Of a stretch of DNA of 32,000 nucleotides, positions 1 through 32,000 are shown piece after piece (position 1 is the first letter of the stretch; every line of letters starts with the position of its first letter). The position numbers and the translations under genes are program-made. This stretch comes from Candidatus Saccharimonadota bacterium. Lineage in GTDB: Bacteria > Bacillota_I > Bacilli_A > Mycoplasmatales > Hepatoplasmataceae. The notes beneath the pieces were generated by a model. It worked only from the letters and a program-made list of their open reading frames with translations, made no database searches and was not told the origin of the DNA. The stretch covers positions 330,001 to 362,000 of the forward strand of contig NZ_CP006932.1 of assembly GCF_000582535.1 (NCBI RefSeq), in the 5' to 3' direction.

Positions 1-84
1 AATAATAAATATACTAAAAGATAAAAATATTTGTTCTCATTTTTTTTAAGCACATAATTAATTTATTATAAAAAGATATATTTT

Positions 85-1377
85 CTATTTTTTGTAAAAA
101 TAAATTCTAAAATAAATCCATGTAAATAAAATAAACATTGGATTTAAAATAAACATTGATATATAATAAGAATTTGTTTTATATCCATTTGATAAAAGAA
201 TAGAAATTCCATTATTATAGAGACCAGGATTTATTCCAATATTATCAATTACAACACTATAAGATAATAAACCATTTTGTTCAATATGAACTGCTCCACC
301 ATTTTGTTCAATTTGATTTCTTGTAATTGGATAAATTATGAATTTATCCAAAGAATAAAAGAAAATTAGATTAATAATAATTAAAGCAACAAAAAGATTG
401 AATATAAAATTTGTTCTTTTATTTATCTTTACTTCATTACTTAGATCTTTATAATAAACATTATAAATTCAATATGAACAAGCAAGAATAAATATAAAGA
501 CTCATAGAGCTAATAAAAGATATGAAGGAATATTATTATTTGCTCCTAATCATTTATTTTTCGGAGCAAGTGTATCTATAAAATTAATACTAATAGGAGC
601 TAAGGCATTATTTACATTATTTTGCAATTGATTAATATCAATAAACTCAACATTTGCTGTATTTAAACCAAATGTACCTAATCCTTGCAATCCTTGAAAT
701 GAAAATGTCATTGAAATAAAAGCAAGAATTAAAGTTGTATTTACTGTATATTTATATTTTAATTCATTTTTAATTTTTAATTTTTGAAAATAAAATAATG
801 AACCTATAAATAAAGAAATTATTATACTTATAATTCATAATGATGAAAATAAATTATTAAAAATATTTAAATTATCTAATATTAAAATGTAATCAAGTCC
901 TTCTTTTATTCCATTATTTATTACAGTTGGAATAAAATTTGCAAAATCAGCATTTGGATCTATTTCATTTGCAAATAATGTATTTGCAAATGTTATTGCA
1001 AGGAGAACTTGTAATGATAATAAAATAAAAGTAGAAACATAAATTGATCCATATGTAATAAGAATCGCTCTTCTTTTATGAAAATCATTATTTTTTCAGG
1101 TATTTATTAATCATAATATTATTAAAAAAAACAATATTCCTACAAATACTAAACAAACAATTGAAAATCATTCAAGATTAGTACAAAGAAAAGCTTCTCC
1201 AAAATAATGATCTGTATATTTTCCTAAAATTAAGAAATAAAAAATTCCAAATCAAGTTAATATTAACAATAATAAAGTACCTCATTTACTCTTAAAAAAG
1301 GATTTAATTTTTATAATAATTTTATTTTTATCATCTAAAGTAATATTAGGATTTTCTATTTTTTTACTATTTACCAT
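85..1377 (-). CDS. hypothetical polytopic membrane protein (430 aa under code 4)
   Basis: Track ORF 85..351 continues upstream in the same frame through TGA codons to ATG 1377..1375 (MVNSKKIENPNITLDDKNK...). There are many long hydrophobic stretches (GTLLLLILTWFGIFYFLIL, WFSIVCLVFVGILFFLIILWLI, SLWIISIIISLFIGSLFYF, SYLLLALWVFIFILACSYWIY). No family motif recognised. Confidence 0.6.
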
Positions 1378-1424
1378 AATTATCTATTTTAAAATTTATA
1401 ACAATTTCAAATCAGATATTAAAA

Positions 1425-2132
1425 TTAATTTTTATTTTTTAATTTTTTCTTTATTTCTTTTTTCATTTTTCGATTTTCTTTAGTTTCATTATAAATAACA
1501 ATTATATTGCTTTTATGCTTATAAATAACAAGAATAAATGATAATCATAAAATAGCAGAAGCATTTATTGTTCTTGATCAATCAAATAATGGTCAAGCTG
1601 AATTAAGCAAAGGATTAAATGTTCCTAAAATTGTAATTGCAAAAACAGCCCCTAATGAAGAATATGTAACTGTTCTATTTGTTGAAAAATAAATAATTAA
1701 AAAAATAATTCCTCCAATTGCACAAAAAATTCAATTAATTGCTAGCATTAAACCAAAAGTTGTTGCTACACCTTTTCCACCTTTAAATTTAAATCAAATT
1801 GGTCATAAATGACCAACTATTACAAAAAAAACAGCAATAGCTATATAATTTGTTACTGCCATAAAAATATTATCACCATTATTGTAATCTAAATTTTCTG
1901 ATAATTCTGTAAATATAATTGCAACAATGAAAGCTTTTAAAAAATCAAATAAAAAAACAAGAATGAAAGCCTCTTTTCCAAAAGTTCTTCCAGCATTTGT
2001 TGCTCCGTAATTTTTAGAACCAATTTCTCCTAAATCAACTTTTTTATATCGTGAAATTAATTGACCAGCATTGATTGATCCAACAAAATAAGCAATTATA
2101 GAATATAATAATAGTCCTAAAAAAACTTCCAT
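1425..2132 (-). CDS. plsY: glycerol-3-phosphate acyltransferase PlsY (235 aa)
   Basis: The N-terminal fragment 1803..2132 (MEVFLGLLLYSIIAYFVGSINAGQLISR...GSKNYGATNAGRTFGK) continues past the in-frame TGA at 1803-1805 as WPIWFKFKGGKGVATTFG... and ends at TAA 1425-1427. These are classic PlsY blocks. Confidence 0.9.
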
Positions 2133-2309
2133 TTTATTTAAATTTATTTTTTATATTATATATTAATAAATTGATATAGTTATATAGAGATAAAATTACA
2201 AAATGATAATTAATATGGATAATTAATATTTAAAATTGTGTAAAATTATATTTATAACGTTCAATTTTAAATTAGTAATTTTAAGAGAAAGGCAAAATAG
2301 TTTTTCGTA

Positions 2310-3203
2310 ATGAATAAAACGATAGTAAAAGACAAAAACAAAAAGAAAAGAAATTATTGAGATTTAATTGCAATAAATAAAAAATATCGTAATTGAAAAA
2401 CAATTTTATTAGCAGAATTAATAGGTACATATTTACTTACACTTTGAATAATTCTTCCTTCATCAGTTAATTTTGATAGTATGAATAATTGATGAGGTTA
2501 TATTTGAAGTCTAATGATTATGAAAGCTCTTTGAGTTGCTGGATTTATAGTTTTCATTGTTTATGTTTTAAGATATATTTCAGTTAATTTAAATCCTGCA
2601 GTAACTATAGGAGAAATAGCAAAAGGAAATGATAAATTACCAATTGGAATAGCAAAAATAAATGTGCAATTTGTTGGTGGTATAATGGCTGGGTTTACTG
2701 GTTTAGGTCTTGCTATCTTAACTGATAACAATTCTTCAACATTAGATGCAATAAGTCCAATTGTAAGATGAAATGATTGAAGTAATATTGGATCTATGGG
2801 ATGATATGATAATCCAATCGCATCTAAAAATTATGCTGACTTTAATGGGGGTCAGGCTGCATTTGTTGCTTCTTCTATGGTATTAGAATTTTCTTATACT
2901 TTTGCTTTACTTGCTAGTGTATTTTATTGAGAGAAAAAAGTAAGTCATAATATGAGACCAATTGTAATTGGACTTATTGTTTGACTTGTGGTTACATTGG
3001 GAGTGAGAACAAATAATATTGCTCTAAATCCAGCTAGATTAGTAGGCCCAGCAATCGCTCAAACAGTAGGAGTAAATGCAGGATTTTTAACAAATAATAT
3101 AAATTACACAGATTGAATGTGAGTTTATCTAGTTAGTGAATTTGCAGCAGCAGCATTATTTGCAATGATTGAATTAAATAAATCAAAGAAACTAGAAATA
3201 TAA
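2310..3203 (+). CDS. MIP-family channel (aquaporin / glycerol facilitator-like, 297 aa)
   Basis: ATG 2310 to TAA 3201-3203. It is absent from the standard-code track because it contains many TGA=Trp codons. Two NPA boxes (SVNLNPAVTIGE and IALNPARLVGPA) and about 6 hydrophobic helices are present. Confidence 0.85.
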
Positions 3204-3220
3204 AAAAGAAAAACAAAAAA

Positions 3221-3246
3221 ATCTAACAGTTACTTGTTAGATTTTT
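3221..3246 (+). terminator. intrinsic terminator hairpin after the MIP gene
   Basis: Perfect 8-bp stem atctaaca/tgttagat (3221-3228 / 3235-3242) with loop gttact. It can extend by A/T pairing with the upstream A-run, and is followed by TTTT (3243-3246). Confidence 0.6.
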
Positions 3247-3323
3247 CATTCTTGATTATAAAATGAGAAAATTATATTAGTATAAAGGGTTTAATTTTGT
3301 AAAGAATAATTAAGAAGGGAAAA

Positions 3324-4907
3324 ATGAAACTAGCGAAGATTTATATTAAAAGATTTAAAAATATTGAAAATTTAGAAATAAATTTTGAGAAATATAAAAA
3401 TCTTATAAGTATCATTGGCTTAAATAATATTGGCAAAACAAATATTTTGGAAGCCATTTATTTTTTTGAAACTTTAAAAATTCGAAAATTACGCAAAAAT
3501 GAAGAAAAATTTCAAAATGTAAGTTTCTTTTATAAGTTAGAAGAAGATGACCAAAGAAATTTTGATGATTATTTTTTAGAAATGAAAATGCAAAATCAAA
3601 ATAAAAATAAAACAATTGAGAAAAATTTAAATGAAAAACACGAAAAGACAGCTGATAAGACATACAAAAAAAGCATAACAAATTGAGATAAATTACAAGA
3701 ATTTGAAATAACTGTAGGATGAGATGATGAAATAAGAGATTATGTTAGATTTTTTCCAGAAGAAATCACTGATTCAAAATATTTTTATAAAAATATATAT
3801 GAAAAAAATAAATTTAGAGTATTTTATTTTGATAAAACACAAAAGAAAGATTTTTTGGAAAATCAATTCTTTATTAAAAGTAAAATTTTTCGAAAAATTT
3901 TAAAAAGTATTAATCATGATCATTTTATTAAAAATTTTTATAAATATAACGATATTGAATTAAATATAGAAATTGGAAAAATCGAAAAAGCAATTAGTAC
4001 TTTTTTATTTAGTAATTGAAATGATCGTGAAAATGAAAAATATATTGTAAAATTAATTTTACTTGATCGTAAATTAGGAAAATTTTCTTTAATTATAAAT
4101 AATAAAAATAATAAGAAAAATACATTTCAACCTGAAGAAAGTAGTGATGGATTAATATCAATTATTTTTATGAAATTATCAATTGGAGAAACTTTTTTCA
4201 AAAGATTGATTTTAATTGATGAACCGAATACTTTTCTCCATTCTTTAGCACAAATTAATTTACTAAATTATTTTAAAAGTATTATTACAAAAAATGATTG
4301 TAAGTTAATTTATACAACTCATTCTGAGCATCTTGTCGATTCAGAAATTCCAATAATTTATAAAAATAAAAATAATTGAGAAATTAAAATTATAAAAGAT
4401 ATTAAAGAATATCAAGATATTCAATTAAAAGTATTAGCTAATAATTTATTAATAAATAATCCAATTAATTTAATTTTAAATAAGGAAAAAGATTTCTATA
4501 AATTTATTGAATTTTATAATAAAAAAGAATATAAAATGTCTCTTACTTTCATACATACATTACTTGAAAAAGAGATTAATATTTTCATATATAAATTAAA
4601 TTTGAAAGATAAAATTACAAGTAAAAGTACTATATATGATAAATTAAAATTAATATTCGAAAAAGTAGAATTAGATAAAATAAAAATTAATCTTCCAATT
4701 GAAAAACAATTAATTGAAATTATTAAAAATAATTTTAAAAATTCATTATATCTTGCTTCTTTTCGTAACAAAGCAAGTTATGCTCACATTAATAATATAA
4801 AAGATCGCGATCTTGAAAATATAATTCCTATTGTGATCCTTACTTATCTTGCAAATATTGAATTTTTAAGAAGATTTCGCGAAATTGCTATTGATGGCAA
4901 GAAATAA
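3324..4907 (+). CDS. ABC/SMC-like (OLD / AAA_15-type) ATPase fused to a C-terminal helical domain with an R-x6-H HEPN-like motif (527 aa)
   Basis: Track ORFs 3324..3686, 4170..4379 and 4536..4907 share one frame. The only intervening stops are TGA (3684, 3720, 4017, 4377). Motifs: Walker A GLNNIGKT within IIGLNNIGKTNILEAIYFF (3417-3440); Walker B/D-loop RLILIDEPNTFLH (4203-4241); H-loop LIYTTHSEHLV; C-terminal FRNKASYAH (Arg codon 4764, His codon 4785). A GAAGGGA Shine-Dalgarno-like element lies about 6 nt upstream of the ATG. Confidence 0.8.
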
Positions 4908-5838
4908 GAATCATTTTTGCAATAAATAATTGATAGTTTATACGATTGGAATTAGATTTAAAAGAAATAACAATTCCAATTAATTTATTTAAAATTTTAT
5001 TTATATAAAAATAACTATAATTATTTGCATTTTCAGTCATTTTTTTTAATCTATAATTATTAAGTTTCAATTCTAAAAGAGGGGTTTTATCTTCAATTTT
5101 GAGATTATAATAATTTTTTATTATAAGAATATATTGTAATTCTTTTATTAAATATTCAAGTATTAAAACAGGAGAAATATTATTTCCTTTTAAAAACAAA
5201 AGAATTTTATAAATATTTTGTTGATCTTTTTCAAGTAGAGCATCATATAATTTGAATATATTTTCACCAACATAATCATAAATAATTAAATTTAAATTTT
5301 TTAAATATTTTTGTTCTTTTATCAAAAATAATTTTTTTAATTCATTATTTAAAATATCATAATCATATTTTGTATATCTTAATAATTTTCTTAGGTCATT
5401 ATAACTAAGATAATAATTATTATCTTTTAATTTTTTATTTAAAAAATTAAAAAGCTCTTTTTTATCTGGTTTTTTGATAGAAATTAATTCTAATTTTCTC
5501 TCTTTTATAAATTTAATAATAAAATCATTTTTATCATTAAATTTATTAGTACTTAAAATTAAATAATTATCAATATTTGTATTAAAAAATTTTTCTAATT
5601 TAATTATGAAATTTTTATTTATTATTTTTTTTTGCAAAAAAATACAATTATTTAAAATTACTAATTTTTTTTCTCCAAAAATAGAATTACTTAAATATTG
5701 ATCAAAAAATTTATCAAATTCATTTTCTTCAAAATCAAAAATATAAATATTTTCTTTTTTAAAATTAGCAAAATTTATAATTTTTTCAATTTCTTGTTTT
5801 TTGATAAAAAAACTTTCTGATTCAATAATATATTTCAT
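4888..5838 (-). CDS. holA: probable DNA polymerase III delta subunit (HolA-like, 316 aa)
   Basis: Single uninterrupted ORF. Its length and pattern (IYIFDFEENEF, SIFGEKKLVILNNCIFLQKK, then a C-terminal helical region) resemble HolA of low-GC Gram-positives. The call rests on weak motif recognition only. The 3' end overlaps the convergent ATPase gene by 20 nt. Confidence 0.5.
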   Translation of the reverse strand: MKYIIESESFFIKKQEIEKIINFANFKKENIYIFDFEENEFDKFFDQYLSNSIFGEKKLVILNNCIFLQKKIINKNFIIKLEKFFNTNIDNYLILSTNKFNDKNDFIIKFIKERKLELISIKKPDKKELFNFLNKKLKDNNYYLSYNDLRKLLRYTKYDYDILNNELKKLFLIKEQKYLKNLNLIIYDYVGENIFKLYDALLEKDQQNIYKILLFLKGNNISPVLILEYLIKELQYILIIKNYYNLKIEDKTPLLELKLNNYRLKKMTENANNYSYFYINKILNKLIGIVISFKSNSNRINYQLFIAKMILISCHQ

Positions 5839-5891
5839 ATTAATACTATTATAAATTATTTATAATTTATAAAAACAAGATAACAATAAAA

Positions 5892-7211
5892 ATGAAACGA
5901 ACCATTTTAACAATAGATGTTGATGCTTTTTTTGCTCAAGTAGAAGAAATTAAAAACATAAAATATAAATCTAAACCAATTGCAATTGGTAAAAAAATTA
6001 ACGGAAGGGGTGTTGTTAGCACTTGCAATTATATTGCTCGTAAATATAATGTTTATTCTGGACAGCCTATTTTTAAAGCACAAAAAAGTTGTCCAAATTT
6101 AATTTTAATAGAACCTAATTTTAAAGATTACACTAATTATTCTGAAAAAATTTTTAAAATCATTAATAGTTTTTCTAATATTTTAGAAATATCATCAATT
6201 GATGAATGTTATCTTGATATTACAAAATTAATTACAGAAGAAAAAAATCCTTTTTATTGAGCTAAAAAGATTCAATCAACTATTTTTAATAAATTAAAAA
6301 TTACTGTATCTATAGGAATTTCTAATCGCAAAGTTCTTGCTAAAATTGCATCAAAAATCAAAAAACCCTTTGGTATATATTCTATTTTTCAAAATGAAAT
6401 AAAAGAAAAATTATGACCACTTCCAATTGATACATTTCATGGAATTGGATTACAAACTACAAAAAAATTTAATAATTTAAATTTAACAAAAATTGAGGAC
6501 CTTGCAAAATTAAAAGCAAAAGATCAATATGTAATTTTGCGAAAACAAATTGGAAAAAACATTGATCTTTTAATAGATGAAGCAAATGGAATAGGAGAAG
6601 ATAGCTTAGAAAATAAAGAAAAAGATCTTAAATCTATTTCTGCTCATAAAACTTTTCAAAATACTATTTTTGATTATGAAAATTTAATAAATGAATTAAA
6701 AGAATTAGTAAATAAAATAGTACAAAAACTTAATTATCGTAATCTTACAGCTCGTACTGTATTTTTAGTAACTAAAAATCGTAAAAATTTAAATAATGTA
6801 GAAAACACAATTGAAAAAGCAATATTATTAAGAAAAACACAAAGTAAACGAATTTTATTAGATCATTATGAAAATCAATATGAGATTATCTATTCTTATG
6901 CTTTAAAATTATTTGATAATTATTATAATGAAAATGGAATTGATTTTTTGGGAATTGGATTAGCTGATCTTAAAGATAAAATTTACATAAAAAAGCAACT
7001 TAAATTTGATCAATATTTTGAAGATAATTTTATAAAAAAAGAACAATCAATAATAAAGGAGGACAATTTAGATAATTTAATTTTAAATATAAATGGTTTT
7101 TTTAATAATAAAATTTTGATAAAAGGAAAATATCTATTAAAAGAAAACAAATATCAAGACAAAAGATTTTCAAATCGGGATCAAATTAAATTTAAAACAT
7201 GAGGAAAATAA
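5892..7211 (+). CDS. dinB: DNA polymerase IV (Y-family, DinB; 439 aa)
   Basis: ILTIDVDAFFAQVEE...KPIAIG..., then after the TGA at 6258 WAKKIQ...ITVSIGISNRKVLAKIASKIKKPFG...LPIDTFHGIGLQT. Fragments 5892.. and 6537.. are in the same frame. The TGA at 7200 is read as Trp and the true stop is TAA 7209-7211. Confidence 0.9.
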
Positions 7212-7213
7212 TA

Positions 7214-7939
7214 TTAATTTTTATATGAATTAAGTAATATATTTCTTTTATGATTACTTATTTTATTATATATTTCAATTTTATTTTTTATTTCTGAACT
7301 TACACTTTTTTTATCTTCTCAATATTTTTCAAGATCAGAATATTTAAATCCTAATTCATTTTCATCAGTTTGTCCATATCAAAGATCTGCACTTGGTTTT
7401 TGATTAATTAATTTTTCATCTAATTCTAATAATTTTGCAATTTTATATATTTCTGATTTTTTAAAATTAGCAAGAGGAAAGATATCAGCTACTCCATCTC
7501 CTCATTTTGTAAAATATCCCAGATATATTTCTGAATAATTTGAAGTACCAACAACAAGATAATTATTAATTTTTGCATAAGCATAAATTGTATTCATTCT
7601 TAATCTTGATTTAATATTACCTTTTACTTCTTTTTCTGCTTTTTTTATAAAATTTAAATCATCTATAAATTGATTAAAACTTTTATTTAAATTTACTATT
7701 TCCTTTTTTATTTTAATTTGTTTGATAATTTTATTAAAATTTGTAAAAGATTCTTCTGATGAATCAATATCAATAAATAATCCTGTTGAATTATCTGGAA
7801 ATGCTAATTTAGCAAGCGAAGCAGCAACTGCACTATCTATTCCTCCAGAAATTGCAACACAAAGGCCATTTGCTTGTGCTTTTTTTACTTCTTTTCTTAA
7901 TCAAAATATAATACTCTCAATTTTATTTTTTGTTATCAT
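7214..7939 (-). CDS. nadE: NH3-dependent NAD+ synthetase NadE (241 aa)
   Basis: The minus-strand translation from ATG 7939..7937 reads MITKNKIESIIFWLRKEVKKAQANGLCVAISGGIDSAVAASLAKLAF...GTSNYSEIYLGYFTKWGDG... This includes the SGGIDS PP-loop and the NadE blocks. Stop is TAA 7214-7216, 2 nt from the convergent dinB stop. Confidence 0.9.
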
Positions 7940-8672
7940 TTTCTATTCTAGTATTAGCCTTTTCTGTTTTTCTTGTCTTTTCCATTTTTAATCTAACAGT
8001 TTGCTTATTTTTTTCTTGTATTTTTTTTTCTGAATTATTTGAAATTGTTTTTTTATTTCCAATTTTATTTATTTTATTATTTTCATCTTTTAAAAATCTA
8101 AATTGTTTTTTAAATTCATCATTTTCAAATTTTAATGTTTTTTGCTTTATTCTTGATTTTTTTAAAAGAACTTTAGTTTTCTGTAATTTATCATCTCAAA
8201 GTCTTTTTTCCTCTTTTAATTTTTCAAATTCTTCATTTATTTTTAGATCAGATTTATATTTTTTTTCAGTTTCCCTTAATTTTGAATTTAATTTTAAAAT
8301 TTCTTCATCTTTAAAATTAATTATTTGATTAATTTTTGTTATTTTTTCTTTTGCTTTTTCTAATTTTTCAATAATAAAATCTTTTTTTAATAACTCATTT
8401 TTATCAATAAAATTATTTTCAAGAAAATAAAAATAAATTAAACTAATTGCATTTGTAATACATTTTGTAATTTCTTTTTCATTTATTAACATTTCTTCTA
8501 AATTATCTATTTTAAGAAATTGATGGATTAATCTTTCAATTCCATAAATAATAATTTTTAAATTATGATTGGTATTTTTTTTTAAATTTTCATCATTAAA
8601 AATGTCTTTTAATAATTTTTTTGTTTGTCTAAGATGACTTAAAAGTTTTTTATTTTCAGTTTTGTTGGTCAT
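7923..8672 (-). CDS. hypothetical Lys/Glu-rich coiled-coil protein (249 aa)
   Basis: Track ORF 8196..8672 continues through TGA 8196-8198 in frame to TAA 7923-7925. The composition is heptad-like and K/E/N-rich. It overlaps the nadE start by 17 nt, suggesting translational coupling. Confidence 0.6.
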
Positions 8673-8742
8673 AATAATATTGATCCCTTAAAATTTATAA
8701 AATAAAATTTAGACAAATATAAACGTCTAAATTTTTATAATT

Positions 8743-10239
8743 CTATTTTTTCTTTTTATTTAAAATATTATTAATCTCATTTAATTCTTCTTGGATTGTT
8801 CTAATTATTTCATCATCACTATCACTATCATCATAATCATATCTTGTGTTATTTATTCTTTTTCTTTCTACTCTTCTTGTAGATTTTAATAAATTATTTT
8901 CTTCTCTAACACCATTTTCAATTTTATTTACCTTATTAGATAATTTTTCAATTTCTTTTTCTAAAGAGAGAAGAATATTTTCCATTCGATTATTTTTTTG
9001 ATTTGATCTTTTATCAATATTATATTTTTCTTTATATTTTTCTTCGATTTCCCGTTCAAGTTGTTGACGTGCAATTTGTTCAGTATTTTGTCTTACTAAT
9101 CTTAAATTTTCTTCTTGTAATTTTTTTAAATTATCAAATTCATGATCGAGTGAACTTTTAAAATAATAATCATCATAATATTTATCTTTATTATAATTAC
9201 TATTATTATTTTGACCTTGATGATAATAATTTTCCCGTTGATATTTTAAACGATTTAATTCTTCATTTTCTCTTTTTAATCTTTCTAATTCATCTTTTTC
9301 ACGCATTATTTTTAGATATCTTAAATTACTTTCCTCTTCATCATATTTATCATCATATGATTTTTTACGTCCTCTTTTAGATTCTTGCTCTTTTTCAGCA
9401 CGTAAATTTTCAAGTTCTTTTTTTAAAGAGTCTTGTTCACTTTTAAGAATATTTAATAATTCTCTTTCTTGTTTTAAAATTTCAAGCTCTTGTTTTCGTG
9501 ATTCTAAATTTTCAACATTTACTTCAATTGTTTCTGGTTCATCTATTCTTTTTTCAATAGTTTTTTCTGAACTAATTTCTTCTTCAACTTGTTTTCTAGC
9601 TAATTCCAATGCTTCTTTTTCCGTTTGTTCTTTTGTTAATTCTAAACGTTTTTTCTCAAAATTTAATTTTTCTTGTTCTAATTTAAGTCTTTCTTTTTCA
9701 AGTTTAATTTCTTCAGAATCTTCTTTTATAACTATTTCATTTTCATTTTGTGGATTAGCATTTTCTTTTATTTGTTCTATATTATTAACTTTTTCAATAT
9801 TTTTATCTTCTTCAAAATTATTTACAGGTTCATTAGTTACTTCTGGTTCTTTATTACCTTCGCCTTGCTGTGTTTTCATTTCTTCTATCATTATTAATTG
9901 TTCAAGACGATTTATAGAATATTCTTCAGGATTTTTAATTCCAAGAGCAAGTGCTTTTTCAATTAATTTTGCTTGATCTTGATTATTATCTGTAAAATTA
10001 TTATTTGAAGATTTTGTTTTTTCTAATTTTTTACGTTCTTTTTTGGAAATTTTTTGCTTTTTTTCTTTTTTGGGATTTAAAGAAAACTCATCTTCCATTC
10101 CTGCTAATTTTGATTTTGTCTGTTTTTTCTTAATTATTCTATTTCTTAATTTACGATTTTTAAAAAAAATTATAAGTAAAAGCGTAAGGAACAACAAAAA
10201 AATAAAAATCAATACAATTAATGCGATCATTAATGGCAT
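8743..10239 (-). CDS. N-terminally membrane-anchored long coiled-coil protein (498 aa)
   Basis: Single uninterrupted ORF. It has one N-terminal TM helix (MPLMIALIVLIFIFLLFLTLLLIIFF). The following ~470 aa are highly charged E/K/Q/L-rich sequence (EKERLKLEQEKLNFEKKRLELTKEQTEKEALELARKQVEEE). The C-terminus has an acidic DYDDSDSDDE patch. Confidence 0.75.
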   Translation of the reverse strand: MPLMIALIVLIFIFLLFLTLLLIIFFKNRKLRNRIIKKKQTKSKLAGMEDEFSLNPKKEKKQKISKKERKKLEKTKSSNNNFTDNNQDQAKLIEKALALGIKNPEEYSINRLEQLIMIEEMKTQQGEGNKEPEVTNEPVNNFEEDKNIEKVNNIEQIKENANPQNENEIVIKEDSEEIKLEKERLKLEQEKLNFEKKRLELTKEQTEKEALELARKQVEEEISSEKTIEKRIDEPETIEVNVENLESRKQELEILKQERELLNILKSEQDSLKKELENLRAEKEQESKRGRKKSYDDKYDEEESNLRYLKIMREKDELERLKRENEELNRLKYQRENYYHQGQNNNSNYNKDKYYDDYYFKSSLDHEFDNLKKLQEENLRLVRQNTEQIARQQLEREIEEKYKEKYNIDKRSNQKNNRMENILLSLEKEIEKLSNKVNKIENGVREENNLLKSTRRVERKRINNTRYDYDDSDSDDEIIRTIQEELNEINNILNKKKK

Positions 10240-10380
10240 ATTGTTTTCTCAAACATTTTGTCAATCCACACCTAAAGTTTGTGAATGCATAAGATTTAAT
10301 GTTAATATTTTTAAACTCATAATTTTTATTATATCACGCAATTATTTTAATAAAATAAATTTTTATCTAAAATAAATAGC

Positions 10381-10411
10381 AAAAAGTTAATATTAATAAT
10401 ATTAACTTTTT
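10381..10411 (-). terminator. intrinsic terminator hairpin downstream of ftsZ
   Basis: Perfect 14-bp inverted repeat aaaaagttaatatt / aatattaacttttt with a 3-nt loop, located 10 nt after the ftsZ stop. The A5/T5 flanks supply a U-tract on either strand. Confidence 0.5.
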
Positions 10412-10420
10412 AATTTTCTT

Positions 10421-11482
10421 TTATTTTGAAAAATATTTTTCTTCGATATCTTTTATATCATCTGTAAGTACTATTTTATCCATTCCAGTTAATATTAAAG
10501 AAATTTTTACATTATCCTCTAAAGCTTGGTTATTTGTTACTCCAAATATAATATCTAAATCATGACTTACTTTTTCTAAGATTTTATTAACAATAAATCT
10601 TACATATTCCATTTTTAAAATATTTGGTGATCCAGAAATACTTAAAAGTGCTTTTGTTGCTGTTTTAACATCAGAAGGAATAAAAGTAAGATCAAATAAT
10701 TTATCAATTGCTTCTTCAAATTTTTCTTTATTTTTATCTAACCCGTTTCCATCAATTCCTTTTGCAAAAGCAATATTTATAAATCCTCCACCTGAATCTT
10801 TAACTACTTTTCTAATATCAGCAAGATCAAGATTTATTAAAGCGTCTTCTAATAATAAATTTAAAATTGTAATTATTCCATCGCCTAAGTATTTATCAGC
10901 TTTTACGAATGTATGTTCAACTGTATCTGAAGAATGTTTTTTGAATAAATCATTATTATTTATAACAATAGACAAATCAGCATATTTTTCCATTGTTTTT
11001 AAACCTGTTAATGCATTATCCATTCTTTCTTTTCCCTCGAAAAGAAAAGGTAATGTTGAAACACCAATAGTTAAAATACCAAGATTTTTTGCAAGCCTTG
11101 CAATGTAAGGTCCTGCTCCTGTTCCTGAGCCTCCACCCATTCCTGTTGCAATAAATAAAAGTTTTTTATCAGCTAATCATTTTTCTAATCATTCTCGATC
11201 TTCTGCTGCTGCTTTTCATCCAATATCAGGATTTGATCCAGCTCCAAGACCTCTTGTTAAACGACGACCAATTAATTTACGTTCAAAAAATTTCAATTGG
11301 TCTTTTTTGTTTCCTTTTCTTTGTTTTTCCAATGCTTGAATATCTGTATTTATTGCTAAGAAACTAACATCAAAGGGTGCAAATTTATATGCATTGTTAG
11401 CAATGGCATTTGTTCCACCACCACCTGCACCAATAATTCCTATTTTTATTTTTTTAATTGGTTTTCTACTTTTTTCAGCCAT
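10421..11482 (-). CDS. ftsZ: cell division GTPase FtsZ (353 aa)
   Basis: Fragments 11216..11482 ([20 protein letters not shown]...) and 10421..11140 ([36 protein letters not shown]..., [11 protein letters not shown]) are in one frame. They are joined by [27 protein letters not shown], which contains three TGA=Trp codons. The tubulin signature appears as GGGSGTG. Confidence 0.93.
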
Positions 11483-11651
11483 AAAGTTTATTTACTTCCT
11501 TTTTTTGAATGTCTTTAAATTAAAGATCCTTAAATTTAAAATTAATATTTACTTATAATACAAAAAGAATTATAACAAATAAATAAAATATAAAACTTTT
11601 TTGTGATTTATTTTAAATTTTAAAAATAAACAATAAAAATTACTTTTTTTT

Positions 11652-13490
11652 CTAAATTATCATTAATATTGGAATTACAAGAGCAACAGTTAATACTATT
11701 AATATTGAAACATAAGGATAAATTGCCTTTAAATAATCTTTATATTCAACCCCAGCAGAATCAAGTGAAGTAAGAACAACAGCTTGTGTTGGTGTAACCA
11801 TATTAGCAATTCCTTCTGCAATTACAAACATAAGGACCGTCCCCCCTAATATTTGAACAATTTCTGGATCAATATCATTTTGTCCAGTAATATTAAAAGC
11901 TTGTGCAATTATTGGAAATCAAAGAACAGCAAGTGAACTTGTAGAAGGAATAATCATTGAAAAAACTAAGAAAATAATAAACATTATTAAATAATATAGA
12001 TAAATATTTTCTTGTCCAGGAATTGTATTTGGATTTATAAATGTATAAATAAGTCCAGAATAAATCATAACAATTGAAACTGCACGGGCAATCGCAATTA
12101 TTACAACAAGTCCAATCATTCCTTTCATTCCATCATAAATATATTTTGTTCAATCTTTTACTTTTAATTTATTAACAATTATTAATAAAAATATTCCAAA
12201 AAAGAATAATCCAGCAGTTTCATAAAATCCTCATAATCCAAACGGAACAACAATTGTCGAAAATACAAATAAAAAACTTGAAAAGAAATTATTTCAATTT
12301 TCAACATATGTTTCTTCATCTAATCCCAGAAGATCGACCCAAGGCATAAAACCTATAATCATTATCAAAATTACAAAGGCAAAAATAATTAAAGAATAAA
12401 ATTGTTTATGCGTCATTTTTTTAAAATCTTTTAAATCAGTAGATAGATTCTGTTCAATTTTTTTAAGTTCTTCATTATGAATATCTTCTTCAATTTTTTC
12501 AGGAACTTTTTTTGTTTTATAAGCAAAAAAAGTAACAAAAGAAGCTCCTATTGCTGTAATTAAGAATCAATATACTAATCTAAAAAAGAATAATGTTCCT
12601 GTAGAAATTCCTGCTGCATCAGAAGCAATTCCTGTTGCAAAAGGATTAATTACTGAAGCTGCCATTCCTGTTGTATTACCAACCATCATAACCATTACTG
12701 CAATAATAGGTTCAAATCCGATTAAAATCATCATCGGAGTAACAATTGAATAATAAGCAAGTGATTCTTCTTGCATTCCTCATATTGTTCCAAATGCAGA
12801 AAATGTAATAAATAAAATTGGAACAATATAAATTTGTTTTGATTTTAATTTAAATAAAAGAGAACCAATTAAAGCATCAAAAGTTTTTGTTTGAATAATG
12901 ATTTCAATAAAAGCACCTAAAGCAAATAGATAAATCATTATTGGAAATGCTTGAATAAATCCTGCTACAATCAAAAGAAAAATATCATATAAACCATAAA
13001 ATCCATTTTGTGGTGCAACTGCAGAAAAACTATCACTATCAGCAATAATCTGATCTAATGTATCTTGATAACCATTATCTATTAAAAATTGATTAATATT
13101 AAAATCAGGAGGTAGTAAATTATTTATAAAATCATTTATTGTACTAGAATCAATAAAGTAATTTTGAAAAATATAGATATTTTCTTCTTGATATTCTCAT
13201 CAAGAATCATGAGGGACAACTCAAGTTAAAAAAATAAAAAAGAGAAGTAAAGTAAGAACAATTAAAATTGAATGTAATTTAAATTTACCTTTCTTCTTTT
13301 TCCCCTCTTTATTATCTTTTTCTTTTTGGTCTAGATAATAAATTTTATTATCAGATTTATTTTTATCAGTAAGTATTTTATTATTAGTATTAATTTGCGA
13401 GTTTATTTCTTCTTGTTCTTTTTCTTTTGAATTTAAAAAAGGACTATCTGAAAATAAATTATTATTCTCAGAAAAAGAATTGTTAAGCAT
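11652..13490 (-). CDS. polytopic transporter-like membrane protein, YfcC/DcuC-like (612 aa) with a low-complexity N-terminal extension
   Basis: Four track fragments (11919.., 12567.., 12780.., 13221..) share one frame and are joined only by TGA. Stop is TAG 11652-11654. There are at least 10 hydrophobic helices. The block IGFEPIIAVMVMMVGNTTGMAASVINPFATGIASDAAGIS resembles the YfcC-type basic amino acid/C4-dicarboxylate carrier family; this is motif memory only. The first ~65 aa are N/K/E-rich. Confidence 0.55.
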
Positions 13491-13514
13491 TTTTTTTAAA
13501 AGAATATAAAATTT

Positions 13515-13826
13515 TTATCCTTTTTCTTCACCACCTTCTGATATCGGAATCACATTAACAGTTAATTTTCCATTTTTTTTATAATATTTTACAATCCCAT
13601 TTAAAGTTGCAAATAAAGTATCATCTTTTCCTCTTTTTACATTTAAACCTGGATGAATTTTTGTTCCCCGTTGACGATAAATAATTGCTCCACTTTTAGC
13701 AATTTGCCCATCAGCAAGTTTTTGTCCTAATCTTTTGCTATGAGAATCTCTTCCATTTTTTGAAGAACCTGCACCTTTTTTATGTGCAAAAAATTGTAAA
13801 TCCAACTTATATCTTAATTTAAACAT
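13515..13826 (-). CDS. rpmA: ribosomal protein L27 with N-terminal propeptide
   Basis: [36 protein letters not shown]... This shows the LQFFA|HKKG Prp-cleavage motif followed by the canonical L27 core. Confidence 0.95.
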
Positions 13827-13834
13827 TTTCTCTC

Positions 13835-14152
13835 CTATCCTATTTTTATTTTTATATTATCGTAATTATCTTCTTGAAGGGTACTAAGAGAATAATATAA
13901 TCCTTTTAGTAAAATTTGATTTTGTATTGTTATCTTTAAAATATTTATTTCAATTAAATTATCTTTAATTAAAATCTGACAATTATTATGATCTAAATTG
14001 TCCAAACTGTTTACGGTTCCAAATATTATTGCAGAACATCCTGCACAAATTAATTTATTTTTTAAATCATCTTTGTTTAAATCAGCATGTCCTTTTATTT
14101 TAAATTTAATAAACTCTTGTTGTTTATTTTTATAAAAATTTATAAAAATCAT
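13835..14152 (-). CDS. prp: ribosomal-processing cysteine protease Prp (YsxB/DUF464)
   Basis: A 105-aa ORF sits between rplU and rpmA. The His/Cys dyad context is KGHADL...[12 protein letters not shown], and the operon position is the canonical one. Confidence 0.85.
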
Positions 14153-14153
14153 C

Positions 14154-14639
14154 TTATTTTTGATCTTTTTGCTTTTGATCTATATCATTAGTTTTTATTT
14201 TATCTGCTTTTTTAAGATCAGATTGATCAATTTTTTTCTCAATTAATTTTTGATTAGTAGTAATTTCTTTTATTTTATTTTTCTTATCATCATTATTATC
14301 AATATATTTATCAATTACTTGATCTTTATAAATAATTTCTTCGACCAAAAGTCTTGTATAAGGTTGCCTATGACCCTGTTTCCGTTTTCAGTTTGATTTT
14401 TGCTTAGTACGAAAAATAATAAGTTTTTTATTTTTCCCTTGTTTTTGTATTCGAGCTTTTATTTTAGCATCAATTTTAGGTGTTCCTGCGATTAGATTTT
14501 GTCCATCATAAATTGCAAGGACATTTGTAAAGATATATTCGCTTCCAATTTCTGAATTTAATTTTTCTACTCAGATAGCAGAACCAACATTAACTTTAAT
14601 TTGTTTTCCACCCGATTTTATAATCGCGTATTTTAACAT
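14154..14639 (-). CDS. rplU: ribosomal protein L21 with a ~55-aa K/D/Q-rich C-terminal tail (161 aa)
   Basis: ATG 14639..14637 begins MLKYAIIKSGGKQIKVNVGSAIWVEKLNSEIGSEYIFTNVLAIYDG...KQKSNWKRKQGHRQPYTRLLVEEIIYK, the full L21 core with TGA=Trp. The frame then stays open for DQVIDKYIDNNDDKKNKIKE...DQKQKDQK to the stop at 14154. Confidence 0.9.
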
Positions 14640-14720
14640 TTCTCTTTCCTCCAAAGACTCACCCTTTTTGGTAGTTTATAACTTTTAAAACCTAAAGGAG
14701 TGGTTGTTGTAAGATAATTT
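14640..14720 (-). promoter_or_regulatory. possible structured 5' leader of the rplU-prp-rpmA operon (L21-leader-like)
   Basis: This is a locally GC-enriched stretch immediately upstream of rplU. On the minus-strand RNA, CACUCCUUU can pair with AAAAGGGUG (8 of 9 pairs, including a G-U) across a ~25-nt loop, just 5' of the GGAGG Shine-Dalgarno. Ribosomal-protein leaders are known at this operon in Firmicutes. No covariance model was run. Confidence 0.25.
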
Positions 14721-14799
14721 AAATTTAAATAGTAGTAATAATTTTAAATTTTCTCTAATTAAAATTTTATCTTAATTCACTCATTAAAAATAATTATTT

Positions 14800-15315
14800 T
14801 TAATTTTTAACTGAGATAATTTTTATTTCATAATTTCCAATAGGTGTAATTACTGTAACAACATCACCTTTTTTATGATTTAATAATGATTTAGCAAAAG
14901 GAGAATCATTTCCTATTTGTGGAAGGTTTAAAAGTGAATTTGCTTCAATTGAACCAACTATTTGCACTTTTCTGTTTCCTCTTTCACCTTTTTTTTGATA
15001 TTCAACAATTGATCCCAATTGAATATTATTACTTTTTTTAATATCAACTATTTTTACTTTTGATAAGATATCTTCAAGCTCAAAAATTTCAGATTCAATT
15101 TTAGCTTGTTTATTTTTAGCAGTATCATAATCAGCATTTTCACTTAAATCTCCTTGCTCTCTTGCTGCTTTTAATTCTTTTAAAATTTGTGGACGAATTA
15201 TATTTACTAATTCTTTAAGTCTATTTTTCTTATCTTCATATCCCGATTTTGTTAACAGAATTTTTTCTCCTGTCATATCTTTTCCGACATTTAAATCTTC
15301 TCTCTTTTTATTCAT
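14800..15315 (-). CDS. greA: transcription elongation factor GreA
   Basis: LTKSGYEDKKNRLKELVNIIRPQILKELKAAREQGDLSENADYDTAKNKQAKIESEIFELEDIL plus the C-terminal VTVITPIGNYEIKIISV. These are canonical GreA blocks. Confidence 0.95.
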   Translation of the reverse strand: MNKKREDLNVGKDMTGEKILLTKSGYEDKKNRLKELVNIIRPQILKELKAAREQGDLSENADYDTAKNKQAKIESEIFELEDILSKVKIVDIKKSNNIQLGSIVEYQKKGERGNRKVQIVGSIEANSLLNLPQIGNDSPFAKSLLNHKKGDVVTVITPIGNYEIKIISVKN

Positions 15316-15413
15316 AATTTTCCTTAATCAATAAATAATAACAATTTTAAATAAATATTAAAATAATATTTAATATATAAACATATAAATAATACCACTA
15401 TTTAATTAAAATT

Positions 15414-15452
15414 AATATATTCAATTTAATAAATTATTAAATTGAATATATT
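15414..15452 (-). terminator. AT-rich hairpin overlapping the udk stop codon (weak terminator candidate)
   Basis: Perfect 15-bp inverted repeat aatatattcaattta / taaattgaatatatt with a 9-nt loop. The stem is almost entirely A-T, and T-rich sequence follows on both strands. Confidence 0.3.
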
Positions 15453-16082
15453 TTGTGCTTTTTTTGTAATATTTGTTTTTTTATCATCATTATTTTCAAT
15501 AATATAATCTGCTTTTTTGCTATCTTTTTCAATATATTTTTTAAACATTGGATTAATTTGTTCTTCTCATCTTAAAATAAAATCATTACAATCAAATGAA
15601 TTTTTATTACGATAATCACGATCTCTTTTATATCTTCGAATAAGTCTTAAATCACCATCTGCTTCAATATAAAATTTTTTAAAAGCATTCTTTATTAATT
15701 TCTCATTAAATAAAGCAAATATTCCTTCAATGATTATATATTCTGTTGGTTCGATTATAAATGTTTTATCTAAATCATAATCACAACTTACAAAATTATA
15801 TATTTTCCTTTCAATCTTTTTGTTTGCAAATAATTTATTTAAATCACTATTTAATTCTTTTCAATTTATTGTATTTGGATCATCAAAATTAATCTCTCGA
15901 AGATTTTTTATATTAAAAATCTTTTTAATTTCTTCTGCTCCGTAATAATAATTATCAATTGAAAAAAATGAAACGCTATGTTCTTTTTTTAAAAAAATAT
16001 TAGCAAGTTCAATTGAAATCTTGCTTTTGCCAGAAGCTGTTCCTCCTGATATCAAAATAATTTTACTTTTCATTTTTATCAT
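15426..16082 (-). CDS. udk: uridine kinase (218 aa)
   Basis: P-loop ILISGGTASGKSKISIELANIF. After TGA 15861-15863 the frame continues WKELNSDLNKL...IIIEGIFALFNEKL...RLIRRYKRDRDYR to TAA 15426-15428. Confidence 0.85.
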
Positions 16083-16413
16083 TATTTAATTTTTTAATTA
16101 ATAATTCAATAAGTTCATTTTTATCATTTTTATCATTAAAATTTATATCTAAATTGATTAAGGCTTTTCTTAATTCTTCAATTGATAGTAAATTAAAATA
16201 ATTAAAATAATCTTGATCATTTTTAAAATCAATATTTGCTTCTTGATTTATAATACTATTTTTTGCTTTTTTTAAATCATTTTTTAAAAAATTATTATTC
16301 TTGAGATATTTTTTTTTAATATAATGAATTCTAACATTTACAATTATTAAAATTAAAACAGAAATTATCGAAACAATTATTAAAGATAATGTAAGAGCTT
16401 CTGCTGTTGTCAT
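16063..16413 (-). CDS. small membrane-anchored protein with a SAP/HeH-like helix-extended-helix motif (116 aa)
   Basis: N-terminal TM helix (ALTLSLIIVSIISVLILIIV). The C-terminal LSIEELRKALINLDINFNDKNDKNELIELLIKKL resembles SAP/Rho-N type motifs. It overlaps the udk start by 20 nt. Confidence 0.55.
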   Translation of the reverse strand: MTTAEALTLSLIIVSIISVLILIIVNVRIHYIKKKYLKNNNFLKNDLKKAKNSIINQEANIDFKNDQDYFNYFNLLSIEELRKALINLDINFNDKNDKNELIELLIKKLNNDKNEK

Positions 16414-16422
16414 TTTTTAAAT

Positions 16423-16836
16423 TTAAACTTTCTGTAAATAATCTGTAAGCATAACATAAGCAGCAAATAAATCTTTATTTTTCTTATAATCTATTTTCTT
16501 ATTTTTAATAATTTCTTCTGCTCTTTTAGTTGTAAATCTTTCATCAAACAAAAAAATTTTAATATCTTGATTAATTTTTGCTTTAAGATATTTTAAGAAA
16601 ATTTCAACATATTCTGTTGCCTTTGTTTTTGTTCCATTTGTTTTAAGGGGATAACCAATAATTAATGTATCTAAGTCCTTATATTTCTCTAGTAAATCTA
16701 AAATTATTAAAGAAGCTTCTTCAAAATTAAATCTTTCAAAAAAATAATTTTTTAAAGGAATTGCAATAATATTATTCTTATCACTAATACAAACGCCGAG
16801 ACTTTTTTCTCCAACATCAATCGCTAATTTACGCAT
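16423..16836 (-). CDS. ruvX: putative pre-16S rRNA nuclease / Holliday-junction-resolvase-like YqgF (RuvX)
   Basis: [28 protein letters not shown]...LIIGYPLKTNGTKTKATEYVEIF...DERFTTKRAEE. It sits directly downstream of alaS, as in Firmicutes. Confidence 0.85.
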   Translation of the reverse strand: MRKLAIDVGEKSLGVCISDKNNIIAIPLKNYFFERFNFEEASLIILDLLEKYKDLDTLIIGYPLKTNGTKTKATEYVEIFLKYLKAKINQDIKIFLFDERFTTKRAEEIIKNKKIDYKKNKDLFAAYVMLTDYLQKV

Positions 16837-19528
16837 TTTCTTTTTCCTCGATAAATTTTTTAATGATTTCTTTTATTTTTATTAAATTAATAACTCTTCC
16901 ACCAAAAATATATAGTTGATTTTTCCCTCCCCCTTGTAAACCATTTTTTTTCAAAATTTCAATAAAATGATCAATTTCATTTATAAATAAATTATTTTTC
17001 CCTAAAATGATAAATAATGTATATTTATCATCTTTAAACAAAGCAAGAAATAATGTTTTATTTTGATAATTTTTAATTACTTGAAGAGAAATTGCAATTA
17101 AATCTTTTTGTAAAAAATTTTCTAAATCATAATAAATTAAATTTTTATTTTGCTCTAATATCTTTTCTAATTTGCTTTTTAATTTTTCGTTTTTTAAATT
17201 ATTGATAAAATCAAAAATATCTTTACTTTTTATAATTATATTATTTAATTTAAATTTAAAATTATCATCACTTAAATTTAAATTTAAAATTTCTTGTTTA
17301 ATATTATTTAAATCAATTAATTTTTCTGATGAAATAACTTTCTTATTTTCATAAATTAATTGATCAATTTTTTTTATTAAATTATTCCCTTTTTTATTTA
17401 ATAATTCAATATTTTGTGAAATTAAATATTTTTTGATTTCTTCTTTTCCACTTATCGCAATTAATCGATAAACTCCTGAACCTTTTTTTTCTAATTTTAC
17501 AATTTTAATTTCCTCAATTATCTTGATATTATCAACATGTGTTCCTCCACAAAGATCAATAGTTTTTTCATTTAATTTAACAACACGAACAAAATCCTTA
17601 TAATTTTTTGTTTCAAGATAACCTGGATTTAATTTTAAAGCATCTTCTAATTTAAGAATTTTAATTTCCGATTTAAATCCTTTTCTAATTCAATCATTTA
17701 CAATTTTTTCTGCTTTTTTTAAATCCTCTCATAGAAGATTTTTACTATAAGCAAAATCAAATCTTAAATAAGAAGAATCTACTTTAGATCCCTCTTGTTT
17801 TAAAGTTTGATTAAGTGTAATTTCTAAAGCTTTAAATAATAAATGTGTAGCAGAATGATTTTTTGTTAATTTTTCTCTACGATCAAGATCAATTTTTAAT
17901 GATACTTCTTGTCCTATTTTAAAAGGATTTTCCTCTAGCAAATGAATAAATAGATCATTTTCTGTTTTAAATACAGTAAGAACATTTATATTATCAATTG
18001 TTCCTAAATCAGATTCTTGTCCTCCAGAAGTTGCATAAAAAATTGTTTTATCACAAACTAAATAATTATCTTTAATTGCAATTACTTTTGCTTTTATTAT
18101 TTTTTGATAATCTTTATAACCTAAAAATTCTGTATTTTTAAAGTTAGGAAATAATTTTTTTTGTATTTTCATCCCTTTTGTAAAATTAGTATTTTGTTTA
18201 GATTTTAATTTAAATTGATCATTTAAATATGCTAATCTTTTATAATCGACTTCTATCTGATATTTTTTTGCAATTTTTTTAAGATAACTTAAATTTAAAG
18301 GTAATCCATATGTTTCATGTAATTTAAATAAATGATCTGTATCTAATTTATTTAATTCTTTATATTCAAAAAGAATTTTAAGAGCTTGTGTATATGTTTT
18401 ATTAAATTTATCTGCTTCATCAAAAATTAAATTTAAAATTTTTTCTTGATTTAATAATAAATGAGGATAAGCTTGCTTTTCATTTTGACAAATTATAGGA
18501 ATTAAATTTGTAAAAAAATCATAATTAATTTCTAATTGCTCCGCAATAATTATTGATTCTCTTAATAATCTTCTAATAACATATCCTCTGCCTGTAGAAC
18601 TAAAATTAGCTTGATCAGCTAACATAAAAGTAATTGATCTAGTAAAATCTGCAATTTTTTTAAATTCACTATTAATTTCTCATTGTTTTTTATTTTCTTT
18701 TAATAATTTTGTAGGATGATAATTCCATAAATATTTATAAGTTGATAATTTTTCTAATTCTTTAATTATTGGTTTAAAAATATCTGATTCAAAATTGGTT
18801 GGTGTTTTTTGAAATATCATTGCTAATCTTTCAAGTCCTGCACCTGTATCAATATTTTTCTGTGGTAATTCTTTATAATTATTATTTCCATCATTATTAA
18901 ATTCAGAAAAGACAATATTTCAAATTTCAATAAATCTATCATTTTCAATATCTCTTTCAATTAATGTTTTAGCATCTCGTTTATCAAAATTTATTCCTCG
19001 ATCATAAAAAATTTCTGTAGATGGACCACAAGGTCCCTTTCCGATATCTCAAAAATTAGTATCTCGACCCATTTTAAAAATATGATTTTTTGCAATGCTT
19101 TTTTTAATTCAAAAATTATATGCTTCATTATCATCTTCAAATACTGTAATATAAATTTTTTCTTTCGAAAAAGCAAAATATTTTTCTGAAAAAAGCAACT
19201 CATAAGCATAATCAATTGCTTCTTTTTTAAAATAATCACCAATTGAAAAATTACCAAGCATTTCAAAAAATGTTTGATGTCTTGCGGTAATTCCAATTTT
19301 ATCAATATCGCCTGTTCTAATTGAACGCTGATAATTAACAAGACGTTTGCTTGGTGGTTTTTTTTCTGCACTAAAATATTTTTTTAAAGTTGCAATTCCT
19401 GAATTTATTCATAAAAGTGAATTATCATTTTTTGGAATTAAAGAAGAAGAAGGAATTAATAAGTGATTTTTTTCTGTAAAAAAATCAATTCATAATTTTC
19501 TTATCTGATTTGAATTTAATTTTTTCAT
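16829..19528 (-). CDS. alaS: alanyl-tRNA synthetase (about 899 aa); the reading frame needs two compensating 1-nt corrections near 19441 and 19380
   Basis: [29 protein letters not shown]..., [21 protein letters not shown], the editing-domain motifs [13 protein letters not shown] and CGGTHV, and a C-terminal GGGK. Fragments 16829.. and 17729.. share the frame of the ATG. Codons about 30-49 lie in a frame displaced by 1 nt (see findings). Confidence 0.85.
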
Positions 19529-19664
19529 ACTAAAAAAATTATATCTTTTACAAATAGATTTATTAATTAAATTATGATTATTTTAGATTTTTTAAAATAA
19601 ATATTTCTAGGAAACAAAAAAAATATAATCACAAGAATAAATAATGTAATAGTAAAATATTATT

Positions 19665-20702
19665 TTAAATAGTTTTTTTACTTTTAGATAAGATTAATCC
19701 AACACTTCCTAAAAATAAAATATAAAAATAAGGAATTATAATATAAGCAGATCATAATAGACATTTGAAACTAAACATTTGATACTTAAATAAAACTCAT
19801 GTACTAGGATTATTTATATCAATTATAATTTGATCATTAGGAAGATTTATTCCTGGAAGAGTAATAGTTACATAACGAAAAGTATCATAAAGCATATCAA
19901 ATTGTCCTCATTTTGTAATTCAATAATAAGGATTTATCATCTGCATAAAATTACGAAATGTAAATGTATTAAAATATCTTTTTTCAATTGAAATATTTCG
20001 ATCAAAATAAGGTTTAAAAGTAATAATTTGACTTTCTTGATTATAGCTATATAAAATATCATTTGGATTACTACTTGGAGTTGGATTGAAAAAAATATCA
20101 ACTTCTAGTGTTCCTGAAAACATAATAAAAATAATAAATAAAAATATTGAAATTAAAATAAAATTAGCAAAATTTTTACTTAAATTTTGAATTAAAAAAG
20201 CAAGAACAAAAGTAATTAAGAAAATAATAATAAGATAGTAGATAAAAATTCCTCATCGATAATCAGTAATATTTCTTATTTGATAATGATGATCAGGAGA
20301 GTTTCAACTAGAAATTGCCATCAAATCTAATTGCATAAAAATAAAAGTAATAAATAATGTAACTAAAAAAGTAGCAAATGCTACAATTATTAAATTTAAA
20401 AATATCGGAAGATATATATATAATTTATTATTAACTTTTTGTTTTACTAATATATAAAAATGAGACCTACGAAAATTAAAAAAAAGCATTCCATAAAAGA
20501 TAAATACATTAAATACAATTGTAAATGCAAATACACTATCAATTACTAAATAAGAGGGAAAGCTTGTATAAAAAGCAATTGTAAATATAAGAGGAACAAA
20601 TAATATTAATATATAAAATCAAAATGACAAAATCATTTTTCTAAAATATAGAACTGTAAGATTTATTCAATTTATATTTCTATAAATTTTAAAAATTTTC
20701 AT
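19665..20702 (-). CDS. paralogous 6-TM membrane protein, copy 1 (345 aa)
   Basis: I translated the full length under code 4. MKIFKIYRNINWINLTVLYF...FNFRRSHFY...DYRWGIFIYY...SNPNDILYSYNQESQIITFKPYF...FTFRNFMQMINPYYWITKWGQFD...LPGINLPN...NPSTWVLFKYQMFSFKCLLWSAY... ending at TAA 19665-19667. All internal stops are TGA. Confidence 0.85.
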
Positions 20703-20760
20703 TTTTTCAAATTATAAAAAAATTATATTAAACATAATTATCATATAATACTTCTAATTA

Positions 20761-21807
20761 TTATATATTTTTCTCTTTTTTTGCAATAAAAATTCCTAAA
20801 AAACCATAAAACAAAATGAATAAATAAGGAACCAAAATATAAGAAGACCACAATAAACATTTAAAACTAAACATCTGATATTTAAATAAAACTCATGTAC
20901 TAGGATCATTTACATCAATTATTAATTGATTATTAGGAAGACCTATTCCTGGAAGAAGTAATGTTGTATTACGATAATTATTAAAAAGCATATCATATTG
21001 TCCTCATTTTGTAATTCAATAATAAGGATTTATCATCTGCATAAAATTACGAAATGTAAATTTATAAAAATACTTATTTTGAATATTTAATGGATCATTA
21101 CGATTAAAATAAGGTTTAAATGTAACAATTTGACTATCTTGATTATAACTATATAAAATATCATTTGGATTGCTACTAGGTACTGGACCTAAAAAAGCAG
21201 AAATTTCTAAAGTACCGGAAAAAACAACAAATAAAACAAATAAAAAAATTGAAATTATCATAAATCTATTAAAAGTTTTACTTAAATTTTGGATTAAAAA
21301 AGCAAGAACAAAAGTAATTAGGAAAAAAATAATAAGATAATAGATAAAAATTCCTCATCGATAATCAGAAATGCTTCGAATATGATAATAATGATCAGGA
21401 GAATTTCAACCAGGAACTGACATTAAATCAAATTGAAGAAATAAATATGTAATAAAAAGAGTAACAGTAAAAGTAAAAATTACAACTATTATTAAATTCA
21501 AAAAGATCGGAAGATAAACATATATTTTATTATTATTAAATTTTTGTGTTATTAATATATAAAAATGTGATCTTCTAACATTAAAAAATAAAATTCCATA
21601 AAATATAAGAACATTAAATACAACAGAAAAAGCAAATACACTATCAATTACTAAATAAGAAGGCGTATTCGTAAAAAAAGAAATACAAAATAAAAAAGGA
21701 ATAAAAATTACTAATATATAAAATCAAAATGATAACATCATTTTTTTAAAATAGAGGTTAGTAAGATTTACTAAATTTATATTTTTTTCAAAATTAAAAT
21801 AATCCAT
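20761..21807 (-). CDS. paralogous 6-TM membrane protein, copy 2 (348 aa)
   Basis: I translated the full length. MDYFNFEKNINLVNLTNLYF...FNVRRSHFY...DYRWGIFIYY...SNPNDILYSYNQDSQIVTFKPYF...FTFRNFMQMINPYYWITKWGQYD...DPSTWVLFKYQMFSFKCLLWSSY... ending at TAA 20761-20763. It appears about 70% identical to copy 1 by eye. Confidence 0.85.
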
Positions 21808-21855
21808 TTTTTATAGTAAAATAATTATCTGAATAATTTGATTCCTTTTATTATT

Positions 21856-22899
21856 TTAATTATGATATATTTTCTTTACTTTCAAAATTATAATTCCTAA
21901 AAAACCATAAAATAAAATAAAAAAATAAGGAAGAAAAAGATAACAAGATCATAATAAACTCTTAAATGAAAACATTTGATATTTAAGTAAAACTCATGTA
22001 TTAGGATCACTTGCATTTATTATTAACTGATCATTTGGTAAACCAATTCCTGGAAGCATAATTGTTGTAATACGATAATTATCAATAAAAATATCAAATT
22101 GTCCTCATTTTGTAATTCAGTAATATGGATTTATCATCTCTAAAAAATTACGGAATGTAAATGTTCTAAAAAATTCTTTCTCAATAAAATAGGGATCATT
22201 ATAATCAAAATAAGGTTTAAAAGTAATAACTCGATTAACAGGATCATAACTATATAAAAGATCATCAGGATTATTACTAGGTACTGGATTTAAAAATATA
22301 GTTATTTCTAATACTCCCGAAAAAAAGAAAAAAAAGACAAATAAAAAAATTGAAATTAAAATATAACTATTAAAACTCCTACTTATCGCTTGAATTAAAA
22401 AAGCAAGCATAAAAGTAATAAAAAAAATAATTGCAATATAATAAATTAAAATCCCTCATCGATAATCCGAAATATCTTTTATTTCGTAATAATGATCTGC
22501 ATTAGTTCAATTTGCGATTGCCATCCAATCTAATTGCATAAAAATAAAAGTAATAAAAAGGGTAATTAAAAAAGTAATAATACTAACAATAATTAAATTT
22601 AAAAATAAAGGAATATAAATAAATAATTTACTTTTAAATTTTTGTTTTACTAATGGATAAAAATGTGATCTACGAAAATTAAAAAATAAGATTCCATAAA
22701 AAATTAAAACATTTAATACAATTGTAAATGCAAATATATCGTTAATTGTAAGAAAAGCTGGTAGGATTGTATAAAAAGAAATTGATATCATTAAAGGAAC
22801 AAAAATCAGAAAAATATAAAATCAAATTGATAAAACCATTTTATTAAAATAAAATGAAGTAAGATTTATTCAATTTATATTTCTACTATTTTTATTCAT
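21856..22899 (-). CDS. paralogous 6-TM membrane protein, copy 3 (347 aa)
   Basis: MNKNSRNINWINLTSFYF...FNFRRSHFY...DYRWGILIY...NNPDDLLYSYDPVNRVITFKPYF...FTFRNFLEMINPYYWITKWGQFD...DPNTWVLLKYQMFSFKSLLWSCY... ending at TAA 21856-21858. One frame, with only TGA interruptions. Confidence 0.85.
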
Positions 22900-22932
22900 C
22901 TAAGCTTTAAAATTTATTTCTATAATAATACT

Positions 22933-23988
22933 TTAATTATGATATATTTTTACTTTCTTTGTAATTATAATTCCTAAAATTCCGTAGAAAAAAACAAAAA
23001 TATAGGGAACAAAAATATAACTAGATCACAATCAATTTGTAAATGAAAACATTATATAATCATATTTTACTCATGTACTAGGATCATTAGGATTTATCGA
23101 TATTGGATCTATTCCAGGAAGTGTAAGTGATGTAGTTCGATAAAAATCAACAAAAATATCAAATTGCCCTCATGCTGTAAGATAATAATAAGGATTAAAC
23201 ATCTGAATAAATCGATAAACGGAAAAATCTGTAAAAAATCTTTTATCATAAAAATCTGGATCATTACGATCAAAATAAGGTTTAAAAGTAAGAACTTGTG
23301 TATTTTGATTGTAACTATATAAAAGATTATCTTCTGTTCCTTCTTTAAATCTTGGTGTATCAAATGCAGAAACTATTCCAAAAGTACCAGAAAAAAGAAT
23401 TTCAAGAATTATTATAAATAAGCAAAATAAAAGATATGTATTAAAATTATTACTTAAAGTTTGAATTAAAAAAGCAAGAGTAAAAGTAACTAAAAAAGTA
23501 ATTATTAAATAATAAATTAAAAGCCCTCAATCAAAATCTTTAATATCTTTTATTTGATAATAATAATTATCATTATATGTTCAAGTTTGCAAAAATAATC
23601 AGTCTAAACTTTCAAATATTGCAAAAAAGCAAATTGCAATAATTGTTGTAAATATTACAACAATTATTAAATTTAAAAAAATGGGAAAATAAATAAGAAT
23701 TTTTCGATCATTAAATTTCTGACTAATTAAAGGATAAAAGTGTGATCGATGAAAATTAAAAAATAAGATTCCATAAAAAAGCAAAACATTAAAAATTACA
23801 GAAAAAGTAATTACACTATCTATTACCAAAAAATCAGGAGTTTGTGTAAGGAAAGAAAAACAAAATAAAAAAGGAACAAGAATAACTAAAAAATAAAACC
23901 AAAAAGAAAAAAACAATTTTTTTAGAAAAAAAACTGTAATTTTATTTAAATCTAAATAATATAAAAAACTTGTTTTTTCTTTTCTCAT
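22933..23988 (-). CDS. paralogous 6-TM membrane protein, copy 4 (351 aa, most divergent)
   Basis: MRKEKTSFLYYLDLNKITVFF...FNFHRSHFY...DFDWGLLIYY...EDNLLYSYNQNTQVLTFKPYF...FSVYRFIQMFNPYYYLTAWGQFD...LPGIDPI...DPSTWVKYDYIMFSFTNWLWSSY... ending at TAA 22933-22935. The start lies 36 nt downstream of the nrdF stop. Confidence 0.85.
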
Positions 23989-24024
23989 CTTTACATCATA
24001 TATTAATTTTAAATTTCTTTTATT

Positions 24025-25008
24025 TTAAAAATCATCAAAATCCTCATCACTTAATTCATCATGAATAATAGGTTTAATATATCCATTTCCTTTAGTAGAG
24101 AAAAAATCATGAGTCTTTGTTTCTGTATCAAGTCCATTTAAAATAATTGGATTAATATCCTCATCAATTACATTAAAATAAGGTTCAAATCCAAAATTCA
24201 TAAGTGCTTTATCAGCATTATATTGAATAAATTTAATTACCTCATCAGCAAGATTAACTTTATTATAAAGATCTTTTGTATATTTAATTTCATTTTGATA
24301 AAGATCTAACATTAATTCATATACTTTTTTTGTTAATTTATCTTTTGTAGATTGATCAAATTTTTTGAAAATTTTTTGTGCTATTAAACCAACAAAAGTT
24401 CCATGAACAGATTCATCGCGAATAATAAGATTAATAATCTCTCCTGAACCTACTAATTTTCCTTGTCCAGAAAATCATAAAGGATAAAAGAAACCTGAAT
24501 AAAACAAAAAGGTTTCTAATAAAACTGATGTTGTGAGTGCAAAAAATAATTCTTCTTGATTATTTATCTTACGATAATAATAATCAACTTTATTTACTTT
24601 ATATTGTAAATATTTATTATTCTCTACTCAATTAAAAAGTTCATTAATTCTTTCGGAACTAGATAAAGTAGAAAAAATTGTAGAATATGATTTTGCATGC
24701 ATTTGTTCCATTGCTCCCATAAAAGAAAAAACTGCTTTTATATGTAAATCATCAATTTTTTCTAAAATAAGAGGCATTCCGACACCCCCTTGTTCTGTAT
24801 CTAATAAAGTAAGACCAGCTAATACTTTTTCATATGTATCTTTTTCTGCTTTTGTTAATTTATCTCAATGTTTACGGTCTTCTACTAATGAAATTTCTTC
24901 ATCTACTCAAAATTGTCTGATATTTTGATCTCAAAATAATTTTGTAAAACTATTTTCAATTTTATTTCAATTTATTGCTTTTATAATTTTTTCTTTTTTA
25001 TTAAGCAT
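24025..25008 (-). CDS. nrdF: class Ib ribonucleotide reductase beta subunit NrdF (327 aa)
   Basis: [39 protein letters not shown]...[18 protein letters not shown]...[22 protein letters not shown]...IIRDESVHG... with the acidic C-terminal tail SDEDFDDF. Fe/Mn-ligand EQMHA and RDESVHG motifs are present. It overlaps the nrdE stop by 8 nt. Confidence 0.93.
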
Positions 25009-27112
25009 GGCAAGTTTCACATTCCTCTATTTTTAAATTTCTTGTTCTTGTATAATATAAAGCTTTTAAACCTTTTCTATTTGCATAAAGATAATATTTT
25101 ACTAACTCTTTTGTTGAAATTGAACTATCAACATAAAGAATTGTTGATACACCTTGATCAATATGCTCTTGAATTGTAGCTACCATATCAATAATTTTTT
25201 TTTGATCCATATTGTAGGCAGTTTTATAAAATAAGATATTTTCTTTTTTTAAATAAGGCATCGGATAATAAGTAATTGAATTTGCATATGTTCTTGCTTC
25301 AATTATTGAAGTAATAGGCATCACTGATGGAGTTGCATTTGCAATATAAGCTGTTGATTGATTTGGTGCTACTGCTAAACGATAAGCATGATAAAGACCA
25401 TATTTTTTTACATTATTAGCCAATTCTTTTCAATCTTCAATTGTTGGTAATTTTATATCTTTAAATAATTCTTTGATTTTTTCTGATTTTGGTGAAAAAT
25501 CTTCTACAAAGTATTTTTTAAAATAATTACCATTTGCATACTCTGATTTATCAAAATCTTTAAATTGTTTTTTCTCTCTAATTGCAATTTCCATTGATTT
25601 TTTAATTGAATAAAAATTAACAGCACTAAAAAAAACACTTGCAAATTCTCTTGCTTCTCTTGCTTCATATCTTATTCTATTTTTTGCAAGATATCCGTGT
25701 AAATTTAAAGCTCCTAATCCAACAGCATGTAATTCTTTATTTGCTTTATCTATTCCAGGTGCAAATTTTAATTCACTAAGATCAGTAACTGAAGTTAATG
25801 CTTCCATTGCGATTGAAACTGTTTTTTCAATATCTTTATTTTCCATAATCTTTGCAATATTTAAAGAACCTAAATTACATAAAACATCTCTTTTAATTTG
25901 ATCTTTTTCTTCATAATTATTTATAATTGAAGTTTCTTGTAATTGAAATATCTCTGTACAAAGATTGCTCATTTTAATTTGACCAATTTCTTTTAAAGGA
26001 TGAACTTTATTTGCATTATCTTTATACATAATATAAGGATAGCCCGATTCAAGTTGTGTTTGGGCAATTTTTAAAAGTAATTTTCTTGCCGGAATATAAT
26101 TTTTACTAATTCTTTGATCTTTTTCTAATTTTTCATAATAATTATTAATATCAAGATCATCTAAATCTTTTTTATAATATTTTTTAACATCATGAGGAGA
26201 AAAAAGAGCCATAATTTTATTTTCTTTTGCAAGATTAAACATTTTATCACTAACAATAAGTCCTAAAGAAAGAAATTGAATTCGATGTTTTTCATCTGCA
26301 TTAATTTTTTTTGTATCTAAAAATTCCATTACATCTTTATGAAAAACATTTAAATAAGCTGCCCCTGCCCCATTTCTTTGATCTAGTTTATTAGCAAAAG
26401 AAAAACTATCTTCTAATAATTTTAAAATGGGCATTATTCCTGCTGTTATATTTCTAATTCCTCTTAAAGATGAACCTCTTGATCTTATTTTAGAAAGATT
26501 AACAGCAACTCCTCCACCAATTTTTGAAAGATGCATTGAAGTTCCTAAAATATAATTTATTGAATTTAAATTATCATCCATTTCTAATAAAAAACAAGAA
26601 ATCATTTCTCCTGAATTTATTCTTCCTGCATCTTGCATTGTTGGTGTTGCCGGTTGATAGCGACCATTTATAATTTCATCTGCAATTGCTTTTGCAATTT
26701 CATAATTACCACGACCAAGATATAAAGACAAAATTAAAACACGATCAAAATAATCTTCATAATTAATATTTTTATCAGTTGATTTTAATGTATATTCATT
26801 TAAAAATTTCTTTGCAGCCATATAAGAATCAAAAAGATGATTTGCTGATAGTAAAAAATTATAAAGATCATTAATATCTTGTTTTGAATATCATTTTAAA
26901 ACAATCGGATTATAAAGATTAAGATCAACTAAACTTTTTACTTTTTCATAGCCATTTTTTACAAATTGATAATTTTTATAAAAATTTGCAAGAAAAATGT
27001 CTCTTGCTATTTTATCTTTTTCTAATTGATAAAAATCTTCTTCTTTGTTTTTTAATTTTATTTGATTATTTAATTTAATATCAATTAAATGTTCGTGATA
27101 ATTAATTTCCAT
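25001..27112 (-). CDS. nrdE: class Ib ribonucleotide reductase alpha subunit NrdE (703 aa)
   Basis: Three track fragments (25001.., 25430.., 26891..) share one frame and are joined by TGA. Motifs: SCFLLEMDDNLNSI, NLCTEI, GLGALNLHGYLA, and the C-terminal ...CETCHA redox tail. Confidence 0.95.
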
Positions 27113-27467
27113 TTAGATACTCCAATATATTTTTTCTTAATTCTACAATCTGTGTTGTTGTTCCGGCCAATTCAATACTAGCAAAATATTTAACATCATA
27201 ATCTTTTGCAATTGTTTTTGCTGCTTTGCAATAACTCTGTCCTCAATTTCTATTCCCAGATCCAATTACACCAATCATATTTTTACTATTTTTTGTAAGA
27301 AAATCTTTAACTTCTGATTGAATTTGTCCAAAACCAACTGATGAAGCAATTAAAATATATTTATCATTAATAAATAAATCTTTTTTAATTTCTTGGCACT
27401 CAAATAAAGCAAGTTTATCTGCGATTTTTTTTGTATTTCCGGTCAATGAAAAATACACAAACTTCAT
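27102..27467 (-). CDS. nrdI: flavodoxin-like NrdI (121 aa)
   Basis: MKFVYFSLTGNTKKIADKL...YILIASSVGFGQIQSEVKDFL...IGVIGSGNRNWGQSYCKAAKTIAKDYDV...ELAGT. The TGA at 27243 is read as Trp. Stop is TAA 27102-27104, overlapping the nrdE start by 11 nt. Confidence 0.88.
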
Positions 27468-27544
27468 AATGTGTTTATATTACATCCTTTTTTTCTTTTG
27501 TTTCTCTAATAAATTTACTAAAAATTTAGATTATTATAATACTT

Positions 27545-29464
27545 TTATTTAAAATCTATTACGATAATTTTGTCTTTGATTATTCTTAACTTATAATCAC
27601 TTTTATCTTGAAAATATTTTTTAAAATTATTCTCTAAATATTTTTTTAATTCAGAGATATTTTTAATATTTATTGAATTTTCTTCTAAGATTTTACCTCT
27701 AATTTTGCCATTTATTTGTACAAGGTAAATCTTGTTTTGTTCTTTCTTTTTTATTGTATATTTTTTAGGTCAAGTTTGATTAAAAAAATTAATAATTTTT
27801 TTTTCTGTTAAAAAAGCAATTTCTTCTGATATATGTGGAGCATAACAAGATAAAATTTTAAGAAAAGAAATTCTTATATTTTTTGTAATATTTTTCTTTT
27901 TATAAAAAAAATTCACAAAAATCATCATTTCGGAAATAGCCGTATTAAATTTTAAATGTTCAAAATCTTTTTCAATTTTTATTAAAAATTTATTAAATTT
28001 TTCTTTCATTTCTTGATCTGCTTCTTTTACAATTTTTAAATTTGTTTCATCAACAAATAAGCGATAAACTCTTTGTAATCAATTATAAATACCATTAATT
28101 GATTCTTCTGATCAAGGTTTATCATCAGCAAGAGGACCCATAAACATTAAATAAACTCTTAATGTATCAGCTCCATATTTTTCTATTATTAGATCAGGAT
28201 TTATAATATTCCCTTTAGATTTGGACATTTTTTGTCCATTTGGACCTAAAATCATTCCTTGATTAAATAAACAAATAAATGGTTCTTTTACTTTTGTGAT
28301 CTTTTGATCATATAAAAATAAATGTCAAAATCTTGCATAAAGTAAGTGTAAAACTGCATGTTCTTGTCCTCCAATATAAAGATCAACTGGTAATCATTTA
28401 TTTATAATTTTTTTAGCTTCAATAGAATTTAAATCTAAATAAGTTTGATCATCTTTTTTTAATAAATACGCAATATAATATCAGCATGAACCAGCTCATT
28501 GTGGCATTGTATTTAAATCTCTTGTTCCTTTTTTACCATTTATTTCTACATTAATTCAATTTTTAGCATGACTTAGAGCAGGTTTTCCATCTTGATTAAA
28601 GTTGTAATTTTTAATATTTGGTAATTCAATTGGATATTCTTCTTCCGGAATTAAATAGATTTCTCCATTTTCAAAATGAATAATTGGAAATGGTTCCCCT
28701 CAATATCTTTGTCTCGCAAAAATTCAATCTTTTAAATGTAATTTATCAGTAAAATTATCATTATGATCTTTTAAATAAATTCAATTTTTTTGTAAATTTT
28801 TTACTGATTCTGGTCAATCGAGATATGATAATCCTTTAAATAAACGATCGGCATACTTTGTAATTTTAAGAACTCATTGTTTCATTTTTTTATTATAAAC
28901 AGGAAGTTCATCTCGTTCTGAAACTCGTTCTCCTTTTTTATTTAAAATTACTTCTTCATTCGCCAATACTGTATTTAAAGAAGGCGATCAATTAACATCT
29001 ATTTCTTTAAGTTCTGCTAATCCATTTTTATAAAGCATTGCAAAAATTACTTGTGTAATTTTAAAATAATTTTTATCAGTTGTATTTATTTCTTTTGTTC
29101 AATCAAAGCTAAATCCAAATTTTTTTAACTGATTACGAAAATTATTAATATTTTTATTAGTAAATTCAATAGGAGAGTTACCTGTTTTTATTGCATATTG
29201 TTCTGCAGGAAGGCCAAAAGCATCAAAACCAATCGGATGTAAAACTTCATATCCTTGCATTTTTTTCATTCTTGCAATGATATCTGTTGCTGTATATCCT
29301 TCAGGATGACCAACATGTAATCCAGCGCCAGAAGGATAAGGAAACATATCCAAAGTATAATATTTATTTTTTTTAGAATTTAAATTTGTATAAAAAATAT
29401 TATATTTATCTCAATGATTTTGTCATTTTTTTTCTATTAAAAGATGATCAAATTTTTTTTCCAT
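27545..29464 (-). CDS. leuS: leucyl-tRNA synthetase lacking the CP1 editing domain (639 aa)
   Basis: I translated it continuously in one frame. [24 protein letters not shown]...[19 protein letters not shown] (HIGH) ...[69 protein letters not shown]...[16 protein letters not shown]...KMSKSKGN... ending at TAA 27545-27547. It is about 160-200 aa shorter than canonical bacterial LeuRS. Confidence 0.93.
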
Positions 29465-29607
29465 ACTTTATCCTATTTTTTTATTTATCTAAATATCTTA
29501 GGATTTAATAAATGAAATTCTAAGAGATAAAGAGATTATATATAAATATATTATAATTTATAAAATTACAGTAAATAATTTAAAAAACTAAGGTTAAATT
29601 TATTCAA

Positions 29608-30912
29608 ATGGAAAAAACAATTAGTGGATACGACTACAAAAACCAGAAAATAAGAATTACAATCAGGAACGATAAAATTGCTAATATTGAGTATTTAGAT
29701 AAAAAAGATTATGTTGATGATTTTTTAATTATTCCTGGATTTATTGATATTCATACTTATGGTGGTTATGGTTTTGATTGATTAAGCGGAAAAAAAGAAT
29801 ATGCAATTAAATATTTAAAAGATGTGGCATTACATGAAGGAGTTACTTCTGTTGTTGGAACTTTACCAACAATTGATGTAAAAAGTTTAAGAGATTCACT
29901 AGAAAATATTTCAGATTTAATGAGAGAGAATGTAAATGGAGCAAATTTTTTGGGATGACATATCGAAGGACCTTTTATTAGTGAGGAAAAACCAGGCAGT
30001 TTTTTTGATAGATTATCTGTAAGAAAATTGACTTTCTATAATTTAGATAAATATTTTAATAATTATCTTCATACAATAAAAATTATGACTTTAGATCCAA
30101 AAGATGTTGATCAAGAAGTATTGGATATTTTAAATACAAATAAAATTAAAATTTTTGCCGGACATACAAAAGCAGAAAAAAAAGACATAATGGGAAAATC
30201 TATTAATGGAATAACACATTTTAATCATGCAATGATTAAACTTGGGGAAAAAAATGATAGTTTGGCAAAATATGGACTTAAGAATAAAAAAATATATATT
30301 GAATTTATAAATGATGGGATTCATAATAGTTTTCGAGAAACTAAAAAAATTTACAAGAAAAAAGATAAGAAACATTTAATATTAATTACTGATTCTTTAC
30401 ATGTAAAAGGATTAGAAGATGGAGAATATGTAATTTTTAATCGTTACTTTGAAAAAAAGGATGATGCAGTATATAATAACCATGGACAAATTGTTGGTTC
30501 TGTGCACACAATGCTTAATGCTTTTAAATATTGACGATTATTAGGAGCATCCCTTGAAAAATGTATTTATGCAACATCAACAAATGCTGCAGAATTATTA
30601 AATTTAAATAAAGGAAAAATAAAAAAAGGCTATGATGCTGATATTTTAATTTTAAATCGGAAAGATTTTGCAATTAAAAATGTTTATGTTGGAGGAAAAG
30701 AATTAGAAACAAAAAAAGAAAAAATAAAAAGAGAGGCAAAAGAAGAAGAAATTGAAAAACAACATAAAGAAGAAAAAGATGTTGAAAGTATCCCAATTAA
30801 AAAACTTTTAAGAGAATATTCAAAAGAAGAGAAAAAATTAACAGATCGAATTGAAAAAGAAAAAAAAGGAGAAAATATTAAAAAAGATCAAAAAGATGAA
30901 AATAATTCGTAG
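29608..30912 (+). CDS. nagA: N-acetylglucosamine-6-phosphate deacetylase NagA with a K/E-rich C-terminal tail (434 aa)
   Basis: MEKTISGYDY...IIPGFIDIHTYGGYGFDW...GWHIEGPFIS...FAGHTKA...ITHFNHAM...INDGIHN...LITDSLHVKG...GYDADILIL. These are the amidohydrolase NagA blocks, with TGA=Trp at 29779 and 30535. The first-metal HxH reads H-T-Y. Stop is TAG 30910-30912. Confidence 0.88.
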
Positions 30913-31573
30913 TGAGACGAATCAAATATTAGATATCATTTCTACTAAAGTCATAAATATAATAAAAGAAAAAGAAGATGCTAATTTACTGATTACTTCT
31001 GAAAAAGAATTAATAAGTCTCTATCAACAAATTGTAAATAAATATCAAAATCAAATAATTAGTTTTGTTCAATCTAAAGTTTTTATTTTAAGTGAATATA
31101 TAAATTCAATTCAAGAAAAAGTAGATTCATTAAATAAAATAATTGATAATAATTTAATTAAAAAAATCGATATCAAACAAGAAAATTTTCATTTTCCAAA
31201 AGATGTTTATTCTTATAATCAAATTATTAATAACATTTCCTTTTTTGATTTTACTTTACTTTATTTAGATGACGATTTTAAAATTTCTTTTAATCACTTA
31301 GATGGAAAATTAATTAATCAAACTAAAATAATTGGATTATCTGATCGTTCAATTAGAAACAGATTTAAAGAAGAAAAAGACCATCCACATCTTGCAATTA
31401 CAATGGGAATAAAAGATATTTTTTATAAAAGTAAGGAAATAAATCTTTTAATATTAGGAAATAATAAAAAGCAAATTTTAAATAAAATAGAAAATAAGAA
31501 AAAAAATGATTCTTTATTTCTTAAATTTTTATTGAACCATCAAAATATTACAATATTTACTGATATAAGATAA
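30896..31573 (+). CDS. NagB-fold (glucosamine-6-phosphate deaminase/isomerase-like) protein with non-canonical active-site motifs (225 aa)
   Basis: It is colinear with NagB. MKIIRSE...IKEKEDANLLITSEKEL(for GLATGxTP)...ISF...VFILSEY(for NLDEY)...FDFTLLYLDDDFKISFNHL(for LLGIGxNGHIGFNEP)...PHLAITMGIKDI...INLLILGNNKKQIL. The ATG at 30896 is preferred over the track TTG at 30851. It overlaps the nagA 3' end by 17 nt. Confidence 0.7.
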   Translation: MKIIRSETNQILDIISTKVINIIKEKEDANLLITSEKELISLYQQIVNKYQNQIISFVQSKVFILSEYINSIQEKVDSLNKIIDNNLIKKIDIKQENFHFPKDVYSYNQIINNISFFDFTLLYLDDDFKISFNHLDGKLINQTKIIGLSDRSIRNRFKEEKDHPHLAITMGIKDIFYKSKEINLLILGNNKKQILNKIENKKKNDSLFLKFLLNHQNITIFTDIR

Positions 31574-31590
31574 TATAGTTTGTGATTAAT

Positions 31591-31923
31591 ATGGAAAATT
31601 ATAATAAAAATAATTATAAATTAAGTATAGAAACAAATAATTTTCAAAGTGAAAAACCTGATTTAATAGTTTTATTTTGTTTGAAAGAATTTAAAAATGA
31701 AATTAAAGAAATTGATAAAAAGTTTCACTCATTTATTCATTGATATGATGAAAAATTTAAGAAAATTTATGAAATCAAAAAAAATTTTAACGAATTTTTA
31801 AAATTAAAAAATTCAAGTGAGAATAATTCAATTTTATATAGCGGATTGGAAAATAAAATAGATAAATATAGTAAAAAAATAAATAAATATAAAAAAGAGT
31901 ATCAAGATATTTTTTTTAACTAA
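31591..31923 (+). CDS. hypothetical small K/N/E-rich protein (110 aa)
   Basis: ATG 31591 to TAA 31921-31923 with one in-frame TGA (..SFIHWYDEKF..). No motif recognised. It lies 18 nt after the NagB-like gene on the same strand. Confidence 0.45.
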
Positions 31924-32000
31924 AATTAGAATAAAAAGAGAAGGGGGAGTTAGATTATTATCAATAGTGGGATATAATTTGAAAACAGATGGTTCAATTC

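Follow-up and report, generated by a model that had tools for sequence, protein, structure and literature searches.

The window, as we call the whole 32,000-nucleotide stretch analysed, comes from Candidatus Hepatoplasma crinochetorum, an uncultured, extracellular gut symbiont of woodlice with a genome of roughly 650 kb. It has a GC content of 21.5% and, under translation table 4, resolves into long contiguous genes. On the plus strand it carries an ATPase gene with MIP, holA and dinB as neighbours. The features of this locus are as follows.

3217-3246, plus strand: AT-rich hairpin between MIP and the ATPase gene (13-bp stem, 4-nt loop, A-tract/T-tract arms)
3313-3319, plus strand: Shine-Dalgarno-like AGAAGGG, 4 nt before the ATG, read from the sequence and kept in a four-species intergenic alignment
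3324-4907, plus strand: complete CDS, 527 codons plus TAA, genetic code 4
3324-4379, plus strand: ABC ATPase domain of AAA_15/OLD type, residues 1-352 (Pfam, PADLOC, invariant motifs)
3504-4103, plus strand: K/N/E/F-rich helical insert between the ATPase lobes, residues 61-260
3684-4379, plus strand: span of four in-frame TGA codons read as Trp, W121 (3684-3686), W133 (3720-3722), W232 (4017-4019) and W352 (4377-4379)
4380-4535, plus strand: three-helix linker, residues 353-404 (model helices 360-377, 380-384, 388-399)
4536-4904, plus strand: terminal four-helix unit, residues 405-527, candidate HEPN-like effector (predicted helices)
4764-4787, plus strand: candidate HEPN motif R481-N-K-A-S-Y-A-H488 (R-N-x5-H), invariant in five orthologues
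4888-4907, both strands: convergent 20-nt overlap between the 3' ends of the ATPase gene and holA (holA 4888-5838, minus strand)

Reading frame and flanking elements

Four TGA codons are the only interruptions in frame 1 of 3324-4907, which ends in a single TAA stop and contains no TGG. An earlier note on this DNA had proposed one gene broken only by TGA, and this is borne out: five orthologues are full length, lack internal stops and keep TGA-encoded Trp at the same four positions. The number of segments was miscounted, however, as four TGA codons give five code-11 pieces and not three. In BLAST the product matches an 'AAA family ATPase' annotated in Ca. Hepatoplasma crinochetorum, with 100% identity over the aligned part. 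Positions 3324-4907 are confirmed as one intact 527-aa gene of this organism. A decaying pseudogene, or several small ORFs in place of a real gene, could be argued only from the five pieces seen under code 11. With code 4 used throughout the genome, five full-length orthologues and an omega of 0.12-0.18, this reading has practically no credit left and is considered already refuted.

The hairpin upstream, where the earlier note placed a strong terminator, is real. Its RNA fold reaches -14.4 kcal/mol (z = -4.94; none of 200 shuffles is as stable) and the stem is kept in four species. It is AT-rich and was not picked up by a G+C-based terminator scan; it probably corresponds to a bidirectional intrinsic terminator. 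At the other end, the 20-nt overlap with holA was also correctly described and measures 20-26 nt in four relatives (L001-L004). Synonymous conservation is raised (0.78) in the last ~30 codons of the ATPase gene. An Rfam search gave no match within or near the gene.

ATPase domain and C-terminal region

Profile matches and motifs support the assignment of the N-terminal ~350 residues to a motif-complete ABC ATPase of the OLD/AAA_15 type, as the earlier note had proposed. Pfam AAA_15 (PF13175) is the best full-length match (E = 1.5e-18, 68 bits against a cut-off of 32.1; residues 1-338, profile positions 1-374 of 374), and AAA_21 (PF13304) also passes its threshold (E = 5.6e-11, 43.5 bits against 27). 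All the motifs quoted previously are present at the residues given and are invariant in five orthologues: Walker A G32-K38-T39 (residues 32-39, nt 3417-3440), the signature-like SSDG (S273-G276), the Walker B/D-loop (residues 294-306, from nt 4203; L295-ILIDE300, H306) and the H-loop (331-336, TTH333). The best PADLOC matches are all defence-system ATPases (AriA, Old, ATPase-Toprim, PtuA, mad3, GajA and AbiLi), with an AriA profile at the top (E = 4.4e-18) and several PtuA models among them. Matches to the AriA, Old, PtuA and GajA models are confined to the ATPase part. The AriA model PDLC02979 covers the same residues as AAA_15 (1-338) and ends at nearly the same profile position (373 versus 374), suggesting that it is probably a generic AAA_15 profile. 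Variability within the protein is highest in the helical insert at residues 61-260, with 56% invariant columns and a dN of 0.19-0.24 against 0.02-0.11 elsewhere.

Residues 358-527 are predicted to be all-helical in two models. The AlphaFold2 model of the full-length protein, built on a 3-sequence alignment, is unusable (pLDDT 34.5), and in that of the C-terminal domain alone (pLDDT 55.5, pTM 0.52) the tertiary arrangement is unreliable. Both of these independent runs nevertheless place the helices of the terminal unit at 407-424, 437-447, 458-481 and 494-523. The preceding linker (353-404) has 94% invariant columns and is, together with residues 1-60, the most conserved segment of the protein. 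Its synonymous conservation is ordinary (0.55 versus 0.58 gene-wide), so that the constraint acts on the protein; a hidden nucleotide-level feature beneath the linker is ruled out, as synonymous sites there are unconserved.

Profile, PDB, phage, plasmid, viral and metagenome searches detected relatives of residues 353-527 only within a narrow Hepatoplasma clade. When a profile of residues 340-527 was run exhaustively with HMMER over 1.84 billion representatives, only the gene's own cluster came back, and nothing above threshold was found for the C-terminus in Pfam, PADLOC, NCBIfam or PHROGs. PDB sequence searches with three queries gave ATPase-core matches or compositional noise only. Scans of genome, viral and metagenome contigs produced no confirmed relative, the back-translated patterns being of low complexity, while tblastn against phages and plasmids retrieved only matches of 45-62 aa around Walker B and the H-loop. 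The nearest relatives outside Hepatoplasma (P0124-P0127) are AAA_15 proteins of ~600 aa with TOPRIM-like C-termini (VEGKxD...DxD), which indicates that a different module fills the effector position here. TOPRIM, HNH and other nuclease profiles (Toprim_OLD and DUF4435 included) do not match the C-terminus even at E <= 10. The earlier statement that this region lacks TOPRIM, HNH and PD-(D/E)xK patterns thus holds for every profile used, but its claim that there is no DxD does not: D494-x-D496 is present. It is the only DxD of the region, both Asp are invariant, and it lies in a predicted helix in a context that is not TOPRIM-like. By chance a DxD would be present in 35% of shuffles. The two Asp belong to a cluster, H488-x-N490-x3-D494-x-D496-L-E498-N499, that is invariant in five orthologues.

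The proposal that this region is a HEPN domain is unproven. HEPN domains carry Rx4-6H with a polar residue (N, D or H) after the Arg, the spacer being of six residues in some families, and the motif is placed at the end of helix 3 (PMC3710099). R481-N482-x5-H488 conforms to this rule, including the polar residue; in the low-confidence models (pLDDT 34.5 and 55.5), R481 ends predicted helix 3 and H488 falls in the connector to helix 4. The motif named in the earlier note (FRNKASYAH, with R481 and H488) is present, invariant and of HEPN form, but it is not rare in its bare version: when the C-terminal region is shuffled, Rx4-6H has P = 0.15, whereas the stricter R[NDH]x3-5H has P = 0.024 and occurs at 0.037 per 175 aa among the proteins of the window. 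Conservation of R481 and H488 is uninformative, since 71% of the columns around them are also invariant. In many HEPN families, though not in all, helix 2 carries a further conserved acidic residue, typically as Ex3[KR]. Predicted helix 2 has invariant D439, E446 and E449, none with K/R at +4, and the exact Ex3[KR] motif is absent from it.

Among the HEPN-family profiles of Pfam, PADLOC and NCBIfam none reaches threshold. The only HEPN-type match is to Abi_C, the AbiJ-type HEPN profile. Seen in one of three orthologues, it spans residues 451-494 and stays below threshold (E = 0.046; 14.3 bits, cut-off 24); it is no better than clearly unrelated matches to the same segment (MinC 0.0044, FslA 0.0064, JetB 0.059). 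This lead and another to Csm6_6H (E = 0.011-0.035) were both downgraded because noise, here MinC, FslA, JetB and Cas5b, does equally well or better. Foldseek with the low-confidence C-terminal model against PDB and BFVD, a comparison suggested in the earlier note, gave a best E of 0.25 and 0.28 (TM <= 0.34). The top 50 contained no HEPN protein, and all that came back were generic helical bundles, PA28 and MCP 4HB for example. HEPN domains of proven Abi proteins also evade sequence detection, HHpred giving E > 0.1 for AbiJ and AbiB (PMC13064643). With a poor model and a superfamily that often escapes sequence searches, the failure to find a HEPN fold or profile is a weak negative. The suggestion of a HEPN C-terminus keeps its motif and predicted helix placement, while the low pLDDT and the missing profile and Foldseek matches weigh against it.

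Distribution, selection and possible function

In six genomes or contigs the gene lies at one and the same position, between MIP and holA. It is missing at the corresponding loci of four more distant Hepatoplasmataceae lineages (Tyloplasma and three others), so that it is accessory at the family level and not a universal housekeeping orthologue. The gene has no partner, antitoxin, methylase or R-M gene next to it; candidate partners are likewise lacking beside it in all six loci, and AriB TOPRIM, PtuB HNH and AbiLii are absent within 8-10 kb in the window and in L001-L004, in agreement with the stand-alone gene described earlier. An AAA_21 + Fic pair (L007) was considered as a distant homologue and ruled out, only the Walker A region being in common. 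Judging from gene order, the neighbourhood arose by rearrangement, as in relatives plsY and dinB lie side by side. With holA convergent and dinB beyond holA, it does not form an operon.

Within its clade the gene has the character of a resident core gene. Its omega lies below the values for holA, nadE and plsY. The C-terminal domain and the ATPase core both have a dN of 0.11; being as constrained as the core, the C-terminal domain has a function. GC and GC3 match those of the neighbours, and the base composition is that of the host genome, which is without phage, plasmid or IS (PMC3942034). Fixed synteny amid housekeeping genes, host-like composition, absence of mobile elements and strong purifying selection all argue against a typical mobile defence gene. 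Further defence systems, namely CRISPR-Cas9 and R-M, persist in Hepatoplasmataceae, implying that phage pressure exists; the ATPase gene is not among the listed defence genes of the family (PMC10928387). The defence role assigned in the earlier note is not established, its sole basis being the habit of the AAA_15 ATPase family.

Our preferred reading, held tentatively and with somewhat less than even confidence, is that the gene encodes a self-contained, ATP-gated, one-gene conflict effector of ABC-HEPN-like type. We propose that its design, by analogy, may resemble that of known ABC-ATPase-HEPN proteins (RloC, PrrC, APECO1_4465, ERFG_01251) while being built from different parts: the motor would be an ABC ATPase of the OLD/AAA_15 type, and where a TOPRIM nuclease usually follows there is an orphan C-terminal region, helical throughout. 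ATP would dimerise the ATPase heads, and the variable helical insert might respond to a signal, for example foreign nucleic acid, a phage protein or an altered nucleotide pool. The change would be transmitted via the near-invariant linker (353-404) and would release or pair the terminal four-helix units, bringing R481, N482 and H488 together as a metal-independent RNase site. This site could then cut tRNA or mRNA and halt translation. The HEPN fold, RNase activity, gating and defence role are what we infer; the intact ATPase motifs, the defence-type PADLOC matches, the constrained C-terminus and a HEPN-rule motif with a chance expectation of 0.024-0.037 are what we count towards them. ABC-ATPase-HEPN fusions arose several times independently, and some work without R-M partners (PMC3710099).

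The strongest competitor, though we consider it doubtful, is that this ABC ATPase has a housekeeping role in genome maintenance, as a functional analogue of RecF, RecN or SbcC. Its helical C-terminus would be a non-catalytic module for DNA or partner binding or for oligomerisation, kept because the reduced genome needs it. The holA/dinB neighbourhood in every genome carrying the gene, the constraint tighter than on holA, nadE and plsY, the host-like composition and a reading frame never found disrupted fit this view, as do the RecF-like first 100 residues (TIGR00611, E = 3.8e-10; GKTNILEAIY), the undetected nuclease fold and the gene's absence from the defence genes recorded for the family (PMC10928387). 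However, the RecF match reaches 39.5 bits against an equivalog cut-off of 172 and covers residues 4-104 only, and IDEPxxxLH and TTHS in the C-lobe are motifs of the AAA_15/AAA_21 type, AAA_15 being the best full-length match; a RecF orthologue is ruled out by this score and these motifs. Absence near holA/dinB in four other lineages, with no homologue found elsewhere, is unlike a housekeeping function, and the rearranged neighbourhood, which is not an operon, also counts against it. A related possibility, rather unlikely in our judgement, is that the C-terminal 175 residues form a new effector or coupling fold, or that an OLD/AAA_15 ATPase was domesticated for an indispensable housekeeping role. 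The new fold could be neither HEPN, TOPRIM nor HNH and would replace the nuclease of an OLD-type ATPase; domestication would explain a conservation tighter than that of the neighbouring DNA polymerase III delta subunit.

Two further explanations keep the gene closer to the defence ATPases. An OLD-like, ATP-driven nuclease with a DNA target and a role in defence or conflict, in which TOPRIM was swapped for a novel metal-dependent nuclease, would use H488, N490, D494, D496, E498 and N499 as its site. The invariance of this cluster, the metal-dependent DNases that usually accompany the ATPase family (TOPRIM in OLD/GajA/AriB; HNH in PtuB) and a segment modelled only at a pLDDT below about 55 leave room for it. 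We regard it as unlikely, given that nuclease profiles do not match even at E <= 10, that the segment is helical in both models rather than the beta-beta-alpha or alpha/beta such sites need, and that DxD is so common in shuffles. Less probable still is an AriA/PtuA-type sensor or scaffold whose effector is encoded elsewhere or lost, leaving a C-terminus for docking or oligomerisation only. AriA/PtuA-type ATPases do pair with a separately encoded nuclease, AriA and PtuA models are among the PADLOC matches, and no catalytic fold is recognised in the C-terminus. The top AriA model nevertheless looks like a generic AAA_15 profile, none of the six loci has an adjacent candidate partner, and strong selection on the C-terminal 175 residues without a linked partner would be hard to explain.

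ABC-ATPase-effector fusions recur in prokaryotic immunity, and every new effector swap displays the modularity of their design. The setting here is unusual: the genome is free of mobile elements, and the gene is fixed and more tightly constrained than bona fide housekeeping genes. If the ABC-HEPN suicide nuclease is true, minimal extracellular symbionts pay for a one-gene abortive-infection module beside CRISPR-Cas9. If it is false, an OLD-type ATPase has gained a new lineage-specific function and a domain without known relatives. Either outcome would replace one 'AAA family ATPase / hypothetical' annotation in Hepatoplasma genomes.

Comparison with known systems

RecF shares the N-terminal 100 residues, including GKTN(I/L)LEAIY, and replication or repair genes as neighbours. 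It differs by its score (39.5 versus 172 bits), by the AAA_15/21-type C-lobe motifs and additional 175-aa domain of the protein described here, and by the gene not being conserved across Mollicutes.

With AbiJ the likeness is the sub-threshold Abi_C match over residues 451-494, which includes R-N-x5-H. HEPN domains of the AbiJ type combine as modules, in a network to which ABC ATPases also belong (PMC3710099; bioRxiv 10.1101/2024.07.02.601686). However, the match (14.3 bits against 24) is within noise and seen in one of three orthologues, and the PADLOC AbiJ profile is unmatched. PARIS AriA, Septu PtuA and AbiLi provide the top PADLOC profile matches, for the ATPase part only; their companions AriB, PtuB and AbiLii are adjacent in none of the six loci, and an extra conserved 175-aa domain is found here.

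OLD and Gabija GajA belong to the best-matching ATPase family. The motif pattern GKT...SxG...IDEPxxxLH...TTHS, the helical insert between the lobes and the C-terminal effector position are shared. Unlike these AAA_15 + TOPRIM proteins, the present one is without TOPRIM, its C-terminus being all-helical and unmatched by Toprim_OLD and DUF4435, and the UvrD/GajB-type partner of Gabija is absent.

The comparison with PrrC and RloC, made in the earlier note, stands for the architecture and not for family membership. The ATPase is of AAA_15/OLD type, and Pfam AAA_13, which we take to be the PrrC/RloC profile, is absent from the Pfam matches at E <= 10. PrrC sits in a type I R-M operon, whereas the gene here is flanked by MIP, holA and dinB. 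RloC has a long coiled coil with a CxxC zinc hook; the present protein has a single Cys and no CxxC. The gene, fixed in a reduced symbiont genome and passed on vertically, is not carried on a mobile island, and its HEPN fold is only a candidate. RloC and APECO1_4465, too, work with no R-M system linked to them (PMC3710099), and the absence of an antitoxin is shared with RloC, PrrC and other ABC-ATPase-HEPN fusions. With RloC, PrrC, APECO1_4465 and ERFG_01251 the protein has in common a single polypeptide that joins an N-terminal ABC/Rad50-like ATPase to a C-terminal helical module with an Rx4-6H-type motif.

Gene structure and local signals

Frame 1 of window 3324-4907(+) is interrupted solely by four TGA codons (3684, 3720, 4017 and 4377), includes no TGG codon and terminates in TAA. 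The central observation of the earlier note, that one gene lies behind the small code-11 ORFs, is confirmed; the breaks are TGA only, as stated, but four of them give five pieces rather than three. Re-annotation with translation table 4 resolves the window into long, tightly packed genes (21.5% GC), and the public annotation of the 527-aa product reads 'AAA family ATPase [Candidatus Hepatoplasma crinochetorum]'. DinB of the window shows 100% identity to its counterpart on the strain Av chromosome (657,101 bp), which makes that genome the source of the window. The convergent overlap of 20 nt with holA holds, and relatives conserve it. The 'strong terminator' reported upstream corresponds to a real hairpin, AT-rich and missed by a G+C-based scan:

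3217-3246, AT-rich hairpin, dG -14.4 kcal/mol, z = -4.9, conserved

Downstream of this hairpin, the 5' intergenic region 3247-3323 is well conserved between species, with TATAAA(A/G)TGAGAAAATTATAT... and an SD-like AGAAGGG; scanning it for the sigma-70 consensus gave no promoter on the plus strand. A single-residue strain difference lies in the variable insert, at residue 146 (codon at 3759-3761), which is Pro in strain Av and Thr in P0001, the public protein from the 643,039-bp assembly.

Other features of the window
7923-10320 (minus), two hypothetical proteins of 249 and 525 aa, rich in Lys and Glu and without Pfam match; omega 0.33-0.69, evolving far faster than their neighbours
14645-14715 (minus), L21 leader preceding the rplU - Prp-like - rpmA operon (37.3 bits against a gathering score of 36); the sole Rfam family found over the window
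19665-23988 (minus), four tandem paralogous genes (345-351 aa, mutually 48-70% identical) for polytopic membrane proteins sharing an N-terminal 'INWINLT..YF.KM.LSFWFYIL' motif; the family has expanded locally, in a genome that is otherwise minimal

Distribution and selection

The gene is carried by strain Av, the second crinochetorum assembly, Ca. H. scabrum, strain Ps and two Logan contigs (L002 and L004). All carriers examined share the gene order MIP, gene, convergent holA, then dinB and nadE, and every copy is complete, at 527-529 aa, and keeps the four TGA-Trp codons. It is absent near dinB and holA in four more distant Hepatoplasmataceae lineages, including Ca. Tyloplasma litorale, whose DinB proteins are 40-44% identical; no remnant is detectable there. 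This check of the MIP-holA locus, with presence in one clade and absence from four lineages, shows that the gene is clade-specific and no universal housekeeping orthologue. In three of the four gene-less lineages (L005, L007 and L008) plsY directly adjoins dinB in divergent orientation, while in the crinochetorum/scabrum clade a MIP - AAA_15 gene - holA block lies between them (window 1425-7211); the present neighbourhood is therefore a clade-specific rearrangement.

Within its clade the gene behaves like a core gene. It matches its neighbours in GC and GC3, and its omega equals that of MIP:

Omega of the gene and its neighbours
Gene under study, 0.12-0.18
MIP, 0.12-0.18
dinB, 0.14-0.23
plsY, 0.16-0.25
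holA, 0.30-0.43
nadE, 0.28-0.52

The host genome lacks phage, plasmid and IS (PMC3942034), and the defence genes of the family in a 2024 comparative paper are R-M and CRISPR-Cas9 only (PMC10928387). Searches of phage, plasmid, viral-contig and metagenome-contig DNA yielded no copy.

Two observations concern the flanks of related loci. H. scabrum (L001 1-2760) and strain Ps (L003 158-2161) encode, a few kb upstream of the locus, large RCC1 / WD40_RLD-repeat proteins of 664-881 aa; such eukaryote-like proteins of an extracellular symbiont may be host-interaction factors. In the gene-less L007 (Logan SRR26065853), a small defence-like cluster (1-7132) lies about 2-3 kb from plsY:

L007 1-2256, GmrSD
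L007 5167-5694, Fic/Doc gene, adjoining the ATPase
L007 5705-7132, AAA_21 ATPase, 475 aa; rejected as a homologue of the window's protein, the common part being the Walker A region only

ATPase domain and C-terminal module

The AAA_15 profile aligns over its whole length to residues 1-338 (E = 1.5e-18, 68 bits, cut-off 32.1), with AAA_21 as the second-ranking Pfam match. The best PADLOC models are all defence-system ATPases (AriA, Old, ATPase-Toprim, PtuA, mad3, GajA and AbiLi), and none of their matches runs beyond about residue 368. Likeness to RecF is limited to residues 4-104 (39.5 bits against a 172-bit cut-off) and its C-lobe motifs belong to the AAA_15/21 type; the protein is not RecF. 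An active ATPase is expected, since all five orthologues keep Walker A, the SxG signature, Walker B with its E300, the LH D-loop and the TTH H-loop unchanged. Once the low-complexity insert is taken out, the closest matches beyond Hepatoplasma are four AAA_15 proteins of about 600 aa (E = 5e-7 to 4e-4), alignable over the Walker B-H-loop segment only. Their C-termini carry TOPRIM-like VEGKxD...DxD motifs; the present protein is thus an OLD-type ATPase with a different, orphan module in the effector position.

Residues 353-527 have no above-threshold match in Pfam, PADLOC, NCBIfam or PHROGs, and the region has none in the PDB by sequence; when 1.84 billion cluster representatives were searched exhaustively with an HMMER profile, the gene's own cluster alone came back. 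Constraint is equally strong on the C-terminal domain (dN about 0.11) and the ATPase core. The three-helix segment that joins the ATPase to the terminal four-helix unit (residues 353-404; window 4380-4535) is 94% invariant in five orthologues, against 77% for the catalytic core, with ordinary synonymous divergence, an extreme constraint at the protein level.

A HEPN-type C-terminus had been proposed. R481-N482-x5-H488 is invariant among orthologues, and helices are predicted at 407-424, 437-447/450, 458-478/481 and 494-523 by each of two independent AlphaFold2 runs (low confidence), so that R481 would close helix 3 of the terminal four-helix unit and H488 would fall within the connector. Motif and predicted placement fit the published HEPN definition, which includes a four-helix up-down unit, often with an acidic residue in helix 2 (PMC3710099). 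This fit is weak evidence because R[NDH]x3-5H arises in 2.4% of shuffles (0.037 per 175 aa in the window's proteins), the models are of low quality (mean pLDDT 34.5 and 55.5), Foldseek searches with them of PDB and BFVD returned no HEPN protein (best E = 0.25 and 0.28), and the single HEPN-type profile match lies within noise. That match, to Abi_C, the AbiJ HEPN domain (bioRxiv 10.1101/2024.07.02.601686), covers residues 451-494 in one of three orthologues (E = 0.046) and is no better than plainly unrelated ones on the same segment (MinC 0.0044, FslA 0.0064, JetB 0.059). Abi proteins with an established HEPN domain, AbiJ and AbiB among them, likewise escape sequence methods (PMC13064643), and a HEPN identity is plausible.

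Possible function and comparison with known systems

To our knowledge, the AAA_15/OLD-type ATPase family is used almost exclusively in conflict systems. This motif-complete ATPase, the constrained C-terminal domain in the effector position with its HEPN-type motif, the lack of a partner gene, as previously noted, and the ABC-ATPase-HEPN parallel lead us to favour, tentatively, a one-gene, ATP-gated RNase that would serve abortive infection or some similar form of conflict; the earlier interpretation is in this sense partly supported. The fixed position and unusually strong constraint argue instead for the main rival, a genome-maintenance ATPase, domesticated or housekeeping, whose helical tail would be non-catalytic; we consider this rival rather unlikely. 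The C-terminal region, said to have no DxD, does include one (D494-x-D496), and the invariant H488/N490/D494/D496/E498/N499 cluster to which it belongs would leave room for a metal-dependent nuclease variant, an improbable reading; an orphaned sensor or scaffold appears very improbable.

For the favoured RNase, the best parallel is with the ABC-ATPase-HEPN proteins PrrC, RloC, APECO1_4465 and ERFG_01251, fusions of repeated origin (PMC3710099). The PrrC/RloC-like architecture proposed earlier holds as this general parallel; membership of that family was rejected, as the ATPase is of another type and both R-M linkage and a zinc hook are missing. An OLD nuclease was likewise rejected: OLD nucleases have TOPRIM, whereas this protein lacks it and has an orphan helical module instead. 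Similar ABC-ATPase fusions are already known; what is new is the joining of an OLD-type ATPase to an orphan effector domain that may be HEPN-like, in a gene that behaves oddly for a defence gene and is fixed in a minimal symbiont genome.

Follow-up and report, generated by a model that had tools for sequence, protein, structure and literature searches.

Directly downstream of nrdIEF, the class Ib ribonucleotide reductase operon of Candidatus Hepatoplasma crinochetorum Av, lie four similar genes for membrane proteins, and the question they raise is what kind of protein they encode and what drives it. The genes were analysed within a 32-kb stretch of the genome, referred to as the window, to which all coordinates refer and in which the array, nrdIEF and alaS are all carried on the minus strand (Table 1). 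The initial annotation regarded them as an unrecognised protein family of transporters, receptors or immunity proteins. Based on predicted structure and on the genomic context of paralogues, we consider that the four genes probably encode paralogous stand-alone ABC-2 (type V) transporter subunits, which form a Hepatoplasma-specific expansion, have no ATPase gene of their own and would be energised in trans.

Table 1. Positions of the array, its conserved segments and neighbouring genes in the window.
Feature	Positions	Strand	Description
Copy 1 (c1)	22933..23988	-	351 aa, nrdF-adjacent; intact code 4 ORF, 7 in-frame TGA
Copy 2 (c2)	21856..22899	-	347 aa, inner Av-specific paralogue; intact ORF, 8 TGA
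Copy 3 (c3)	20761..21807	-	348 aa, inner Av-specific paralogue; copy used for modelling
Copy 4 (c4)	19665..20702	-	345 aa, inner Av-specific paralogue, alaS-adjacent; intact ORF, 8 TGA
TM2 end and short cytoplasmic TM2-TM3 helix	21541..21588	-	Copy 3 residues 74-89, FFNVRRSHFYILITQ; model helix 81-89
Aromatic-rich extracellular domain, TM5-TM6	20857..21216	-	Copy 3 residues 198-317, ~120 aa; contains NPYYW motif
nrdI	27102-27467	-	Pfam match Flavodoxin_NdrI
nrdE	25001-27112	-	Identified by translation and syntenic loci
nrdF	24025-25020	-	Pfam match Ribonuc_red_sm
nrdIEF operon	24025..27467	-	Directly upstream of the array
alaS	16829..19528	-	Identified by translation; conserved downstream boundary of the array
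AAA_15 protein	3324-4907		AriA/OLD/GajA-type; only ATPase of the window

The array was found to consist of four intact head-to-tail genes of 345–351 aa, exactly at the coordinates first given. Each copy is closed by TAA and contains 6–8 TGA codons in frame. The TGA codons occupy conserved tryptophan columns (RWG, WGQ, TWV and LWS) and swap with TGG between copies, therefore confirming the use of code 4. The copies repeat with a period of ~1.1 kb at pairwise identities of 48–70% in protein and 60–84% in DNA, copies 3 and 4 being 70% identical in protein, and are separated by spacers of 33, 48 and 58 nt. Copy 1 starts 36 nt past the nrdF stop and a gap of 136 nt lies between copy 4 and alaS. The array is thus packed tightly behind nrdF and there is no terminator-like or G+C-rich hairpin in this spacer, as had been noted, or in any other array spacer. 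A promoter scan returned 81 sites against 79 expected and was uninformative in DNA of 21% G+C. Hydropathy agreed with the six-helix layout proposed earlier, with peaks at about residues 24–42, 57–75, 101–119, 153–171, 182–200 and 324–342, basic segments at the N-terminus, in the TM2–TM3 loop and in the C-tail, and a large TM5–TM6 loop of 113–117 aa, corresponding to a domain of ~120 aa in the model described below.

Sequence profiles gave a faint indication of family. Copy 2 matched the Pfam profile ABC2_membrane (PF01061) with an E-value of 0.0018 and 18.3 bits (residues 10–197 against profile positions 8–180 of 211) and copy 3 with 0.0019 and 18.2 bits. Both matches fall short of the gathering cut-off of 26.9 bits but are in the correct register. 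Copies 1 and 4 gave no match at all, and no single array protein reached a gathering threshold within the Pfam ABC-2 clan. The earlier statement that the proteins carry no recognisable Pfam-type motif accordingly holds above threshold, while overlooking the sub-threshold matches of copies 2 and 3. A consensus of 50 distant relatives scored 33.5 bits against PF12698 (ABC2_membrane_3), above the cut-off of 31.6, with TM2–TM6 in register, and two of these 50 relatives matched PF01061 at E<=0.001 (best 1.3e-4). NCBIfam gave no match for the four array proteins and nothing useful for the 50 relatives, and Pfam gave nothing significant for ten permeases of the paralogous operons considered below. 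Searching the full set of PDB sequences with HMMs of alignments A1, A2 and A3 retrieved no relatives, and a further word-index search for homologues, run with A3, made no additions. Comparison of the three alignments with E. coli YadH, YbhR and YbhS by hhalign gave probabilities below 1%, equal to those of negative controls, and was uninformative as the targets were single sequences.

Structure prediction was more telling. An AlphaFold2 model of copy 3, computed from the 56-sequence alignment A3, has a pLDDT of 91.7, a pTM of 0.91 and six long helices. When compared with the PDB by Foldseek, all of the 50 top matches were type V/ABC-2 ABC transporter membrane domains (probability 0.82–1.00, TMq up to 0.51, TMt up to 0.65), including those of ABCH-9C, Cdr1, AtABCG25, ABCG5/8, ABCG2, ABCG1, Pdr5, NosY, Wzm, TarG and PmtCD. 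As an internal control, a model built from an 11-sequence Hepatoplasma-only alignment had a pLDDT of 53 and returned random GPCR and TRP matches at probabilities below 0.06. Foldseek against viral structures returned nothing. Type V membrane domains (Thomas et al. 2020, PMC8386196) have six TM helices and cytoplasmic termini, along with an elbow helix ahead of TM1, a TM2–TM3 coupling helix through which they work with an ABC NBD, and extracellular re-entrant helices in the TM5–TM6 interval. For the array proteins, hydropathy, the basic segments and the model indicate six TM helices and a cytoplasmic location of both ends, and the overall predicted fold is that of type V domains according to Foldseek. 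Helix 3–25 of the copy 3 model precedes TM1 and is non-hydrophobic and weakly amphipathic (muH 0.24, mean H -0.05); it would represent a cytoplasmic elbow-type helix. Between TM5 and TM6 the model places helices 252–259, which is strongly amphipathic (muH 0.84), and 261–269, which begins at P261, a residue invariant in the 56-member superfamily alignment.

The short helix that ends the segment at residues 74–89 of copy 3 lies at the position of the NBD-coupling helix of type V transporters, where these permeases dock onto their ATPase. With a pairwise identity of 0.64 this turn is among the best-conserved array segments, and its motif YG..FFN.R.S..Y is common to the array (FYGILFFNFRRSHFY) and to ATPase-linked A-type paralogues (VYGIYFYNIRNSTFY and IYGLFFFNLRKSTIY). 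The extracellular domain, modelled with four short beta-strands and three helices (DSSP), is invariant at 28 of its 120 columns. Its mean pairwise identity is 0.58 compared with 0.66 in TM4, 0.64 in the TM2–TM3 turn, 0.63 in TM6 and 0.62 in TM2, and the claim that this loop is the best-conserved part of the proteins was therefore overstated; it is about level with the TM core.

In order to locate an ATPase, the surroundings of the array and of its relatives were inspected. Across the window there is no transporter-type ABC ATPase, confirming that none adjoins the array, and none occurs in the roughly 9–10 kb that flank the H. scabrum and strain Ps arrays to either side. The only ATPase in the window was ruled out as a partner, as it is an AAA_15 protein and not a transporter NBD. 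An exhaustive profile search recovered 53 relatives that have five TM helices followed by a large loop and TM6, and every one with fully readable context adjoins an ATPase of 772–836 aa with two ABC_tran domains. Such operons occur in Av itself (L005/L006), where the layout is [369][446][836 ATPase][478][400][EngB], in H. vulgare (L015) and in two mollicute-like assemblies (L007 and L010), giving at least three further mollicute genomes outside Av. Each of the four membrane genes in the Hepatoplasma operon matches the array profile (E 4.5e-20 to 2.9e-4). The best NCBIfam matches of the operon ATPase are PQQ_ABC_ATP and DrrA, the latter being the NBD partner of an ABC-2 permease. The initial annotation had itself set an ABC-2 permease with its ATPase encoded elsewhere against its own reading. 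Essentially this is what predicted structure and paralogue context, rather than a confident sequence-profile match, point to, and the proteins are therefore not of an unrecognised kind. On the model, the array represents a known transporter type that is very divergent and lineage-specifically expanded, and no new kind of protein or system.

The fold could have been retained with no ATPase in use, the proteins acting as a passive channel or scramblase, as a receptor, or as an immunity or exclusion protein that binds a host or competitor molecule. No ATPase is encoded in cis by the array in any genome examined, and the extracellular domain is strongly conserved within the array. In L007 and L010, in addition, the core operon comprises the tandem-NBD protein and two B-type permeases, with the A-type on top. 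As two B-type permeases already serve the tandem NBD, the A-type would be a third, supernumerary subunit whose direct docking onto the NBD is not assured. On the other hand, the TM2–TM3 coupling segment is among the most conserved parts and is shared with the ATPase-linked paralogues, which would be surprising had NBD docking been lost. PADLOC-DB gave no defence match for copies 1 or 3 at E<=0.001 and no bacteriocin or toxin genes were found near the array among the window genes. We consider an ATPase-free role rather unlikely; of the three roles first offered, transport stands, while receptor and immunity functions found no positive support.

The array was found in every Hepatoplasma-like lineage recovered, in 3–5 copies, and always between nrdF and alaS wherever both flanks were assembled, in keeping with the lineage-specific expansion proposed from Av. 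Adjacency to nrdF is kept in the four of four loci where that side was assembled (the window, L001, L002 and L003), with nrdF spacers of 19–36 nt, and the alaS boundary was seen in five Hepatoplasma-like loci. Array spacers across lineages measure 19–58 nt, and strain Ps has overlaps of 14 and 11 nt between neighbouring copies. A genome-collection scan with alignment A1 returned only the two known Hepatoplasma genomes. This conserved position, with no terminator in between, would be expected if the array were tied to the class Ib reductase through Mn/Fe or nucleoside handling and were kept behind nrdIEF for co-transcription. Type V and ABC-2 transporters act on lipids, polymers, peptides and drugs, as do the Foldseek matches, and the array has neither a substrate-binding protein nor a metal-binding motif. 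The ATPase-linked paralogues, moreover, adjoin EngB rather than nrd genes, and nrdIEF stays single while the array varies from 3 to 5 copies. Tight adjacency is also the norm in a Hepatoplasma genome of 657 kb with 94% coding density (PMC3942034). A functional tie to the reductase is thus very improbable, and the metal or nucleoside supply suggested at first has nothing in its favour beyond the conserved adjacency.

Selection on the copies was evaluated by dN/dS, which ranges from 0.17 to 0.47 across the array compared with 0.15 for nrdE, 0.09–0.10 for nrdF and 0.26–0.29 for alaS. Values were 0.24–0.37 for copy 1 and 0.43 for copy 3 against copy 4; in the extracellular domain they were 0.25–0.49, similar to the TM core. 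A family of variable surface antigens, or a set of decaying duplicates of which one copy matters, would account for a tandem array whose copy number differs by lineage and for the dN/dS of 0.43–0.47 of the recent Av paralogues, which exceeds that of the housekeeping neighbours. However, the 12 complete copies from three complete or near-complete genomes are intact without exception, and in the TM core as in the extracellular domain dN/dS stays far below 1. Nor do the proteins show the marks of mollicute variable surface proteins (a lipoprotein signal, phase-variable repeats and diversifying selection): no lipobox was found in the four array proteins and no notable simple-sequence repeat in the array, both as described initially. 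We regard this as the least probable of the readings considered, and the initial argument against antigenic variation was upheld. Pseudogene decay was rejected on intactness and dN/dS, and recent gene conversion on the lack of long identical tracts between copies. In a neighbour-joining tree copy 1 groups with Sc_1 of H. scabrum and Ps_1 of H. crinochetorum Ps (65–71% identity), and the inner copies cluster by genome, Av copies 2, 3 and 4 falling together. Judged from these sequences, copy 1 is orthologous to the first array copy of H. scabrum and H. crinochetorum Ps, and the array evolves by birth and death, with each of its copies under purifying selection.

Returning to transport energised in trans, the array would be a tandem expansion of one subunit class, the A-type, within an ABC system of mollicutes in which a DrrA-class tandem-NBD ATPase and three or four permease paralogues make up the core operon. 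The array may be read through from nrdIEF, and its proteins would form homo- or heterodimers driven by an ATPase encoded elsewhere; the best candidate is the 836-aa tandem-NBD protein encoded in the paralogous Av operon. They would then move a hydrophobic or amphipathic substrate across the membrane or out of it, and its site of exit or acceptance would be shaped by the extracellular domain. More speculatively, and with odds clearly against it, the copies could be interchangeable modules that share one tandem-NBD motor, or that work independently of an ATPase, their extracellular domains handling lipids, sterols or surfactants derived from the isopod host within its hepatopancreas. If so, a minimal symbiont would have diversified what it transports through multiplication of the membrane half of an ABC transporter and nothing else.

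Among known systems, stand-alone ABC-2 permeases (PF01061 and PF12698; Wzm, TarG, NosY, PmtD and YadH) are likewise separate six-TM polypeptides of ~250–380 aa with their termini inside. They have an elbow helix and a TM2–TM3 coupling helix, to which the predicted array helices would correspond, and are partnered by DrrA-class NBDs. The predicted array fold matches NosY (TMt 0.64–0.65), Wzm, TarG and PmtCD, whereas similarity in sequence is borderline or undetectable. Unlike these permeases the array has no adjoining ATPase gene and is repeated in 3–5 tandem copies, and its large extracellular domain is placed between TM5 and TM6 instead of between TM1 and TM2 as in PF12698 proteins. The best structural matches (E 0.014–0.1, probability ~1.0) were eukaryotic ABCG, ABCH and PDR transporters, namely ABCH-9C, ABCG2, ABCG5/8, AtABCG25, Cdr1 and Pdr5. 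These share the type V membrane-domain fold and an enlarged TM5–TM6 extracellular region, a likeness by position, but have the NBD fused N-terminally to the membrane domain and are only 9–14% identical to the array. For the parental mollicute operon the nearest well-known analogue is E. coli YbhFSR, in which a two-NBD polypeptide (YbhF) is combined with the paralogous ABC-2 permeases YbhS and YbhR. The mollicute ATPase differs from YbhF in a charged linker of ~240 aa between its NBDs, and the operon differs in that its permease paralogues number three or four and fall into two classes. No similarity between YbhS/YbhR and the mollicute permeases was detectable by hhalign with single-sequence targets, and the nrdF–alaS array has no E. 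coli equivalent.

The superfamily accounts for 8 of the 582 Av genes, a large share for a highly reduced symbiont genome, which speaks for lineage-specific pressure on a transport function in the midgut gland of isopods. The assignment gives a predicted fold and a probable role to 12 complete genes annotated as 'hypothetical protein' across three Hepatoplasma genomes and to further copies on three assembly contigs, and the same for about 50 relatives in uncultured mollicutes. It indicates that ABC-2 permeases can drift past the reach of Pfam and NCBIfam with their fold kept, and would be a case in nature where membrane subunits have multiplied and their ATPase has not. The array goes unmentioned in the two Hepatoplasma genome papers. 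The analysis also corrects public annotations, in which three of the five H. scabrum array copies are truncated and the name 'Cation transport ATPase' is wrongly given to one paralogue.

In Candidatus Hepatoplasma crinochetorum Av, a symbiont in the isopod midgut gland (657,101-bp genome, 582 CDS; PMC3942034), the reading frames of the window (G+C 21%) are open only under genetic code 4. The array coordinates of the initial annotation coincided exactly with four minus-strand ORFs, c1–c4, and the identity of the flanking nrdI, nrdE, nrdF and alaS genes was confirmed. Each array ORF ends in TAA and contains 6–8 in-frame TGA codons, which fall on conserved Trp columns and alternate there with TGG from copy to copy. 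The copies are separated by spacers of 33, 48 and 58 nt, with gaps of 36 nt between nrdF and c1 and 136 nt between c4 and alaS. Pairwise identity was 48–70% for protein and 60–84% for DNA with a period of ~1.1 kb, and no long identical DNA tracts were found among c1–c4. Hydropathy reproduced the layout of six TM helices, basic cytoplasmic segments and a large TM5–TM6 loop of 113–117 aa, an aromatic-rich extracellular domain (F/W/Y 20–26%).

Coordinates and composition of the features described (bracketed operon entries are gene products in aa)
Feature	Location	Strand	Description
c1	window 22933-23988	-	351 aa, intact under code 4, nrdF-proximal
c2	window 21856-22899	-	347 aa, intact under code 4
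c3	window 20761-21807	-	348 aa, intact under code 4
c4	window 19665-20702	-	345 aa, intact under code 4, alaS-proximal
c4-alaS spacer	window 19529-19664
N-terminal helix	c3 residues 3-25		ahead of TM1 (c3 model)
Short helix	c3 residues 81-89		between TM2 and TM3 (c3 model)
Small beta-hairpin	TM3-TM4 loop		c3 model
Mixed alpha/beta domain	c3 residues 198-317		between TM5 and TM6; two helices at 252-269 (c3 model)
Av paralogous operon	L005 1-7766; L006 144-6667		[369][446 = P0064][836 ATPase, two ABC_tran domains][478][400][EngB GTPase]
H. vulgare operon			[304][388][813 ATPase][406][325][EngB]
L007 operon			[772 ATPase][400][387][361][EngB]
L010 operon			[772 ATPase][386][311][394][EngB]
ABC-2 permease	L015 1-656 (H. 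vulgare AP027131)		passes Pfam (PF01061/PF12698)
Shortened array genes	L001 6790-12113 (H. scabrum AP027133)		3 of 5 genes
Multi-TM ORF	window 85-1377	-	430 aa, no Pfam match
AAA_15/AAA_21 ATPase	window 3324-4907	+	527 aa
K/E-rich ORF	window 8743-10341	-	532 aa, one N-terminal TM segment, just downstream of ftsZ
L21_leader (RF00559)	window 14645-14715	-	upstream of L21-Prp-L27

The proteins had been described as carrying no recognisable Pfam-type motif. This held in that all remained under the Pfam threshold, but c2 and c3 gave sub-threshold matches to ABC2_membrane (E 0.002; 18 bits against a cut-off of 26.9) with TM1–TM5 in register. NCBIfam and PADLOC searches of the array proteins gave no match. 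When 5.8 billion proteins were searched by word index, no more than 11 clusters emerged, and all belonged to Hepatoplasma genomes or to two Logan assemblies with the same alaS or nrdF flank. The exhaustive profile search, run over 1.84 billion representatives, returned 53 proteins at E≤1e-3, only 3 of them below 1e-30. The distant relatives have the same arrangement, in which a large loop separates five TM helices from TM6, and a mollicute-like amino-acid composition. Matches were rare when these 50 relatives were searched singly; their consensus exceeded the gathering threshold of PF12698 (ABC2_membrane_3; 33.5 against 31.6 bits) with TM2–TM6 in register.

AlphaFold2 run on the 11 Hepatoplasma sequences only reached a pLDDT of 53, and Foldseek matches were noise. 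The model of c3 built on a 56-sequence superfamily alignment reached pLDDT 91.7 and pTM 0.91, and its best 50 Foldseek matches in the PDB were all type V (ABC-2 fold) ABC transporter membrane domains (probability 0.82–1.00; TM-score up to 0.65 on target length), with matches to ABCH-9C, Cdr1, AtABCG25, ABCG5/8, ABCG1, ABCG2, Pdr5, NosY, Wzm, TarG and PmtCD. Type V transporters are defined by an elbow helix, a coupling helix and a re-entrant-helix region (PMC8386196), to which the predicted c3 N-terminal helix, short helix and helices at 252–269 would correspond, respectively. The model shows a predicted type V/ABC-2 membrane-domain fold for the array proteins, placing a family initially called unrecognised in that permease superfamily. 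Because the proteins lie under the Pfam threshold and HMM searches of PDB sequences detected no similarity to any solved structure, we file the array, on its predicted fold, as a very divergent, lineage-restricted branch of the superfamily. Its domain of ~120 aa lies between TM5 and TM6, whereas bacterial PF12698 proteins have a large loop between TM1 and TM2. This domain, the lack of an ATPase in cis and the 3–5-copy tandem expansion in a minimal genome are unusual. Published Hepatoplasma genome papers, including PMC3942034, contain no discussion of the array; the system type itself is already known, and the array is of use to annotation and symbiont biology.

One distant relative, P0064 (446 aa; AHK22533.1), is encoded elsewhere in the Av genome, and its public name 'Cation transport ATPase' looks like a misannotation. 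Its operon includes an 836-aa ATPase with tandem NBDs, a K/E-rich linker of ~240 aa and, at the N-terminus, an extension of ~110 aa. The array profile matched all four membrane genes of this operon (E 4.5e-20, 4.8e-10, 6.4e-9 and 2.9e-4), and the same operon type was found in three further genomes (H. vulgare, L007 and L010). Among textbook systems, E. coli YbhFSR, a tandem-NBD ATPase with two ABC-2 permeases, comes closest to the parental operon. The NBDs of the ATPase in this Hepatoplasma operon type best matched the PQQ_ABC_ATP and DrrA models; DrrA is the NBD partner of an ABC-2 permease. Homologues of this tandem ATPase occur only in Hepatoplasma and in a small number of uncultured genomes. 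An HMM-anchored alignment split the permeases into two classes, and the array grouped with the A-type (Hc_op446, L7_361, L10_394; E about 1e-19 to 1e-20), sharing YG..FFN.R.S..Y in TM2–TM3, the motifs RWG..YY and SF.IQ..S, PY in TM6 and, within the extracellular domain, P.Y/F..N. Sequence, predicted structure and comparative data show the array proteins to be homologous to permeases whose genes are linked to that of a tandem ATPase of the DrrA class.

We propose that the array proteins would dimerise and that an NBD from another locus would power them in trans; the best candidate motor is the 836-aa ATPase. Type V systems usually handle hydrophobic or amphipathic substrates, and those of the array proteins would probably be of this kind, with the aromatic-rich conserved extracellular domain as a putative exit or acceptor site. 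Stoichiometry is a caveat here: the A-type is a third membrane subunit in L007 and L010, where two B-type permeases already accompany the tandem ATPase; NBD docking, B-subunit replacement and an accessory role are all candidate functions. H. vulgare also encodes a conventional ABC-2 permease. The genus may hold a second system of ABC-2 type, which would supply a further candidate ATPase partner.

Nei–Gojobori dN/dS was 0.17–0.47 for the array, 0.15 for nrdE, 0.09–0.10 for nrdF and 0.26–0.29 for alaS, values that are approximate as dS is partly saturated. Ratios of 0.25–0.49 in the extracellular domain and 0.28–0.45 in the TM core gave no sign of diversifying selection at the domain level, and all copies are under purifying selection. 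The large loop, initially taken for the best-conserved part, is conserved yet does not rank first, since its mean pairwise identity of 0.58 is below those of TM4 (0.66), the coupling segment (0.64), TM6 (0.63) and TM2 (0.62). The TM2–TM3 segment, NBD-contacting in the type V fold, is among the most conserved parts in the alignment.

Wherever both flanks are assembled (Av, H. scabrum and H. crinochetorum Ps), nrdF and alaS bracket the array; three contigs end inside it, L003 with nrdF retained and L004 and L014 with alaS. With ORFs re-called under code 4, Av has 4 copies, H. scabrum 5 intact copies, Ps 3, in which neighbours overlap by 14 and 11 nt, and L014, a more divergent Logan lineage, at least 2. 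Three H. scabrum genes are shortened to 262, 329 and 216 aa in the deposited annotation and are uninterrupted ATG-start ORFs of 347, 348 and 349 aa under code 4. The nrdF-proximal copy is orthologous between genomes (65–71% identity), inner copies group by genome, and a separate alaS-proximal clade (Sc_5 of H. scabrum, Lg4_last of L004) is missing from Av. Paralogues within a genome have dS values (0.42–0.56) that lie under the between-genome range (0.53–0.93) or overlap its lower end, consistent with duplications that postdate the lineage splits or with gene conversion long ago. The array follows a birth-and-death mode of evolution. H. scabrum, L004 and L014 have the divergent alaS-proximal copy and Av does not; the c4–alaS spacer, 31–85 nt in other lineages, is longer in Av, possibly as what is left of a fifth copy that was deleted.

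Co-transcription of the array with nrdIEF is plausible because the spacers between nrdF and the array are 19–36 nt and there is no terminator; the reported lack of a hairpin between nrdF and c1 extended to every array spacer, from which G+C-rich hairpins are absent. A promoter scan was uninformative at 21% G+C (81 sites found, 79 expected). Adjacency, in a genome of 94% coding density, is all that speaks for a functional link to RNR. Elsewhere in the window, the 527-aa ATPase was rejected as a transporter NBD, being defence-type by its best PADLOC matches (AriA, OLD, GajA and PtuA; E down to 4e-18). A multi-TM ORF lies near the window start. The sole Rfam match was the L21_leader (37.3 bits against a cut-off of 36), and the K/E-rich ORF looks like a coiled coil.

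Follow-up and report, generated by a model that had tools for sequence, protein, structure and literature searches.

A leucyl-tRNA synthetase without the CP1 editing domain in a Hepatoplasma-lineage mollicute, and the distribution of its architecture

The CP1 hydrolytic domain is typical of canonical leucyl-tRNA synthetases (LeuRS), and is dispensable for aminoacylation. In a 32-kb stretch of mollicute DNA (hereafter the window, meaning the whole stretch analysed), a leuS gene was read in a first-pass annotation as encoding a LeuRS from which this entire domain is missing. The locus raises the questions of whether such an enzyme is genuine, how faithfully it would be expected to charge tRNALeu, and whether its CP1 was lost together with, or separately from, that of the Mycoplasma mobile enzyme.

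An intact leuS gene

Translation of the reverse complement with table 4 gave a single open reading frame of 639 aa in which the HIGH and QRYWGEP motifs are intact, in agreement with the first reading of the gene (Table 1). When table 11 was used, the same frame was broken by 17 TGA codons, and genetic code 4 was adopted. All 17 Trp codons of leuS are TGA, none being TGG, and each of them falls on a column in which Trp is invariant or dominant among 36 relatives. The alignment of these 36 CP1-less homologues contains 110 invariant columns, HIGH and KMSKS among them. The whole protein scored 708.5 bits against the NCBIfam profile TIGR00396 (leuS_bact; equivalog cut-off 548.4), and the ValRS, IleRS and MetRS families came next, far under their own cut-offs. 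Pfam recognized tRNA-synt_1 (aa 13-448), tRNA-synt_1g and Anticodon_1 (aa 483-593), and a C-terminal beta/alpha module is present at 579-638 of the AlphaFold2 model. The product is a LeuRS with a complete class Ia catalytic core, an anticodon-binding domain and a C-terminal tRNA-binding domain.

Table 1. Positions in the window of leuS, its motifs and two further genes
Feature	Position	Strand	Basis or remark
leuS, 639-aa bacterial-type LeuRS without CP1 and without leucine-specific domain (LSD)	27545..29464	-	Genetic code 4, TIGR00396, Pfam, 3ZIU
HIGH signature, HVGH, aa 50-53	29306..29317	-	Invariant in 36 CP1-less relatives
11-residue linker replacing CP1, aa 231-241	28742..28774	-	Unaligned to 1H3N
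His243, residue before the L-K-D-W strand	28736..28738	-	Family comparison
QRYWGEP, aa 252-258, catalytic core resuming past the CP1 insertion point	28691..28711	-	Invariant in alignment
GPNG tetrapeptide replacing LSD, aa 407-410	28235..28246	-	Corresponds to GKDG 398-401 of M. mobile LeuRS (PMC3643597)
KMSKS signature, aa 412-416	28217..28231	-	Invariant in alignment
AlaRS	16829-19528	-	HSATH aa 558-562, CGGTH aa 660-664, tRNA_SAD domain
FtsZ	10421-11482	-	Tubulin and FtsZ_C domains

The same leuS was recovered from an independent Logan assembly (SRR17180998), with 99.27% DNA identity over 5.9 kb and no indel. The two copies of the gene differ at 17 nt, comprising 14 synonymous and 3 non-synonymous changes. 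Judged from the code 4 frame, the Trp columns, the invariant columns and this strain variant, leuS is intact and under purifying selection. That about 570 nt of CP1 had instead been lost in sequencing or assembly, which the first-pass annotation had named as one of the outcomes that would overturn its reading, or that the gene is a decaying pseudogene, finds nothing positive in its favour, the sole basis for the suspicion being that the contig is metagenome- or short-read-derived. Conversely, the indel-free SRR17180998 copy is joined by 638-aa orthologues in the genomes of Ca. H. crinochetorum, where the gene is also syntenic, and Ca. H. scabrum, by the at least 156 CP1-less clusters found, by the precise reading frame with its invariant catalytic motifs, and by the ratio of synonymous to non-synonymous strain differences. 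The second assembly and the orthologues exclude the loss of 570 nt, and an artefact, the chance of which is virtually nil, is refuted by the independent assemblies.

Members of Ca. Hepatoplasma are symbionts of the woodlouse gut that live extracellularly in the midgut gland of isopods; their GC content is about 21%, and they read UGA as Trp. The GC content of the window is 16-25%, and its use of code 4 was confirmed. The LeuRS shares 80.5% identity with the H. crinochetorum enzyme and about 80% with that of H. scabrum, and the gene order amidohydrolase-leuS-nrdI-nrdE-nrdF-membrane paralogues-alaS-ruvX is kept with H. crinochetorum, the synteny with CWGI01000001.1 spanning about 12 kb. An Rfam scan found no 16S rRNA gene in the window, and consequently the genus-level placement was made on protein data, according to which the source is a Hepatoplasma-lineage mollicute. 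The window contains no tRNA genes, and no T-box or other leader was found upstream of leuS.

The CP1 junction and its known counterparts

Alignment with the T. thermophilus enzyme (1H3N) by phmmer paired residues 4-230 of the query with Tt 3-225 and residues 242-407 with Tt 417-579; thus, 11 residues (231-241) stand in place of about 191 (Tt 226-416). The linker had earlier been given as 14 residues, and while the peptide in question does lie exactly at 28736-28777, the unaligned linker is limited to 11 residues by the alignment. Likewise, the leuS_bact match was split in two stretches, the C-terminal one beginning at profile position 409, and PF13603, the LeuRS editing domain, was not found in the LeuRS by Pfam. 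A search of the 32-kb window with tblastn and hmmsearch revealed no CP1-like coding sequence in any frame, either as a remnant or as a split gene. A structure model, proposed in the first-pass annotation as a check, was built and displays a beta-hairpin in the place of CP1, at aa 230-242 with strands at 230-232 and 238-242 (AlphaFold2 model, pLDDT 89.6), the block 231-240 reaching a pLDDT of 93. In combination, the T. thermophilus alignment, Pfam and the model bear out the reported absence: CP1 is naturally missing from an intact LeuRS.

The LSD is likewise gone, with GPNG where Thermus has Tt 580-636. The same 4-residue loop was seen in all of the CP1-bearing relatives examined from Bacilli or Mollicutes, and the G-x-x-G tetrapeptide, being common to the CP1-bearing LeuRS of these groups, is therefore not diagnostic of the M. 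mobile type. From PMC3643597 and the CP1-bearing relatives, it is concluded that the absence of the LSD is ancestral here.

The CP1-less LeuRS of M. mobile, correctly foreseen as the natural parallel, is the nearest solved structure. It was reportedly the subject of work by Li et al. (2011 and 2013, PNAS) and Tan et al. (2012, Biochem J), and was also described by Yan et al. 2013 NAR (entry PMC3643597 above). Foldseek returned 3ZIU_A and 3ZIU_B at ranks 1-2 (E 3e-67 and 2e-65; TMq 0.82, TMt 0.84-0.91), so that the Hepatoplasma model superposes on this enzyme with a TM of 0.82-0.91; of canonical LeuRS structures the model covers only about 60%, with a TMt of about 0.6. The sequence alignment is also continuous (query 5-633 to 3ZIU 9-632, E 4e-213). 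Both enzymes are of the bacterial type and about 630-640 aa long, with a short peptide for CP1 between the QxNWI and L(K/Q) strands, the latter of the form L-x-DW-x-F-(A/S)-RQRYWG, and a G-x-x-G tetrapeptide for the LSD just before KMSKS. However, they are only 54.6% identical, the 11-residue linker of the window LeuRS corresponds to the nonapeptide KEEIDGKIT in M. mobile, the tetrapeptide is GPNG rather than GKDG, and the residue before LKDW is His rather than Lys. The host of the window LeuRS is an arthropod-gut symbiont with ftsZ, unlike M. mobile, the genome of which has no ftsZ (PMC8475190). The argument originally drawn from ftsZ is consequently sound, and the assignment to a lineage other than M. 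mobile, here Ca. Hepatoplasma, holds. The two enzymes also fall in separate clades, implying a separate deletion.

Closer counterparts are found in Ca. H. crinochetorum, Ca. H. scabrum, Ca. H. vulgare and Ca. Tyloplasma litorale, with LeuRS of 633-639 aa that are 62-80% identical to the window LeuRS and have the same linker type, Y-x-K-D-x-N-x-N-F-T-D-K-L-H. At 80% aa identity to the nearest Hepatoplasma, the window LeuRS comes from a different species or strain. The Hepatoplasma and Tyloplasma genome papers (PMC3942034, PMC4536667, PMC10928387) make no mention of LeuRS or of a missing domain.

Expected fidelity

The strands that normally enter and leave CP1 are joined directly as a short hairpin, and from such a junction it follows that a hydrolytic site for Ile-, Met- and norvalyl-tRNALeu is lacking in cis. 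As read from the domain content, post-transfer editing in cis is lost. The enzyme would still be expected to charge tRNALeu, yet it would be incapable of post-transfer editing, with fidelity resting on synthetic-site discrimination and on weak, tRNA-independent pre-transfer editing. With these two activities alone, Leu codons would be mistranslated statistically to some degree, as has been measured for the M. mobile enzyme, and by analogy with it we infer Leu-codon mistranslation in Hepatoplasma. The AlaRS of the window has kept its editing motifs, as already noticed in the first-pass annotation. Taken as a whole, the locus very probably encodes a working LeuRS of a Ca. Hepatoplasma-lineage mollicute, in which the CP1 strands are joined as a hairpin, editing in cis is absent, Leu codons would to some extent be mistranslated, and CP1 was probably lost separately from the M. 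mobile event.

Undiminished fidelity could be maintained if mischarged tRNALeu were cleared in trans, either by the product of another, full-length leuS or by a separate deacylase, CP1-like or otherwise, in the way that AlaX, YbaK and ProX serve other synthetases. We know, however, of no natural free-standing LeuRS CP1 that has been described. Besides the lack of CP1-like sequence in the window, no Hepatoplasma protein occurred among the named CP1-bearing matches within the best 120 of each of two lists, and homologues of YbaK, ProX and AlaX were present in no species of a Mollicutes survey (PMC4014445). Mistranslation in M. mobile, with the same architecture, is credited to Li et al. 2011 by PMC7373986 and PMC10057733. 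Editing in trans thus appears very improbable. A less remote, albeit still unlikely, alternative is that tighter selectivity of the synthetic site, or efficient pre-transfer editing, has made up for the loss of CP1, a situation suggested for some organellar synthetases, so that Leu codons are read accurately. Pre-transfer editing was reportedly found insufficient against mischarging (Li et al., 2013 PNAS), and the comparison brought out no substitution peculiar to the synthetic site. Error rates need not rise whenever an editing domain is lost (PMC11415595), purifying selection has maintained the architecture in two families, and a Lys/Arg-to-His change beside the junction (described below) recurs across separate CP1-less clades; all of this would suit such compensation. 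Still, the only tested enzyme of the type, M. mobile LeuRS, mischarges Ile and does not deacylate Ile-tRNALeu (PMC3643597).

Post-transfer editing by LeuRS has likewise been lost in M. synoviae and in Microsporidia, which are also genome-reduced and host-associated, and for which codon ambiguity has been proposed. The editing domain of M. synoviae LeuRS is said to be degenerate or truncated (Li et al.). For Microsporidia, a degenerate or truncated domain is attributed to Melnikov et al. 2018 where that work is cited in PMC7373986. Whereas a mutated or shortened CP1 is retained in these organisms, that of the window LeuRS has been excised completely, and it is among the CP1-bearing sequences nearest to its clade that an eroded state is found. 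As for losses in combination, PMC7373986 claims that three or more editing activities are lost in no mycoplasma.

Distribution and origin of CP1-less LeuRS

Three homologue searches turned up the CP1-less architecture in no fewer than 156 database clusters, defined at 90% identity, and CP1-less LeuRS are present in M. sualvi, M. moatsii, M. marinum, M. todarodis, Mycoplasmopsis agassizii and Ca. M. mahonii. As counted in these databases, CP1-less LeuRS is far commoner than the lone M. mobile case, a point that the first-pass annotation had underestimated. The literature searched contained no description of this wide distribution; Li et al. 2011/2013 and Melnikov et al. 2018 may tabulate it. 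A DNA pattern scan of contigs revealed at least 17 true CP1-less junctions, and 103 of the 120 matches listed were false positives stemming from the conserved I-(E/D)-(W/Y/F) of canonical CP1, which is located 19 residues before DW and mimics AATTGANT out of frame. With 17 true junctions among the 120 matches listed, the scan is therefore a sample, not a census. Position 243 is occupied by His in 148 of the 156 CP1-less LeuRS, and by Lys or Arg in all 169 CP1-bearing relatives with a matchable position. The recurrent His beside the junction hints at adaptive tuning after CP1 loss.

In a neighbour-joining tree (Kimura distances, 204 LeuRS, 615 columns, 200 bootstraps), 98% bootstrap support united the M. 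mobile-type CP1-less enzymes with LeuRS from named Metamycoplasmataceae that have CP1. The Hepatoplasma-type clade, window included, fell outside this cluster, and hence there were probably two or more losses of CP1. The CP1-bearing Metamycoplasmataceae sequences came with the third homologue search, and the signal of independent loss emerged only then; the first tree, from which they were absent, gave 32% versus 34% and did not reject monophyly of the CP1-less enzymes. Signature residues bearing on this monophyly were divided 8 versus 8, and indels one each way. Three CP1-bearing proteins (P0269, P0296 and P0318) have cores 80-82% identical to those of CP1-less M. moatsii-like proteins. The CP1-bearing sequences that lie nearest to the window's clade (P0079, P0140, P0088 and P0054) have degraded editing motifs, TTRPDT having become TTMPEY, GTG EES, and AHDERD either LDDNRD or deleted, and the grouping of these eroded-CP1 proteins with the window's clade as sisters received only 38% support. 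Flanking-gene signals were mixed, with leuS-trmB common to Bg2 and the eroded-CP1 group, and leuS followed by a gene for a Cof-like (HAD-family) hydrolase, identified by sequence motif only, common to OZ245334 and Ca. M. mahonii.

A single ancestral deletion behind the Hepatoplasma and M. mobile enzymes, either inherited from a shared ancestor of Hepatoplasmataceae and Metamycoplasmataceae or spread by horizontal transfer, would be in keeping with deletion boundaries that agree within a few residues, with the common His243 and Ala250, with a common one-residue insertion near aa 175, and with the status of the two as sister families (PMC10928387). Convergent boundaries are nevertheless expected, as the two-strand hinge of CP1 dictates them. 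Moreover, given the 98% cluster, from which the Hepatoplasma clade is excluded, and the 80-82% core identities across the two types, a single loss would need several re-insertions of CP1 and is regarded as quite improbable. The deletion in Hepatoplasmataceae was probably separate from the M. mobile event, as supported, but not proven, by the distance tree. With modest confidence, the excision of CP1 can further be described as recurrent and convergent in Mycoplasmatales, with at least two losses (once in Hepatoplasmataceae, once or more in Metamycoplasmataceae) and at least four on the present tree; motif erosion would have come first, the same beta-hairpin would have resulted each time, and the Lys/Arg-to-His change would have accompanied it nearly throughout.

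As a single gene, the leuS described here adds little, since the discovery, assay and crystallisation of a CP1-less LeuRS date back to 2011-2013, and the Hepatoplasma orthologues have been in public genomes since 2014. The architecture marks a whole symbiont family and a large block of Metamycoplasmataceae including several cultured species; it apparently arose more than once, and intermediates with a decayed CP1 are still extant. The series of intact, eroded and absent CP1 would offer a comparison for how editing is lost, for compensation (e.g. the recurrent His) and for the Leu-codon ambiguity tolerated by host-restricted bacteria. If this reading is true, families of invertebrate- and fish-gut mollicutes have long lived without post-transfer editing by LeuRS, and would represent natural replicate experiments on cellular tolerance of such ambiguity. 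Many of the CP1-less enzymes, several of the Hepatoplasma and Tyloplasma LeuRS among them, carry no annotation more specific than 'hypothetical protein' or 'class I tRNA ligase family protein', and inventories of metabolism or translation drawn up from genomes could therefore mistakenly list their owners as being without LeuRS.

Reading frame, lineage and integrity of the leuS locus

The GC content of the window is ~21%, and with translation table 11 the leuS region is split into short ORFs. Under genetic code 4 the minus strand instead gives a single ORF of 639 aa (table), in which each of the 17 in-frame TGA codons aligns with a column occupied by Trp in relatives (14 of the columns invariant). 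TGG is absent and TGA serves all 17 Trp codons, an extreme bias that matches the very low GC. A motif check on the translated protein found the signature motifs and the linker-region peptide exactly where the first-pass annotation had placed them.

The closest LeuRS matches are those of Ca. H. crinochetorum and Ca. H. scabrum (80%), followed by Ca. H. vulgare (63%) and Ca. Tyloplasma litorale (62%). Together with synteny, low GC and the use of UGA for Trp, these matches assign the window to the Hepatoplasma lineage, mollicutes of isopod midgut glands whose family, Hepatoplasmataceae, is sister to the Metamycoplasmataceae, or Hominis group (PMC3942034, PMC10928387). The presence of ftsZ had earlier been taken as a hint of a lineage other than M. 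mobile, an argument that holds, as the window encodes FtsZ and the gene is absent from M. mobile (PMC8475190).

An assembly artefact as the source of the CP1 gap is ruled out by a second assembly and a syntenic orthologue. The Logan assembly of run SRR17180998 contains the same locus, gap-free and at 99.27% DNA identity; the 17 differences within leuS comprise 14 synonymous and three non-synonymous changes (crude dN/dS estimate ~0.06), which fits purifying selection. The LeuRS orthologue of Ca. Hepatoplasma crinochetorum has 638 aa and 80.5% identity to the window protein, and the gene order amidohydrolase-leuS-nrdI-nrdE-nrdF-membrane paralogues-alaS-ruvX is common to both.

Features of the window
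Feature	Position	Strand	Observation
leuS	27545-29464	-	LeuRS
HVGH	aa 50-53	-	leuS motif
QRYWGEP	aa 252-258	-	leuS motif
KMSKS	aa 412-416	-	leuS motif
Linker-region peptide, 14 residues	28736-28777	-	within leuS
Junction His, aa 243	28736-28738	-	just before the L-(K/R)-D-W strand
ABC-type ATPase	3324-4907	+	527 aa, AAA_15/AAA_21
Protein directly upstream of ftsZ	8743-10341	-	~525 aa
ftsZ	10421-11482		FtsZ
rplU-prp-rpmA operon	13515-14654		
L21_leader	14645-14715	-	upstream of the rplU operon
alaS	16829-19528		AlaRS, tRNA_SAD domain
Membrane paralogues	19665-23988	-	four in tandem, 345-351 aa, polytopic
NagA-like amidohydrolase	29608-30912	+	divergent from leuS
ORF	30851-31573	+	weak glucosamine-6-P isomerase-like match

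Loss of the editing domain

The absence of CP1 was established by five independent tests: alignment, Pfam, NCBIfam, structure and a window-wide search. A phmmer comparison with PDB sequences aligned the protein to T. thermophilus LeuRS (Tt) in three blocks (residues 4-230, 242-407 and 412-593 to Tt 3-225, 417-579 and 637-832), leaving 11 residues in place of ~191 CP1 residues and four in place of the 57-residue leucine-specific domain. Pfam matched the class I core and the anticodon-binding domain, with no match to the editing domain PF13603 in the protein. The NCBIfam bacterial LeuRS equivalog was passed with 708.5 bits against a cut-off of 548.4, in two matching stretches between which the central part of the profile is left out. 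In a confident AlphaFold2 model (36 homologues, pLDDT 89.6, pTM 0.85) the junction forms a beta-hairpin with strands 230-232 and 238-242; Foldseek ranked M. mobile LeuRS (3ZIU) first (E 3e-67, TM 0.82-0.91), and the model covered only ~60% of canonical LeuRS structures. No CP1-like sequence was found elsewhere in any frame of the whole 32 kb. Thus, the deletion of the entire CP1 proposed in the first-pass annotation stands, while its linker of ~14 residues shortens to 11 by alignment.

The same four-residue loop replaces the leucine-specific domain in all CP1-bearing relatives retrieved, and the domain is also reported missing from B. subtilis (PMC3643597); its absence is nothing special to this enzyme.

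Spread and origins of the CP1-less architecture

The architecture is much commoner than the M. mobile literature suggests, although part of this breadth may already have been documented. With the window protein as query, 97 of the best 120 clusters (90% identity) have 617-652 aa and no PF13603, and at least 156 CP1-less clusters occur among all the matches listed. Carriers include M. mobile, Mesomycoplasma moatsii, Metamycoplasma sualvi, Mycoplasma marinum, M. todarodis, Mycoplasmopsis agassizii, Ca. M. mahonii, the Bathynomus symbiont Bg2 and many MAGs from fish and invertebrates, all falling in one cluster at 50% identity. The 50%-identity search also gave metagenomic representatives (P0369, P0420, P0413, P0484, P0431, P0416, P0395, P0385) that include further bacterial-type LeuRS, <50% identical to the window protein and devoid of CP1; the shortest linkers are of four residues (P0369 and P0420, junctions QKVWLENLKDW and QRNWIAQMRDW). 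Others form a continuum of partly truncated CP1, with remnants of 66-150 residues.

Annotation of CP1-less LeuRS is inconsistent, though the window protein exceeds the NCBIfam cut-off: many database entries are called just "class I tRNA ligase family protein" (M. mobile and M. moatsii among them) or "hypothetical protein" (Ca. H. scabrum, Ca. H. vulgare, Ca. T. litorale). The synthetase goes unmentioned in the Hepatoplasma genome papers.

With M. mobile LeuRS as query, CP1-bearing LeuRS of named Metamycoplasmataceae (M. lagogenitalium, M. molare, M. canis, M. edwardii, M. cynos, M. arthritidis, M. spumans, M. equirhinis, M. iguanae, M. zalophi) were added to a neighbour-joining tree, a distance method, of 204 sequences (615 CP1-free columns, 200 bootstraps). 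These and all M. mobile-type CP1-less LeuRS form one clade with 98% support, and the Hepatoplasma-type clade holding the window protein lies outside it. Provided that CP1 is never regained, the tree therefore implies at least two deletions, the minimum being four when nodes below 95% are collapsed. A separate loss of CP1 in Hepatoplasmataceae is thus probable on these sequences.

Candidate intermediates toward excision can be recognized in two sets of proteins. In the core, the CP1-bearing P0269, P0296 and P0318 share 80-82% identity with CP1-less M. moatsii-like proteins, and the CP1-bearing proteins nearest to the window's clade (P0079, P0140, P0088 and P0054, loci L121-L123), which adjoin it with only 38% support in the distance tree, carry internal CP1 deletions or eroded editing motifs (TTRPDT to TTMPEY, GTG to EES, AHDERD to LDDNRD or absent). 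Both sets look like intermediates, the latter suggesting a path of decay followed by excision.

Of the 156 CP1-less LeuRS among the matches listed, 148 share the junction His (table) before the L-(K/R)-D-W strand. Lys or Arg occupies the position in all 169 CP1-bearing LeuRS where it could be matched, and Lys is retained in CP1-bearing enzymes nested among CP1-less ones. Given separate CP1-less origins, the His looks like a convergent substitution that came after CP1 loss.

Functional implications and neighbouring features

The window LeuRS has an intact and conserved catalytic core, tRNA-binding modules and signature motifs, and physically lacks the site for post-transfer editing. Hydrolysis of Ile-, Met- and norvalyl-tRNALeu is the task of CP1. 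M. mobile LeuRS, which shares this architecture, aminoacylates tRNALeu, also mischarges it with Ile and has no deacylase activity, retaining only tRNA-independent pre-transfer editing (PMC3643597). M. mobile proteomes reportedly contain substitutions at Leu codons (Li et al. 2011, cited by PMC7373986 and PMC10057733), and known free-standing editing proteins are absent from Mollicutes (PMC4014445). The loss of editing was measured for the M. mobile enzyme; by analogy, Hepatoplasma LeuRS would be editing-deficient, and the organism would tolerate some Leu-codon ambiguity. Possibly, a more selective synthetic site compensates for the lost editing. The initial reading of a CP1-less LeuRS was real and correctly interpreted, and the architecture was known before; what is added is the breadth of CP1 loss and a probably independent origin in the Hepatoplasmataceae. 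AlaRS, as also claimed initially, keeps its HxxxH and CxxxH editing-site motifs.

The window contains no tRNA genes, and no T-box precedes leuS or alaS; an Rfam scan of the window returned nothing beyond L21_leader (37.3 bits, gathering score 36). The ATPase, with AriA, Old, GajA and PtuA as best PADLOC matches (E 4e-18 to 1e-11), is a defence-type ATPase within a ~0.6-Mb symbiont genome. The protein upstream of ftsZ has one N-terminal membrane segment, a long Lys/Glu-rich coiled-coil-like region and no significant Pfam match. The two membrane paralogues compared (19665-20702 and 22933-23988) had no Pfam match, and the syntenic stretch of H. crinochetorum has three paralogues against four here. 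The amidohydrolase carries a Lys/Glu-rich C-terminal tail of ~70 residues that is absent from the H. crinochetorum orthologue (374 aa against 434) and overlaps the start of the following ORF.
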